IMG/VR virus record: IMGVR_UViG_3300029305_011675
Source: a virus
Taxonomy: Duplodnaviria; Heunggongvirae; Uroviricota; Caudoviricetes
Length of the DNA: 64,000 bases
Strand: one strand, 5' to 3'
Shown: positions 1 through 64,000 of the stretch, one piece after another
How the letters are laid out: every line of letters starts with the position of its first letter
Numbering within the stretch: the stretch's first letter is position 1
Position numbers and translations under genes: made by a program
Notes under the pieces: generated by a model
What the model was told of the DNA's origin: nothing
The model's database searches: none
What the model saw: the letters and a program-made list of their open reading frames with translations, nothing else

Positions 1-972
1 TCATGCATTCAAATAACATTGTTCAATTACCTCCAATATATTCTCCGCAATTCTTCTGATAACTGGTACAGAAACAGAGTTTCCTGCTTGTTTCCATAGT
101 TTATAGTCAGTAGAATCTTTTGGAAGAATAAAACCGTTCGGAAATCCTTGGAACAAAAAACATTCTTTTGGTGTAAGTTTTCTAATACCGTGTTGAGTCA
201 AAACAAGTGGCACATTGTTGCCACCAGTACCCATATTCGCAGTCAATGTTGGACAAAGATTATGTTTGTTTTCTCTAACATATTTTCGTCTCCATTGATA
301 TACAGTATCCTTATTTGTCATACTGTTTTTTAATTCATCAAAATAACTAAATTTTTCTGTATAGTAATAACGGTCATCTATCTTTTCATCACAAACAATA
401 TCATGAATTGTTTTTGTCAAAGGAATTTCACTCGGAAAAGAAAATGGTAGATTTTCATTTTCCGTCAAAAATGCCACTATGTAAATACGTTCTCTGTTCT
501 GTGGAACATTGCCATACTTACTTGTATTCAAGACCCTGTGAAAAACCTTGTATCCCATTTTTTCAAGTTCTTGAACAATTACTTTCATTGTATTGCCATT
601 GTCGTGAGTGACGAGATTTTTTACATTCTCCAAAAAAATAACTGTTGGTTTTTTGTCTTTTGCAATTCTCACCAATTCAAAGAACAAATTTCCTCTATCT
701 TTTTTATCCTCAAATCCTTCACGATAACCCGCAATAGAAAAAGGTTGACAAGGAAAACCAGCAAGCATAACATCAAAATCTGGGAGTTCTTCTGTCTTTA
801 CATCTCTTATATCTCTGCAATCAATTAAGTTTTTATGATTTAATGAATAAGTTTTACAAGCATCTGTATCAAATTCGTTGGCATATACTGTTTCAAATCC
901 TGCTTGATTAAAACCAAAGTCGATACCACCAACGCCAGCGAAGAAACTTGCACATTTCAGCATTGTCATCAC
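1..972 (-). CDS. DNA (cytosine-5)-methyltransferase, orphan
   Basis: Motif I FFAGVGG, catalytic GFPCQPFS, ENVKNL, QNRERIY, terminal GNSVSVPV. Confidence 0.95.
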   Translation of the reverse strand: MMTMLKCASFFAGVGGIDFGFNQAGFETVYANEFDTDACKTYSLNHKNLIDCRDIRDVKTEELPDFDVMLAGFPCQPFSIAGYREGFEDKKDRGNLFFELVRIAKDKKPTVIFLENVKNLVTHDNGNTMKVIVQELEKMGYKVFHRVLNTSKYGNVPQNRERIYIVAFLTENENLPFSFPSEIPLTKTIHDIVCDEKIDDRYYYTEKFSYFDELKNSMTNKDTVYQWRRKYVRENKHNLCPTLTANMGTGGNNVPLVLTQHGIRKLTPKECFLFQGFPNGFILPKDSTDYKLWKQAGNSVSVPVIRRIAENILEVIEQCYLNA

Positions 973-1101
973 CTCTTCATAAAATTATAAAACATTATTT
1001 TCCCAATGTCAAAAAACTTATGGTTGTTTTTTTGAAAATTTTATGATATAATTATATTATATTAAAGTAAGTATTTTTCAACATAAGGAAGGAGATGTTT
1101 T

Positions 1102-1560
1102 ATGCTTTACATTATGGTTGGAATGCCTGGTTCTGGCAAATCCCATATCGCTAAATACCTTGCCAAAATGCTCAATTGTGAAATTGTCTCTTCTGACGAC
1201 AAGCGTGCTGAATGGTATGGAAATGCTGAAGACCAGTCCCACAACAAAGAATTGTTCGCCCGCATTGATGAGTTGGTTTCCAATTTGCTCGCAGAAGGAA
1301 AGAGTGTTATTTTGGATGCTACCAATATCTCTCGGAAGAGCAGACGGCGTTTCTTGCTGAAAGGCAAGCAACATAACATTGAAACTGTCGCTATTGTGGT
1401 ACATACTCCTATTGAGATTGCGAAAGCTCGCAATTTTCAGCGCGACAGAAAAGTGCCTGAATTTGTAATTGAAAGACAATATCAAAACTTCCAAATGCCT
1501 ACCAAGGAAGAGGGTTTTGATTCTGTGTTTGTTATCGACAATGTTCAGACTGAAATTTAG
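1102..1560 (+). CDS. Polynucleotide-kinase-like P-loop kinase (AAA_33)
   Basis: GMPGSGKS Walker A, SSDDKR, VILDATN, RNFQRDRKVP lid, as in T4 PNK-type kinase domains; AGGAG RBS. Confidence 0.8.
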   Translation: MLYIMVGMPGSGKSHIAKYLAKMLNCEIVSSDDKRAEWYGNAEDQSHNKELFARIDELVSNLLAEGKSVILDATNISRKSRRRFLLKGKQHNIETVAIVVHTPIEIAKARNFQRDRKVPEFVIERQYQNFQMPTKEEGFDSVFVIDNVQTEI

Positions 1561-1561
1561 C

Positions 1562-1590
1562 AAAAAGACCTGCGCAAGCAGGTCTTTTTG
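1562..1590. terminator. Intrinsic terminator
   Basis: AAAAAGACCTGC-GCAA-GCAGGTCTTTTT hairpin with T-tract. Confidence 0.8.
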
Positions 1591-1697
1591 TTTTATTTTT
1601 TTTGAAATTTTTTTTAGTATATTTTATACTTTCTGTGTTATCAGTTTAATATTTCGGCGGAATTAAATTGGTAAATAAATAGATTGGAGGATTTTTT

Positions 1698-2387
1698 GTG
1701 AATGAATTTGAAAATGAGGTCCGCCTTATAGATATAAAAAAGGACCCGCTTAATCCGCATCAGCATCAGGGTGTTCATCCTTATGTAATTATTCGTAATT
1801 ATGGAACTTGTTGCCTTGTTGCTCCTTGCACCAGCAAAACTTCAAAACGCACTCTCCCTACTCAAGTAAGAATCGCTTCTATTTGGGACAAGGAAACTAT
1901 GGTATTGCTCGAACAAATGATTACTGTTCCTGCCTGTATCGTTGCTAAGGGTAAGTTTTGCACAAAGTTGAGTGAAGAAGACATCGAGAGAGTACATAAT
2001 GCTGCCTTTATCCAACTTGGTATTCACCAAGATTTAGACAAAAATGTGATGAAAGGTTCTGTGTACTATCTGTCTCTTCCCAAATCTGAATCGTTCCATC
2101 GTGTTTCGGGTGTTCGTCCCTATATCGTGATGAGTAACGAGGCCTGCAATGCCCACTCCCCCGTGGTGCATGTATTGCCAATGTCAAAAACTCGCCATTC
2201 CGCAAAAGACCGTGAAGTCTTCGGAAAAGCTAATGGTTATGCACTGCTTGAAAACATCACCTTGATTCCCAAGGAAATGTTGAAAGACCATACCTATTAT
2301 GGCGAACTAAAAAAGGGGTCTGTGTATGCAATCAACAAAGAGATAGAAAAAATTATTAAGAATGAGCACACTTACCACAGACGCTAA
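1698..2387 (+). CDS. Tandem two-domain PemK/MazF-family endoribonuclease-like protein
   Basis: Two MazF-like repeats: QGVHPYVIIRN..VAPCTSK..LLEQMITV and GSVYY..SGVRPYIVMSN..SPVVHVLPMS..LLENITLI. Confidence 0.8.
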   Translation: MNEFENEVRLIDIKKDPLNPHQHQGVHPYVIIRNYGTCCLVAPCTSKTSKRTLPTQVRIASIWDKETMVLLEQMITVPACIVAKGKFCTKLSEEDIERVHNAAFIQLGIHQDLDKNVMKGSVYYLSLPKSESFHRVSGVRPYIVMSNEACNAHSPVVHVLPMSKTRHSAKDREVFGKANGYALLENITLIPKEMLKDHTYYGELKKGSVYAINKEIEKIIKNEHTYHRR

Positions 2388-2391
2388 ACAG

Positions 2392-2427
2392 AAAAAACAG
2401 GAAAAGCAATGGCTTTTCCTGTTTTTC
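2392..2427. terminator. Bidirectional intrinsic terminator
   Basis: AAAAACAGGAAAAGC-AATG-GCTTTTCCTGTTTTT between convergent genes. Confidence 0.8.
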
Positions 2428-2429
2428 TT

Positions 2430-4412
2430 TTAATATATATCCCAAATATCTGCTTTCTGCCTCATGTAAGAAAGTTCTCTGTCGGTAACATTTTTATTGA
2501 GACTTTCTAATACATCATCGTAATTTATAAAATGAGACAAAACGGAAGTAAAAATGTGAAATTGTGGATGCATATGTGACTTTGGAGCAAATAAATAAAG
2601 TTTTCTCTTTGCTCGTGTTAAAGCAACATATAAACATCTCAATTCTTCTGGGTCTTCTTCGCTATCTTGTGCACATTTTGGTGTAATTTGCTCAATCACA
2701 TCCATTAAAAATACAACTTCGTATTCAAGACCTTTTGCAGAATGGATGGTTGTAATATTCAACTTGTCGTCTTCATCTTTAAGTGCACTGGCGTCAAGTG
2801 TTAAATCTTCGAGAAAAGTACTTGTCCTCTTATAATCTTTTGCCATTTCATAAAGGACTTTTGTATCTTCAATGTCGTTATATGCCTTCTTTTTTCTTTC
2901 CAATTTTTCACTATCACTAATTTTGGAATTATCGATGCTTCGCTCAATTGCTCGAACATAATAGTCTTCCAAAATATATTTAAGTTGCTCGTGTAAGTCC
3001 TGTTTTTTAAGATTTGTAACAACTTCGTGAAGTTCTTCCATATATTGATGGAACTTACTTGCCTTATAGAGATTTTGCAAGACATCGAGACCATTTTCCG
3101 CTATTGATGCAGTAATTTTACTGGAATAAGTCTTACCAATACCAGGATACAATTGTAAAATACGATACATCGCAATTTCATCACTTGGGTTTACAATAAC
3201 TCTCAAAAACGACAGTACATCACGGACTACAACTTTTTCCATAAATTTTAGTCCACCAAATTTTTCGTATGGAATTCCGTTTTTTGTCAAAATATTTTCC
3301 AATCCATAAGATTGCGAAGAATTTCTCACAATGACGGCCATTTCATGATATGGAATGCCCATCCTATAACAATCGTTAATTATGTTGAAAATTTTCCATT
3401 CTTCTTCACCATTATCTTTTGTAACAATCAGTTTTGGAATCTCATCATCAAATTGTCCGTGCAACTCTTTTGGAATTCCCTCTGTTGCATAATTCATAAC
3501 ATTGTTTGCCAAATCCAAGATTTGTTGAGAACTACGGTAATTCTGATTTAACACAATCGTCTTGCAATTTGGATGTCTTTTAGAGAAAGATAGAATGTTT
3601 TCAATTCTTGCTCCACGAAAACGATAAATACTCTGATTATCGTCACCAACAACAGCGATGTTGCCGTGGTCACGACAAATTAATTCGAGAATTTCATCCT
3701 GAATAATGTTTGTATCCTGATACTCGTCAGCAGAAACATAAAGATATTGATTTCCGAGTTTTACTCGAACATGTTCAAACTGTTGTAAAATTCTTTTCGT
3801 GTACAACAACAGGTCATTATAATCAAAAAATGAGTGCTTTTTCTTATAATCAATATATCTTTCAATAATTTCTTTTATTTCTGAATAATATGCAGAATAT
3901 CCATTGTTAAGAATTACGTCTGCCAATCGTTCATTATTATTGATAGAATTTTCATAAATTGCACAAATTTCCTTTTTATTAGGGAAATCTTTTGCATCAT
4001 AAACAATTCCCTTTGCTTTTTGGTCAGCAATGAATTCTGTTTTTGCAATACTCATAACTTCTGCAGCATCAGGATTATCAATAATTGTAAAATTATTATC
4101 AACACCCATAAGATGTGCATGTTTCCTTAAAAAGTTTGCACAAAAAGAATGGAATGTAGATGCGACGATTTTCTCACCAGTTTCACCAATATGTTTTACA
4201 ATTCTATTTTTCATTTCTTTTGCCGCTTTGTTTGTAAAGGTAAGCAAAAGAATAGACTCTGGTGAAATTCCTTCATCAATCATATTTGCAACTCTTGAAA
4301 CGAGAGTAAGTGTTTTCCCCGAACCTGCACCAGCAATAATCAGCAACGGACCATTTATTGTTGTTGCCGCTTCATATTGTTCAGCATTAAGATGCTTCAA
4401 AAAATCCTTCAA
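2430..4412 (-). CDS. UvrD/PcrA-family ATP-dependent DNA helicase
   Basis: AGAGSGKT, TFTNKAA, TFHS, DEYQD, GDDNQSIYRFRGA, QNYRS, TIHSAKGLE, YVALTRA. Confidence 0.96.
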   Translation of the reverse strand: MKDFLKHLNAEQYEAATTINGPLLIIAGAGSGKTLTLVSRVANMIDEGISPESILLLTFTNKAAKEMKNRIVKHIGETGEKIVASTFHSFCANFLRKHAHLMGVDNNFTIIDNPDAAEVMSIAKTEFIADQKAKGIVYDAKDFPNKKEICAIYENSINNNERLADVILNNGYSAYYSEIKEIIERYIDYKKKHSFFDYNDLLLYTKRILQQFEHVRVKLGNQYLYVSADEYQDTNIIQDEILELICRDHGNIAVVGDDNQSIYRFRGARIENILSFSKRHPNCKTIVLNQNYRSSQQILDLANNVMNYATEGIPKELHGQFDDEIPKLIVTKDNGEEEWKIFNIINDCYRMGIPYHEMAVIVRNSSQSYGLENILTKNGIPYEKFGGLKFMEKVVVRDVLSFLRVIVNPSDEIAMYRILQLYPGIGKTYSSKITASIAENGLDVLQNLYKASKFHQYMEELHEVVTNLKKQDLHEQLKYILEDYYVRAIERSIDNSKISDSEKLERKKKAYNDIEDTKVLYEMAKDYKRTSTFLEDLTLDASALKDEDDKLNITTIHSAKGLEYEVVFLMDVIEQITPKCAQDSEEDPEELRCLYVALTRAKRKLYLFAPKSHMHPQFHIFTSVLSHFINYDDVLESLNKNVTDRELSYMRQKADIWDIY

Positions 4413-4560
4413 AGTATTATCCCCTTTCCATATTTATATACAATAATTATAACACAAATTTCGCCCTTTGTCAACGAAAACAACAGTGAAATTGTATTGC
4501 AAAAAACAGACAAAAAGGTTGACTATTTGGCTCAAATATGGTAAAATATAAGTACAGAAA

Positions 4561-4659
4561 ACAAAAAAACCAACGAATGCGGCGAACATTCGTTGGTCGA
4601 AAGAAAAATTTCAAAGTTGATACATCACAATCAACATATTATATTTCACATCATTTTTC
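4561..4659 (-). ncRNA. Putative ~100-nt antisense small RNA
   Basis: Minus-strand promoter TTGACA(4694-4689)-17-TATATT and hairpin ACCAACGAATG/CATTCGTTGGT followed by a U-tract on the minus strand; no ORF. Confidence 0.45.
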
Positions 4660-4803
4660 AGGAATAATATAACACATAATTTTCAAAATGTCAATAGGTT
4701 TTTGAAAAAAATTTGGAAATTTTTCTTTTTCTTGAGAAAAAACCTATTTTTTATGATAATTTTTAATGCATAGTACTTAACAAAATAAGAAGGAGGAATT
4801 ATT

Positions 4804-6078
4804 ATGAGTACAATTGCTATTATTTCTTTCCGTGGTGAAAGAGGTTCTTTTTTCAGCACTTGTCTCCAACCCAATCCAGTTGAATTAAAAGACATCCTTG
4901 CGAAGCATTATAATTCCGCTGAATTGGCAGAAGAACTTGTGTTGATGGGAACATCTGTTACTATCGCACCAAAACTTGCACCTTATCCCGATACACCGCA
5001 CACAATCGAAAACCCGCAAGAAGGAGTTTCTGTTTTTCTTCACAGAGATAGCAGAATTTCTGCCTGCAATGTTTATGATGAAAGCGAATTAGAAGATATT
5101 TTGGAAGGTTTTGACACTTATTATCATTATGTTTTCGAAAACAATGCATGGACATTGAGTACCATGAAAGATGGTAAAAAGAGTGCATATAAACCCATTT
5201 ACAAAGCACGACTTCTATTTACTTCTCAAAAAGGTTATCCCATTGTGCACATTTTGAATGCACCGACATCTTTCAGAGTTCATACTGACAGAAAGAGAGA
5301 TGTAAAACCGATAAATAACGGTTTGGCAGTTTCCGTAGACTATTGGTATCGTTTTGTTGATATCAATAAGGATGCATTTAACCTTCAATATGTTAGTGAT
5401 ATTGAGGTTGATGAACGTTCTGTCCCTTATTACGGTTTTGATATCGGCGATGGCCGTTCTGTGTATCGTGCAAGGTTAACAAAAGGTTTTATCGAAAACT
5501 TTTTCAATTATTATGGTTCTCGTTTGATGAGATACGAACCGAATGTAACGGATGCCACGAATTGTCTCGGCATGAAGTTGGCAGAATTTGAATCGGTTAT
5601 TATCGATTCCGATAGTCCCATGAGTGTTGGAGAAGACGCAACAATGGAAGAGTGCATTGCTATTCGTAGTGCTTGTCACGAAAATTCTACTGCATATCGT
5701 GTAATTACTGCACATATGGAAACACTTGGTTTTTCTGAAGAAGAAAAAAAGAATGTGTTGGAAGAAGTAGAATTCTACGAAAGCGAAATTTCTGAAATTT
5801 TTCAAAAGCACAAAGATGCAATTGAAGAATTTAAGAAGACACTTCCTGAAAGACCTTTTGATTGCGGTTTTACCACTGTTTACACAGTGAACTGCGATAT
5901 GAACAAAAAGTATCAGCAACTTGTTTCTATGGGTAAGCGCAACGACTGTTCTGTAAATGTAAACTTCCCCAGCGATTATTTTGGATGCAGTAACTCTTAT
6001 AAGATTCTTGAAGAGTTACGCCGTCTCTCTGGGAAAGATATTCTCAATACGATTACAGTCCGCACTATTCTCGACTAA
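4804..6078 (+). CDS. Hypothetical protein
   Basis: 424-aa ORF with AGGAGG RBS and downstream terminator. Confidence 0.8.
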   Translation: MSTIAIISFRGERGSFFSTCLQPNPVELKDILAKHYNSAELAEELVLMGTSVTIAPKLAPYPDTPHTIENPQEGVSVFLHRDSRISACNVYDESELEDILEGFDTYYHYVFENNAWTLSTMKDGKKSAYKPIYKARLLFTSQKGYPIVHILNAPTSFRVHTDRKRDVKPINNGLAVSVDYWYRFVDINKDAFNLQYVSDIEVDERSVPYYGFDIGDGRSVYRARLTKGFIENFFNYYGSRLMRYEPNVTDATNCLGMKLAEFESVIIDSDSPMSVGEDATMEECIAIRSACHENSTAYRVITAHMETLGFSEEEKKNVLEEVEFYESEISEIFQKHKDAIEEFKKTLPERPFDCGFTTVYTVNCDMNKKYQQLVSMGKRNDCSVNVNFPSDYFGCSNSYKILEELRRLSGKDILNTITVRTILD

Positions 6079-6108
6079 AAGAAAACAGTCTCCGAAAGGA
6101 GACTGTTT

Positions 6109-6732
6109 TTATTTGTTCTTGTATTTTTTCAAAGCATTACAAATAAGTGAACCAGTTGTATTTCCAAGTGTAGAAATTATTAAAAAAATGATTTTGTCTA
6201 CCCAATGTCCATTTGTTACAGCACAATAATACATATTGGCAACACAGTGTTCAAAACCACATATAATAAAAAGTGGTATCAAAAACACAAGACCAAGGTA
6301 TTTACCAAACTCGTGTTGATTATTCTTAAAATTTTCAACTGCTAAAAATATAATAATACCACACAAAATTGCCAAAATAAACACACTTAAATGTGTTTGA
6401 GATAATTTTGCTTCAACAATAGTTGTACTTTTTTCACTAATTTTATTATATAAAGCAGAAAATCTTGTCATCATTGCTAATGTAAATGCACCTGCAAGAT
6501 TCCCAAACCACATTAAAATGAGATTCAAACTATATTTATAATCATTGTCTGCGATATATGCAACCTTGCCAGTAAAAAGGTCATAACCTCTTGTTAAAAC
6601 CAAAAATAACCCAGTTGTAAAGAATACTGCTCCTACAACTGGGTTTTGCGATATCAAATTGATTAAGCAACCAAGTGCTATTACAAAACCAGCAAGGAAA
6701 GCAAGAACAAAATTTTTAGAAATTGTTTTCAC
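6109..6732 (-). CDS. Formate/nitrite transporter (FNT) family protein
   Basis: Hydrophobic helices, LFTG, WFGNLAG, FIICGFEHCVANM, TLGNTTG motifs. Confidence 0.9.
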   Translation of the reverse strand: MKTISKNFVLAFLAGFVIALGCLINLISQNPVVGAVFFTTGLFLVLTRGYDLFTGKVAYIADNDYKYSLNLILMWFGNLAGAFTLAMMTRFSALYNKISEKSTTIVEAKLSQTHLSVFILAILCGIIIFLAVENFKNNQHEFGKYLGLVFLIPLFIICGFEHCVANMYYCAVTNGHWVDKIIFLIISTLGNTTGSLICNALKKYKNK

Positions 6733-7258
6733 TATTTATCACCCTCACCAATGGATACAATTCTGTATCTAATTCATATTTTGATTTAGGAAAAGCCAAA
6801 TTGCTCTTTCCGTTTTTGCTCGAAACAATATAATATGGTTCTCCTATTTTTGAATATTTATATTCGACGAATTCAACAGTTATGCTTTCGCCAGTCTTAA
6901 ATGTGAAACCATCAAATACTAATTCATAGTAAGTACTATCTCTGACATGATTTTTTGTTTTTCCGACAAGTATGTCTTCGTATATTACAAAATCTTTATT
7001 TTTTATTGGTTTCACATCTCTTAAAATACTTAATATATTCTTTAGACCAAAAAGCCAAATGAAAAGAAAACCAAAAACAAGTGTAAAAATTGAAGTACCC
7101 AAAATACTTTCCCAAGTAATTTCATAACTCAAACCACTTGTAAGGCAAACAGTGCATGCCAAAATTCCTGCAAAAAAGAAAATGCTAAAAAGAAAGCAAT
7201 TTCTCTTATAATTTGTGTTTTTTAAGATTTCTTTTATGTTTAATATTTTTCTTTCCAT
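6716..7258 (-). CDS. Hypothetical membrane protein (2 TM)
   Basis: ATG at 7258 after GGAGG; two hydrophobic segments. Confidence 0.7.
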   Translation of the reverse strand: MERKILNIKEILKNTNYKRNCFLFSIFFFAGILACTVCLTSGLSYEITWESILGTSIFTLVFGFLFIWLFGLKNILSILRDVKPIKNKDFVIYEDILVGKTKNHVRDSTYYELVFDGFTFKTGESITVEFVEYKYSKIGEPYYIVSSKNGKSNLAFPKSKYELDTELYPLVRVINSENNF

Positions 7259-7385
7259 ATCGTTCCTCCTTTGTTTTTTTAAAAAAATAATACAATTTTC
7301 GAAAGTGTTTTTCAAGTTTTTTCTTTTTCATTGACATTTAACTTTTTTTGTTGTATAATAATCTAAAACACAATGGAGGTTAGTT

Positions 7386-7772
7386 ATGCAGGATTTTTAT
7401 GATGAAGTACCAAAGCACAAAAAGAAAAAAGACGGGAAATCAAAGTCCAACAGACGTAGTTCCCATAAACACGAATACGAAGATATTTTATTAAGTGGTT
7501 GGTTATTTGGTTTTTCTTGGACAGAAAGATGCAAGATTTGTGGTAGATTAAAAAGCAAATCTTATTCTGCTGCAAAAGAAGGTCTTATGAAACCACGAAC
7601 TCATAAATATATTTCTAATGCAGATTATTACACTGCGGAAGAATTGCATGAGAAATTTCCAGATGTCGATATATATGTAAGAAAGCGCAATGACGATGGT
7701 TCGCTTTCGTTCGAAGACCATGACATCGAAAAAATAGAATTTACAAACCCCGAAGGAGTTGAAAACTTATGA
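7386..7772 (+). CDS. Hypothetical protein
   Basis: TTGACA..TATAAT promoter and GGAGG RBS; basic N-terminus, H..CKIC motif. Confidence 0.7.
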   Translation: MQDFYDEVPKHKKKKDGKSKSNRRSSHKHEYEDILLSGWLFGFSWTERCKICGRLKSKSYSAAKEGLMKPRTHKYISNADYYTAEELHEKFPDVDIYVRKRNDDGSLSFEDHDIEKIEFTNPEGVENL

Positions 7773-8323
7773 ATGTAGCAGAAGTCGTAATGATAGGAAT
7801 GCTTTGTTTTGTTTTTATCGCATTGGTTTGCACATTAATATATATATTCCAGCCAAAATATAAGAAATCTTTCAGAATGTTTGAGAAAAAGGTAAAAGAA
7901 CCAAAACAGGCAAAAAATGCATCTGCCGAAACACCAGCAACAGCTACTTATTCAATTGAATGCAGACCAATTATGAAAGAACACGAGTTAACTTCTTTTG
8001 AGAGATTGAGTCATGCATTGAGAAATAAAGGTGTATTTATTATTCCTAAAATCAATTTTTCTGATTTTATCCAAATCAAAAATACAGAAGCAAATGCTAA
8101 AAATCCAATTTACTCAATTTTACCATATTTAAAAGCGGATTTTCTGTTATGTAGTTTGACAACAGGCAAACCCATTTGTATTGTCCGAAACACAAAAACG
8201 CCTATGGAAAATGCCAATCAAACTCACATGAAAAACATTGCTACTGCACTAAAAATCCAATACATCGAAGTTGAAGGTATTGATGATAAGACGATTGTTG
8301 AAATTTACAACAAAATTAGATAA
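7769..8323 (+). CDS. DUF2726-like membrane-anchored protein
   Basis: N-terminal TM followed by P(I)M..E..F..L, IIPKINFSDFI, ADFLLC pattern. Confidence 0.6.
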   Translation: MNVAEVVMIGMLCFVFIALVCTLIYIFQPKYKKSFRMFEKKVKEPKQAKNASAETPATATYSIECRPIMKEHELTSFERLSHALRNKGVFIIPKINFSDFIQIKNTEANAKNPIYSILPYLKADFLLCSLTTGKPICIVRNTKTPMENANQTHMKNIATALKIQYIEVEGIDDKTIVEIYNKIR

Positions 8324-8400
8324 CATTAAGGGTTCTGCTTTTTGCAGAACCCTTTTAAAATGCAAAAACAGGAGTTTTCAAACTCCTGTTTTTTATGTTT

Positions 8401-8826
8401 TTACTCTGCGGAAGCAGGACGACCTTCGGCGGGAGCCCAATCGCTTGCACGAATGGTAATGCCGATGCCAGTAGTTCCATCTTCCTTTTCAAATGTACGG
8501 CAGGACAAAGCACCAACAAGGAATACACGAGCAGTCTCTCTATCGCCGAGATACTTGCCGATTCTGTCAGACTTGCTGTCCCAGAAGGTTACATCAACCC
8601 ATACGTTGCCGTATTCGTCAGGTGTAATCGTCTGTCCGAGAACTGCAGAAAGAACATTGGAACGATTTGCGATGCGAGCACGAGCGGTAGTCAACTTTGT
8701 ACCGTTAACTTCCTTCTGCTTAAAGTTAGACAACTTTACGACAGTGGAAACACCGATAAACTCGCCTCCGTTGTAACTGATGCACTTGTTACAGTTCAAA
8801 AATGTGGAATACTTCTTTTCATCCAT
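8401..8826 (-). CDS. Single-stranded DNA-binding (OB-fold) protein-like
   Basis: VWVDVTFWD, VFLVGALSCRTFEKEDG resemble SSB strands; lacks the acidic C-terminal tip. Confidence 0.65.
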   Translation of the reverse strand: MDEKKYSTFLNCNKCISYNGGEFIGVSTVVKLSNFKQKEVNGTKLTTARARIANRSNVLSAVLGQTITPDEYGNVWVDVTFWDSKSDRIGKYLGDRETARVFLVGALSCRTFEKEDGTTGIGITIRASDWAPAEGRPASAE

Positions 8827-8902
8827 GGTAATCAATCTCCTTTGAATTTTTTCTATTTTACACCCGACTTTCGGGTTGTATACATATTATAACAGAAAAA
8901 AA

Positions 8903-8928
8903 TCACTTTGTCAATAGAGACAAAGTGA
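8903..8928 (-). terminator. Terminator of tRNA operon (overlaps -35 of the SSB-like gene promoter)
   Basis: TCACTTTGTC/GACAAAGTGA hairpin followed by a U-tract on the minus strand. Confidence 0.65.
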
Positions 8929-8940
8929 AATTTTCAAGCA

Positions 8941-9057
8941 CCAAATAGGTGTGCACCCACATCTACACCACGGATTCGAACCGAGCCTCCAAAAGTGTGC
9001 TTTGAACCTTTGGTATGCAACCATACACCTACGAGTTGAACGTTTCTTCCTATTTGT
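8941..9057 (-). ncRNA. Degenerate tRNA-like element
   Basis: D-like arm GTGT-ATGGTT-GCAT, stem CCAAA/TTTGG with 15-nt loop, T arm CGG-TTCGAAT-CCG; no normal acceptor stem or CCA, but distal CAAATAGG/CCTATTTG pairing. Confidence 0.45.
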
Positions 9058-9058
9058 C

Positions 9059-9161
9059 TGGTATTGTCAACAGGAATCGAACCTGTGTCTCCGAGAGTAT
9101 CGCTGTTAATGTTTACGATTATACTGCTTCCCTCAGTGTCTTACCACTTGACCATAACAAC
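9059..9161 (-). ncRNA. tRNA-like RNA with 36-nt insert in place of the anticodon loop
   Basis: Acceptor GTTGTTA/TGACAAT-A-CCA, D arm GTC/GAC, stem CTGAG/CTCGG, T arm ACAGG-TTCGATT-CCTGT. Confidence 0.75.
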
Positions 9162-9164
9162 ATA

Positions 9165-9506
9165 TGGTGCCGCTGACGGGACTCGAACCCGTACGCCCTT
9201 ACGGACACAAGATTTTCCTGCTACTTTTGCTTATGATTTCGCAAACCATCATCACTGATGTTGTAGTCTGGAACATGTCTTTACCATGTCTTTGCAGATT
9301 TAGGTAGTAGGTCTATGTTCTCTACACATTTACAACCAAAAGGTTGATTTAGCACGGCGTTCCCATCGAACTCTTCGCCGTTTTAGCCTACTCCACTCAT
9401 AAGGTTTCCCCTATGAGGCTCCATCTCGCATTAAGCGAGACCGACTCGTTAAACAAGTCTTCGATGGACAGAAGTCTTGGGTGTCTGCCAATTCCACCAC
9501 AGCGGC
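9165..9506 (-). tRNA. trnL: tRNA-Leu(UAA) interrupted by a group I intron (exons 9506-9472 and 9216-9165)
   Basis: Joined exons give GCCGCTG..CAAGA-CT-TAA-AA-TCTTG, long variable arm, ACGGG-TTCGAGT-CCCGT, CAGCGGC-A-CCA. Confidence 0.92.
9217..9471 (-). ncRNA. Group I intron (255 nt, no ORF)
   Basis: 5' exon ends in U and intron ends in G; P2 CTCATAGGG-GAAA-CCTTATGAG, P3 AGTAGG/CCTACT, P4 ACGGCG/CGCCGT, P6 CAACC/GGTTG, P7 GAACAT/ATGTTC with R-like GTAGAGAACATA and S-like AAGACATGTTCC. Confidence 0.88.
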
Positions 9507-9514
9507 ATATTCAA

Positions 9515-18386: not shown

Positions 18387-18833
18387 ATGCAATTTCCAAT
18401 TGAATTAGATGAACGAAGAATTGAAGATGCTGTGATTTCTGAATGTGTAAGATACGTAAAAGACAAGCAGATGCAACACATGTTGCACGAAGTCGCAAAG
18501 CAGGTTGCACAGGATGTCAAGAGTGAAGTTGTCGATTCTGGTCTCGTAGAAAAAAGAGTCGAAGAAGTTGTCAAGCGAGTAGAAAACAGTTTGATGACCC
18601 GTGTAAACCGTCAATTTGGCGAGACCATGGATAAAGCACTTGATATTAGTGCTTCCGCAATCGATAAGAAACCCCAACTCAATGGAGATGGCAAAATGGT
18701 TAGAGACCATATGATTGCTGCCATAATCGGTTTCCAGAATGAGATTGGTTGTGATGAAAGTTCTGAAGCATATCAAGCATATCAAAAAATGATGACATGG
18801 GTCGAAGAAAATTACGGTCCGATGATGTCTTAA
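18387..18833 (+). CDS. Hypothetical protein
   Basis: AGGAGG RBS, co-transcribed with ligase. Confidence 0.7.
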   Translation: MQFPIELDERRIEDAVISECVRYVKDKQMQHMLHEVAKQVAQDVKSEVVDSGLVEKRVEEVVKRVENSLMTRVNRQFGETMDKALDISASAIDKKPQLNGDGKMVRDHMIAAIIGFQNEIGCDESSEAYQAYQKMMTWVEENYGPMMS

Positions 18834-18872
18834 GAAAAATAAGGGAAAGTCATTAAGACTTTCCCTTTTTTG

Positions 18873-20102
18873 TTATCTATTTTGATTTGGCGGCACAAAA
18901 TTTGCATTTTGATTGTTAACAAATTGTTGTTGAGATTGTTGTGCCATTGATTGCTGTTGGCAACCCTGTGGAGGTATCGGTTGCTGACCTTGCGGTGGCA
19001 TTTGCTGATAACCTTGTGGATATATAGGTTGTTGTGGATAATTTGCCTGCATAAGTCTCTGTATTTGCGGATTATAATACTGATTATAAACTCTTTGCTG
19101 TGGCTGTTGATAAGTAACTGGAATCACATTGGGATTATATTGTGGTTGCATAGGGGGTCTTTGTGGCATTTGATAACCATAACCATTCTGTGCCTGCGGA
19201 GCACCATACATAGGTTGTGGTGGACAATTGTAATAACTACCAACAGGAACTGGCTGCGGTTTTACAATTTTAGGTTGTGGAGGCAACTTAAAGATTGTTC
19301 TAATTTCTTTTCTTGTTGCAATAAGAACAACTAAACCAATAGTTGCTAAAATACCAACAATATATGTTGTTACATCTCCGCCGAAAGCACTACTTACAAC
19401 TGTCAAACTATTAAAAGTCATATGGGCAAAAATCGCATACCACAAATTTTCATATTTGGTATATACAATTGCCATCATAAGACCAAGAATGGCAGTATAG
19501 AGTGTCTGAACAGGATTTCCGTGTGCAAGACCGAAGAATACACAGGAAATAATAATGCCAGCAGTTCGATTGCTCTTACCAATCGTACCGCAAATGCCAT
19601 ATCTAAACACTATTTCTTCCATAATTGGAACAATAATGCCAACACCAAGTAAATTTATAAAAAACGAATATGTGCCGACCAAAGCACTTGATGAATTAGA
19701 TAGTTCAATTAGTTTATAGATGTCGGGATATACAAGTGAAATAAGGAAAATAAAAATTCCCAAAACAAAAGTAACTATCATATTGAACGATAATCCGACT
19801 AATCCCATAAACAATGCTTTATCCCATTCCATTTTGCCAATATCGAGTTTTTCTTTTTTCTTTAATAGTTTATGGAGTACATATACACCAATGACTATAA
19901 ATCCCGTAAAAATTAGTGTAGGCAATGTAATATCGCTGATATATTGTACAAATTCTTCAGCAATTTTTTCCGCATCTCCGCTTGCTAAAAAATTCAGTTC
20001 TCCCTTAATCGCATCGATGACGATGATAAAAAATGTAATAATTAGTTGTACGACCATATATAAACCGTACCAAAAGGCTGCTTTGCCTATATTTTTCCCC
20101 AT
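18873..20102 (-). CDS. CPBP/CAAX (Abi) intramembrane protease with Gln/Pro-rich tail
   Basis: PIMEEIVFR, FGLAH, HMTFN motifs; multiple TMs. Confidence 0.9.
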   Translation of the reverse strand: MGKNIGKAAFWYGLYMVVQLIITFFIIVIDAIKGELNFLASGDAEKIAEEFVQYISDITLPTLIFTGFIVIGVYVLHKLLKKKEKLDIGKMEWDKALFMGLVGLSFNMIVTFVLGIFIFLISLVYPDIYKLIELSNSSSALVGTYSFFINLLGVGIIVPIMEEIVFRYGICGTIGKSNRTAGIIISCVFFGLAHGNPVQTLYTAILGLMMAIVYTKYENLWYAIFAHMTFNSLTVVSSAFGGDVTTYIVGILATIGLVVLIATRKEIRTIFKLPPQPKIVKPQPVPVGSYYNCPPQPMYGAPQAQNGYGYQMPQRPPMQPQYNPNVIPVTYQQPQQRVYNQYYNPQIQRLMQANYPQQPIYPQGYQQMPPQGQQPIPPQGCQQQSMAQQSQQQFVNNQNANFVPPNQNR

Positions 20103-20237
20103 TAGGTTAACACCTCGTTCTTTCTTTCAGATATTTTAATTATAACACATTTCGCAAAAAATTCAAGAGCATTTGCAACCGCAAAACAAATGAGGCAACC
20201 ATTATGATTGCCTCATTATTTTTGTGCCAATATTGCT

Positions 20238-20531
20238 TTATTTACCAAGACGAATTTTTTCTGCCTTTTCCATAACAGAAGAAGGAATTAACTTTCTGTC
20301 AATAGCAATAAACTGACCACAAACAGGACAAACTACTCCGAAATCTGTTCCGTGGTAATCAGGATACTTGTCCCAGTCGTGTGCCTTGATATCACTTGCT
20401 TCAATTTCGAGTTTACTGCCACAGAAGTCGTTTTCTTTTCCATACGAAAATCCGTAACCGTCAACAACTCTCTTGCAAGTTACCTGCATGGGGAATACGC
20501 CAAATGTCTTATTTTCTTCAATTATTTTCAT
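20238..20531 (-). CDS. Hypothetical Zn-ribbon protein
   Basis: C..C and CPVC; GGAGG RBS. Confidence 0.65.
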   Translation of the reverse strand: MKIIEENKTFGVFPMQVTCKRVVDGYGFSYGKENDFCGSKLEIEASDIKAHDWDKYPDYHGTDFGVVCPVCGQFIAIDRKLIPSSVMEKAEKIRLGK

Positions 20532-20681
20532 ACGAAATACCTCCTTTTCGTCACACAAGTATTATATCATAAAACCATTTAATTGTCAATCTTTTTCTCA
20601 ACCAAAAACAAACACATCTGTTGACTTTTTTGCCATTTTATTGTATAATTATGAAAAGACAAATTAGATGGAGGTCAAAAT

Positions 20682-22364
20682 GTGAAGTATAAAAAGAATT
20701 TAGATATCGCAACACTTTCAGTGGTCTCTGCGATATTTTTTATGTTATTTTTTACATTAACATATATATCTTATTTACACTTAATATTTGAAAATTGCGA
20801 GACTTTATTTTTTATTCTAACCATTATTTCTTTTACTGTTACAACAATCTCTGGTATACAAACTATAAGAAACAATGAAGAACAGAAGAAACCCGATAAA
20901 AAATTCAAGCGAAAAATCATTACTCATATTACAATATTAACAGTGCTTTTTGCTATGTTTATAGCCATATCAAAATTTAGGTACTGCTATGGTGTTGTAG
21001 ATGCAGAACAAATTTTTTATCACACATTTGTAAGTTCTGCAGGAATGGATTTCAGTACAGTAATCACAATATCTGTTCCAACATTGATTTGCACAACAGT
21101 CTTTTTACTAACTTTAGTTTATATAAATTATATTCTTAAAGTTAAACAAAAGATTAACAAAAGCACGATAAAAATATTGTCGTTTGCATCAGTAATATCG
21201 TTTATTTTGGTTATTACAATGATATTTACCACAATCCCAATATTGCAGTTCCTTTATTATCAAAACTTCACAGAAAGTTCATTCATCACCAACAATTATG
21301 CCGACCCCAAAACAACAAAAATCGAATTTCCTGAACAAAAAAGAAATTTGATTTATATTTATATGGAATCTACGGAAAACACATTTGCGGACTATGAAAA
21401 TGGCGGTGCTTTTAAGGACAATCTCATTCCAGAAATAACAAATTTACAAAAAGAAAACATCAATTTTTCTAACAACACAAATATTGGGGGAGCACCGTCA
21501 ACTTATGGAATAACCTATACTACCGCAAGTATCTTTTCGCAAAGTTTTGGTTTGCCGTTGAAAATTGGCACAAATGCCAAACCGATGCCAAATGCAATAT
21601 TGCCAAATAAATATAATATTTTCGATATTCTCAATGATGCAGGTTATTCTCAACACATTGTAATGGGTTCTGATGTAAACTTTGGAGGTTTGAAAGAACT
21701 GTTTACATCTCACGGAAATGTTGAAATCTACGATTACCAAGATATGATTAAAACTGGTTTCATAGATAAGGATTATCGAGTATTTTGGGGTGTAGAAGAT
21801 AAGTTGATGTATGAATATTCTAAACAAAAATTAGGCGAAATTTCGCAAAAAGACGAACCGTTTTTCTTTGTTATGGAAACAGTAGATACTCACAACCCAA
21901 ACGGATATTTGTGTAGCGAATGTAGAAATGTTTTTTCGTCACAATATGCGAATGTCGTTTCTTGTGCAAGTCGCCAGTTAAACAATTTTGTCAATTGGGC
22001 AAAAGAACAAAGTTGGTACGACAACACAACGATTGTTGTAGTTGGAGACCATTTGAGCATGAAATACGACTTTTTCCACGATATACCGAAAAATTATATT
22101 CGCACTACAACCAATATTATCATAAATCCACACCCGTCTCTTGATTTCAGTAACTCAAATTTTAGCAATAGACAGTTTGCTAATTTAGATATGCTACCAA
22201 CCACACTAGCATCTATTGGTTGTAAAATCGAAGGCGATATGCTTGGACTTGGAACAAATTTATTTTCAACCAAAGAAACAATCTTTGAAAAATACGGATA
22301 TGAATATGTAGAAGAAGAGTTTAAAAAGAAAACGACATTTTATAAAAATATTTTTGAAGGATGA
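20682..22364 (+). CDS. LTA synthase/phosphoglycerol transferase (sulfatase) family
   Basis: N-terminal TMs, RNLIYIYMES, WGVED, TVDTH, VVGDH, LGLGTNL. Confidence 0.9.
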   Translation: MKYKKNLDIATLSVVSAIFFMLFFTLTYISYLHLIFENCETLFFILTIISFTVTTISGIQTIRNNEEQKKPDKKFKRKIITHITILTVLFAMFIAISKFRYCYGVVDAEQIFYHTFVSSAGMDFSTVITISVPTLICTTVFLLTLVYINYILKVKQKINKSTIKILSFASVISFILVITMIFTTIPILQFLYYQNFTESSFITNNYADPKTTKIEFPEQKRNLIYIYMESTENTFADYENGGAFKDNLIPEITNLQKENINFSNNTNIGGAPSTYGITYTTASIFSQSFGLPLKIGTNAKPMPNAILPNKYNIFDILNDAGYSQHIVMGSDVNFGGLKELFTSHGNVEIYDYQDMIKTGFIDKDYRVFWGVEDKLMYEYSKQKLGEISQKDEPFFFVMETVDTHNPNGYLCSECRNVFSSQYANVVSCASRQLNNFVNWAKEQSWYDNTTIVVVGDHLSMKYDFFHDIPKNYIRTTTNIIINPHPSLDFSNSNFSNRQFANLDMLPTTLASIGCKIEGDMLGLGTNLFSTKETIFEKYGYEYVEEEFKKKTTFYKNIFEG

Positions 22365-22454
22365 AGCACTTTACATAAGTGCTTCATTTTTCATTGACAA
22401 GAAAAGAAAAATCATTTATGCTATGTTTAACATAAATGAAAGGAATGATTTCAT

Positions 22455-23435
22455 ATGAAATTTAACTATAAATCCCGTAAGGGTTTTACTTTAATTGAAT
22501 TACTCGTAGTGATTGGCATTCTTGCAGTGTTGGCCGCAATTGCTATTCCAAGTGTTGCTGGACTTATAGATAGAGCAAATGTTTCTGCAGACAATACCAA
22601 TGCTAATGAGATGACGAATGCTATGGAAAGATTCGTAAGTGAGTATGAACTATTTAGACAGGATATCGCAAGCGGCACTTTCGATGTAAACAATATGGAT
22701 GCCGCACAAGGTAGAGTATATAATGTAACTGGTGCAGATAGTATAGAAGACATTCGTGCATTAGAAAGCGAAGCAGGGTTTAATGGTATTAGAATAGACA
22801 TTGATAATAAATATGCACAAAACCATGCTACTGCAAAAGCAGTAATGCAGAATTATATGAAAACAAGTTCTTCTACTTTTGAACCAAAGCAAAGTGATAT
22901 GACTTATTGGTATCATACCGAAACAGGTTATACTGTGGTATCTGAAAAATACTCAAATACAGAATCATTATATGAAAAACTTCCAACAAATGTTAACCAC
23001 GAAAAAACTGGTTATGTAACAGATTGGATTGATTTAAATTCGTCCTATACTATTCCTGACTTACGTGTTTCAAAAACAGAAGCAAGTAAAGAGGATGGAA
23101 AAACATCTGTGATTTTTTGGTTTACACTGGCAAACCCAGTCGATAATAATATAGATATCTCAAAGATATATTATATGTACGATAAAGAAGCAAATGGTTT
23201 GTTAAGCATGGAAAATAACCACTCTGTTCGCAAATTTTCTGATACTTATGATATAAATGATGCGATTGGCAAAGGAGATTTTATAAATTTTTATGTCAAA
23301 CTAAATTTAGTGTCGGTAAGCCCCGACGAAAGGATTTCTTTTAGAGTCTGCTATGAATATGAAGAGAATGGACAAAAAAGATATTTCTATTCGCCAATCC
23401 TAACAGCATCGTTTAACGAACTAACAGAAAAATAA
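22455..23435 (+). CDS. Type IV pilin-like protein
   Basis: Class III signal KG|FTLIELLVVIGILAVLAAIAIP with E5. Confidence 0.9.
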   Translation: MKFNYKSRKGFTLIELLVVIGILAVLAAIAIPSVAGLIDRANVSADNTNANEMTNAMERFVSEYELFRQDIASGTFDVNNMDAAQGRVYNVTGADSIEDIRALESEAGFNGIRIDIDNKYAQNHATAKAVMQNYMKTSSSTFEPKQSDMTYWYHTETGYTVVSEKYSNTESLYEKLPTNVNHEKTGYVTDWIDLNSSYTIPDLRVSKTEASKEDGKTSVIFWFTLANPVDNNIDISKIYYMYDKEANGLLSMENNHSVRKFSDTYDINDAIGKGDFINFYVKLNLVSVSPDERISFRVCYEYEENGQKRYFYSPILTASFNELTEK

Positions 23436-23473
23436 CAAACAAAACCCGACGAAATTATTTCGTCGGGTTTTTC

Positions 23474-24439
23474 TCATTCAAAGAATGTTTCTTCAACTCC
23501 ATAAGGCGAAGTAGTGTCATCTTCATCATATTCCTTGTGTGCCTTTGCAATGTCTGCAATATGCTTAATAACATATTGAGCAATCAAATAATGCATTCTG
23601 GTTTCTTCGCTCTGACTGCCAGCACCGCTGTCACAGAGGTAACCTTTTCTCAAACAAGAGAGTGCTTTGGTAAACAACTGCACATCAACAAACTGTGCAA
23701 TCAAATCATCTGTGTTGTCTTCGTGAATGAGTTTCTTCGCCATGTCGAACCAAGAAACAGCACAAGGATTGAGCATGCCGATTATGAAAATCTCTCTCGT
23801 GAAATCCAAGTAGGTACTGAAACTCAATGCATTGGTAAGAGCAATCGATTTACTCTTATCTTCAGCACATCCAAGGTCCTTCTTAATTGCATCAATGCGA
23901 GCAATATCTTCCCTCGCCTTTGCGATTTTCTCCCAAATTTTATTAGTAAGGGTTTCTCGCATATTCGCACTACTACCATAAGGTTTTCTGTTAGCAATTT
24001 CATCAACCATAAGCACATAGGCATCATAGTGAATCATCATATAATTGATTTCAACCATACCGTTCTTATGGAGACTACTGTTTGTCTTAATATAGCAACC
24101 GCCGTGACAGCACAAGACCTGACTTACAAATTGCTCAAAATCTTCACACTTTTCAGCAACTTCATACTCGGTGTTGCAACCATCGTTCCGACTATAAAAA
24201 TAATTAAAGTCATTTAACAAATGCTTCTTATTTTCATCTGTGGTTTGAATATTTTCGATTGCTCCATAATCATCATATTCACCAATGAGAGGCAGTGCAA
24301 ACGGAACAAAAACATCCGTAGGGTAGCAAGCATTAAAGTCGCAATCATCCTTAACTTTTGCAAGAGGAATAAGAACGACTTTTTCTCCCGCATAAATAGG
24401 TAAATTAGTTACATTGCAAGTAGCATTCCAACAACCCAT
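23474..24439 (-). CDS. Hypothetical protein, paralog of 56804-57715
   Basis: Shared MGxxNATCNxxNLPI, GEYxxYG, GYLCDxGxGSQ. Confidence 0.8.
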   Translation of the reverse strand: MGCWNATCNVTNLPIYAGEKVVLIPLAKVKDDCDFNACYPTDVFVPFALPLIGEYDDYGAIENIQTTDENKKHLLNDFNYFYSRNDGCNTEYEVAEKCEDFEQFVSQVLCCHGGCYIKTNSSLHKNGMVEINYMMIHYDAYVLMVDEIANRKPYGSSANMRETLTNKIWEKIAKAREDIARIDAIKKDLGCAEDKSKSIALTNALSFSTYLDFTREIFIIGMLNPCAVSWFDMAKKLIHEDNTDDLIAQFVDVQLFTKALSCLRKGYLCDSGAGSQSEETRMHYLIAQYVIKHIADIAKAHKEYDEDDTTSPYGVEETFFE

Positions 24440-24453
24440 TTTTTCAATCCTCC

Positions 24454-24783
24454 TTAATAAACAGTCTCAAAACAAAATGTTTGTGTGCAAATTTCGCCAT
24501 CATACCAAGACAAGTGATAGTAAATTTCGTAGCAACCGCCATCACAAGTAACAGCAATGGTCACAAGTTCGAGAACATAATCATATCCCGACTTATCCAT
24601 AATCGCACAGACATCTTTTTCAAATTTTGCAAGTGGTGTTTTATCGAGGAGTGCTTGTGTTGCTACCGCATTTCCTGTGCAATCAAATGCAAGTTTCTGC
24701 ATCGCATCCATATCATAATTTTCGTTTTCAAATTCCGATGTTGTTGCCTCTTGAATTTTATCAAGTTCCTTAATCAAATTCAT
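24454..24783 (-). CDS. Hypothetical protein
   Basis: GGAGG RBS and promoter. Confidence 0.7.
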   Translation of the reverse strand: MNLIKELDKIQEATTSEFENENYDMDAMQKLAFDCTGNAVATQALLDKTPLAKFEKDVCAIMDKSGYDYVLELVTIAVTCDGGCYEIYYHLSWYDGEICTQTFCFETVY

Positions 24784-25084
24784 ATTTTCCCTCCTGAATT
24801 TCTTTTTTTCTTTCTACATATATTATACAATAAACAACTCTCAATGTCAACATTTTTTCTAAAAACAAGAAGATTCTTTGTGACGCCTTGGTGGAACCTT
24901 AACTGGTCCTATAATCAAAAAAGTTTTCGGAAAATCACCGTTTTCATCTCTCAAAAATAATCAGGCGGTCTTTTTCAGAAACTTTTACTTGAGTCTTTAG
25001 AGTCTACAGAGTCGGAACCCTTGGAACCATATTGCCTATGCAAAAAAGAAAAGAGGCATTTTAAATGCCTCTCAATAGTCTCCA

Positions 25085-25588
25085 TTATTTCTTTTCTCTT
25101 ATCTTTTTATCAACGAATTTTAAGAATGTTTTCGCATCTCCAACATCTTTCTTTCTCACAAAAATCGGAACTTCTTGTCCTTTTTGCATAACTGTTAAGA
25201 TAAAGTAGTTTTTACTTTGTACGACCCTCTTAATTCCCTTGTATGAGAAAATGCTCTTTTTGTTATCGACCTTTGTACTATAAAAAATAGCACCATCATT
25301 CAATTCAACATTTACTTTTAGTTTAGCGCCCATTCCCTTTAAGAAATCGACATTGGTTGCTTCTTTAATTGTTTTTCGCAATTTCAAAACCAAACAAACG
25401 CTAAATGCCACACCAACAACTGCAGGAATAAGTAACCACCAAAGGCGAGTAAGGGCGGCAACAACCAAAAGTGCAATAACAAAAATGCCAGCAATACTAC
25501 CAATCAAAATTGACTTTGACCGAAGTTGCTGTTCAGAAATTTCGTTAATTAGGTCTGCACCCATTTCATAAGTACTCTTATATTTCAC
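25085..25588 (-). CDS. YcxB-like membrane protein
   Basis: Two TMs then FSYKGIKRVVQSKNYFIL..IFVRK. Confidence 0.65.
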   Translation of the reverse strand: MKYKSTYEMGADLINEISEQQLRSKSILIGSIAGIFVIALLVVAALTRLWWLLIPAVVGVAFSVCLVLKLRKTIKEATNVDFLKGMGAKLKVNVELNDGAIFYSTKVDNKKSIFSYKGIKRVVQSKNYFILTVMQKGQEVPIFVRKKDVGDAKTFLKFVDKKIREKK

Positions 25589-25672
25589 ATTTCAGTCTCC
25601 TTTATATGTTTTGTCTTATTATAGCATACTTTCTGAATTTTGTAAATAGATTGAAAAACTTTTGCATTTTCT

Positions 25673-25702
25673 TTGACAAGAAAAAAAAAAATCACGTATA
25701 TT
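25673..25702 (+). promoter_or_regulatory. Pilin promoter with A11 tract in spacer
   Basis: TTGACA-AG-A11-TCACG-TATATT (18-nt spacer). Confidence 0.7.
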
Positions 25703-25734
25703 GAAACAAACTACATGTGAAAGGATGATTTCTT

Positions 25735-27540
25735 ATGAAATTTAACATAAAATCCAAGAAAGGATTTACACTAATTGAACTTCTTGTAGTAATTGGCATT
25801 TTAGCGGTTTTAGCAGCAATTGCTATTCCTTCAGTCGCTGGTCTTATCGACAGAGCAAATGTATCTGCTGACAATAGCAATGCAACCGCTATGACAAGTG
25901 CAATTGAGCAATTTACATCAGAATTTGAATTAGTGAAGCAAGATATTGCTTCTGGTACTCTGGATGAAACGGATTTAGATTCCGTACAAGGTAGGATATT
26001 TAATATATTTGAAATCACGATGCGAAGTCAAGTTACTCACATTGAAAACGAGGATGGTATTAACGGATATGGTGTTAATATCAATACCAAATATCCAGTA
26101 AATGAGAAAACATTTAAGAGTGTTATTACCCATTACTTAAAGACTACATCTGACACATTCATTCCAAAGCAAAGTGATAAAGCATTTTATTACTCACCCG
26201 AAATTGGCATCGTTATCGTAGCAGAAGATGGTTCTACAACTGATGAACTCAATAAAGTAGCGTTAGTTGATGAAGATGGAGTAAGTGTAAATAACAAAGG
26301 TTTTGTTACACTTTCGGTAACTCCACTTACTGACGATATTGAAGATAACAACATTCAATGGATTAACCTTACTCTCAATGCTTTGAATGAGAAGAGTGGT
26401 GCTACAATCACTAATGTTTATGTATCTACTGATACTAAAAATCAGTATACCACATTAAGAAAAGATGTGCTCGGTTACGAAGAATACGATAGCGAAGGCA
26501 GCGGTCTTTTCATACCAGGTACTAACGAATATATCAAAATTACTGTAAATGGCAAACAGGTTGATGCTACTTGGAAACACCTTATTCAAGGAGATTATAT
26601 TCGTGTTGTAAACGGCGAATTAGAAAATGGTTCGAGAGCAAGAGAAATGTCAGGTGAACTTGTTATTGGTAGTGAAATTTCCAACATTATTGAAAAAGAA
26701 TGGGACTCTGGAAACAACTTTTTAGAAGGAACAAGAGTGACCTCGGTTGTTTTTAAAGAAGGTATTACAAAAATCGGACATTGTATTTTTAGAGGTGCAA
26801 ATTCTCTTAAGTCTATTTCTTTACCAAGCACCTTGTCGCAAATTGATGGTACTTTTAGATGCACATCATTAGAAACCATCATTTTAGCAGAAGACAATAA
26901 GTATTTTACACTTGATGATTGCGGTGTTTTATATTCTTCCGATTATTCAATTTTATATTGTTATCCAGATGCTAAACCAGAAAAAACTTATCGTTTGCAC
27001 GAAAACACAAAAATAATATTCGGTGCTGCATTTGACGGTATAAAAAATTTGGAAACTTTATATTTTAATGATGGATTAGAAGAAGTACGATACCAAGCCT
27101 TCGAAGGTGCTAATGGACTTAAAGATGTTTATATCAATGACAAGTGTTTTATCGAAAAGAGTGCCTTCAGAGGTTGGATTGCCCCGACCTATCATTTTGA
27201 AAATGGAAGTACAAAATATAAACTGTATGATGGTTGCATCTATTCTTATGATATGTCAACTGTAATTGCTGCTGGAAAACAAAGCGACGGTGTAATTGAA
27301 ATCTATGACGGTACTACAGAAATTTACAATATTTATGCATCTGCAAGCGGTGCCAATACCTTAATTATCCCCAAAAGTGTAGTACGAATAAATCGCTATT
27401 CCTTCAGTGCATTTATCAAAAATATTTATTACGAAGGAAGCAAAGAAGAATTTGATGCTATTCAAAAAATTGGTTCAGAACCCAACATTGTAGGAGAAGC
27501 AATCGAAAAAGCAAATATCGTATATAATTATAACCCATGA
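25735..27540 (+). CDS. Type IV pilin-like protein with BspA-type LRR C-terminus
   Basis: G|FTLIE prepilin motif; LKSISLPSTLSQI, GITKIG, AFEGA LRR_5-like repeats. Confidence 0.9.
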   Translation: MKFNIKSKKGFTLIELLVVIGILAVLAAIAIPSVAGLIDRANVSADNSNATAMTSAIEQFTSEFELVKQDIASGTLDETDLDSVQGRIFNIFEITMRSQVTHIENEDGINGYGVNINTKYPVNEKTFKSVITHYLKTTSDTFIPKQSDKAFYYSPEIGIVIVAEDGSTTDELNKVALVDEDGVSVNNKGFVTLSVTPLTDDIEDNNIQWINLTLNALNEKSGATITNVYVSTDTKNQYTTLRKDVLGYEEYDSEGSGLFIPGTNEYIKITVNGKQVDATWKHLIQGDYIRVVNGELENGSRAREMSGELVIGSEISNIIEKEWDSGNNFLEGTRVTSVVFKEGITKIGHCIFRGANSLKSISLPSTLSQIDGTFRCTSLETIILAEDNKYFTLDDCGVLYSSDYSILYCYPDAKPEKTYRLHENTKIIFGAAFDGIKNLETLYFNDGLEEVRYQAFEGANGLKDVYINDKCFIEKSAFRGWIAPTYHFENGSTKYKLYDGCIYSYDMSTVIAAGKQSDGVIEIYDGTTEIYNIYASASGANTLIIPKSVVRINRYSFSAFIKNIYYEGSKEEFDAIQKIGSEPNIVGEAIEKANIVYNYNP

Positions 27541-29030
27541 TTTAAAGAGAACCGATTAACTTCGGTTCTCTTTTTTTATGCCTACCACAGGTGAAGTTTG
27601 CTGCCAAGTCCCCACCAATTCTGAAGTTTACAAAAAATCGCAGCATTTCATCTCTGAAAAATTACGCAAGGTCTTTTTTCTAAAACTTTTCACTATTTTT
27701 ACACTATTTTTCACCATTTTGAGCGTGGTAATTATTATTTTTAACTTTAAAACTTCGATTTTCGCTGCCAAGAAAGCTCGACCCACATGTCCTGCGAAGC
27801 TGACAGTTACTCTAAAAACTCTAAAGTTTTTAAAAAATTCCAGAAGGCAGTCTCTCAAAAATTGCGTGTGGTCACTTTTTCAAAACTTTTTGAAGATTTG
27901 ATTTCTTCAGGTAACCCACCCACCCCTCTCTCCACCACCACCCCCGAAAAAAAATAAAATGTGACAAAACATTGAAATATAAATCACCTACGTATGGTGA
28001 ACGAAAAACCATCGAATAAAAGTTTCCTAAAAATCGCCACTCCTTATTTTTCAGAGATGGCGATTTGGTATTTTCGCAAAACTTCACTTGTGACAAAAAT
28101 GTGTCATCTACGTATGAATGCCTATGCAATACTAACCTCAATGAGGCAAAAATACACTTTGTATTTTTCAATTCCAAAATTTTCCCAAATCAACCTCCCA
28201 AAAAGCGAAACCCTCTTTTTATATCGGTATACCGATATATTTTCCCTTCAATTCTCCCATAAAAAACTAATATAAACCGATGTCGTTTTATATCATAACC
28301 CTCTCGCCAAGTAAGACTTACACTTGCCTCGCCCGCCAGCAGGTAAAGCGACGGCGACAAAAAAGTTTTCAAATTAAAGTGCAAATCCATTTTTGAGAGC
28401 ATGCGTGTGGTCATTTTTTGAAAACTTTTCACCCCAGAAGTGCACTCATCTCCAACCGACGGCGGACTCGGCAACCCTCTCTGCAGGTAAACTTTGCAAC
28501 ACTGTATCCCCCCACCCTTCTCACCATAACCCACAAAAACAGCAAAATACACTTTTGGTTCTGCAAAACAGCAAACCATACCTCAAATCTCTATATTCAA
28601 TACAATCAAACACCACCCACCCATCTTTCTTCCACGACCCACCAAAATAGAAAAACACATATTTCTATAACCCATCAAGCAAGTTCGCCAACTCCAATCG
28701 TCTTTCCATACTGAAGGCAAAGCAAACACCCATCCTCCCAACCTCATACTATGTTAACGACACAATTCCGCCCATCCTCTTTCAAGATGCACAAAAGTAT
28801 AAACAATATAAAGCAAACAACAGATAAGAAGAAATAAATACACTAATTAATCACTAATATAAAACAAATAAGAAAACCTCATTATCCCAAATAGAAAAAT
28901 ATCTTAAAATGGATAATAGAGTATATAACCCCAATAAATAACTATGTAATTTTTTTTAATTTCTTTACATACATTTGCAATTTACCTAAAAACGTTCTAT
29001 TATATATCTAATAAGCAACAAAGGAGAAAC
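27541..29030. other. Long non-coding repeat-rich region, candidate replication origin (left part)
   Basis: No credible ORF; C/A-rich plus strand; repeated CTCT(C/G)AAAAAT, CAGGTAA and AAAA(C/G)TTTT motifs. Confidence 0.45.
27863..28429 (+). repeat. 28-bp direct repeat pair (27863-27890, 28402-28429)
   Basis: TGCGTGTGGTCA(C/T)TTTTT(C/G)AAAACTTTT, 26/28 identical. Confidence 0.85.
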
Positions 29031-29034
29031 TAGA

Positions 29035-29637
29035 ATGTATACATATTATGCAAACCCCAAAATAAAAGAGGAAAAAACAGTAATTGCAAAGAAATGTTTA
29101 AGAAAAAAGAATAAAACATATGAAGAAACCACAATTTGCTGTCTTCTTTTTATTGCATGTTTATTTCTTGGTTTTTTAACAGGAGAATCTAATCCCGAAA
29201 TAAATACAAATAATCTCCTCACTCCTCTTATAGGTTCAATCGCACCCCTCGGAATAGGAATAATTTCTCTTATATATTTTATAAAAGAAACAAGAAGAAC
29301 ATACTTTAAATCAGAAAAAGAAAAAGTTACCTTATATAACGACTATATGGAATATAGTTATATGATTGATGATATAGAGACTACTTATAGAGTGTCATAC
29401 AAAGATATTACCTCCTTTTCTATTATTGAAAAATATGATAAATATGAACTTGTTATAATACCTCGCAATGTTAAGATAACTCATAATAACAAAAGAACTC
29501 TTGTTAAAAAGACAGATGATAGTAATAAACTCCGTCGGATAGAGATATTGTATTGCTTTGATAACGGAGATGAAATGATGCAAAGAATACAAGAAGCAGT
29601 ATGTCCTAATAAGGAAAAGAATGAAAAACAAAACTAA
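29035..29637 (+). CDS. Membrane protein, tandem paralog 1
   Basis: Two TMs; C-terminal half nearly identical to the next gene. Confidence 0.8.
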   Translation: MYTYYANPKIKEEKTVIAKKCLRKKNKTYEETTICCLLFIACLFLGFLTGESNPEINTNNLLTPLIGSIAPLGIGIISLIYFIKETRRTYFKSEKEKVTLYNDYMEYSYMIDDIETTYRVSYKDITSFSIIEKYDKYELVIIPRNVKITHNNKRTLVKKTDDSNKLRRIEILYCFDNGDEMMQRIQEAVCPNKEKNEKQN

Positions 29638-29660
29638 TAAAATATAAAGGGGAAACAAAA

Positions 29661-30251
29661 ATGCAAACATATAATACAAACCCAAAAATAAAAGAAGAAG
29701 CACTCATAATTGCCAAGAAGGATATAGCAAAGAAAAACAGACTTTTCTCAATGGCATCTATTGGTTGCCTTGCATTTACCATTCTTATATTTCTTATGAA
29801 TTTAGTGAGAGCATCTGATATAGGAATAGGAATGTGTCTTCTCGCTTCATTCGGAATGTCGCTTGCTCCAATCATTATAGGCACAATCGTATTTGTGCAT
29901 CTTAAGAAGGAAATGAGAAGAACTTACTTTGAATCGGAAAAAGAAAAGATAACTCTATATAACGACTATATGGAATATAGTTATAGAATAGGTGATATAG
30001 AGACTACTTATAGAATACCATATAAAAACATCCATTCCCTTTTTATCATTGAGGGATATGAACTTGTTATAATGCCTCGTAATATTAGAGTAACTCATAA
30101 TAATAAAAGAACCCTTATTAAAAAGACAGATAATGGCAATCAACTTCGCCGTATAGAGATATTGTATTGTTTTGATAATGGAGATGAAATGATGGATAGA
30201 ATACGAGAGGCAGTATATCCTGATAAAGAAGAGAATGAAGGCGAAGAATAA
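29661..30251 (+). CDS. Membrane protein, tandem paralog 2
   Basis: Shared SEKEK.TLYNDYMEYSY, THNNKRTL, RRIEILYCFDNGDEMM. Confidence 0.8.
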   Translation: MQTYNTNPKIKEEALIIAKKDIAKKNRLFSMASIGCLAFTILIFLMNLVRASDIGIGMCLLASFGMSLAPIIIGTIVFVHLKKEMRRTYFESEKEKITLYNDYMEYSYRIGDIETTYRIPYKNIHSLFIIEGYELVIMPRNIRVTHNNKRTLIKKTDNGNQLRRIEILYCFDNGDEMMDRIREAVYPDKEENEGEE

Positions 30252-30681
30252 TTAGTAGTGGATACCTTGAAGTTACTTAATGGTAATTTTGAGGTATCCT
30301 TTTTTTATATAGGTATATGTATGTTATATATAGGAATTCGTATAGAGTTTGTTTTTTTGAGGGGTCGTAGACAGGGGTGGTTGGAGGGGTGGGGAGAGAA
30401 CTCATTATGGTGATTACCTGAAAAGTTAATAAAAAAAGAGCATTTCCTGCATCAGGATGAGAGCCCCTGCAGTAACATCTGATAGAAAAGTTTGTAAAAA
30501 CATCGCTGTTCCCATCTTTGAGAGACGGCGAAGGCGAAGCTTTTCAAAACTTTTCGCCCCTGCTTGGATTTACCTGCTCACCACGCAAGTGGACAGCAGA
30601 CTGCAAAAATAAACAGTACAGGTTGACAAAACTGAATTCTTGTGATAAAATAAAATAAAAAACAAAAAGGAGAAATGACCA

Positions 30682-31281
30682 GTGGCAAAGAAAATTTTTA
30701 GTTTACTCTTAATCGCAATTACACTTCTGTCCCTCGTTGCTTGTAGCAATTCTGAAGAAAAGGTTGGTAAAGATACCTATTTCGGTCAGTTGAAGGAATT
30801 AACCGTAACGGTAGACGGAAAGGACTTAACTGTTCCAAAGAGTTATTCAGATTTGGTTCTCGAACACGGTTTCGTTGCACACGAGGTGTATAGAGAACGT
30901 AGATATGAATATGGAGACAATAGTACATCGGTTACATCAACTGTTGCAAATGATAGATTTTTGATGGTCTATGTTGCTAACTTGGATAAAAGTCAATACC
31001 CATATCTTGATGGAACTACAGTAGTCGGCGGAACTGTTTGGTTGGGTGAAGGTGTAGAGTTAAGTCTTGATGTTTCGGAAACAGATACAATGGATACTAT
31101 CAAAGAGAAATACGGAGAACCAGATTTCATAGATTATAACGAAAAGAATACACACTACTACTATGAAGTACCGCATTTATCCACAGAACATTATGATTAC
31201 GGAGTTTCATTTGTTTTTGATGCACAAGGAACGTTAAAAGCAGTTAATTATGGCGATTTCGACCCAATTTATCTTCGATAA
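30682..31281 (+). CDS. Lipoprotein
   Basis: Lipobox LVAC after hydrophobic signal. Confidence 0.8.
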   Translation: MAKKIFSLLLIAITLLSLVACSNSEEKVGKDTYFGQLKELTVTVDGKDLTVPKSYSDLVLEHGFVAHEVYRERRYEYGDNSTSVTSTVANDRFLMVYVANLDKSQYPYLDGTTVVGGTVWLGEGVELSLDVSETDTMDTIKEKYGEPDFIDYNEKNTHYYYEVPHLSTEHYDYGVSFVFDAQGTLKAVNYGDFDPIYLR

Positions 31282-31600
31282 CTTTAACCCCTCAAATGAG
31301 GGGTTATTTTTTTGTTGTTTTGTATTTTTTTCTATGCACAGCAGTGCACTTAAACTGGTTTTGATTCTCAACGAAAGTTTTTAATTTTTCAGTCGCTCCA
31401 CACTCTCAAAAATGGATTTGCTCTATTTTAGTAAACTTTTTGCCACTTATTTTCCCCTGATTCTGGCGATGATTCTGAAAAGATTTTTACAAAATATCAT
31501 ACTTAAATGTGTATCAGAATTTATTTTTTTGAAAAAAATTCATCAAAAGTATACATTTTAATTGTCCGAATAACTTATTATTTTGATTGGAGGAATTATC

Positions 31601-31882
31601 ATGCAAAAGAATTGGGTTATCATCATTGAAGAGTGTGACGCCTGCGGAAAGTTAGATAACTACAAAGTTGTCGAAACTCACGAAGGTATGAATCCTGCTC
31701 TGTTGTCTGCCAAGAGACTTGCCGACAGAATGCGCAACTATTATCTGGGAGCATTCGCAGAAGTGTGTGCCGAATTGTGTGGAAATATCGAGTTTTACTA
31801 TGATACGAAGCACGAGAAATTTGAGTACACTTTCAAAGACTGGTGGGGACGGATTCATAAAGTCGTACTTACTCGCGCATAA
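31601..31882 (+). CDS. Hypothetical protein
   Basis: GGAGG RBS, 93 aa. Confidence 0.6.
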   Translation: MQKNWVIIIEECDACGKLDNYKVVETHEGMNPALLSAKRLADRMRNYYLGAFAEVCAELCGNIEFYYDTKHEKFEYTFKDWWGRIHKVVLTRA

Positions 31883-31987
31883 CCGATGCAAATGTATTGG
31901 AGAGGGAAACCTCTCCAATTTTTTCTTGAGAAAATGCAAAAATCAGCATAATCTTATCACAAATCAAATAGAAAGGTATGATTCCAA

Positions 31988-33514
31988 GTGAAAAAACTTT
32001 TAGCATTTTTATTGGCAGTTGTTTTGGTATTTGGTCTTGTTGCTTGTTCTACAGATAATAAAAAAGAAAATTCAACTGATGGAACAATCTCCGAAACACA
32101 AACTGATACAACCCCATCAACCGAAAACACAGAAACAACCGAGCCATCAGAAGAAAACACCGAAGAAACAACAACCCCGACAGAAGGTTCTGACAATACA
32201 GAAAATAAACCTTCTGAAGAAACAACAAATAAAAATGATAAGGAAACCTCCACTCCTTCAGAAAATCGTCCTGTAGTAAAAGATGAAGATTCAAACACTT
32301 CTTCACAAAAAAAGGATGATACTATGTTCAATAGTTATGAAAGTTTTGTTCAAAATTCAGTAACTTCTGAAAGTTTCTCTTTAAGTAATGCACCGTCAAA
32401 TCTGACAGAACTTAAACCCGTTTGTAATTGCAATATTAAATTTAATGGTAACCTCAAAAGTGGAAGTGTTGAGGTTGTTATCAATGGTGTTGGACACGGT
32501 CATTCTTGGGGAACAGCAGAAATGCATTCAACTGCCAGTTCTTCTAAAAGCACAAGCACCGCATCTGCAGGTGTAAGTGCTTTCGCACCTAATGGTCAAA
32601 TGCTTATCGCTTGTGGTCAATGCGGTTTTGTAAAAGGCGAGAATTTTATTTTTGTAAAAATTCCAGGAAAATCACACGGTCACGGTTGGAGTTGGCCAAA
32701 GGAAAAAGTTGAGGATAAAACTTGTCATTGTTTAGAGTTCTTAACAGGTGATTTTGAAAACGGCAGTTATTCTCCTGAAATATACGGTATTATTAGCGGC
32801 GGTGCTCCATATGTTTGCGGACACGGATGGTCAACATCAAAAAGTGTTAGCACAGGTATTAGTTCTGATGTCTCTGTTGGCGTAAGTCCAAGTGTTGGCA
32901 CAGGCATTGTTGGAAATGCTGTAAGTGCTGGAGGTAGTGTGAGCGAATCTGTTAGTAAACCACAAAATTTAACTGGTGTACCTCCTTGCCCAAATTGTGG
33001 TTTCAGAAAATATGAAAATATTTATGGAAGTAAAATCATCACATTCAGATGTTTAGAAAACGGTGGTTCACACACAATTGATTTTACAACTTTCCACAAA
33101 ATTGGCGAAAAAGTAAATTGCCCCTGTGGTTTAACTACAAGCGGAGATAAGGCTAATGGCAGTTTTGGTTTCGCACTAAAATATTCAGGTCACGGTCACG
33201 GTTGGTCAACCAGTGTCTCTGTTGGAAGTCCAAATACACAAAGTTCTTCTACAGGGGGATACAATGCTGGTGCCAGTCAAACTGTTGGTTCATCCCACAG
33301 CAACACGGTTTCTGAAAGTTGGAGTGCTGGCACAAGTCATTCCGTTGGCACAACCCAAGGTGTAACAAATTCTGAAAGTTGGAGCACTGGTACATCGCAC
33401 AGCACTGGTTCAAGTATTGTATCAAGTTGTTCTTGCGAATATGAAGAAGTTGAGAACGGTTTTATTGTAAAATGCCCAGCAACCAACAAATATCATGTAA
33501 TTAACTATAGTTAA
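31988..33514 (+). CDS. Lipoprotein with Cys/His (HGHGW) repeats and Ser/Thr-rich segments
   Basis: Lipobox LVAC, T/E linker, repeated CxC or CxxC ... HGH(G/S)W. Confidence 0.8.
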   Translation: MKKLLAFLLAVVLVFGLVACSTDNKKENSTDGTISETQTDTTPSTENTETTEPSEENTEETTTPTEGSDNTENKPSEETTNKNDKETSTPSENRPVVKDEDSNTSSQKKDDTMFNSYESFVQNSVTSESFSLSNAPSNLTELKPVCNCNIKFNGNLKSGSVEVVINGVGHGHSWGTAEMHSTASSSKSTSTASAGVSAFAPNGQMLIACGQCGFVKGENFIFVKIPGKSHGHGWSWPKEKVEDKTCHCLEFLTGDFENGSYSPEIYGIISGGAPYVCGHGWSTSKSVSTGISSDVSVGVSPSVGTGIVGNAVSAGGSVSESVSKPQNLTGVPPCPNCGFRKYENIYGSKIITFRCLENGGSHTIDFTTFHKIGEKVNCPCGLTTSGDKANGSFGFALKYSGHGHGWSTSVSVGSPNTQSSSTGGYNAGASQTVGSSHSNTVSESWSAGTSHSVGTTQGVTNSESWSTGTSHSTGSSIVSSCSCEYEEVENGFIVKCPATNKYHVINYS

Positions 33515-33559
33515 CAAAAAGAAAACCGACTTTTGCCAATGTTTAATCTTTATTTAAGA

Positions 33560-33640
33560 TAAAAATAACGAGCAGTTCATCCTACCACTTAATTTTGTAA
33601 ACAAAATTTGAAGTAGAGGTGTTCTTGCTCGTTTTTTTGA
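33560..33640. mobile_element. Orphan IS200/IS605-like end hairpin
   Basis: AACGAGCA-GTTCATCCTACCACTT...AAGTAGAGGTGTTCT-TGCTCGTT imperfect hairpin; starts TAAAAATAAC like the left end at 55201. Confidence 0.45.
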
Positions 33641-33831
33641 TAAAAACTTTTTTAATTTTTTCACCAATTATGCATTCAAAACGGACACTGAAATACAAAA
33701 ATCAGGTTTCTATAGCAATTTACATAGTTTCACTTGCAAAGCATCTTAACATTTGCTTTCTAAAGTTTCATTGACAAGAAAAAGAAAATCATATATGATT
33801 AGTTTATCAAATGTGAAAGGAATGATTTCTT

Positions 33832-35637
33832 ATGAAGTTTAACATAAAATCAAAGAAAGGCTTCACCTTAATCGAGTTACTTGTGGTGATTGGCATTCTT
33901 GCAGTGCTTGCAGCAATTGCGATACCATCAGTAGCAGGTCTCATTGATAGAGCAAATGTATCTGCCGACAACAGCAATGCAACTGCTATGACAAATGCAA
34001 TTGAACAATTTACATCGGAGTTTGAATTAGTGAAGCAAGATATTGCATCAGGAGTTCTTGATGAGAATGACTTGGATGCAGTACAAGGTAGAATATTCAA
34101 CATTTTTGAAATTACGATGCGAAGTCAAGTTACTCACATTGAAAACGAGGATGGCATTAATGGATATGGTGTCAATATCAATACCAAGTATCCAGTAAAT
34201 GAGAAAACATTTAAGAGTGTAATCACACACTATTTGAAGACTGCATCTGACACCTTTATCCCAAAGCAAAGTGATAAAGCATTTTACTATTCACCCGAAA
34301 TTGGTATCGTTATCGTAGCAGAAGATGGTTCTACAACTGATGAACTGAATAAAATTGCATTGGTTGATGAAGACGGAGTAAGCATAAATAACAAAGGTTT
34401 TGTTACACTTTCGGTAACTCCACTTGCTGACGATATTGAAGATAATAACATTCAGTGGATTAACCTTACTCTCAATGCTTTGAATGAGAAGAGTGGCACT
34501 ACAATCACTAATGTTTATGTATCTACCGATACTAAAAATCAGTATACCACATTAAGAAAAGATGTGCTTGGTTATCAGGAATACGATAGCGAAGGTAGCG
34601 GTCTTTTCGTACCAGGAACTAATGAATATATTAAAATCAATGTGAATGGTAAGCAAGTTGATGCTACTTGGAAAAACTTAATCCGTGGCGATTACATACG
34701 CATTATAAGCGGTGAGTTAGAAAACGGTTCTAATGCTCGTTTAATGTCGGGCGAACTTGTTATTGGTCCAGAGATATCAGCTATCATAAGTAAAGCATGG
34801 AATTCTGGAAATGCATTCTTGCAATACTCAAATGTAACATCTATTGTGTTTAAGGAAGGAATCACAAATATTGGAAACTGGGCATTTCGAGAAGCACGTG
34901 CGCTCAAAACAGTAACTATACCAAGCACAGTCTCTTATATTGGTGGAGGCGCATTTGGAGCTTCATCTTTACAAACCATAAATCTTTCAGAAGATAATCC
35001 ATATTTTTCATTATACAATGGTGTACTTTACACCTCTGATTATTCAGAATTAATTAAGGTTCCTGCAATGGCAAACATTGTTGATTTAACATTGCACGAA
35101 AATACAAAGATTGTGAGAAATTATGCATGCACGAGTCAAAGCATAATTCAAAATGTATACTGCAATGAAAATTTAGAACAAATTGGGCAACAATCTTTCA
35201 CTGGTTGCTCACAGTTGAAAAATATATACATAAATGATAAGTGTAAGATAACATCTTGGGCACCTTTTAGGGGTTCAAATAATGTAATATTCCACATGAG
35301 TGAAAACCACCAATATAATACAGTGTATGATAATGCCATTTACGACAAAGATTTAACTACTATTTATGCTGCTGGAATACAATCCGATGGTATTTTGGAA
35401 ATTCCAGATGGTGTAGAGTATATTTATAACATGACCAACAGAACGATACACACAATAATTTTACCCAATAGTGTAAAAGACTTTAATACTCATGCAATGT
35501 ATGAATATGTAAAAAATATTTATTATGCAGGTTCGCAAGAAGAATTTGATGCAATTGATATTATTTTGACTGATGAAGAAGGAATATGTGAAGAAGTGCT
35601 ATCAAAAGCAAATATCATATATAATTATAACCCATAA
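33832..35637 (+). CDS. Type IV pilin-like protein with BspA-type LRR C-terminus, paralog of 25735-27540
   Basis: Same length (601 aa); first ~280 aa almost identical, LRR part divergent. Confidence 0.9.
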   Translation: MKFNIKSKKGFTLIELLVVIGILAVLAAIAIPSVAGLIDRANVSADNSNATAMTNAIEQFTSEFELVKQDIASGVLDENDLDAVQGRIFNIFEITMRSQVTHIENEDGINGYGVNINTKYPVNEKTFKSVITHYLKTASDTFIPKQSDKAFYYSPEIGIVIVAEDGSTTDELNKIALVDEDGVSINNKGFVTLSVTPLADDIEDNNIQWINLTLNALNEKSGTTITNVYVSTDTKNQYTTLRKDVLGYQEYDSEGSGLFVPGTNEYIKINVNGKQVDATWKNLIRGDYIRIISGELENGSNARLMSGELVIGPEISAIISKAWNSGNAFLQYSNVTSIVFKEGITNIGNWAFREARALKTVTIPSTVSYIGGGAFGASSLQTINLSEDNPYFSLYNGVLYTSDYSELIKVPAMANIVDLTLHENTKIVRNYACTSQSIIQNVYCNENLEQIGQQSFTGCSQLKNIYINDKCKITSWAPFRGSNNVIFHMSENHQYNTVYDNAIYDKDLTTIYAAGIQSDGILEIPDGVEYIYNMTNRTIHTIILPNSVKDFNTHAMYEYVKNIYYAGSQEEFDAIDIILTDEEGICEEVLSKANIIYNYNP

Positions 35638-35809
35638 ACAAAAACCACTGTAAAAACAGTGGTTTTTTATTTTACAACCACACATTAACCATTTACAAAA
35701 CAGCATTATATAAAACAAATTGACTTTTTGATAAAAATATTGTATACTTATAAAAACAAACTGGTCGATTTCGACCAGTTTAAGTATATGGTTTGAAAGG
35801 AAATAAAAT

Positions 35810-36325
35810 ATGAGCAAAAAAGCAACTTATTTCATATTGGGTATAGCATTAGTTATTGCCATTGTGCTTGGCATCGGCATCGGAATTAAAAATAGAAGCA
35901 TCGACATAGACCAAATCATTATGGACAATGCAAAACCAAAAACTATTGAATTTAATATCGAAAACGAAACTTACAAAATCACAATGCCTGCAAATCTTGA
36001 TTATGCAATTCAAAAAATTGATGAAAAAACTTTTGTAATTGCTTATGCGATTGGCGGAACACCCATTGCAGAAGACCACCAAATTCACTTTATAAAAGAG
36101 TTACCAAATGATAATTTTGAGAAAATTAAAAATGGTTCTCACACTTCTTTTACAGTCCCAAAAACCAACGGGGAAGTTGCTATCTACAAATGCACAAGCG
36201 GAGAATTAGAAGGAACAACTTGTTTTCTTATAACATTTAGTGATAAAAATCATTTTGTCTACTTTGAGACAAGTGAAGACCTTGAAAAACTCAAAGAATT
36301 AGCACAAAAACTATCTTTTGAATAA
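35810..36325 (+). CDS. Membrane-anchored hypothetical protein
   Basis: N-terminal TM; first of three similar-sized genes. Confidence 0.75.
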   Translation: MSKKATYFILGIALVIAIVLGIGIGIKNRSIDIDQIIMDNAKPKTIEFNIENETYKITMPANLDYAIQKIDEKTFVIAYAIGGTPIAEDHQIHFIKELPNDNFEKIKNGSHTSFTVPKTNGEVAIYKCTSGELEGTTCFLITFSDKNHFVYFETSEDLEKLKELAQKLSFE

Positions 36326-36337
36326 GGAGAGAATATT

Positions 36338-36856
36338 ATGAATTCACCAGGAAAATATTTATCAATCATTGCAGTCATTATAGTCGTAACAAGTTTACTC
36401 CTCGGTGTTTTAAGTAATACCGATTTGCTTAATGTTAGTTCTGCTGGCAATTCAAATAATAAAAAACAAGAATATAGTGATTTCACATATATGGGCGAAG
36501 ATTATCGAATTAGTTTTAGGAACAAAAATCACGATTATAAAATTGTAAGAGTAGACGACCAAACTTTTGCAATTTGCGATAAAAACGGGACACCATTGGT
36601 AACTTCATGTCAATTTATTAGTGAAAAACCACTCCCAATTACCACTCTGGAAAATAAGCGTTCACTTAATATAGCGAGAAGTGTCCAAGAGGCAAGATTT
36701 ACAATCAAGTTATTTACAGATAAAACAGGCAGTTATTATCCAGACACCAGATTTATGTTGATTTCGTTTTCTAGTAATTATGATATGATATATTGTGAAA
36801 CTGACTTATCTCTTGCGGAGCTAAACAATATCGCTGATGTTTTGTTTATATATTAA
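36338..36856 (+). CDS. Membrane-anchored hypothetical protein
   Basis: N-terminal TM; DYKIVRVDDQTF and CETD shared with neighbours. Confidence 0.75.
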   Translation: MNSPGKYLSIIAVIIVVTSLLLGVLSNTDLLNVSSAGNSNNKKQEYSDFTYMGEDYRISFRNKNHDYKIVRVDDQTFAICDKNGTPLVTSCQFISEKPLPITTLENKRSLNIARSVQEARFTIKLFTDKTGSYYPDTRFMLISFSSNYDMIYCETDLSLAELNNIADVLFIY

Positions 36857-36869
36857 GGGAGAGAACAAG

Positions 36870-37388
36870 ATGCACAATACGACAAAGACATTAATTGGTG
36901 TAGGTGTTGGATTTTTCATAGCAATTGTATTGGTGTGCATAGGTCTATCGAATAACTGGTTTTTACCAGAACAGAAATCTGAAGAACCTGAATGGACATA
37001 CTTTCTATCTGGTACAGAAACCTATTATATTGCACCAAAACCAGACACAAAATATAATATTGTGAAATTAGACGATTCGAGCTTCAAAATTGAGTACGAT
37101 GGAAAAATGTATTTTGATACACCACTTACTTTCTACAGAATATTGCCAGAAACCTTCCAAGAGGTTCAATCAATCGAAAAAGGTTATATGAGAAAATCAA
37201 CTGCAAACAGCGATGATATATTCAATATTGATGTTTACCAAAAACATAAAAACGGAAATGGTTATGGCACAAAGTATGTTCTCATACAGATAAAAAATGG
37301 AGAAAGCAGAATTTGTTGTGAAACAGATATGCCTGCAGAACAAATTTTTCACATTTTTGATTATATGTTAGCAAAAAATGTTGAATAA
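36870..37388 (+). CDS. Membrane-anchored hypothetical protein
   Basis: ATG at 36870 after GGGAG; KYNIVKLDDSSF, CETD. Confidence 0.75.
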   Translation: MHNTTKTLIGVGVGFFIAIVLVCIGLSNNWFLPEQKSEEPEWTYFLSGTETYYIAPKPDTKYNIVKLDDSSFKIEYDGKMYFDTPLTFYRILPETFQEVQSIEKGYMRKSTANSDDIFNIDVYQKHKNGNGYGTKYVLIQIKNGESRICCETDMPAEQIFHIFDYMLAKNVE

Positions 37389-37450
37389 CATTTTGCATGC
37401 AATATAATTAGACAATACAAAAACCGACTTCGAAGCGAAGTCGGTTTTCA

Positions 37451-37744
37451 TTATGGTGCAGAACAAATATTGTTTGGGTTCATTGGATATTCCCTGAACA
37501 TTTCTTCTTCACGGAGTTCTTCACCGTAATTAAATTCATCAATGACTTGTTTCCATTCTTCAATGGAAATACCGCTATGTTTTTCCAAGAATAAGCACTC
37601 TTGTTCTGTTACCTCTTGCAAATGAAAAAATTTGCGGACAATATTCTTGCACTTGTTCTCGTAAAACAGATATTGGCAATTAGAAAACTTATCATTGTTT
37701 TCTTTAAGAAACAAATCCCAATTAGCAAATCGTGTATAGTCCAT
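37451..37744 (-). CDS. Hypothetical protein
   Basis: AGGTG RBS, in operon. Confidence 0.6.
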   Translation of the reverse strand: MDYTRFANWDLFLKENNDKFSNCQYLFYENKCKNIVRKFFHLQEVTEQECLFLEKHSGISIEEWKQVIDEFNYGEELREEEMFREYPMNPNNICSAP

Positions 37745-37756
37745 AATATCACCTAA

Positions 37757-38110
37757 TTAAACATCATAGAACTTATACCGACCATCACGGTCAAGTTCAA
37801 GCATTTGAAGTTTCTTTTGCTGCTCCTCGATTACACGACTAATCGCCTTGCGAAGTTCTTCTTCATACTTCTTGTCGTTATTTTCGAGAGAAAACATAGT
37901 GTATTTACCATTCCTATCCGCAATTTCAGGAATGATATCAAGGTCTGCTTCACAGGGAGGATAAACACCATACTGACCAAAGAAACTGCTATAAGTAGTT
38001 CCTTTTGGAATGAAACAATAACCAGTCTTTTGTGTTGCAGGTTCTACATCAAAAACATGCTTTTTGATAATATTGAAACCCTCAAAACGATACATATATA
38101 ACTTCAACAT
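37757..38110 (-). CDS. Hypothetical protein
   Basis: RBS and TTGACA..TATAAT promoter. Confidence 0.65.
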   Translation of the reverse strand: MLKLYMYRFEGFNIIKKHVFDVEPATQKTGYCFIPKGTTYSSFFGQYGVYPPCEADLDIIPEIADRNGKYTMFSLENNDKKYEEELRKAISRVIEEQQKKLQMLELDRDGRYKFYDV

Positions 38111-38328
38111 ATTAACCTCTCCTTATCCTTTGATGTAATTATATTATATCACAAATCAACACCAATGTCAACCATTTTTTGATTCCGCATAGGGAACTTT
38201 TGAAACTATTTTTATCGAAAATGTTCCCTAAAATACAAGAAAAGCATCTGTTTTCACAGATGCTTTTAATGTTTTTGGACAAGTTAAATAAATTGGTTTC
38301 GGTTTTGTTTACATATCGATAAAACATA

Positions 38329-39051
38329 TTATTCCTCTGGGTGATTCTTTTTCCATTCTCTTTCAAATTCCTCTTCCCAAGCAATGTGTGCTTCGTGACA
38401 ATATTTTACAAAAGCAATAATTTCACGAATCTCATAATTGCCATAAACAGAGAAAAATATGGACTCTTCTTCACAATAAAGTTCGTTGCTCAATTGCTTC
38501 CAAATATCGTCATAGGCAAAAGAACGCCTATAATAATCGATTTTTTTCTGAAGTTTTTCTCCCGTATAACCCTCGTAACAATCATTAAAACTGCCGTGAT
38601 ATCTCTGTCTATATGCTCTTTTTACATATGCATTAGAATATGAGTGCCAACGGTCGAAAATCTTCGTAAAGGCATCAATACCCTCCCATTCTTTTCTCTC
38701 GTAGTCTTGGTCACAAGAATTTTGGAAATATACTGTTTTATCAAACTGGTCTCTCATGCAAGTTGGGACACCAAATACACCGAGTAACCCGTGTTTTCTG
38801 TTGTAGAAATATTTGTATTGGAATACACTACAGCGAGCCCACGAGCGTGCCTCACGAACTTTTTCGTCAGGTACTTCTTTTAGTGTTTTTGGAATCTCCA
38901 AACTGTTTCGGATATAAGGCGGATAACTATGGTTTTCTTCCGCAATATCCTTCAATCTTTCAGTTGTGATTTTCTTATAGTTTTGCAAAAACGGAATAAT
39001 GTCCTTTTCATCCATTTTCTTAAAACTAATAAAACAACTATAACTCATCAC
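38329..39051 (-). CDS. Hypothetical protein
   Basis: 240-aa ORF with AGGAGG RBS. Confidence 0.75.
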   Translation of the reverse strand: MMSYSCFISFKKMDEKDIIPFLQNYKKITTERLKDIAEENHSYPPYIRNSLEIPKTLKEVPDEKVREARSWARCSVFQYKYFYNRKHGLLGVFGVPTCMRDQFDKTVYFQNSCDQDYERKEWEGIDAFTKIFDRWHSYSNAYVKRAYRQRYHGSFNDCYEGYTGEKLQKKIDYYRRSFAYDDIWKQLSNELYCEEESIFFSVYGNYEIREIIAFVKYCHEAHIAWEEEFEREWKKNHPEE

Positions 39052-39198
39052 TATTCCTCCTTATATATGAAATTTAGTTGTATCACAATTATGATTTCTA
39101 AACTTTTTTCTCTCAAGAATTTTCATATTTATTATATCATAAAACACTACCGATGTCAACACAAATTAAAAAGACCTTTGTTTCCAAAGGTCTTTAAG

Positions 39199-40380
39199 TT
39201 ACTCATCTATATCAACTGGATTGTATTCAGTATCGTTTAGCTCATCTTCGCCCATAGGTTCTTTATCTTCTGGAACTTCGCCCACATCAGGTGGGTCAAC
39301 TTCATCTGGGTCACTCTCAACACCAATAATTTCGCATAGATGTTCATATCTGTCATCATCTGGTGTAATCGCAAAAGAATCTGTCATTCCATCTGCCGAT
39401 GCCTCAACCAAAATATTTCCACTTTCCACATCATATGTATATTCATATTTTGTTTCAACTTCGATTGTTTCACTATCTGTATATACAATTTCTGTAAAAG
39501 TTTCGTTTACAGTACCATCTTCTCTTTCGTAACTGTTGTCCAAGAATCGTTCAACAGTTCCATCAATAGCGCCATTTTCAAACTTGCCGTCAGAAATTTC
39601 ATAAACTGTTTTTTCTGCCAATTGGCCATCTCTATCGTAACCATAAATTTCGATAGAACCTATGCCTCTACCATCTTCAGAATATTCTACGGCAGCAACT
39701 AATTTACCGTCTTCATCATAGTAACACATTTTCATATCTTCATCAAGGTTCTTATCAGCATACTCAATACTAATTGATGTTGGCGAATCTTCTGTTTTGT
39801 ATGATAATTCTGCTTCAAAAACTCCACCATTATCTGGAGTTCTTTCCTCTACTACCTCTGTGTATGTGTCTTTTTCAATTTCTTCGACAGGAAAACTCCC
39901 ATCTTCGCTTATTGCAATAATTCTGTCTGCCAAATCACTATCAAAAACCAATTCTCCATCTAAAACACCTGTTTCAAGATAAGCATCAAGTTGGTCTGCA
40001 TTCAATTCATACACATCTCCGTCTTCAACTATATAAAATTTTTCTGTATCATTCTGCATGGAGACACTACCATCTGTATCATACATTGTCGAAACTTCTG
40101 TTTGCCTTATAATACCATCGCTATCTTTTTCGTAAGATGTCTCTATGGTTTGAAACCCAATTTCTGGCAATAATTCATATTCTGAAACAGAAATTGCACT
40201 ACCATCTTCTGTGAATTCACTAACAGTAAGACTCGAATCTCCAAAATCCCCTTCATACAAAGTAGCAACATTGTTTCCGTCAACATCGTAATAATCTGTT
40301 GTATTATCATTTTCTATTTTGCTTGTAAATTCTATATCAATAGAACCGAACCTACCAAAATCAATGCTATCTTTTGCCAT
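39199..40380 (-). CDS. Highly acidic hypothetical protein with internal duplication
   Basis: Very D/E-rich; YYDVDGNNVA and YYDEDGKLVA repeats. Confidence 0.8.
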   Translation of the reverse strand: MAKDSIDFGRFGSIDIEFTSKIENDNTTDYYDVDGNNVATLYEGDFGDSSLTVSEFTEDGSAISVSEYELLPEIGFQTIETSYEKDSDGIIRQTEVSTMYDTDGSVSMQNDTEKFYIVEDGDVYELNADQLDAYLETGVLDGELVFDSDLADRIIAISEDGSFPVEEIEKDTYTEVVEERTPDNGGVFEAELSYKTEDSPTSISIEYADKNLDEDMKMCYYDEDGKLVAAVEYSEDGRGIGSIEIYGYDRDGQLAEKTVYEISDGKFENGAIDGTVERFLDNSYEREDGTVNETFTEIVYTDSETIEVETKYEYTYDVESGNILVEASADGMTDSFAITPDDDRYEHLCEIIGVESDPDEVDPPDVGEVPEDKEPMGEDELNDTEYNPVDIDE

Positions 40381-40476
40381 AAGTCAACACTCCTTTTTCA
40401 TTTTTTGTTATTATATTTTTCTTTACTTTTTTTCTCCAGAAAAAAATAGACCAGAACAAGGTTCTGGTCTGTAATA

Positions 40477-41010
40477 TTACTTATTGCTACCAAGCAAAAT
40501 ATCCGTATTTGGTTTTGTGTCTTGTTCTGGGAAATCACCATCTGGCAAAGGTGCAGGCGTTACTTTATCATTGTCTTTTTCGGGTTTTTCGTCTTGCTCG
40601 CTATCAATAATTGTAATTTTATAATGAATTAGTTCTGCCTCTGTTTCTGCCTTTGTGTAGAAAATTCCGATAAATGGGTTTTTGATATATTTTTGAGCAT
40701 CTTTAATACCATCATTATATTGTTCAATTCTCTTTACAGTAGAAGAATTATATTCATTATTTTGAACCTTATAAATCAAGTATACCCGTTCCATTTCGAG
40801 ACTTTCTTCGGTAGTATTTGCCTGACATCCAATAACAGCAACACTTAAAATGACAATACCGACAAATGCCAGAACAGCGACAACCATCCCCGTTCTCTTA
40901 ATGACTTTTGCTCGCTTATTCTTCTCTCCCTTTTCTTTTGTGAGAAAAGCACATGCGATTGATGCTACCAAAATAACACCAAGAATTACATAAAATAGCA
41001 TGTTTTTCAC
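40477..41010 (-). CDS. Hypothetical membrane protein
   Basis: Two N-terminal TMs. Confidence 0.7.
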   Translation of the reverse strand: MKNMLFYVILGVILVASIACAFLTKEKGEKNKRAKVIKRTGMVVAVLAFVGIVILSVAVIGCQANTTEESLEMERVYLIYKVQNNEYNSSTVKRIEQYNDGIKDAQKYIKNPFIGIFYTKAETEAELIHYKITIIDSEQDEKPEKDNDKVTPAPLPDGDFPEQDTKPNTDILLGSNK

Positions 41011-41103
41011 TCCTTTTTTAATTTTGTTTGTATTTTATTGATGTACCATAGATACATTTTTTCACGATATTTTTTTGTTATTGGGAATGCGACAATCAAT
41101 GAT

Positions 41104-42120
41104 TTACCTCACATTCATTATCTCGTAAATCTTTTTGGCAGTATTTCCAATTACTTTATTGTCATAACTATTTCCTTCGGAATTTGTAAAAATAGCAAAT
41201 AAATAGTCATTACCTGTCCAAATAATACCAGCATCATTATGAACTGCATTTGGAGGGAAATTGTCACCAGATTTATGTGAATAATCAACATCCAATGCTT
41301 TTACACCATAAGCAAATTTTGTGTTAGTGCAAGCATTTTTCAGAATTTCCGCACCAATACTACCAGTTTCGAAATATTCATACACTTCTCGCCAAATCTT
41401 AATAAAATCATTGACCTGTGCTTTTGATGCCCAAATTGACCAATTAGGCACTATGGTTGAAGTGCAACCAAGTTCTTTCATCATTGCATTAAAACCATCG
41501 TGTCCAAGATACTCAACTATCATCTCGTAAGCAACATTGTCACTGATTGAAAGACCAAGTGTAATAAGAGTTTCGATAGAATACTTGCTACCAAAAGCAT
41601 TATAACGAATACTGCCAGAACCGCCATGATAATGTCGTTCTTCATAAGTCAAAATTGTATCTTTATCAATTTTCCCCTCGTCAATTTGTTTACAACAGTA
41701 TAGCATAATCGGCATCTTAATAGTGCAAGCAGAGAAATATGTTTGATTTGAATTATAAACCAATGCTTTTTCGCCATCGAGAGAATATGCTGCAACAGAA
41801 ATGTTTTTATTATAATCTTTTAGTATCTTTTCCAACTCTGCTGCTAATTCTTTATCTACATTCCCGTAAATTTTCAATTCTTTATTCACATATTCTAATT
41901 CACCAACAGAGATAAAATCTATTTCTGGTTGAACAACATCTTGATTTTCATCTATTTGATTTTCTGATGTATCTTCGCTTGGTCGTGTAGTCTCCGTTTC
42001 TTGCTTTGTTGTTTCTGCGATGCTTGGTTTTACAACTCCAGTTGGGTTTTCTGTTGCATTGTTGCAGCCTACACAAGTAATAGCAATAACCAATGCCATC
42101 AGAAAATAAATAAATTTCAT
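41104..42120 (-). CDS. Class A beta-lactamase-like serine hydrolase lipoprotein (CxxK variant)
   Basis: Lipobox CVGC; SACTIK, SDN, HKSG, NDAGI. Confidence 0.85.
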   Translation of the reverse strand: MKFIYFLMALVIAITCVGCNNATENPTGVVKPSIAETTKQETETTRPSEDTSENQIDENQDVVQPEIDFISVGELEYVNKELKIYGNVDKELAAELEKILKDYNKNISVAAYSLDGEKALVYNSNQTYFSACTIKMPIMLYCCKQIDEGKIDKDTILTYEERHYHGGSGSIRYNAFGSKYSIETLITLGLSISDNVAYEMIVEYLGHDGFNAMMKELGCTSTIVPNWSIWASKAQVNDFIKIWREVYEYFETGSIGAEILKNACTNTKFAYGVKALDVDYSHKSGDNFPPNAVHNDAGIIWTGNDYLFAIFTNSEGNSYDNKVIGNTAKKIYEIMNVR

Positions 42121-42278
42121 AATCCACCTCTTATTTTTGCGATATTTAGTTGATAATACAATTTTATCATAAAACGATACATCTGTCAACACTTTTTTCA
42201 TTGATTACAACAAAAGGTTGACTTTTTGATGGATTTGTGTTATAATTAAGGAAAGAAAACCAAGAAAGGAAGTAAAAT

Positions 42279-42743
42279 ATGAAAAAGATTATCGCATTTG
42301 TGTTAGTTGTTTTAATGTTGTTCTCAATGGTTGCTTGTTCAAATAAAACATCTATTTTAACACACACATTTAAGTCTCAAGACGAAGAAATTGTGTTTAG
42401 TATTGACACCGATAAATCCATGGAATTTTCAACCGATGAACACCCTGTAAAATTTTATTACAAAGGCGAAATGGTTGGCGAAGGTAGTTTTTATGTAATT
42501 GACTATTACCAAAGTTTTACTGAAAATTATAACACATCATACAATAAGATTTATAATCGTGATGCAAACGGAACATTATATACCGTTTATGAAAACAAAG
42601 ACGAATCCAGAGGTGCTTCTGTTGTTGCCATAATCAATTATGGAAGCGAAAAGTCTTTTATGCTTATTACCTCCCAGTCATCTGCCGAAAACTTGAAAAC
42701 AATAATCGAGAATATCAACATCAAATTACAAACTAAAAAATAA
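42279..42743 (+). CDS. Lipoprotein
   Basis: Lipobox MVAC. Confidence 0.75.
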   Translation: MKKIIAFVLVVLMLFSMVACSNKTSILTHTFKSQDEEIVFSIDTDKSMEFSTDEHPVKFYYKGEMVGEGSFYVIDYYQSFTENYNTSYNKIYNRDANGTLYTVYENKDESRGASVVAIINYGSEKSFMLITSQSSAENLKTIIENINIKLQTKK

Positions 42744-42754
42744 GGAGAAAGAAT

Positions 42755-43057
42755 ATGGAACTAAAGATTAGACACTCGCTGTTTACAAAGATTGCAAACG
42801 AACAGAAGAAAAGCACAAGTCGTCTTGGTGAAAGAGATGTTAAAGTCGGAGAGAAACTCATCTTCCGTTCAACAGATGATGAAAACTTTGCATATGAAAC
42901 GACTGTTATCGGTGTTAAAGTGTGTAAGTTCTCCGATATCACAGAAGAAGATGCAAAGATGGAAGGTTATGCCTCTCTCGAAGAAATGACGTCATCTCTA
43001 AAAAATGTATACGAATTCGACGAAAACTCTGTATTTACACTAATCAAATTTAAGTGA
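42755..43057 (+). CDS. ASCH/PUA-domain protein
   Basis: KKSTSR, VKVGE, FSDITEEDAKMEG, LIKF. Confidence 0.85.
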   Translation: MELKIRHSLFTKIANEQKKSTSRLGERDVKVGEKLIFRSTDDENFAYETTVIGVKVCKFSDITEEDAKMEGYASLEEMTSSLKNVYEFDENSVFTLIKFK

Positions 43058-43085
43058 AATTAAGGCACTCAATACGAGTGCCTTT

Positions 43086-43979
43086 TTATTTTTGCTTAAA
43101 AACATCTGCAACTTCTGAAATTGTTATATATGCGGATGGGTCTTCACTATGTACCGCATCTTTCATCCTTGTGATTTGGAAACGGTTTACTACAATATAA
43201 ATGACTTTTTTGTTGGTATCAGAATAATACCCTTTTGCATCTATAACTGTCATCCCGCTTCCCAGCAATTCTGAAAGTATAGCACAAATTTCATCCGCTT
43301 TATCTGTAATAATCATTGCAGATTTTGAACGGTCTAAACCCTCTACAATAAAGTCTACCGTTTTCAATCCAGCACCATAAGCAACAACAGAATATAGTGG
43401 TAAAATCCAACTTTGCAACATTATACCACACAACATATACAAAATCACATTATATATCATTACAAAAGTTCCAACAGTGATTCCAAGTTTTTTCGCAAAT
43501 ATTACCGCCATAACCTCAATGCCATCTATCGCACCGCCATTGCGAATAGTTATACCGCTTCCTACACCAGATATCATACCACCAAAGATTGCACATAAAA
43601 GCAGGTCTGTGCCCGCCAGAGGCGATGCAATGCTCACATCTATTGGAAGTATATCTGTTATGAGAAATGCCGACAAAGAGTAAATAGCGACCGTATAGAT
43701 AGCATATATTGTGAAGGCAAGTCCTTGTTTTTTAAGGCCAAACAAAAATAGTGGCACATTTAGCATTAAAAGGAAAATTGATAAGTCCCACGGTGTGATT
43801 TGGGACAAGAACACAGATGTGCCAGAAATACCACTGTCATACAAATTAACAGGCGTCAAAAACATAGTAACACCTATTGAATTGATAATTCCTGCTATCG
43901 TAAGGAATATGAAATTTTTCAATTTGATTTTATTTAACTGTTTTTTAAGTTTTTCAGAGTATTTACTCATTTCTTTCAC
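43086..43979 (-). CDS. YitT-family membrane protein
   Basis: SGISG, LNVPLF, GAIDG, GMTVIDAKGYYS, DPSAYI. Confidence 0.9.
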   Translation of the reverse strand: MKEMSKYSEKLKKQLNKIKLKNFIFLTIAGIINSIGVTMFLTPVNLYDSGISGTSVFLSQITPWDLSIFLLMLNVPLFLFGLKKQGLAFTIYAIYTVAIYSLSAFLITDILPIDVSIASPLAGTDLLLCAIFGGMISGVGSGITIRNGGAIDGIEVMAVIFAKKLGITVGTFVMIYNVILYMLCGIMLQSWILPLYSVVAYGAGLKTVDFIVEGLDRSKSAMIITDKADEICAILSELLGSGMTVIDAKGYYSDTNKKVIYIVVNRFQITRMKDAVHSEDPSAYITISEVADVFKQK

Positions 43980-44161
43980 CGCCTCACTACTTAATTATGT
44001 TAACTCGGCAACGAAAAATCAATAATTATTTGTGCGAACGTTTACAAAAACGAATATTCATTTCTTACCTATCTACTTGTTTTTTGTTTAGAAAAAGGTT
44101 GACTTTGGTAGTGTTTTATGATATAATTATAGTAGAAAAATCAAAAGGAGATAAGACGATT

Positions 44162-44491
44162 ATGGGATGGAGTTCAGCAGGAAACATTGTGAGCGAGCAA
44201 ACAATTTCGCTTTATAATGCCAACAAATTAGACAAAGAAGCATTGGAAACAATTATAAAACCATATATCGGAACAGATTGTGATACCGATACTTTTTATG
44301 ATAAAGCAAACGATGGCAAAGATGTACACGAAATTATTTGCCTCACTATACTCCCAGAGGAGTATAAAAAGGTGAAAAGCAATCTAATTTTTGCAGAAAA
44401 CACACCGCCAGAAGACAAATTTTTTGTAAACAGCAATAATGGAACTGATTTGTTTAATAAAATCTGGCGCGAAATGTGGAAAATGTGGTAA
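44162..44491 (+). CDS. Hypothetical protein
   Basis: ATG at 44162 after AGGAG and promoter. Confidence 0.7.
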   Translation: MGWSSAGNIVSEQTISLYNANKLDKEALETIIKPYIGTDCDTDTFYDKANDGKDVHEIICLTILPEEYKKVKSNLIFAENTPPEDKFFVNSNNGTDLFNKIWREMWKMW

Positions 44492-44506
44492 AGGAGAATT
44501 TGCACA

Positions 44507-44800
44507 ATGGGAAGCATTATCAATATTTGGACTGACCCTAAAAAGTGGTATATCGAAACAACCCCAAATCCACTTTTTACCAAAACCACAAGCGAAGAAC
44601 TTCTTAAAGCACATGTCGGTGTTGGAGATTATGATTATCACGGTGCTGACGATGTTGTAATATATGTAAGAAAGTCAATCTACGAAAAACTGATAAGTGG
44701 CGAATATATCGTCAAAAGAAACCAAATCAAGTTGGTTGTAGAAGATAAAAATGGAAATTTAATCAAACCATTTTATGAAGATGGTCAATTTGTATATTAA
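44507..44800 (+). CDS. Hypothetical protein
   Basis: AGGAG RBS in operon. Confidence 0.7.
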   Translation: MGSIINIWTDPKKWYIETTPNPLFTKTTSEELLKAHVGVGDYDYHGADDVVIYVRKSIYEKLISGEYIVKRNQIKLVVEDKNGNLIKPFYEDGQFVY

Positions 44801-44811
44801 GGAGTGAGACT

Positions 44812-45111
44812 ATGAGTTGTTATAGAAGTGGCGGTTGCGGACCTTATGAAAATAGACCGTGTAACGAATGTCCCGCAAGCAAGAAAGAGTACATGCTAAA
44901 AGACAAAAACATCAGCATTTATGTCGCTGTTCTCAATGGTGAGGTAAAAGATAATTATATGGCAATTGCTTTCTCCGAAAAAGAAGCAAAACAGCAGGTT
45001 ATCGATGCATATTTTAAAGAAAAAGAGCATACTGAAAAAGACCTTGAAGAAAACGGTATCTATATTACAGTAACACCATTCTTAAATGGCAAAACAGTTG
45101 CAATTTATTAA
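44812..45111 (+). CDS. Hypothetical protein (Cys-rich N-terminus + domain A)
   Basis: RBS; C-terminus aligns with C-terminus of 45452-45976. Confidence 0.7.
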   Translation: MSCYRSGGCGPYENRPCNECPASKKEYMLKDKNISIYVAVLNGEVKDNYMAIAFSEKEAKQQVIDAYFKEKEHTEKDLEENGIYITVTPFLNGKTVAIY

Positions 45112-45122
45112 GGAGGAAGATT

Positions 45123-45449
45123 ATGGAGGTAAAGAAATTCAATTTTCCCGCATATAAAGAATGGGAAAAGACAGAAAGTGCTTCCTGTGAGATTGGAAAT
45201 TATGTAGCACTAATTAAAGTCGCAGGTGTAAGAAATTTTGACAAGGCATCTTGCAAATTAGTTTCTGGTATTGTGTATCCAAAAAATTCTGCAGACCCTT
45301 GGGAAAATGCTATTTTTGAGCATTGTTATGCCTATGTGCCAGCGACCACAAGCGATGAGGAACTTGAAAGAATGTATAACGAAACCTGCGAATGCATTAA
45401 TGATAAATTTTCTGACCACATTTTTGCAGAATATATTAAGGAGGAATAA
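45123..45449 (+). CDS. Hypothetical protein (domain B)
   Basis: RBS; aligns with N-terminus of 45452-45976. Confidence 0.7.
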   Translation: MEVKKFNFPAYKEWEKTESASCEIGNYVALIKVAGVRNFDKASCKLVSGIVYPKNSADPWENAIFEHCYAYVPATTSDEELERMYNETCECINDKFSDHIFAEYIKEE

Positions 45450-45451
45450 CA

Positions 45452-45976
45452 ATGTTCTTCAAAAAATTCGATTTTGAATCTTTCGATAAATGGGTAGGCA
45501 ACAAGAAGAGGAAAATCCAATTAGGCGACTACATTGCTGAAATAGGTGTTTTTTCTTATGGGTGTAATGGGAATACCGTAAACACCTATTGTGCCGCCCT
45601 TGCTTGTCGTCAAAACCCGCACAATGTATATTCATCTTGCATTTATCGTGAAATATTCAATTATGACCATAAAAATGGAAATATTGAAGAACTAAAAATG
45701 TGGTATGAAAAAGTGTGCGAGGAAATCAATCTCGCATATAAAGAATATATGAGAAAAAATTATTTCATTCCCAACCAAGACTTGTATATTGCACTTGCTC
45801 GTGGAGATGAAAGGGAAGAATATATTGCAATCGGTTTTACCGAAGAACAAGCAAAAATTAACTGCATTAAGGAATTTTTCAAAGAAGACAATCATACAGA
45901 AGCAGAATTAAATCAAAGCGGTTACGAAATCACCGTAAGCAAGTTTTCTAAAAATCATATGTCGGAGGGTATTTGA
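45452..45976 (+). CDS. Hypothetical protein (domain B + domain A fusion)
   Basis: AGGAGG RBS; similarity to both upstream genes. Confidence 0.7.
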   Translation: MFFKKFDFESFDKWVGNKKRKIQLGDYIAEIGVFSYGCNGNTVNTYCAALACRQNPHNVYSSCIYREIFNYDHKNGNIEELKMWYEKVCEEINLAYKEYMRKNYFIPNQDLYIALARGDEREEYIAIGFTEEQAKINCIKEFFKEDNHTEAELNQSGYEITVSKFSKNHMSEGI

Positions 45977-45977
45977 T

Positions 45978-46706
45978 ATGGCAAAAAAAATGGAGTTAGA
46001 CTTTTTGTTGAACGATACTGCTTGGAAGATTGAAAACATTTCTACAAACGGTGCAAAAATCAAACCAATTCAAATTACTGCAATTTCGATTTATCAAAAC
46101 AATATCCGCTATGAATATGCTGGTGAATATGAAACTGGTTTTTTCTTTCATAAAGATGTTGGCGAAACTATCTTCGAAACAAGCACGGATGCACAAATGC
46201 ACTCCCAAAATGTTAAAGATGAAAATATCGATTGTGATTTTTCTTATATATTTTTTGCTGTCAGAAAACACATCACAAACTTTGACAATTTCACCCGTTT
46301 CAATATTCGTTTACGACACACAATCAACACCAACATTGCATACTTTGTAATTGACAAATGTGACAAGATTAACCCCAATTTGAGAAATAAAGCGGTTGTG
46401 GACAAACTCATCGGCGAATTAACAGAAGATGATATAGACAGCATTTGCGAAAAGCGAGGTATTTGCTACAAATACCATTCTGGTGTTCATGAAACTTCTG
46501 CTTATTCGCATGTTTCAAACCATAATTTTGATTCCGAAGAGGATTGCTACACAATCGACGCTTGGAAGACAGATGACGAAAACGAGGAGGGCAAAGTAAT
46601 CGCAAAAGTATCTAAAATAGGTGCATTGATTTTTATGCCTGAAACAAATTGTGCCGACCCTAAACTTTGTGCCGCAATCGAAGAAGTGCTAACAACAAAG
46701 TTTTAA
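45978..46706 (+). CDS. Hypothetical protein
   Basis: GGAGG RBS, 242 aa. Confidence 0.7.
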   Translation: MAKKMELDFLLNDTAWKIENISTNGAKIKPIQITAISIYQNNIRYEYAGEYETGFFFHKDVGETIFETSTDAQMHSQNVKDENIDCDFSYIFFAVRKHITNFDNFTRFNIRLRHTINTNIAYFVIDKCDKINPNLRNKAVVDKLIGELTEDDIDSICEKRGICYKYHSGVHETSAYSHVSNHNFDSEEDCYTIDAWKTDDENEEGKVIAKVSKIGALIFMPETNCADPKLCAAIEEVLTTKF

Positions 46707-46743
46707 CAAAAAAGAGAGTAGGTTTTTCAAACAACCTACTCTC

Positions 46744-47520
46744 TTATTTTTTTACAAACATTTTCGGATATAATTTACGAACATTTTCGTTTGTGATACG
46801 GATAACTTCCTCAACCGATACGCCTTTTAATTTAGCAATTTCTTCAATTACATATTTAATCTTACCAGAGTCGTTTCGCTGTCTACGAACCGCATCTGGT
46901 GTCAAAAATGGACAGTCTGTTTCGAGTACAATCCTTTCAAGTGGCATTTTGCGAATAGCATCTCGCAATTCTACATTGTTTTTATAAGTGGAAGTACCAC
47001 CAATACCAAAATAATAGCCCAATTTAACAAGTTCTTGCATAGTCTTCACACCATATGCATAACAGTGAATAACACCGAGCATTTGGCCGTTGTTTTTAAG
47101 AATGTCGAGAGTATCTTTTTCAGCATCTCTCGAATGAATACATACGGGAAGTCCAATCCTTTTTGCAAGTTTCAATTGTTCGATAAACCACTTTTTCTGT
47201 TGTGGCGGATTGTTTTTGTGGTAGTAATCAAGTCCGATTTCGCCAATGCCAATAATCTTATCATGCGACAATTGTTTGACAAAGGCATCAAAAGCATTTT
47301 TGTCTTCCAATTGCTCTGTGCTGGTTGGGAAAAATCCAATAACACCATATACATTGTCGTACTTATTGATTAAATCAATAACTCTTTTGTTAGAATTTGT
47401 ATCCGTTCCGCACTCAACAATATATTCAAGGTCTGTTTCTAAAAGAGATTTAATTAAAGCATCTCTATCGCCATTAAACAATCTATGAATATAATGCGAA
47501 TGCGTGTCAATATATTGCAT
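46744..47520 (-). CDS. tatD: TatD-family nuclease/hydrolase
   Basis: DTHSH, IGEIGLDY, IHSRDA, VIHCY, LETDCPFL. Confidence 0.93.
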   Translation of the reverse strand: MQYIDTHSHYIHRLFNGDRDALIKSLLETDLEYIVECGTDTNSNKRVIDLINKYDNVYGVIGFFPTSTEQLEDKNAFDAFVKQLSHDKIIGIGEIGLDYYHKNNPPQQKKWFIEQLKLAKRIGLPVCIHSRDAEKDTLDILKNNGQMLGVIHCYAYGVKTMQELVKLGYYFGIGGTSTYKNNVELRDAIRKMPLERIVLETDCPFLTPDAVRRQRNDSGKIKYVIEEIAKLKGVSVEEVIRITNENVRKLYPKMFVKK

Positions 47521-47543
47521 GTTTATTCTCCTTTCTTCAATTT

Positions 47544-48110
47544 TCAGAAACCGTATTCAGACAAATCAATATCTCCTCCCTTTCTCGGCATAGGTTCATA
47601 GCCTTCGCTGATAAGGATTTGACGCACTTCTTCGTCAGATAATACGCGGTGGATAAATATTTCGCCAGACAAAATCCACTCTCCAAGTTGCTGTGGATTT
47701 GTTTTATATTTATAGTATCCATTAACAGGCACATAATCCAAATATGCCTTTTTATGCACCAACTTACCATCAATCATACCTTGCTCGTTAGCAAGCGGTT
47801 GGTAGTCCACATCATCCTTGTAGGACACCTCACACCAAACATGTTCTGGGTTCATGTATTCAATCTTACCACTGTCGCCCTTCATACCGATATGAACAGC
47901 GAGAGGGATGTCAGATAGATGCCAAGCAGGTCTGAAAGCAAGCGGACCAAGTCTGGATTTTACTTTCTCTCCAACCTTTATACCACATTCTGCAGGCAAC
48001 CACTTTTGCATTTCAGTTTCTTTGTCGCTCAAAACAAAAAGCGGAAACAATTTTCCTTTTTCACTCTTTTTCAATCTAAACATTTTATATGCTTTTGGCA
48101 TATTATTCAC
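47544..48110 (-). CDS. Conserved-looking hypothetical protein
   Basis: KAYKMFR..KLFPLFV..LAFRPAWH; promoter and RBS. Confidence 0.75.
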   Translation of the reverse strand: MNNMPKAYKMFRLKKSEKGKLFPLFVLSDKETEMQKWLPAECGIKVGEKVKSRLGPLAFRPAWHLSDIPLAVHIGMKGDSGKIEYMNPEHVWCEVSYKDDVDYQPLANEQGMIDGKLVHKKAYLDYVPVNGYYKYKTNPQQLGEWILSGEIFIHRVLSDEEVRQILISEGYEPMPRKGGDIDLSEYGF

Positions 48111-48199
48111 TTCCTTTCCTTGATATTATTATACCACAAAATCATAACAGAGTCAATAGAAAAAAGCAGTTGGTGACAAAACGACACCAACTGCTTATA

Positions 48200-48463
48200 T
48201 TATAGTTTCATCAACTTGCGCCAGCCATTATATTCAAACAACTTCTTTGCACCATGGTCGATGTATTCGATTTTGTTATCTGTTACAATAACTTTAACAT
48301 AGTAATCAAACTCGATTCGCTCCAAAGTCATAGGCAGGAGAGGGTTGTCTGCTGGAGTGGTATATACTACATTAACTTTGCCTTTGGTTACCACATCCCC
48401 GCAATCAGGATGATATTTCAGAAGTTGTTGGACTTTTGCGATAATTTTTTGTGCATTTCTCAT
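48200..48463 (-). CDS. Hypothetical protein
   Basis: GAGGTG RBS, in operon. Confidence 0.6.
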   Translation of the reverse strand: MRNAQKIIAKVQQLLKYHPDCGDVVTKGKVNVVYTTPADNPLLPMTLERIEFDYYVKVIVTDNKIEYIDHGAKKLFEYNGWRKLMKL

Positions 48464-48472
48464 ACATTCACC

Positions 48473-48856
48473 TCAATCTTCAATCGGTTCGTGCGGTGCA
48501 ATTTCATACATTGCTTCAAATCGTTCCGCCGACAAAAAACAAATTTTATTGTTTTCATCAACAACCATATAATCACCGACCATCGGATATGCATGTCTAT
48601 GGTCAGACAATCTGATATAACCGATTTTTCTGGCATGCTCACAACCACCGCATTCTTTCATGCAGTGTCCATCATCTTCATAATCGCAACGGAAATCAGA
48701 ATTGCGATATGCTTCTTCTTCTCGCCGTTCATCAATAAAGAGAAGAGAATCAAGGTGATGTGCACAAACGGTCACATAGCCATCGTATTTTTCATCGGTA
48801 ATTCGCTCTGCACGAACAACCTCTGGAATCTTCCTTACATATTTATTCATATCCAT
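48473..48856 (-). CDS. Hypothetical phage-type protein
   Basis: KYVRKIPEVVRAE..VGDYMV..FEAMYE pattern. Confidence 0.65.
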   Translation of the reverse strand: MDMNKYVRKIPEVVRAERITDEKYDGYVTVCAHHLDSLLFIDERREEEAYRNSDFRCDYEDDGHCMKECGGCEHARKIGYIRLSDHRHAYPMVGDYMVVDENNKICFLSAERFEAMYEIAPHEPIED

Positions 48857-49640
48857 TCTCCTTTTTCATAACAGGTCCTTTATCCTTCGCCCACAGTTGC
48901 AGTTCTTTAACGGAAAACCATCCAAAGTTATAAAGATGTTGTTCCATAGGGTTCAACCAAAAAACAACTTCTTTTTTCTTTTCGTCTTTCCATCGAGGAG
49001 TAAGAGCAAAATATCTTTTCCCCGCCTTTTTTAGAAGTTCAAAAATACCAGTATCAACTGCACGAATGGCAAGTCGTTTCTGGTCTTCATCCTTTTCTTT
49101 CATCTCATTTAAAACTTCTTCATCCATACGAGAAAGAATAACGACATTCAAACCGCCACGAGAAAAAGGATTGCTCGTCTTACCAACGAAAAGCAAAGCA
49201 TCGTTGGTCTTAATTGCATTCAAAAGCTCCTTACCGAATTCAATATACTTTTCGTCAAAAAGCAACTGAAAACCGCCCTCATCCCAGAAAGACATAAACC
49301 CATACTTTTCGAGGGTCATTTCACCAGGATACATGTGAAGACCGTCCATAATTTTTCTTAAAGTAATCTTATCCTTATCCATCAAATAATTGATATTTTC
49401 GGAATAGATGTAAAAATATTTCTTTTTCTTAATAGTTACCTGTCCGCCATCAACACTTTCGCCCTTTGTGATTTTACGACGGTCAACTCCAACGGTAATA
49501 CTATTATTGGCGACACCAAGGCGAGTACACATTCTCTGAATACCCCACTCGTGTTCGGCACAAAAATCAGCACCAAGATTAACACCTACAAACTCGTTAT
49601 TCTTATTGTAAATAATGTTTCCACCATAACTTTGTCTCAT
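48843..49640 (-). CDS. Hypothetical protein
   Basis: 265-aa ORF with RBS and promoter. Confidence 0.75.
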   Translation of the reverse strand: MRQSYGGNIIYNKNNEFVGVNLGADFCAEHEWGIQRMCTRLGVANNSITVGVDRRKITKGESVDGGQVTIKKKKYFYIYSENINYLMDKDKITLRKIMDGLHMYPGEMTLEKYGFMSFWDEGGFQLLFDEKYIEFGKELLNAIKTNDALLFVGKTSNPFSRGGLNVVILSRMDEEVLNEMKEKDEDQKRLAIRAVDTGIFELLKKAGKRYFALTPRWKDEKKKEVVFWLNPMEQHLYNFGWFSVKELQLWAKDKGPVMKKENGYE

Positions 49641-49780
49641 TTTTCATTCTCCTTTTAGTGTTTTTCTTTGATATCATTATACCACAAATCAATCCTAATG
49701 TCAACTACTTTTCGCAACAAAAAACCGTTGACTTCTAATGTTTTTTGTGGTATAATATAAGAAAAGAAGGGAGAATACTT

Positions 49781-50332
49781 ATGGAAAAAATAACAAAAAT
49801 GGACAAATGCAGATTTTGTTTTCCAGATATCAAAAGAGTTGGTAATGAAACAAAACTGTTCTATAATTGTTCTAAAAAAGGCGAATTCAATGATGAAGGT
49901 TTTTGCGAAGGATGTGAAAGTTTTTCATCTCGATATATTGAATACCCAATTGAGGTTTCTGCAATCAATACGGAACACTTCAATGCAGACGGTCTTTATT
50001 CAAAACGTATTGGCGAAATCGTAAAAATCCGCCCATGTGGTAAAGAATATGAGGGGAAAACTTTTCTCGGAATTTTGCTTGGAGATTTAATTGTTTCTCC
50101 GCACATTTCACATGACAAGAAAACCAACGAATTAAACATCGGTGCGATGACAAATCCTGCAATTTTTGTTCCCGAATTAAAGAAAATCATTTATGGTTAC
50201 GAATCGTGGTGGGGAACAATCACAAATAAAGATGATTTGTCAGATTTGAATATTTCCGACGATGATATTGAAAACACTTGGTATGTACAATTACTAAAAT
50301 CAATGATTAACACAGAAGAAAAGCAGTCGTAA
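49781..50332 (+). CDS. Hypothetical protein
   Basis: ATG at 49781 after GGGAG; Cys-rich N-terminus. Confidence 0.75.
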   Translation: MEKITKMDKCRFCFPDIKRVGNETKLFYNCSKKGEFNDEGFCEGCESFSSRYIEYPIEVSAINTEHFNADGLYSKRIGEIVKIRPCGKEYEGKTFLGILLGDLIVSPHISHDKKTNELNIGAMTNPAIFVPELKKIIYGYESWWGTITNKDDLSDLNISDDDIENTWYVQLLKSMINTEEKQS

Positions 50333-50420
50333 GACTGCTTTTCCTAAAGTTTATTTGACATTGTTGCGAAATTATATTACATTTTTGATATAATTTTTAT
50401 GCAAAGGAGTGTCGTAAACT

Positions 50421-50597
50421 ATGTTAATGAAAATTAATAAAGACGACTGTGCCGCTTGTGGAATCTGCAAAGAAGCATGTCCTAATGCAGCAATTGATTT
50501 TGTAGATGGAGAATACACCATTAACCCAGAAATATGTATTGGTTGTGGCATTTGTGCAGAATTCTGCCCTGCGGATGCTGTTTTTGAGGTAGAATAA
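50421..50597 (+). CDS. 2[4Fe-4S] ferredoxin (58 aa, not in ORF track)
   Basis: CAACGICKEACP and CIGCGICAEFCP; AGGAG RBS. Confidence 0.9.
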   Translation: MLMKINKDDCAACGICKEACPNAAIDFVDGEYTINPEICIGCGICAEFCPADAVFEVE

Positions 50598-50598
50598 A

Positions 50599-51684
50599 AT
50601 GTTGAAAAATCATCTTAATTCAATAATTAAAGGTGATACAATAGAAACATTAAAGCAATTCCCAGACAATTCAATTGATGTTATATTCGCTGACCCACCA
50701 TATTTCATGCAAACATCGGGAAAAACTTTACAAAGAGCAGATGGTACAGGCGAATTTAAGGGGTGCAATGATGACTGGGATAAATATGAAGATTATCGTG
50801 AATACGATAATTTTTCAACCAATTGGTTAAGAGAATGCAAAAGAATCTTAAAACCGAACGGAACAATTTGGGTCATCGGTTCTTTTCAAAATATTTATCG
50901 AATTGGTTACATAATGCAAAATCTTGGATTTTGGATTTTAAATGACATCGTGTGGTCAAAAACAAACCCAACTCCCAATATGGCAGGAACAAGGTTTTGC
51001 AATGCACACGAAACATTGCTTTGGTGTGCAAAATCTGAAAACAGTAAGTTCACTTTTAATTATAAAACAATGAAACATCTTAATGGTGGCAAGCAAGACA
51101 AAAGTATTTGGACTCTTGGTATTTGCCAAGGTTATGAACGCTTAAAAGACGAAACAGGAACAAAACTTCACACGACACAAAAACCAGAAAGTCTTTTAGA
51201 AAAGGTTATTTTGTCTTCTACAAAACCCAATGATATTATCTTGGACCCGTTTTTTGGAACGGGCACAACAGGTGCCATTGCTAAAAAATACGGAAGGAAC
51301 TTTATTGGCATCGAAAGAGAAGATAAATACATACAGGGAGCAAACGAACGCATTAAAAACCAAAAAATTTGTTCCAACGAAATTTCAAATTTGTCCTTGG
51401 AAACAAAACCACCAAAAGTATCACTAATACAACTCATTGATGCTGGTTATATTTCTGAACACGAAATGTTATACGATAAAAACGGCAAAGAAATTGCTTT
51501 AATAGCAAAAAACAACAAAGTATTATACCAAAACGAAGAATATTCCATACACAAATTGTCAGCAAAATTATTAAACAAAAGCAATAATAACGGTTGGTCA
51601 TACTTTTTTATTAAAAGGAATGATGAACTTATTTGCATCGACGATTTAAGATATAAATTTCAAAATAAGGAGTGTATTTTATGA
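50599..51684 (+). CDS. Beta-class N6-adenine DNA methyltransferase, CcrM/M.HinfI-like
   Basis: FADPPY, WILNDIVWSKTNP, HTTQKP, LDPFFGTGTT, C-terminal SIHK..NGWSYF domain. Confidence 0.92.
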   Translation: MLKNHLNSIIKGDTIETLKQFPDNSIDVIFADPPYFMQTSGKTLQRADGTGEFKGCNDDWDKYEDYREYDNFSTNWLRECKRILKPNGTIWVIGSFQNIYRIGYIMQNLGFWILNDIVWSKTNPTPNMAGTRFCNAHETLLWCAKSENSKFTFNYKTMKHLNGGKQDKSIWTLGICQGYERLKDETGTKLHTTQKPESLLEKVILSSTKPNDIILDPFFGTGTTGAIAKKYGRNFIGIEREDKYIQGANERIKNQKICSNEISNLSLETKPPKVSLIQLIDAGYISEHEMLYDKNGKEIALIAKNNKVLYQNEEYSIHKLSAKLLNKSNNNGWSYFFIKRNDELICIDDLRYKFQNKECIL

Positions 51685-51872
51685 AACAGAGATTTTTAGG
51701 TTTGTATGATTTGGCATTTGATGAAAACGGGAACATCAAAGCATGCGGAAGAGAGGTTTGTAAAGAGCTAATTGTTCTCGCAAACCAAATCGAAAAAAAT
51801 GTAAAGCACGGAGACGAAACAACTGGTATGATGGATGTTGATACTATCAAGTCTCTGCGAGCAACTCTATAA
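51681..51872 (+). CDS. Small hypothetical protein
   Basis: AGGAG RBS, ATGA overlap. Confidence 0.55.
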   Translation: MKQRFLGLYDLAFDENGNIKACGREVCKELIVLANQIEKNVKHGDETTGMMDVDTIKSLRATL

Positions 51873-51893
51873 CAAAAAAGGAGAAAAAACCTT

Positions 51894-52640
51894 ATGAAGA
51901 AAATTATTGCACTTTTATTGGCATTACTCTGTATCGTTTCAGTAATGTCTGGATGCTCTGCACTTGAAGATTTTGCAGAGGGTTTCAAAGACGGTGTTAA
52001 AGAAGAAATTTCCACCCCTGTAGATGATGATACAGAAAACAAAAACGACAATGAAACATCTACTCCTGCCGTAGATGATAAAGAAGAAGAAAAAGAAGAA
52101 AAAGAATTTGCCTTTGGCGTCACAAATGGAAAACAATATAAAAGCGACTTTATTGGCATTTCTTGTACAATCCCAGAAGATTGGGACTTTTTTGATGAAG
52201 CATCAATCAAAGAACTCAATAACATTGCACTCGATGCAATGGATGATGATATCGCAGAAAAACTTAAAAATGCAAATGTAATTTATGATATGTATGCATC
52301 CAATGCAAGCACTGCTGATAATGTAAATATCAATTTGGAGAAAATTCCATCTTATATGGTTTCTAACCTTAATGTTGAAGAAGTTTTAAAGAAGCAATTC
52401 ACCACAATTGAACAATCTTTGGAAAGCGCAGGCGCTTCTGTCGATGAAATCAAATACATGGAAATCGAAGTTGATGGACAGAAATTCGATGGAGTTTCTA
52501 TCGCTTCAACAGTAAGTGGAACAAAATTGTATCAAAAAATGATTGCCTTCAACAGAGGTAATTACCTTGTGTATATTACAGCAACTTCTTTTGATGCAAA
52601 CGGTGCTGATGAAATTTTGTCCTTCTTTAATTTTGACTAA
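51894..52640 (+). CDS. Lipoprotein
   Basis: Lipobox MSGC, acidic linker. Confidence 0.8.
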   Translation: MKKIIALLLALLCIVSVMSGCSALEDFAEGFKDGVKEEISTPVDDDTENKNDNETSTPAVDDKEEEKEEKEFAFGVTNGKQYKSDFIGISCTIPEDWDFFDEASIKELNNIALDAMDDDIAEKLKNANVIYDMYASNASTADNVNINLEKIPSYMVSNLNVEEVLKKQFTTIEQSLESAGASVDEIKYMEIEVDGQKFDGVSIASTVSGTKLYQKMIAFNRGNYLVYITATSFDANGADEILSFFNFD

Positions 52641-52762
52641 TAGCGAAATCCTTGTTGTTAATTCAACAAGGATTTTTTGCATTTTTATAAAAAAGTAGTT
52701 GACAAATGCTTTGAGTTGTGATATAATAAGTTTACACTAAAGAAAGGAGCGAAGGAATATCT

Positions 52763-53122
52763 ATGAGATATACAATTGGTGCAAGAGTTGTAGAAAATGA
52801 CGGTAAAATTAGTGACGGTATTTTCGCTTATGGCGAGTACGGTCTGGCATGTATTTTAGTGTCTGACGACCTTGGCGATAGAAAATATCGTATTCCTGTT
52901 TTTACCGACCTCGAAGAGGCAAAAGATTTCGCACGGCATATGTGTATCATCCACAGAGATGAATTTCATAAGCGAGCACAAAGACGCAATCTCGATATTT
53001 CCCAGTTCCGTTTCTTTGTGGTAAAAGTAGATTCAAGTAAGTTTAAGAGAAAACTTGGAGAACCAGATGGTATCACTCGTGAATCCAAGTACAAGTCTCG
53101 CAAATATTACTATGTAACTTAA
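52763..53122 (+). CDS. Hypothetical protein
   Basis: TTGACA..TATAAT promoter, RBS. Confidence 0.7.
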   Translation: MRYTIGARVVENDGKISDGIFAYGEYGLACILVSDDLGDRKYRIPVFTDLEEAKDFARHMCIIHRDEFHKRAQRRNLDISQFRFFVVKVDSSKFKRKLGEPDGITRESKYKSRKYYYVT

Positions 53123-53132
53123 TTTGTTATAT

Positions 53133-53426
53133 GGGCGGCACCATGGGAAAGGTGCGACTCCCTCGACGGGAAAGTTTGCTTCGGCAAAATGGCGCTCGGT
53201 GTCTTTCTAGACGACACTGCCGTTATATGTCGCTTGGAGAAGGGGTTTGAGAGTGGGTTATGTAGGGATAACTAATGCTCTTGAATGAGATATCCTCTGT
53301 CGGTTAGGATTTGATGGATGAGTCCCATTTCTTAAATTCTCTACCCTATATAGAGAGCAGTATGGGATAGTTCGGAGATGATAAATCGGAATGTCTGTTG
53401 TGGTTCGAATCCGCTTCCGCCTACCA
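53133..53426 (+). ncRNA. 294-nt structured RNA with tRNA-like termini (tmRNA-like or novel)
   Basis: GGGCGG/CCGCCT-A-CCA acceptor, CACC/GGTG arm, GTGG-TTCGAAT-CCGC T arm, many internal helices, terminator right after CCA. Confidence 0.7.
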
Positions 53427-53652
53427 ATAAAAAAAGCACTTGTGTTTTTCACAAGTGCTTTTATTTTTATTTTATTTGTCGCAGCAGGAACAACGAATTT
53501 CAAGGAATGGAGCAAGTTCTTCCATCACAAGTTTTGCTTTGCTGTCGAAGTCATCATTACCACTCAAATCAGTCCAAGTCTCCCACCAGAAATCTACCCT
53601 CATTGTCATGACACATTCTGTACAACCATAATCGACATATACAGAATACTCA

Positions 53653-55201
53653 GTGAACCTCACACGACTAAAGTCGCGTGCTTCTCTGCTTGTTATTTAC
53701 AGAGACTCTCTATCTACAGATACGACACAAAATTCAGGAGAAAAGAACCGAAGTTCTTAAACCCGCATTAAGGTTAATTAGTGTAGACAAAGTGCATTGG
53801 GTTCTTTTCGCAATAGAAGGAACTTGTGCCTCCAGTTGCGACCTTACCGTTGCCGATAAGGGTTTAAGTATTTCTCTTATAAAATATCGTGCTCCGATAT
53901 TATAAGATGCATTTAAATCACTGTGGTATTGTTTACCATTGCCGAGAGTGCAGATACTATAATTCTCTTTCTCTCGTTTTACTTCACCACTGCCATCGAA
54001 TGACAGTTTGCTTGTATTCCAAGCACAGATATGCGAAATGCGAATACCCATTCGATGTGCTTTGTTGGTAACAATACCCTGAATATAGTTTTTTCTCCAC
54101 ATTGTAAGTTTTTGTTTCTTACTGCCTTTAACCTTACCATTGGTATCAAGGTGTTCAAAAACGATACAGTGTACAGCATTTTGAACAGCATAATCTACAA
54201 TTGCTTGTGCAATTTTTATAGAATGCTGTTCATTACAGTTCTTGGCATAACTCCACAGTTTAGAAACAGATTGATGTTTCTTCTGTTTCTTTTTAATCTT
54301 ATTCAGTGTATGATACAGACGGTCTTTATCACTCTTGAAGTTAATAAACTTCCTATTGAGGACAGTTCCGTCTGCAGTCATTACCGAACAAACTGCATCG
54401 TTATTGACGCCAAGGTCAACTGCTAATACTTTTTGGTTTTCTGCTTTTACTTCATTCAGTTTGACCTTTTCGGTAAAAGCAAATCTCAAATAGTATTTGT
54501 TATATCTTCTCTCCAAAATTGGAGCAGACATCTCTTTATTTTGACAATGCTTCTGAATATACTTAATATCCGTAGCACGAAGATGTACAGGATACCACAC
54601 CCAGTCGTTGTTAATAAATAACTTCAATCTTACGATATTCGGATTATCTGTCTCTTCGTAAGTATTGTCTCTATAAAAAATTGGGCAATTATAATGTTTG
54701 GTCTGCAATCTTGGTGGTTTTCCAACCTTGCCATTGTTTTCCCAATTTTTATAGTTACTTCTATAAGAAGATACAATGCCGATTGCATCAGCAATCACTC
54801 CTCTTCGAAAGTAACAAGGCATTTTGTAAAACAATTGGTCGAACTCTGGATATTTTGCTACATTGTCTTTTGTTGTATGAATAAGATGTTCAACCAAATT
54901 ATTTTTGCGATTGCCTTTTAGTGCAGAAATACTATCCCACTCATTATTTATAATGGAAATTAAGAAAGTAAGTGCTACTCTGTATTTATTTACAGTTGGT
55001 TTTAACATTTTGTTAATACCAACAATTTGAACTTTATAACTCGTGGTTATATTCATTCTTTGATAAGCACTTCCTTTCTATGAGGTGATGCATATATTAT
55101 ATCATATTTTACTATAAATTGCAACCCTTTTTGTTTAAGAATAATAAGAAACATCGCCTTATTCACGACTAAAGTCACGAGAATGGGCGATGTTATTTTT
55201 A
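53653..55201 (-). mobile_element. IS200/IS605-family (IS1341-type, tnpB-only) element
   Basis: Related subterminal hairpins CACGACTAAAGTC(G/A)CG at 53663 and 55164; right end ...GGTTCAC; TTGAC next to left end; no tnpA. Confidence 0.8.
53734..55056 (-). CDS. tnpB: TnpB RNA-guided endonuclease
   Basis: RuvC motifs AVDLGVN, IVFEHL, NTSK, SDLNASYNIGAR. Confidence 0.92.
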   Translation of the reverse strand: MNITTSYKVQIVGINKMLKPTVNKYRVALTFLISIINNEWDSISALKGNRKNNLVEHLIHTTKDNVAKYPEFDQLFYKMPCYFRRGVIADAIGIVSSYRSNYKNWENNGKVGKPPRLQTKHYNCPIFYRDNTYEETDNPNIVRLKLFINNDWVWYPVHLRATDIKYIQKHCQNKEMSAPILERRYNKYYLRFAFTEKVKLNEVKAENQKVLAVDLGVNNDAVCSVMTADGTVLNRKFINFKSDKDRLYHTLNKIKKKQKKHQSVSKLWSYAKNCNEQHSIKIAQAIVDYAVQNAVHCIVFEHLDTNGKVKGSKKQKLTMWRKNYIQGIVTNKAHRMGIRISHICAWNTSKLSFDGSGEVKREKENYSICTLGNGKQYHSDLNASYNIGARYFIREILKPLSATVRSQLEAQVPSIAKRTQCTLSTLINLNAGLRTSVLFS

Positions 55202-55260
55202 GTCAAAACAAAAACCAATAATAAATCAATAATTCTTTTCATAGCATAATAACATTTTTA

Positions 55261-55983
55261 TCAACCAAAATAATTCCATACACGAACATAAAATGCCTCA
55301 AAATTATTATTTCCTCGCCAAATAACATCTCCAAGATAACGATAAACTTCTGGTGCTTCAGTTTTTAGTTTATCGTTATATAAGAAATAATCTTTGTAGC
55401 AACAAGCAAAAAATTCGCTTGAACTACTTAAATGATAATGCTCGTCAGAAAAAGTATCTTCTGGATTGTATCCTTGATTGCTGTTAAAAATCTTCTTAAA
55501 AGATGAAGATTTGGACAATATGCCTTTTTCCCAGTCTTCATAGTGCCCAAATTCATGAACAAAATCAGATAGCAAGTATTCAGGTTGGTTGTTGTTTAAG
55601 AATAAATAAATAATTCTTAAATTATGTTCTGTGTTACCGCCAACTTTATAATCAACAACCTTTTCAATTTCTTGAATATATGGCGGTTTTTCAGAACTAA
55701 TAATGATTTTCCATCCCTCATCATTAAAACGTTTTGCAGTTTCGTCAGGAAGTAAATCAAAAAAATCATGCACCATAGGAACTAATGCGAGAAAATTTTC
55801 ATTTCCAAGGTCTTTTTCAGATGTATAAATTAAATCATCATACTTATGAAAATAAGTAAGTGTATTTTTCTGGTCTTCTTTTTCATATCTATCAAAATTA
55901 AAACCAAGAACATGATAACTTATACCAAAAATAACAATAACACCGATAAGTAAAATTATTAAAAGTTTTTTCAATTCTGTCAC
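55261..55983 (-). CDS. Membrane-anchored zinc metallopeptidase (ATLF-like)
   Basis: N-terminal TM, HEFGH, SEFFA, LKTEAPEVY. Confidence 0.75.
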   Translation of the reverse strand: MTELKKLLIILLIGVIVIFGISYHVLGFNFDRYEKEDQKNTLTYFHKYDDLIYTSEKDLGNENFLALVPMVHDFFDLLPDETAKRFNDEGWKIIISSEKPPYIQEIEKVVDYKVGGNTEHNLRIIYLFLNNNQPEYLLSDFVHEFGHYEDWEKGILSKSSSFKKIFNSNQGYNPEDTFSDEHYHLSSSSEFFACCYKDYFLYNDKLKTEAPEVYRYLGDVIWRGNNNFEAFYVRVWNYFG

Positions 55984-56120
55984 CTCTCCGTTTGTTTTAT
56001 GAAAGTATATATTATTTTTTAAGAATTTGCAAGGGTTTTAGAAATTATATTTTGCGGTTGACATTGATGATATTTTATGATATAATGTTGATGCCGAAAA
56101 TTAAAAACGAGGTTTGAATT

Positions 56121-56762
56121 ATGCAACTTTCAGATATCAGAAAATTAAATTTATCCTTTGAAGATAAAAAGATTTGCGATGCAGAATTGCGAATCTCAAC
56201 ACAAAACACCGTCAGTATAACTTATCCAAGCGGAAAAGCATGTACTAACCCAAGTAGTATTAAAATTTCCTTAATTGGATTTTTTTCAGATTCAGAAGAA
56301 GATGATACCGAACAAGAAATTGGTTATATAAACATCATTCGTATTCCAAGTGAATATAAAGACTTTATTTATCGCTCTTGCTCAAGCAATGCAAAGAAAT
56401 TACCATATTCAAAACAACTTGGTAAGCACTATGACGATGTTCTTGAAGCAACCAATCAAATTTATCTCTTAAAAGATGAAAATATTGTTCGAAATCTCTT
56501 CAACAACGATTTGTACTATGTTTCCGAAATTGTTGTTTATCCTGCTTATAGAAATAAATGCATTGGTGAATTTCTCTTGTCGGAATTACCTTCAATTATC
56601 AAAAGTATATTCAACGAAACTCCCATAATCACACTTAAAGCATTTCCGATTGAGCATAGAGACAGTACCAATATGCAAAAGATAATGATGCCCAAACTGT
56701 GTAATTTTTACAAAAAATGTGGTTTTGTAGAACTCAAAAACAAAATTTTTTATAAATATTAA
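56121..56762 (+). CDS. GNAT-family acetyltransferase-like
   Basis: IVVYPAYRNKCIG motif A, NFYKKCGF. Confidence 0.75.
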   Translation: MQLSDIRKLNLSFEDKKICDAELRISTQNTVSITYPSGKACTNPSSIKISLIGFFSDSEEDDTEQEIGYINIIRIPSEYKDFIYRSCSSNAKKLPYSKQLGKHYDDVLEATNQIYLLKDENIVRNLFNNDLYYVSEIVVYPAYRNKCIGEFLLSELPSIIKSIFNETPIITLKAFPIEHRDSTNMQKIMMPKLCNFYKKCGFVELKNKIFYKY

Positions 56763-56803
56763 ACAAAAAGGTCTATCCGATTTTTGGATAGACCTTATAT
56801 TTT

Positions 56804-57715
56804 TTACTTTTTATACTTATTTTCTGAAACAAATTTCTGAATGAATTTTGCTATAATGAGTTGAAATTGCATATCTCCGTCTTGACTACCATATCCGCAA
56901 TCACACAAATAACCCCTGCGCATATAATTCATACTAGCAGTAAACATAGTTTGCGAAATAGCATCTTCTAAAATTTCATCATAAAAACAAGATTTTTCCA
57001 ATAACACATCTGCAAAATAACCCAAGTGTTCAGTTTGTAATGCAAGAATGCCGTCACAAAGAATTTCGCTAATAATTCTTTCACAGAGACAATCTTTCAA
57101 TTGCGACAATAGTGTTTCTATTTTTTCTCTATCATCTTTCACACTATTTGCTATCAATCCGCTTTCGGATACTGCATTTTGGTACTTTTGAAGAATTTCA
57201 CTATATTTTTCTTTCAATTCATCGTGGAAACATTGTGCATTTTTACCAAATTTTCTATTACTTATTTCATAGATGATATCATAATACAAATCATAATGTA
57301 TCATCATAAAAGTAATCTGTGCATAACCGCACGGATGCATAATGTCGTCTTCAACCGCAACAAAAGTGCTTTCCGTTTTACAAATGACCTCATTAAGAAG
57401 GTCTTCAAAATTTTCAGGTTTCTGTATTTCCTTAAATCGCTCACTTTCATCGCAATCAACATTATTGTTTCTCTTGTAGTATGTTTGCGAAGTCAAAAAA
57501 CACTTATTTGCCTCCGATGTTTCAGGTTCAATAATTCCGCCATACTCATTATATTCGCCAAAAACAGGAAAAGCAAAAGGTGCAAAGTTATCAGTTGGAT
57601 AACAACAGTTAAAAGATGCTTCGTCATCTACACTGATAAGCGGGATAACGACAATTTTATTGCCTTCGAAAATAGGCAAGTTAGATAAATTGCAAGTCGC
57701 ATTAAAATGTCCCAT
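56804..57715 (-). CDS. Hypothetical protein, paralog of 23474-24439
   Basis: Full-length similarity by eye. Confidence 0.8.
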   Translation of the reverse strand: MGHFNATCNLSNLPIFEGNKIVVIPLISVDDEASFNCCYPTDNFAPFAFPVFGEYNEYGGIIEPETSEANKCFLTSQTYYKRNNNVDCDESERFKEIQKPENFEDLLNEVICKTESTFVAVEDDIMHPCGYAQITFMMIHYDLYYDIIYEISNRKFGKNAQCFHDELKEKYSEILQKYQNAVSESGLIANSVKDDREKIETLLSQLKDCLCERIISEILCDGILALQTEHLGYFADVLLEKSCFYDEILEDAISQTMFTASMNYMRRGYLCDCGYGSQDGDMQFQLIIAKFIQKFVSENKYKK

Positions 57716-57811
57716 ATGCTCAAAATCCTTTCTCTTTAGATAGCATTATTATATCATAAAACACCATCATTGTCAACACAAAAAAGAACCCGCCGAAGCG
57801 GGTTCTGTAAA

Positions 57812-58624
57812 TCACTTATCGAATTCATAAAGGTCATAGATATCGATTACACCAAGCCACATACCAAGTAAATGGTCTTCGCCATAACCTTTATTTAGAA
57901 TGTACCTTAAATATTCCTTTGGACTTTCGGTTTGGAGTGCTCCGCAATAATAATCGCCACTAATCAAAGCAACATAATCTTTAACCGAATCTTCCATAGA
58001 ATCGTATGCACGGAACAAATCACTTGCTCCATATTTCATTGCAGTTGCATAGTCTTTATACACCTTGCAAGTTGACCTTGCAAAAACATATCCATCCCAT
58101 TGGGGAGTAGCGCGAATACCAAAACAATTATTTGTAGTTCTATATACACCTTTTTTGCCAGAACCGCCTTCTGTATAAGACATTGCGGATGCAGCACTTA
58201 AATACATTCCATCTGGTGCATATTTTTCAAGGTAAAATTTAATATCATTTAGATATTTCATTCCATCTTCAGGATTAAAGTTTTCTGAATATTCATTATA
58301 AAGTTTAACATCAACTGTAATAATGTCTGGAAGTTCAACTGGTTTTTCTGGTTCTGTTGGTATCGTTTCCTCTGGAACACTTTCTATTTCCGAATCATCT
58401 GTTTCAAGACTAACTTCTTCTGACAGTTTAATGCTTTCATTCTTTTCAAAACTTACATCTAAAATCACATCTTCCGTTGCTTGTTCTGTCGAAATGTTCT
58501 CACCAATATCAGAAGCACTCTCTGCACTCGTATCAACACTGACACCCGCCTGTGTTAAAAATATCATCAAAAGTGTAAATGCACTCGCTATAATCACAGC
58601 ATAAAATCGTTTTATAATAAACAC
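57812..58624 (-). CDS. Secreted glucosaminidase (GH73-like) peptidoglycan hydrolase
   Basis: Signal/TM, TEGG, NNCFGIRA, FRAYDSMEDSVKDY, GY. Confidence 0.8.
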   Translation of the reverse strand: MFIIKRFYAVIIASAFTLLMIFLTQAGVSVDTSAESASDIGENISTEQATEDVILDVSFEKNESIKLSEEVSLETDDSEIESVPEETIPTEPEKPVELPDIITVDVKLYNEYSENFNPEDGMKYLNDIKFYLEKYAPDGMYLSAASAMSYTEGGSGKKGVYRTTNNCFGIRATPQWDGYVFARSTCKVYKDYATAMKYGASDLFRAYDSMEDSVKDYVALISGDYYCGALQTESPKEYLRYILNKGYGEDHLLGMWLGVIDIYDLYEFDK

Positions 58625-58818
58625 AACCTTTCTTTATCTTATATACTTTCGACATCATTTTTGTCTTTTTGTTGTACTCATTGTACAATTTATTATACCA
58701 CAAAACCAATGTATTGTCAACATGTTTTGCTATTTTCACTTTTGTTTGACTTTTTATGAAAATGGTTATATAATTCATTTTAGTCTTTCAAACACAAAAT
58801 TTATAGGAGGGACTTCTA

Positions 58819-59103
58819 ATGTCTAAAACAAAGTTCACCTTCGATAATGGGTGTATTCTTGTTGTAGGGGATTTCAATTTAGCGAGTATTTTCCCAGAAG
58901 GCATTCCAAGTCTCAAACAGGTGTCACAACTTGCCATTTCGCAAATTGAAAATGGAAAAATCGAGAACTCAATTGCTTTCGGAGAAGTGACACGAGGTTC
59001 GCAGAAAGAAGTCTATTTCGAAAATGACGCGACGATAGTGCTCCCTTCCAACATTTGTGTTAATGACTACAAAGAAGCACTCACTATCTTAATTAAAGAC
59101 TAA
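58819..59103 (+). CDS. Hypothetical protein
   Basis: GGAGG RBS and promoter. Confidence 0.65.
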   Translation: MSKTKFTFDNGCILVVGDFNLASIFPEGIPSLKQVSQLAISQIENGKIENSIAFGEVTRGSQKEVYFENDATIVLPSNICVNDYKEALTILIKD

Positions 59104-59142
59104 AAAAATCCCTGTCAAAAATAATTTGACAGGGATTGTTTT

Positions 59143-64000: not shown

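What the first reader, a model, noticed from the sequence alone, without database searches (positions are those of the whole stretch)
53133..53426. 294-nt structured RNA closed by a tRNA-like domain but lacking the tmRNA G3-U70 pair
Seen: the ends form an acceptor stem with ACCA, a D-like hairpin and a T arm, and ~230 nt replace the anticodon arm. Internal helices include TTTGC-TTCG-GCAAA, GTGTC/GACAC, TTTGAGAGTGGG/CCCATTTCTTAAA, ATCCT/AGGAT, CTCTA/TAGAG and a possible pseudoknot TATGTAGGG/CCCTATATA. A terminator follows directly. Established: tmRNA needs G3-U70 and a tag ORF usually ending in Ala-Ala. Here the G-U is at 1-72 and I see no convincing tag. Inference: a divergent tmRNA or a new large ncRNA class, continuing the expanded-anticodon theme.
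Basis: partly seen in the sequence, partly recalled or inferred. Interest (0 to 1): 0.7.

Follow-up and report, generated by a model that had tools for sequence, protein, structure and literature searches.

The report
Orphan tRNA-capped RNA, not tmRNA
A giant phage-like element from ruminant gut bacteria carries a very well conserved 294-base non-coding RNA whose two ends fold into the top half of a tRNA; every test I could run says it is neither a tmRNA nor an intron-split tRNA, and what it does is still unknown.

Summary
The RNA gene is real. It fills the whole gap between a 119-aa ORF and a terminator, behind a perfect sigma-70 promoter. At 48% G+C it is the second most GC-rich 294-nt stretch of the 64-kb window.

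In the only reachable relative (L001) it differs at 1 of 294 bases. The promoter spacer region differs by 9% and the downstream DNA by 24%.

The ends form a 6-bp acceptor stem (G1·U72, G3-C70), a D-like hairpin with a GGG loop, a 4-bp T arm with a UUCGAAU loop, and A73-CCA. U is at -1, so it looks like an RNase P substrate.

It is not a recognisable tmRNA:
- There is no G3·U70 pair.
- Rfam gives nothing at E<=10.
- ARAGORN calls it only at thresholds that give 41-107 other calls across the same window.
- No SmpB is found in the window.

It is not an interrupted tRNA either. ARAGORN's intron mode finds three interrupted tRNAs elsewhere in this window but not this one, and deleting any internal segment gives no cloverleaf.

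The internal helices are unproven. The whole-molecule fold is no more stable than shuffles, and no covariation data could be fetched.

Best reading: a stable tRNA-top-half mimic carrying a roughly 240-nt body, possibly working with the co-transcribed basic protein. Earlier notes of this scan describe similar tRNA-ended phage RNAs on other DNA; I did not check them.

The parts
52699..52727 (+). Promoter of the cassette: TTGACA, 17 nt, TG-TATAAT (12 of 12)
   Evidence: Between the window and L001, five substitutions fall in the spacer and none in either hexamer. A terminator of the upstream unit lies at 52645-52676.
52763..53122 (+). 119-aa basic protein (pI 9.4; C-terminal half pI 10.3), co-transcribed just upstream of the RNA
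   Evidence: There are 10 close homologues and 95 clusters at 50% identity. No Pfam or PHROG family matches. The AlphaFold model is confident (pLDDT 87) but has no clear fold match. pI is.
53133..53426 (+). The 294-nt RNA gene (G+1 to the encoded CCA); U at -1
   Evidence: It has 48% G+C against a window mean of 34.5%. It differs from L001 at 1 of 294 positions.
53133..53138 (+). Acceptor stem, 5' strand (G1-G6)
   Evidence: Pairs with 53417-53422. It is the best partner within 700 nt upstream.
53139..53154 (+). D-like hairpin: 4-bp stem and 8-nt loop AUGGGAAA, joined to the acceptor with no 8-9 linker
   Evidence: z -1.9 taken alone.
53154..53233 (+). Predicted module 1: a cloverleaf-shaped junction closed by GCGAC/GUCGC. 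It has three arms, including a C(UUCG)G tetraloop hairpin at 53175-53188 and a 7-bp hairpin at 53197-53219.
   Evidence: MFE -28.1 kcal/mol, z -2.4, 3 of 200 shuffles as stable. The borders were chosen after folding. It is a prediction only.
53245..53286 (+). Predicted module 2: a long hairpin (10 bp plus 6 bp) with apical loop GUAGGG
   Evidence: z -4.6, 0 of 200 shuffles, borders chosen after folding. The only substitution (53248 U>C in L001) turns a G·U pair into G-C here.
53322..53368 (+). Predicted module 4: a hairpin with UCCCAU/AUGGGA at the base, a 7-bp upper stem and loop CCCUAUA
   Evidence: z -2.7, 3 of 200 shuffles, borders chosen after folding.
53400..53414 (+). T arm: a 4-bp stem (one G·U) and the canonical 7-nt loop UUCGAAU
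   Evidence: It is the only T-loop-like site in the window outside the 9-10.5 kb tRNA cluster on a plausible gene.
53417..53426 (+). Acceptor 3' strand CCGCCU, discriminator A73 and encoded CCA
53432..53462 (.). Bidirectional intrinsic terminator: 13-bp stem with T runs on both sides
   Evidence: In L001 the stem is kept while the loop and the tails differ.

Best explanation
I read this as a stand-alone stable non-coding RNA of a giant phage-like element. It has a tRNA top half (acceptor stem, T arm, D-like hairpin making the elbow, A73-CCA) and about 240 nt of folded RNA where the anticodon arm should be.

Proposed life cycle:
1. It is transcribed with the 119-aa gene from one sigma-70 promoter. 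The sequence layout shows this.
2. RNase P cuts it at U(-1)/G(+1). This is inferred from the consensus substrate features.
3. It is trimmed back to the encoded CCA after termination (inferred).
4. It then acts in trans as a tRNA mimic. The cap gives stability and access to proteins that read the acceptor/T-arm/elbow, and the conserved body carries the specific activity. The body may bind the co-transcribed basic protein (all inferred).

It cannot read codons. It lacks alanine identity, so it does not work as a standard tmRNA.
For: Gene layout:
- The order is promoter, ORF, 10-nt gap, RNA, terminator, with no room for another gene.
- The GC island coincides with the proposed borders and is the second highest of 64 kb.

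Conservation against L001:
- The RNA differs at 1 of 294 positions (0.34%).
- The adjacent ORF differs by 1.7%.
- The promoter intergenic region differs by 9% (Fisher p 9e-6).
- The terminator and downstream DNA differ by 24% (p 2e-20).
- The whole body is conserved, not only the cap.

tRNA-elbow features:
- The T loop is UUCGAAU.
- The D-like loop holds GGG.
- The ends are U-1, G+1 and A73-CCA.

Tests that exclude a decoding tRNA:
- Rfam gives no tRNA hit.
- ARAGORN with introns allowed finds nothing here.
- None of the single-deletion variants is called a tRNA, against 323 calls for the interrupted tRNA-Leu control.

The TnpB-like gene next door is an insertion absent from L001, so it is not a partner.
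Against: - There is no expression data.
- Only two nearly identical copies could be compared, so no helix has covariation support.
- The full-length MFE is no better than shuffles (z -0.25). The module z-scores were taken on borders chosen after folding.
- Low divergence may partly reflect a recently exchanged block, since the neighbouring ORFs are also only 1.7-3% diverged.
- The choice of 5' acceptor strand is not significant on its own.
- The link to the 119-aa protein rests on one operon only.
- No partner or target was identified.
Confidence: 0.5

Rival explanations
1. It is a highly divergent tmRNA-type rescue RNA. It would be charged with some amino acid, enter stalled ribosomes and add a tag encoded in its body.
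For: - The overall plan and size match: a tRNA-like cap, a large body and 294 nt.
- Phage tmRNAs exist (PMC4131195, PMC7162821).
- Open frames lie where a tag would be. One is frame 3, positions 57/60-143, 27-28 codons, preceded by an A-rich stretch after a hairpin. Another is frame 1, 100-156, preceded by GUC as in E. coli.
- The single natural substitution is synonymous in frame 3.
- The tmRNA hallmark UCGACGGGA is shared with E. coli ssrA within the first 45 nt (p about 0.008, chosen after looking).
- ARAGORN at 70-75% of threshold calls exactly 53133-53426.
- Earlier notes of this scan say megaphage tmRNAs escape standard detectors (untested here).
Against: - G3·U70 is absent in both copies (G3-C70; the only wobble is G1·U72).
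- Rfam RF00023 gives no hit even at E<=10 in 306 nt.
- At the ARAGORN thresholds that call it, 41 and 107 calls appear in the window; at 80% it is not among the 16.
- It has a true D stem, unlike tmRNA.
- No convincing P2 or PK1 was found.
- The candidate tags end in RDN or ALE, and an open frame of 28 codons is not unusual.
- No SmpB is found in the window, and the neighbouring protein gave no SmpB match in fold searches.
- Overall similarity to ssrA is at chance (p 0.33).
Confidence: 0.1
2. It is a cis-acting 3' element of the 119-aa mRNA. A tRNA-like processing or stability signal (a 't-element') would be cut by RNase P to set the fate of the message, with no trans function.
For: - It is co-transcribed and starts 10 nt after the stop codon.
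- It has consensus RNase P determinants.
- Another note of this scan proposed tRNA-shaped punctuation in a crAss-like phage (untested).
Against: A processing signal needs only the cap, yet the 240-nt body is just as conserved (1 change in 294 nt) and GC-rich. No gene follows on this strand to be separated from the ORF.
Confidence: 0.15
3. It is a tRNA precursor with one or more very large unconventional introns, like the interrupted tRNAs of this element and of Lak megaphages, spliced by element-encoded enzymes.
For: - The same window holds tRNAs with 29-36-nt, 75-nt (tRNA-shaped) and 255-nt inserts.
- Lak megaphages have 'enigmatic' tRNA introns (PMC6784885).
- At 80% of ARAGORN's threshold, a tRNA-Leu(UAA)-like body with a 38-nt insert can be drawn over 53298-53426.
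Against: - ARAGORN's intron mode at default finds the three neighbours but not this one.
- Removing any single internal segment never yields a tRNA call, against 323 calls for the control.
- The low-threshold models have 4-of-7 acceptor pairs or mismatched D and anticodon stems.
- There is no group I intron hit and no similarity to the 255-nt insert.
- The D hairpin abuts the acceptor with no 8-9 linker.
Confidence: 0.08
4. It is a decaying remnant of a tRNA or tmRNA gene in an intergenic region, with no function.
For: It matches no family, the cap has mismatches (C7·U66, U49·U65), and the MFE is not above shuffles.
Against: It is the most conserved segment of the 4.9 kb shared with L001, while both non-coding flanks diverge by 9-25%. 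The GC island, promoter and terminator are intact.
Confidence: 0.07

Closest known systems
tmRNA (SsrA, Rfam RF00023), including phage-borne copies and the TLD-only tmRNA of mycobacteriophage DS6A (PMC4131195)
   Same: The 5' and 3' ends form an acceptor stem and T arm with an encoded CCA, and a large body replaces the anticodon arm. The size is similar and it is carried by a large phage-like element. A UCGACGGGA motif lies near the 5' end.
   Different: - There is no G3·U70, so no alanine identity.
- It has a real D stem.
- Covariance-model and ARAGORN searches find nothing at meaningful thresholds.
- No supported P2, pseudoknots or tag were found.
- No SmpB is seen in the window.
Stable tRNA-like RNAs of phage tRNA regions, such as T4 RNAC and RNAD ('biological roles are unknown', PMC3014915)
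   Same: These are phage-encoded, tRNA-related, non-decoding stable RNAs of unknown function that would be processed like tRNAs.
   Different: This one is at least twice as long. It stands alone behind a protein gene, more than 40 kb from the element's tRNA cluster.
Intron-containing tRNAs of Lak megaphages and of this element (PMC6784885; window 9059-10483)
   Same: The genomic setting is the same, and a large insertion sits where the anticodon loop would be.
   Different: Those keep canonical D and anticodon arms and are found by ARAGORN or Rfam once introns are allowed. This RNA is not.
YrlA-type bacterial and phage Y RNAs
   Same: A larger RNA that contains a tRNA-like module and works with a dedicated protein.
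   Different: From my own knowledge, the tRNA-like module of YrlA is internal and the RNA ends form the Ro-binding stem; here the RNA ends themselves are the acceptor. Rfam returned no Y RNA hit. No Rsr/Ro-like gene lies next to it.

Membership tests
tmRNA (SsrA) | tRNA-like domain: acceptor stem formed by the two RNA ends, T arm and 3' CCA | tested here: met
   a 6-bp acceptor, a T arm with loop UUCGAAU, and A73-CCA.
tmRNA (SsrA) | G3·U70 alanine identity pair | tested here: not met
   The pair is G3-C70 in the window and in L001. The only wobble is G1·U72. No alternative register gives G3·U70.
tmRNA (SsrA) | Match to tmRNA covariance models or the ARAGORN tmRNA model | tested here: not met
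   No RF00023 or related hit at E<=10. ARAGORN finds none at default or 80%. It calls the RNA only at 75% and 70%, together with 40 and 106 other calls in 64 kb.
tmRNA (SsrA) | Tag reading frame with a resume codon after PK1, ending in a degron | tested here: inconclusive
   Open frames of 18-28 codons exist. They have unusual C-termini, are not longer than chance allows, and have only one informative substitution.
tmRNA (SsrA) | SmpB partner | tested here: inconclusive
   E. coli SmpB finds nothing in the window by tblastn or phmmer. The neighbouring 119-aa protein gave no SmpB match by Foldseek or VIA-align. The rest of the genome and the host are not available.
Intron-containing tRNA | A canonical cloverleaf (D arm, anticodon arm with a 7-nt loop) once the insert is removed | tested here: not met
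   ARAGORN -i finds none at default, while three neighbours are found. There are 0 calls among all single-deletion variants against 323 for the control.
Group I intron | Conserved P3-P8 core (Rfam RF00028) | tested here: not met
   No hit at E<=10. Rfam also misses the 255-nt insert at 9165-9506, so sensitivity in this element is limited.
tRNA (RF00005) | Covariance-model match | tested here: not met
   k-mer sharing and Smith-Waterman scores against E. coli 16S and 23S are at shuffle level.
TnpB omega-RNA | Lies on the tnpB strand at the 3' end of the gene and travels with it | tested here: not met
   It is on the opposite strand, beyond a terminator. The RNA is intact in L001, which lacks the tnpB insertion.

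The most novel reading that the evidence does not exclude
The two-gene cassette (119-aa basic protein of unknown fold plus the 294-nt RNA) encodes a new ribonucleoprotein. In it a non-alanine, tRNA-top-half RNA is brought to the ribosome or another tRNA-handling machine by its own protein. That would make it an analogue of tmRNA-SmpB that arose separately in giant gut mobile elements.
Probability: 0.06. Interest if true: 0.85.

Novelty: new variant of a known kind. Interest (0 to 1): 0.45.

Why it matters
Giant phages and phage-like elements carry many tRNA-shaped RNAs that cannot decode, and none has an assigned function. This one is unusually large. It has its own promoter-ORF-RNA-terminator cassette and is conserved as tightly as any protein-coding sequence around it. 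That makes it a tractable case for asking what such tRNA mimics do: serve as decoys for tRNA-targeting defences, titrate SmpB, RNase P or EF-Tu, or act as a new RNP. It also shows that a tmRNA-like outline alone is not evidence for tmRNA.

Tried and rejected
**Homologue search**
- No relative was found by blastn or tblastn against phages and plasmids.
- Exact and degenerate DNA patterns in viral contigs and genome contigs gave nothing. The four genome hits are chance; the one I read lies in a coding region.
- Protein-guided locus searches with the ORF and four sub-alignments also gave nothing.
- The single metagenome scan gave only L001, which is 92% identical.
- Two huge-phage records (LR756500.1, LR756511.1) hold neither the RNA nor the ORF.

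**Ideas tested and dropped**
- The PTC/16S-mimic idea, which I first formed by eye, is at chance level.
- There is no similarity to the 255-nt insert of the tRNA at 9165-9506.
- There are no antisense targets or extra copies in the window.
- The kissing loop GUAGGG/CCCUAU is not above chance.
- A 38-aa Arg-rich ORF from the AUG at position 11 is unlikely to be real, because its stop codon is lost in L001.
- A type III toxin-antitoxin is unlikely: there are no repeats and the RNA lies after the ORF.

**The 119-aa protein**
- No Pfam, PHROG or Atlas lead was found.
- Foldseek found nothing. The best VIA-align Z was 4.9, below the noise level stated by the tool.
- The 1531-aa hit P0012 is a low-complexity artefact.
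- There is no paralogue in the window.

Full report
**What is there**

The stretch 53133-53426 lies on the + strand between the stop codon of a 119-aa ORF (52763-53122) and a 13-bp bidirectional intrinsic terminator (53432-53462). A perfect TTGACA-17-TG-TATAAT promoter sits at 52699-52727, just after the terminator of the upstream unit. The unit is therefore promoter, small ORF, 10-nt gap, 294 non-coding nt, terminator. No plausible ORF covers the 294 nt; the frames that overlap it run through the terminator.

**The tRNA-like cap**

- The 5' GGGCGG pairs with CCGCCU just before A-CCA. This gives six contiguous pairs, G1·U72 outermost and G3-C70, followed by a C·U mismatch.
- Directly after it comes a hairpin with stem CACC/GGUG and loop AUGGGAAA.
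- Before the 3' strand lies a T arm, GUGG-UUCGAAU-CCGC.
- The T loop is canonical and the D-like loop offers the GG needed for a tRNA elbow.
- The base at -1 is U, +1 is G, and A73-CCA is encoded. From established knowledge, these are the preferred determinants of bacterial RNase P.
- One caveat applies. A 6-of-7 partner for a 7-nt strand is expected a few times per 300 nt, and 53133 is only the best of three such sites. The assignment rests on context more than on statistics.

**Is it a real RNA gene?**

Two independent signals say yes.

- *G+C content.* The stretch has 48% G+C against a window mean of 34.5% (+3.2 SD). It is the second highest 294-nt stretch of the 64 kb, on a par with the tRNA cluster. 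The rise begins within a few bases of 53133.
- *Conservation.* The only DNA relative I could reach is a metagenome contig (L001). It aligns over 48760-53648 at 92% identity. Within that alignment the differences are as follows:

| Segment | Differences | Divergence | Fisher p vs RNA |
|---|---|---|---|
| RNA | 1 of 294 | 0.34% | - |
| Adjacent ORF (119 aa) | 6 of 360 | 1.7% | 0.14 |
| 248-aa ORF | 22 of 747 | 2.95% | 0.008 |
| Promoter intergenic region | 11 of 122 | 9% | 9e-6 |
| Terminator plus downstream | 53 of 222 | 24% | 2e-20 |

In the promoter region the substitutions fall in the spacer and not in the hexamers. In the terminator they fall in the loop and tails. The whole 294 nt are constrained, not only the cap. 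With only two sequences, a recently exchanged block could contribute to this pattern.

**Internal structure**

- The full-length minimum free energy is no lower than that of shuffles (z -0.25).
- A fold constrained to keep the cap predicts four modules:
  - a cloverleaf-shaped module at 53154-53233 that contains a C(UUCG)G hairpin;
  - a long hairpin at 53245-53286;
  - a weak hairpin;
  - a hairpin at 53322-53368.
- Folded alone, three of these modules have z of -2.4, -4.6 and -2.7. Their borders were chosen after folding, so these values are generous.
- The single natural substitution (53248 U>C) turns a G·U pair into G-C in the long hairpin.
- No helix inside the body can be called established.

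**Not a tmRNA by any test available**

- G3·U70 is absent in both copies.
- Rfam gives no tmRNA, tRNA, intron, RNase P or Y RNA hit, even at E<=10 in a 306-nt search.
- ARAGORN's tmRNA mode finds nothing at default or 80% of threshold. At 75% and 70% it does call exactly 53133-53426 with a 20-residue tag, but it then makes 41 and 107 calls in the window.
- Open frames of 18-28 codons lie where a tag could be, and the one substitution is synonymous in one of them. Neither point exceeds chance, and the C-termini (RDN, ALE) are unlike known tags.
- E. coli SmpB finds nothing in the window.
- Similarity to E. coli ssrA is at chance overall (p 0.33). A shared UCGACGGGA within the first 45 nt (p about 0.008, chosen after looking) is a weak hint of tmRNA ancestry and no more.

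**Not an interrupted tRNA**

The same window holds a remarkable tRNA cluster (minus strand, about 8950-10550) with inserts of 29-36, 75 and 255 nt. ARAGORN's intron mode recovers three of these at default settings but nothing at the target. I also deleted every possible single internal segment that leaves 70-97 nt. No variant of the target is called a tRNA, whereas 323 variants of the tRNA with the 255-nt insert are. The models that appear at lowered thresholds have poor acceptor, D or anticodon stems.

**Neighbours**

- The convergent 440-aa gene (53734-55056) has weak OrfB_IS605 and TNB-domain hits, so it is TnpB-like. It lies in a segment (53648-55201) with no counterpart in L001, so it is an IS insertion and not a partner.
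- The co-transcribed 119-aa protein is basic (pI 9.4; C-terminal half pI 10.3). It belongs to a family of about 95 clusters at 50% identity, nearly all 120-145 aa and found only in metagenomes.
- This protein has no Pfam or PHROG family. Its structure model is confident (pLDDT 87) but has no clear match among solved structures, including SmpB.
- Whether its relatives are also followed by this RNA is the key open question.

**Most likely mechanism**

- Shown: the RNA gene is conserved and GC-rich, has a tRNA-like cap, and sits in a self-contained operon.
- Inferred:
  - RNase P cuts at 53132/53133 and the 3' end is trimmed to CCA, giving a stable 294-nt RNA.
  - Its cap mimics the acceptor/T-arm/elbow of tRNA.
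  - Its equally conserved body provides the specific function, possibly as an RNP with the basic protein.
- Plausible targets are factors that read the tRNA top half: RNase P, CCA-adding enzyme, EF-Tu, a synthetase, SmpB or tRNA-directed defence nucleases.
- One precedent is that TLD-only molecules inhibit tmRNA, perhaps by titrating SmpB, as cited in PMC4131195.
- I put this reading at 0.5. The rivals are a cis-acting processing element (0.15), a non-alanine tmRNA analogue (0.10), a tRNA with unconventional introns (0.08) and a remnant (0.07).

**Comparison and novelty**

- It works most like the non-decoding tRNA-like stable RNAs of phages. T4 RNAC and RNAD are examples, with roles still unknown (PMC3014915). 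It is outlined like tmRNA.
- It is a member of no catalogued family.
- Earlier notes of this scan report similar CCA-ended RNAs with a tRNA shell and a foreign middle in other giant phages. I could not compare sequences, so these are leads only.
- I class it as a new variant of a known kind, of moderate interest. It would rank much higher if the protein-RNA cassette proves to be a conserved RNP.

Noticed in passing
window 53648-55201 (ORF 53734-55056, minus strand): A TnpB-like gene (weak OrfB_IS605 and Cas12f1-like TNB hits) sits in a ~1.55-kb segment. L001 holds an unrelated ~0.49 kb there. It looks like a recent IS insertion just past the RNA's terminator.
   Followed up: partly
window 8950-10550, minus strand: A tRNA operon lies behind a perfect TTGACA-17-TATAAT promoter. 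ARAGORN's intron mode calls interrupted tRNAs at 9059-9161 (about 29-36-nt insert), 9165-9506 (255-nt insert, no Rfam group I hit) and 10333-10483 (a 75-nt insert that is itself tRNA-Lys). An HNH-like ORF lies at 9515-10045.
   Followed up: partly
window about 10483 and 10325 (minus strand): By eye, the outer tRNA that hosts the nested tRNA also closes its acceptor stem with G1·U72, like the target RNA. This may be a shared quirk of the element's RNAs.
   Followed up: no
window 28299-28592, 30332-30625, 31623-31916; also 8404-8697: These are further GC-rich islands (44-51% against a 34.5% mean). The first three lie in gaps between the long ORFs of the pilin-like gene region and could hold other structured RNAs. 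The last is the GC maximum of the window and lies inside ORF 8395-8892.
   Followed up: no
window 55261-55983 (minus strand): A 240-aa protein has a C-terminal match to the anthrax lethal factor-type (ATLF) / M90 zinc metallopeptidase domains (Pfam E 7.5e-7).
   Followed up: no
window 41104-42201 (minus strand): A class A beta-lactamase-family protein (PF13354, E 7.5e-38) is encoded on this mobile element.
   Followed up: no
window 59143-60366 (minus strand): A WGR-PARP gene. Its nearest phage relative by tblastn is the 462-kb uncultured huge phage LR756500.1 (38% identity), followed by Cellulophaga phages (32%).
   Followed up: partly
window 52699-52727 compared with L001: Between the two variants, five substitutions fall inside the 17-nt promoter spacer while both hexamers are unchanged. 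This is a neat sign that the predicted promoter is used.
   Followed up: yes
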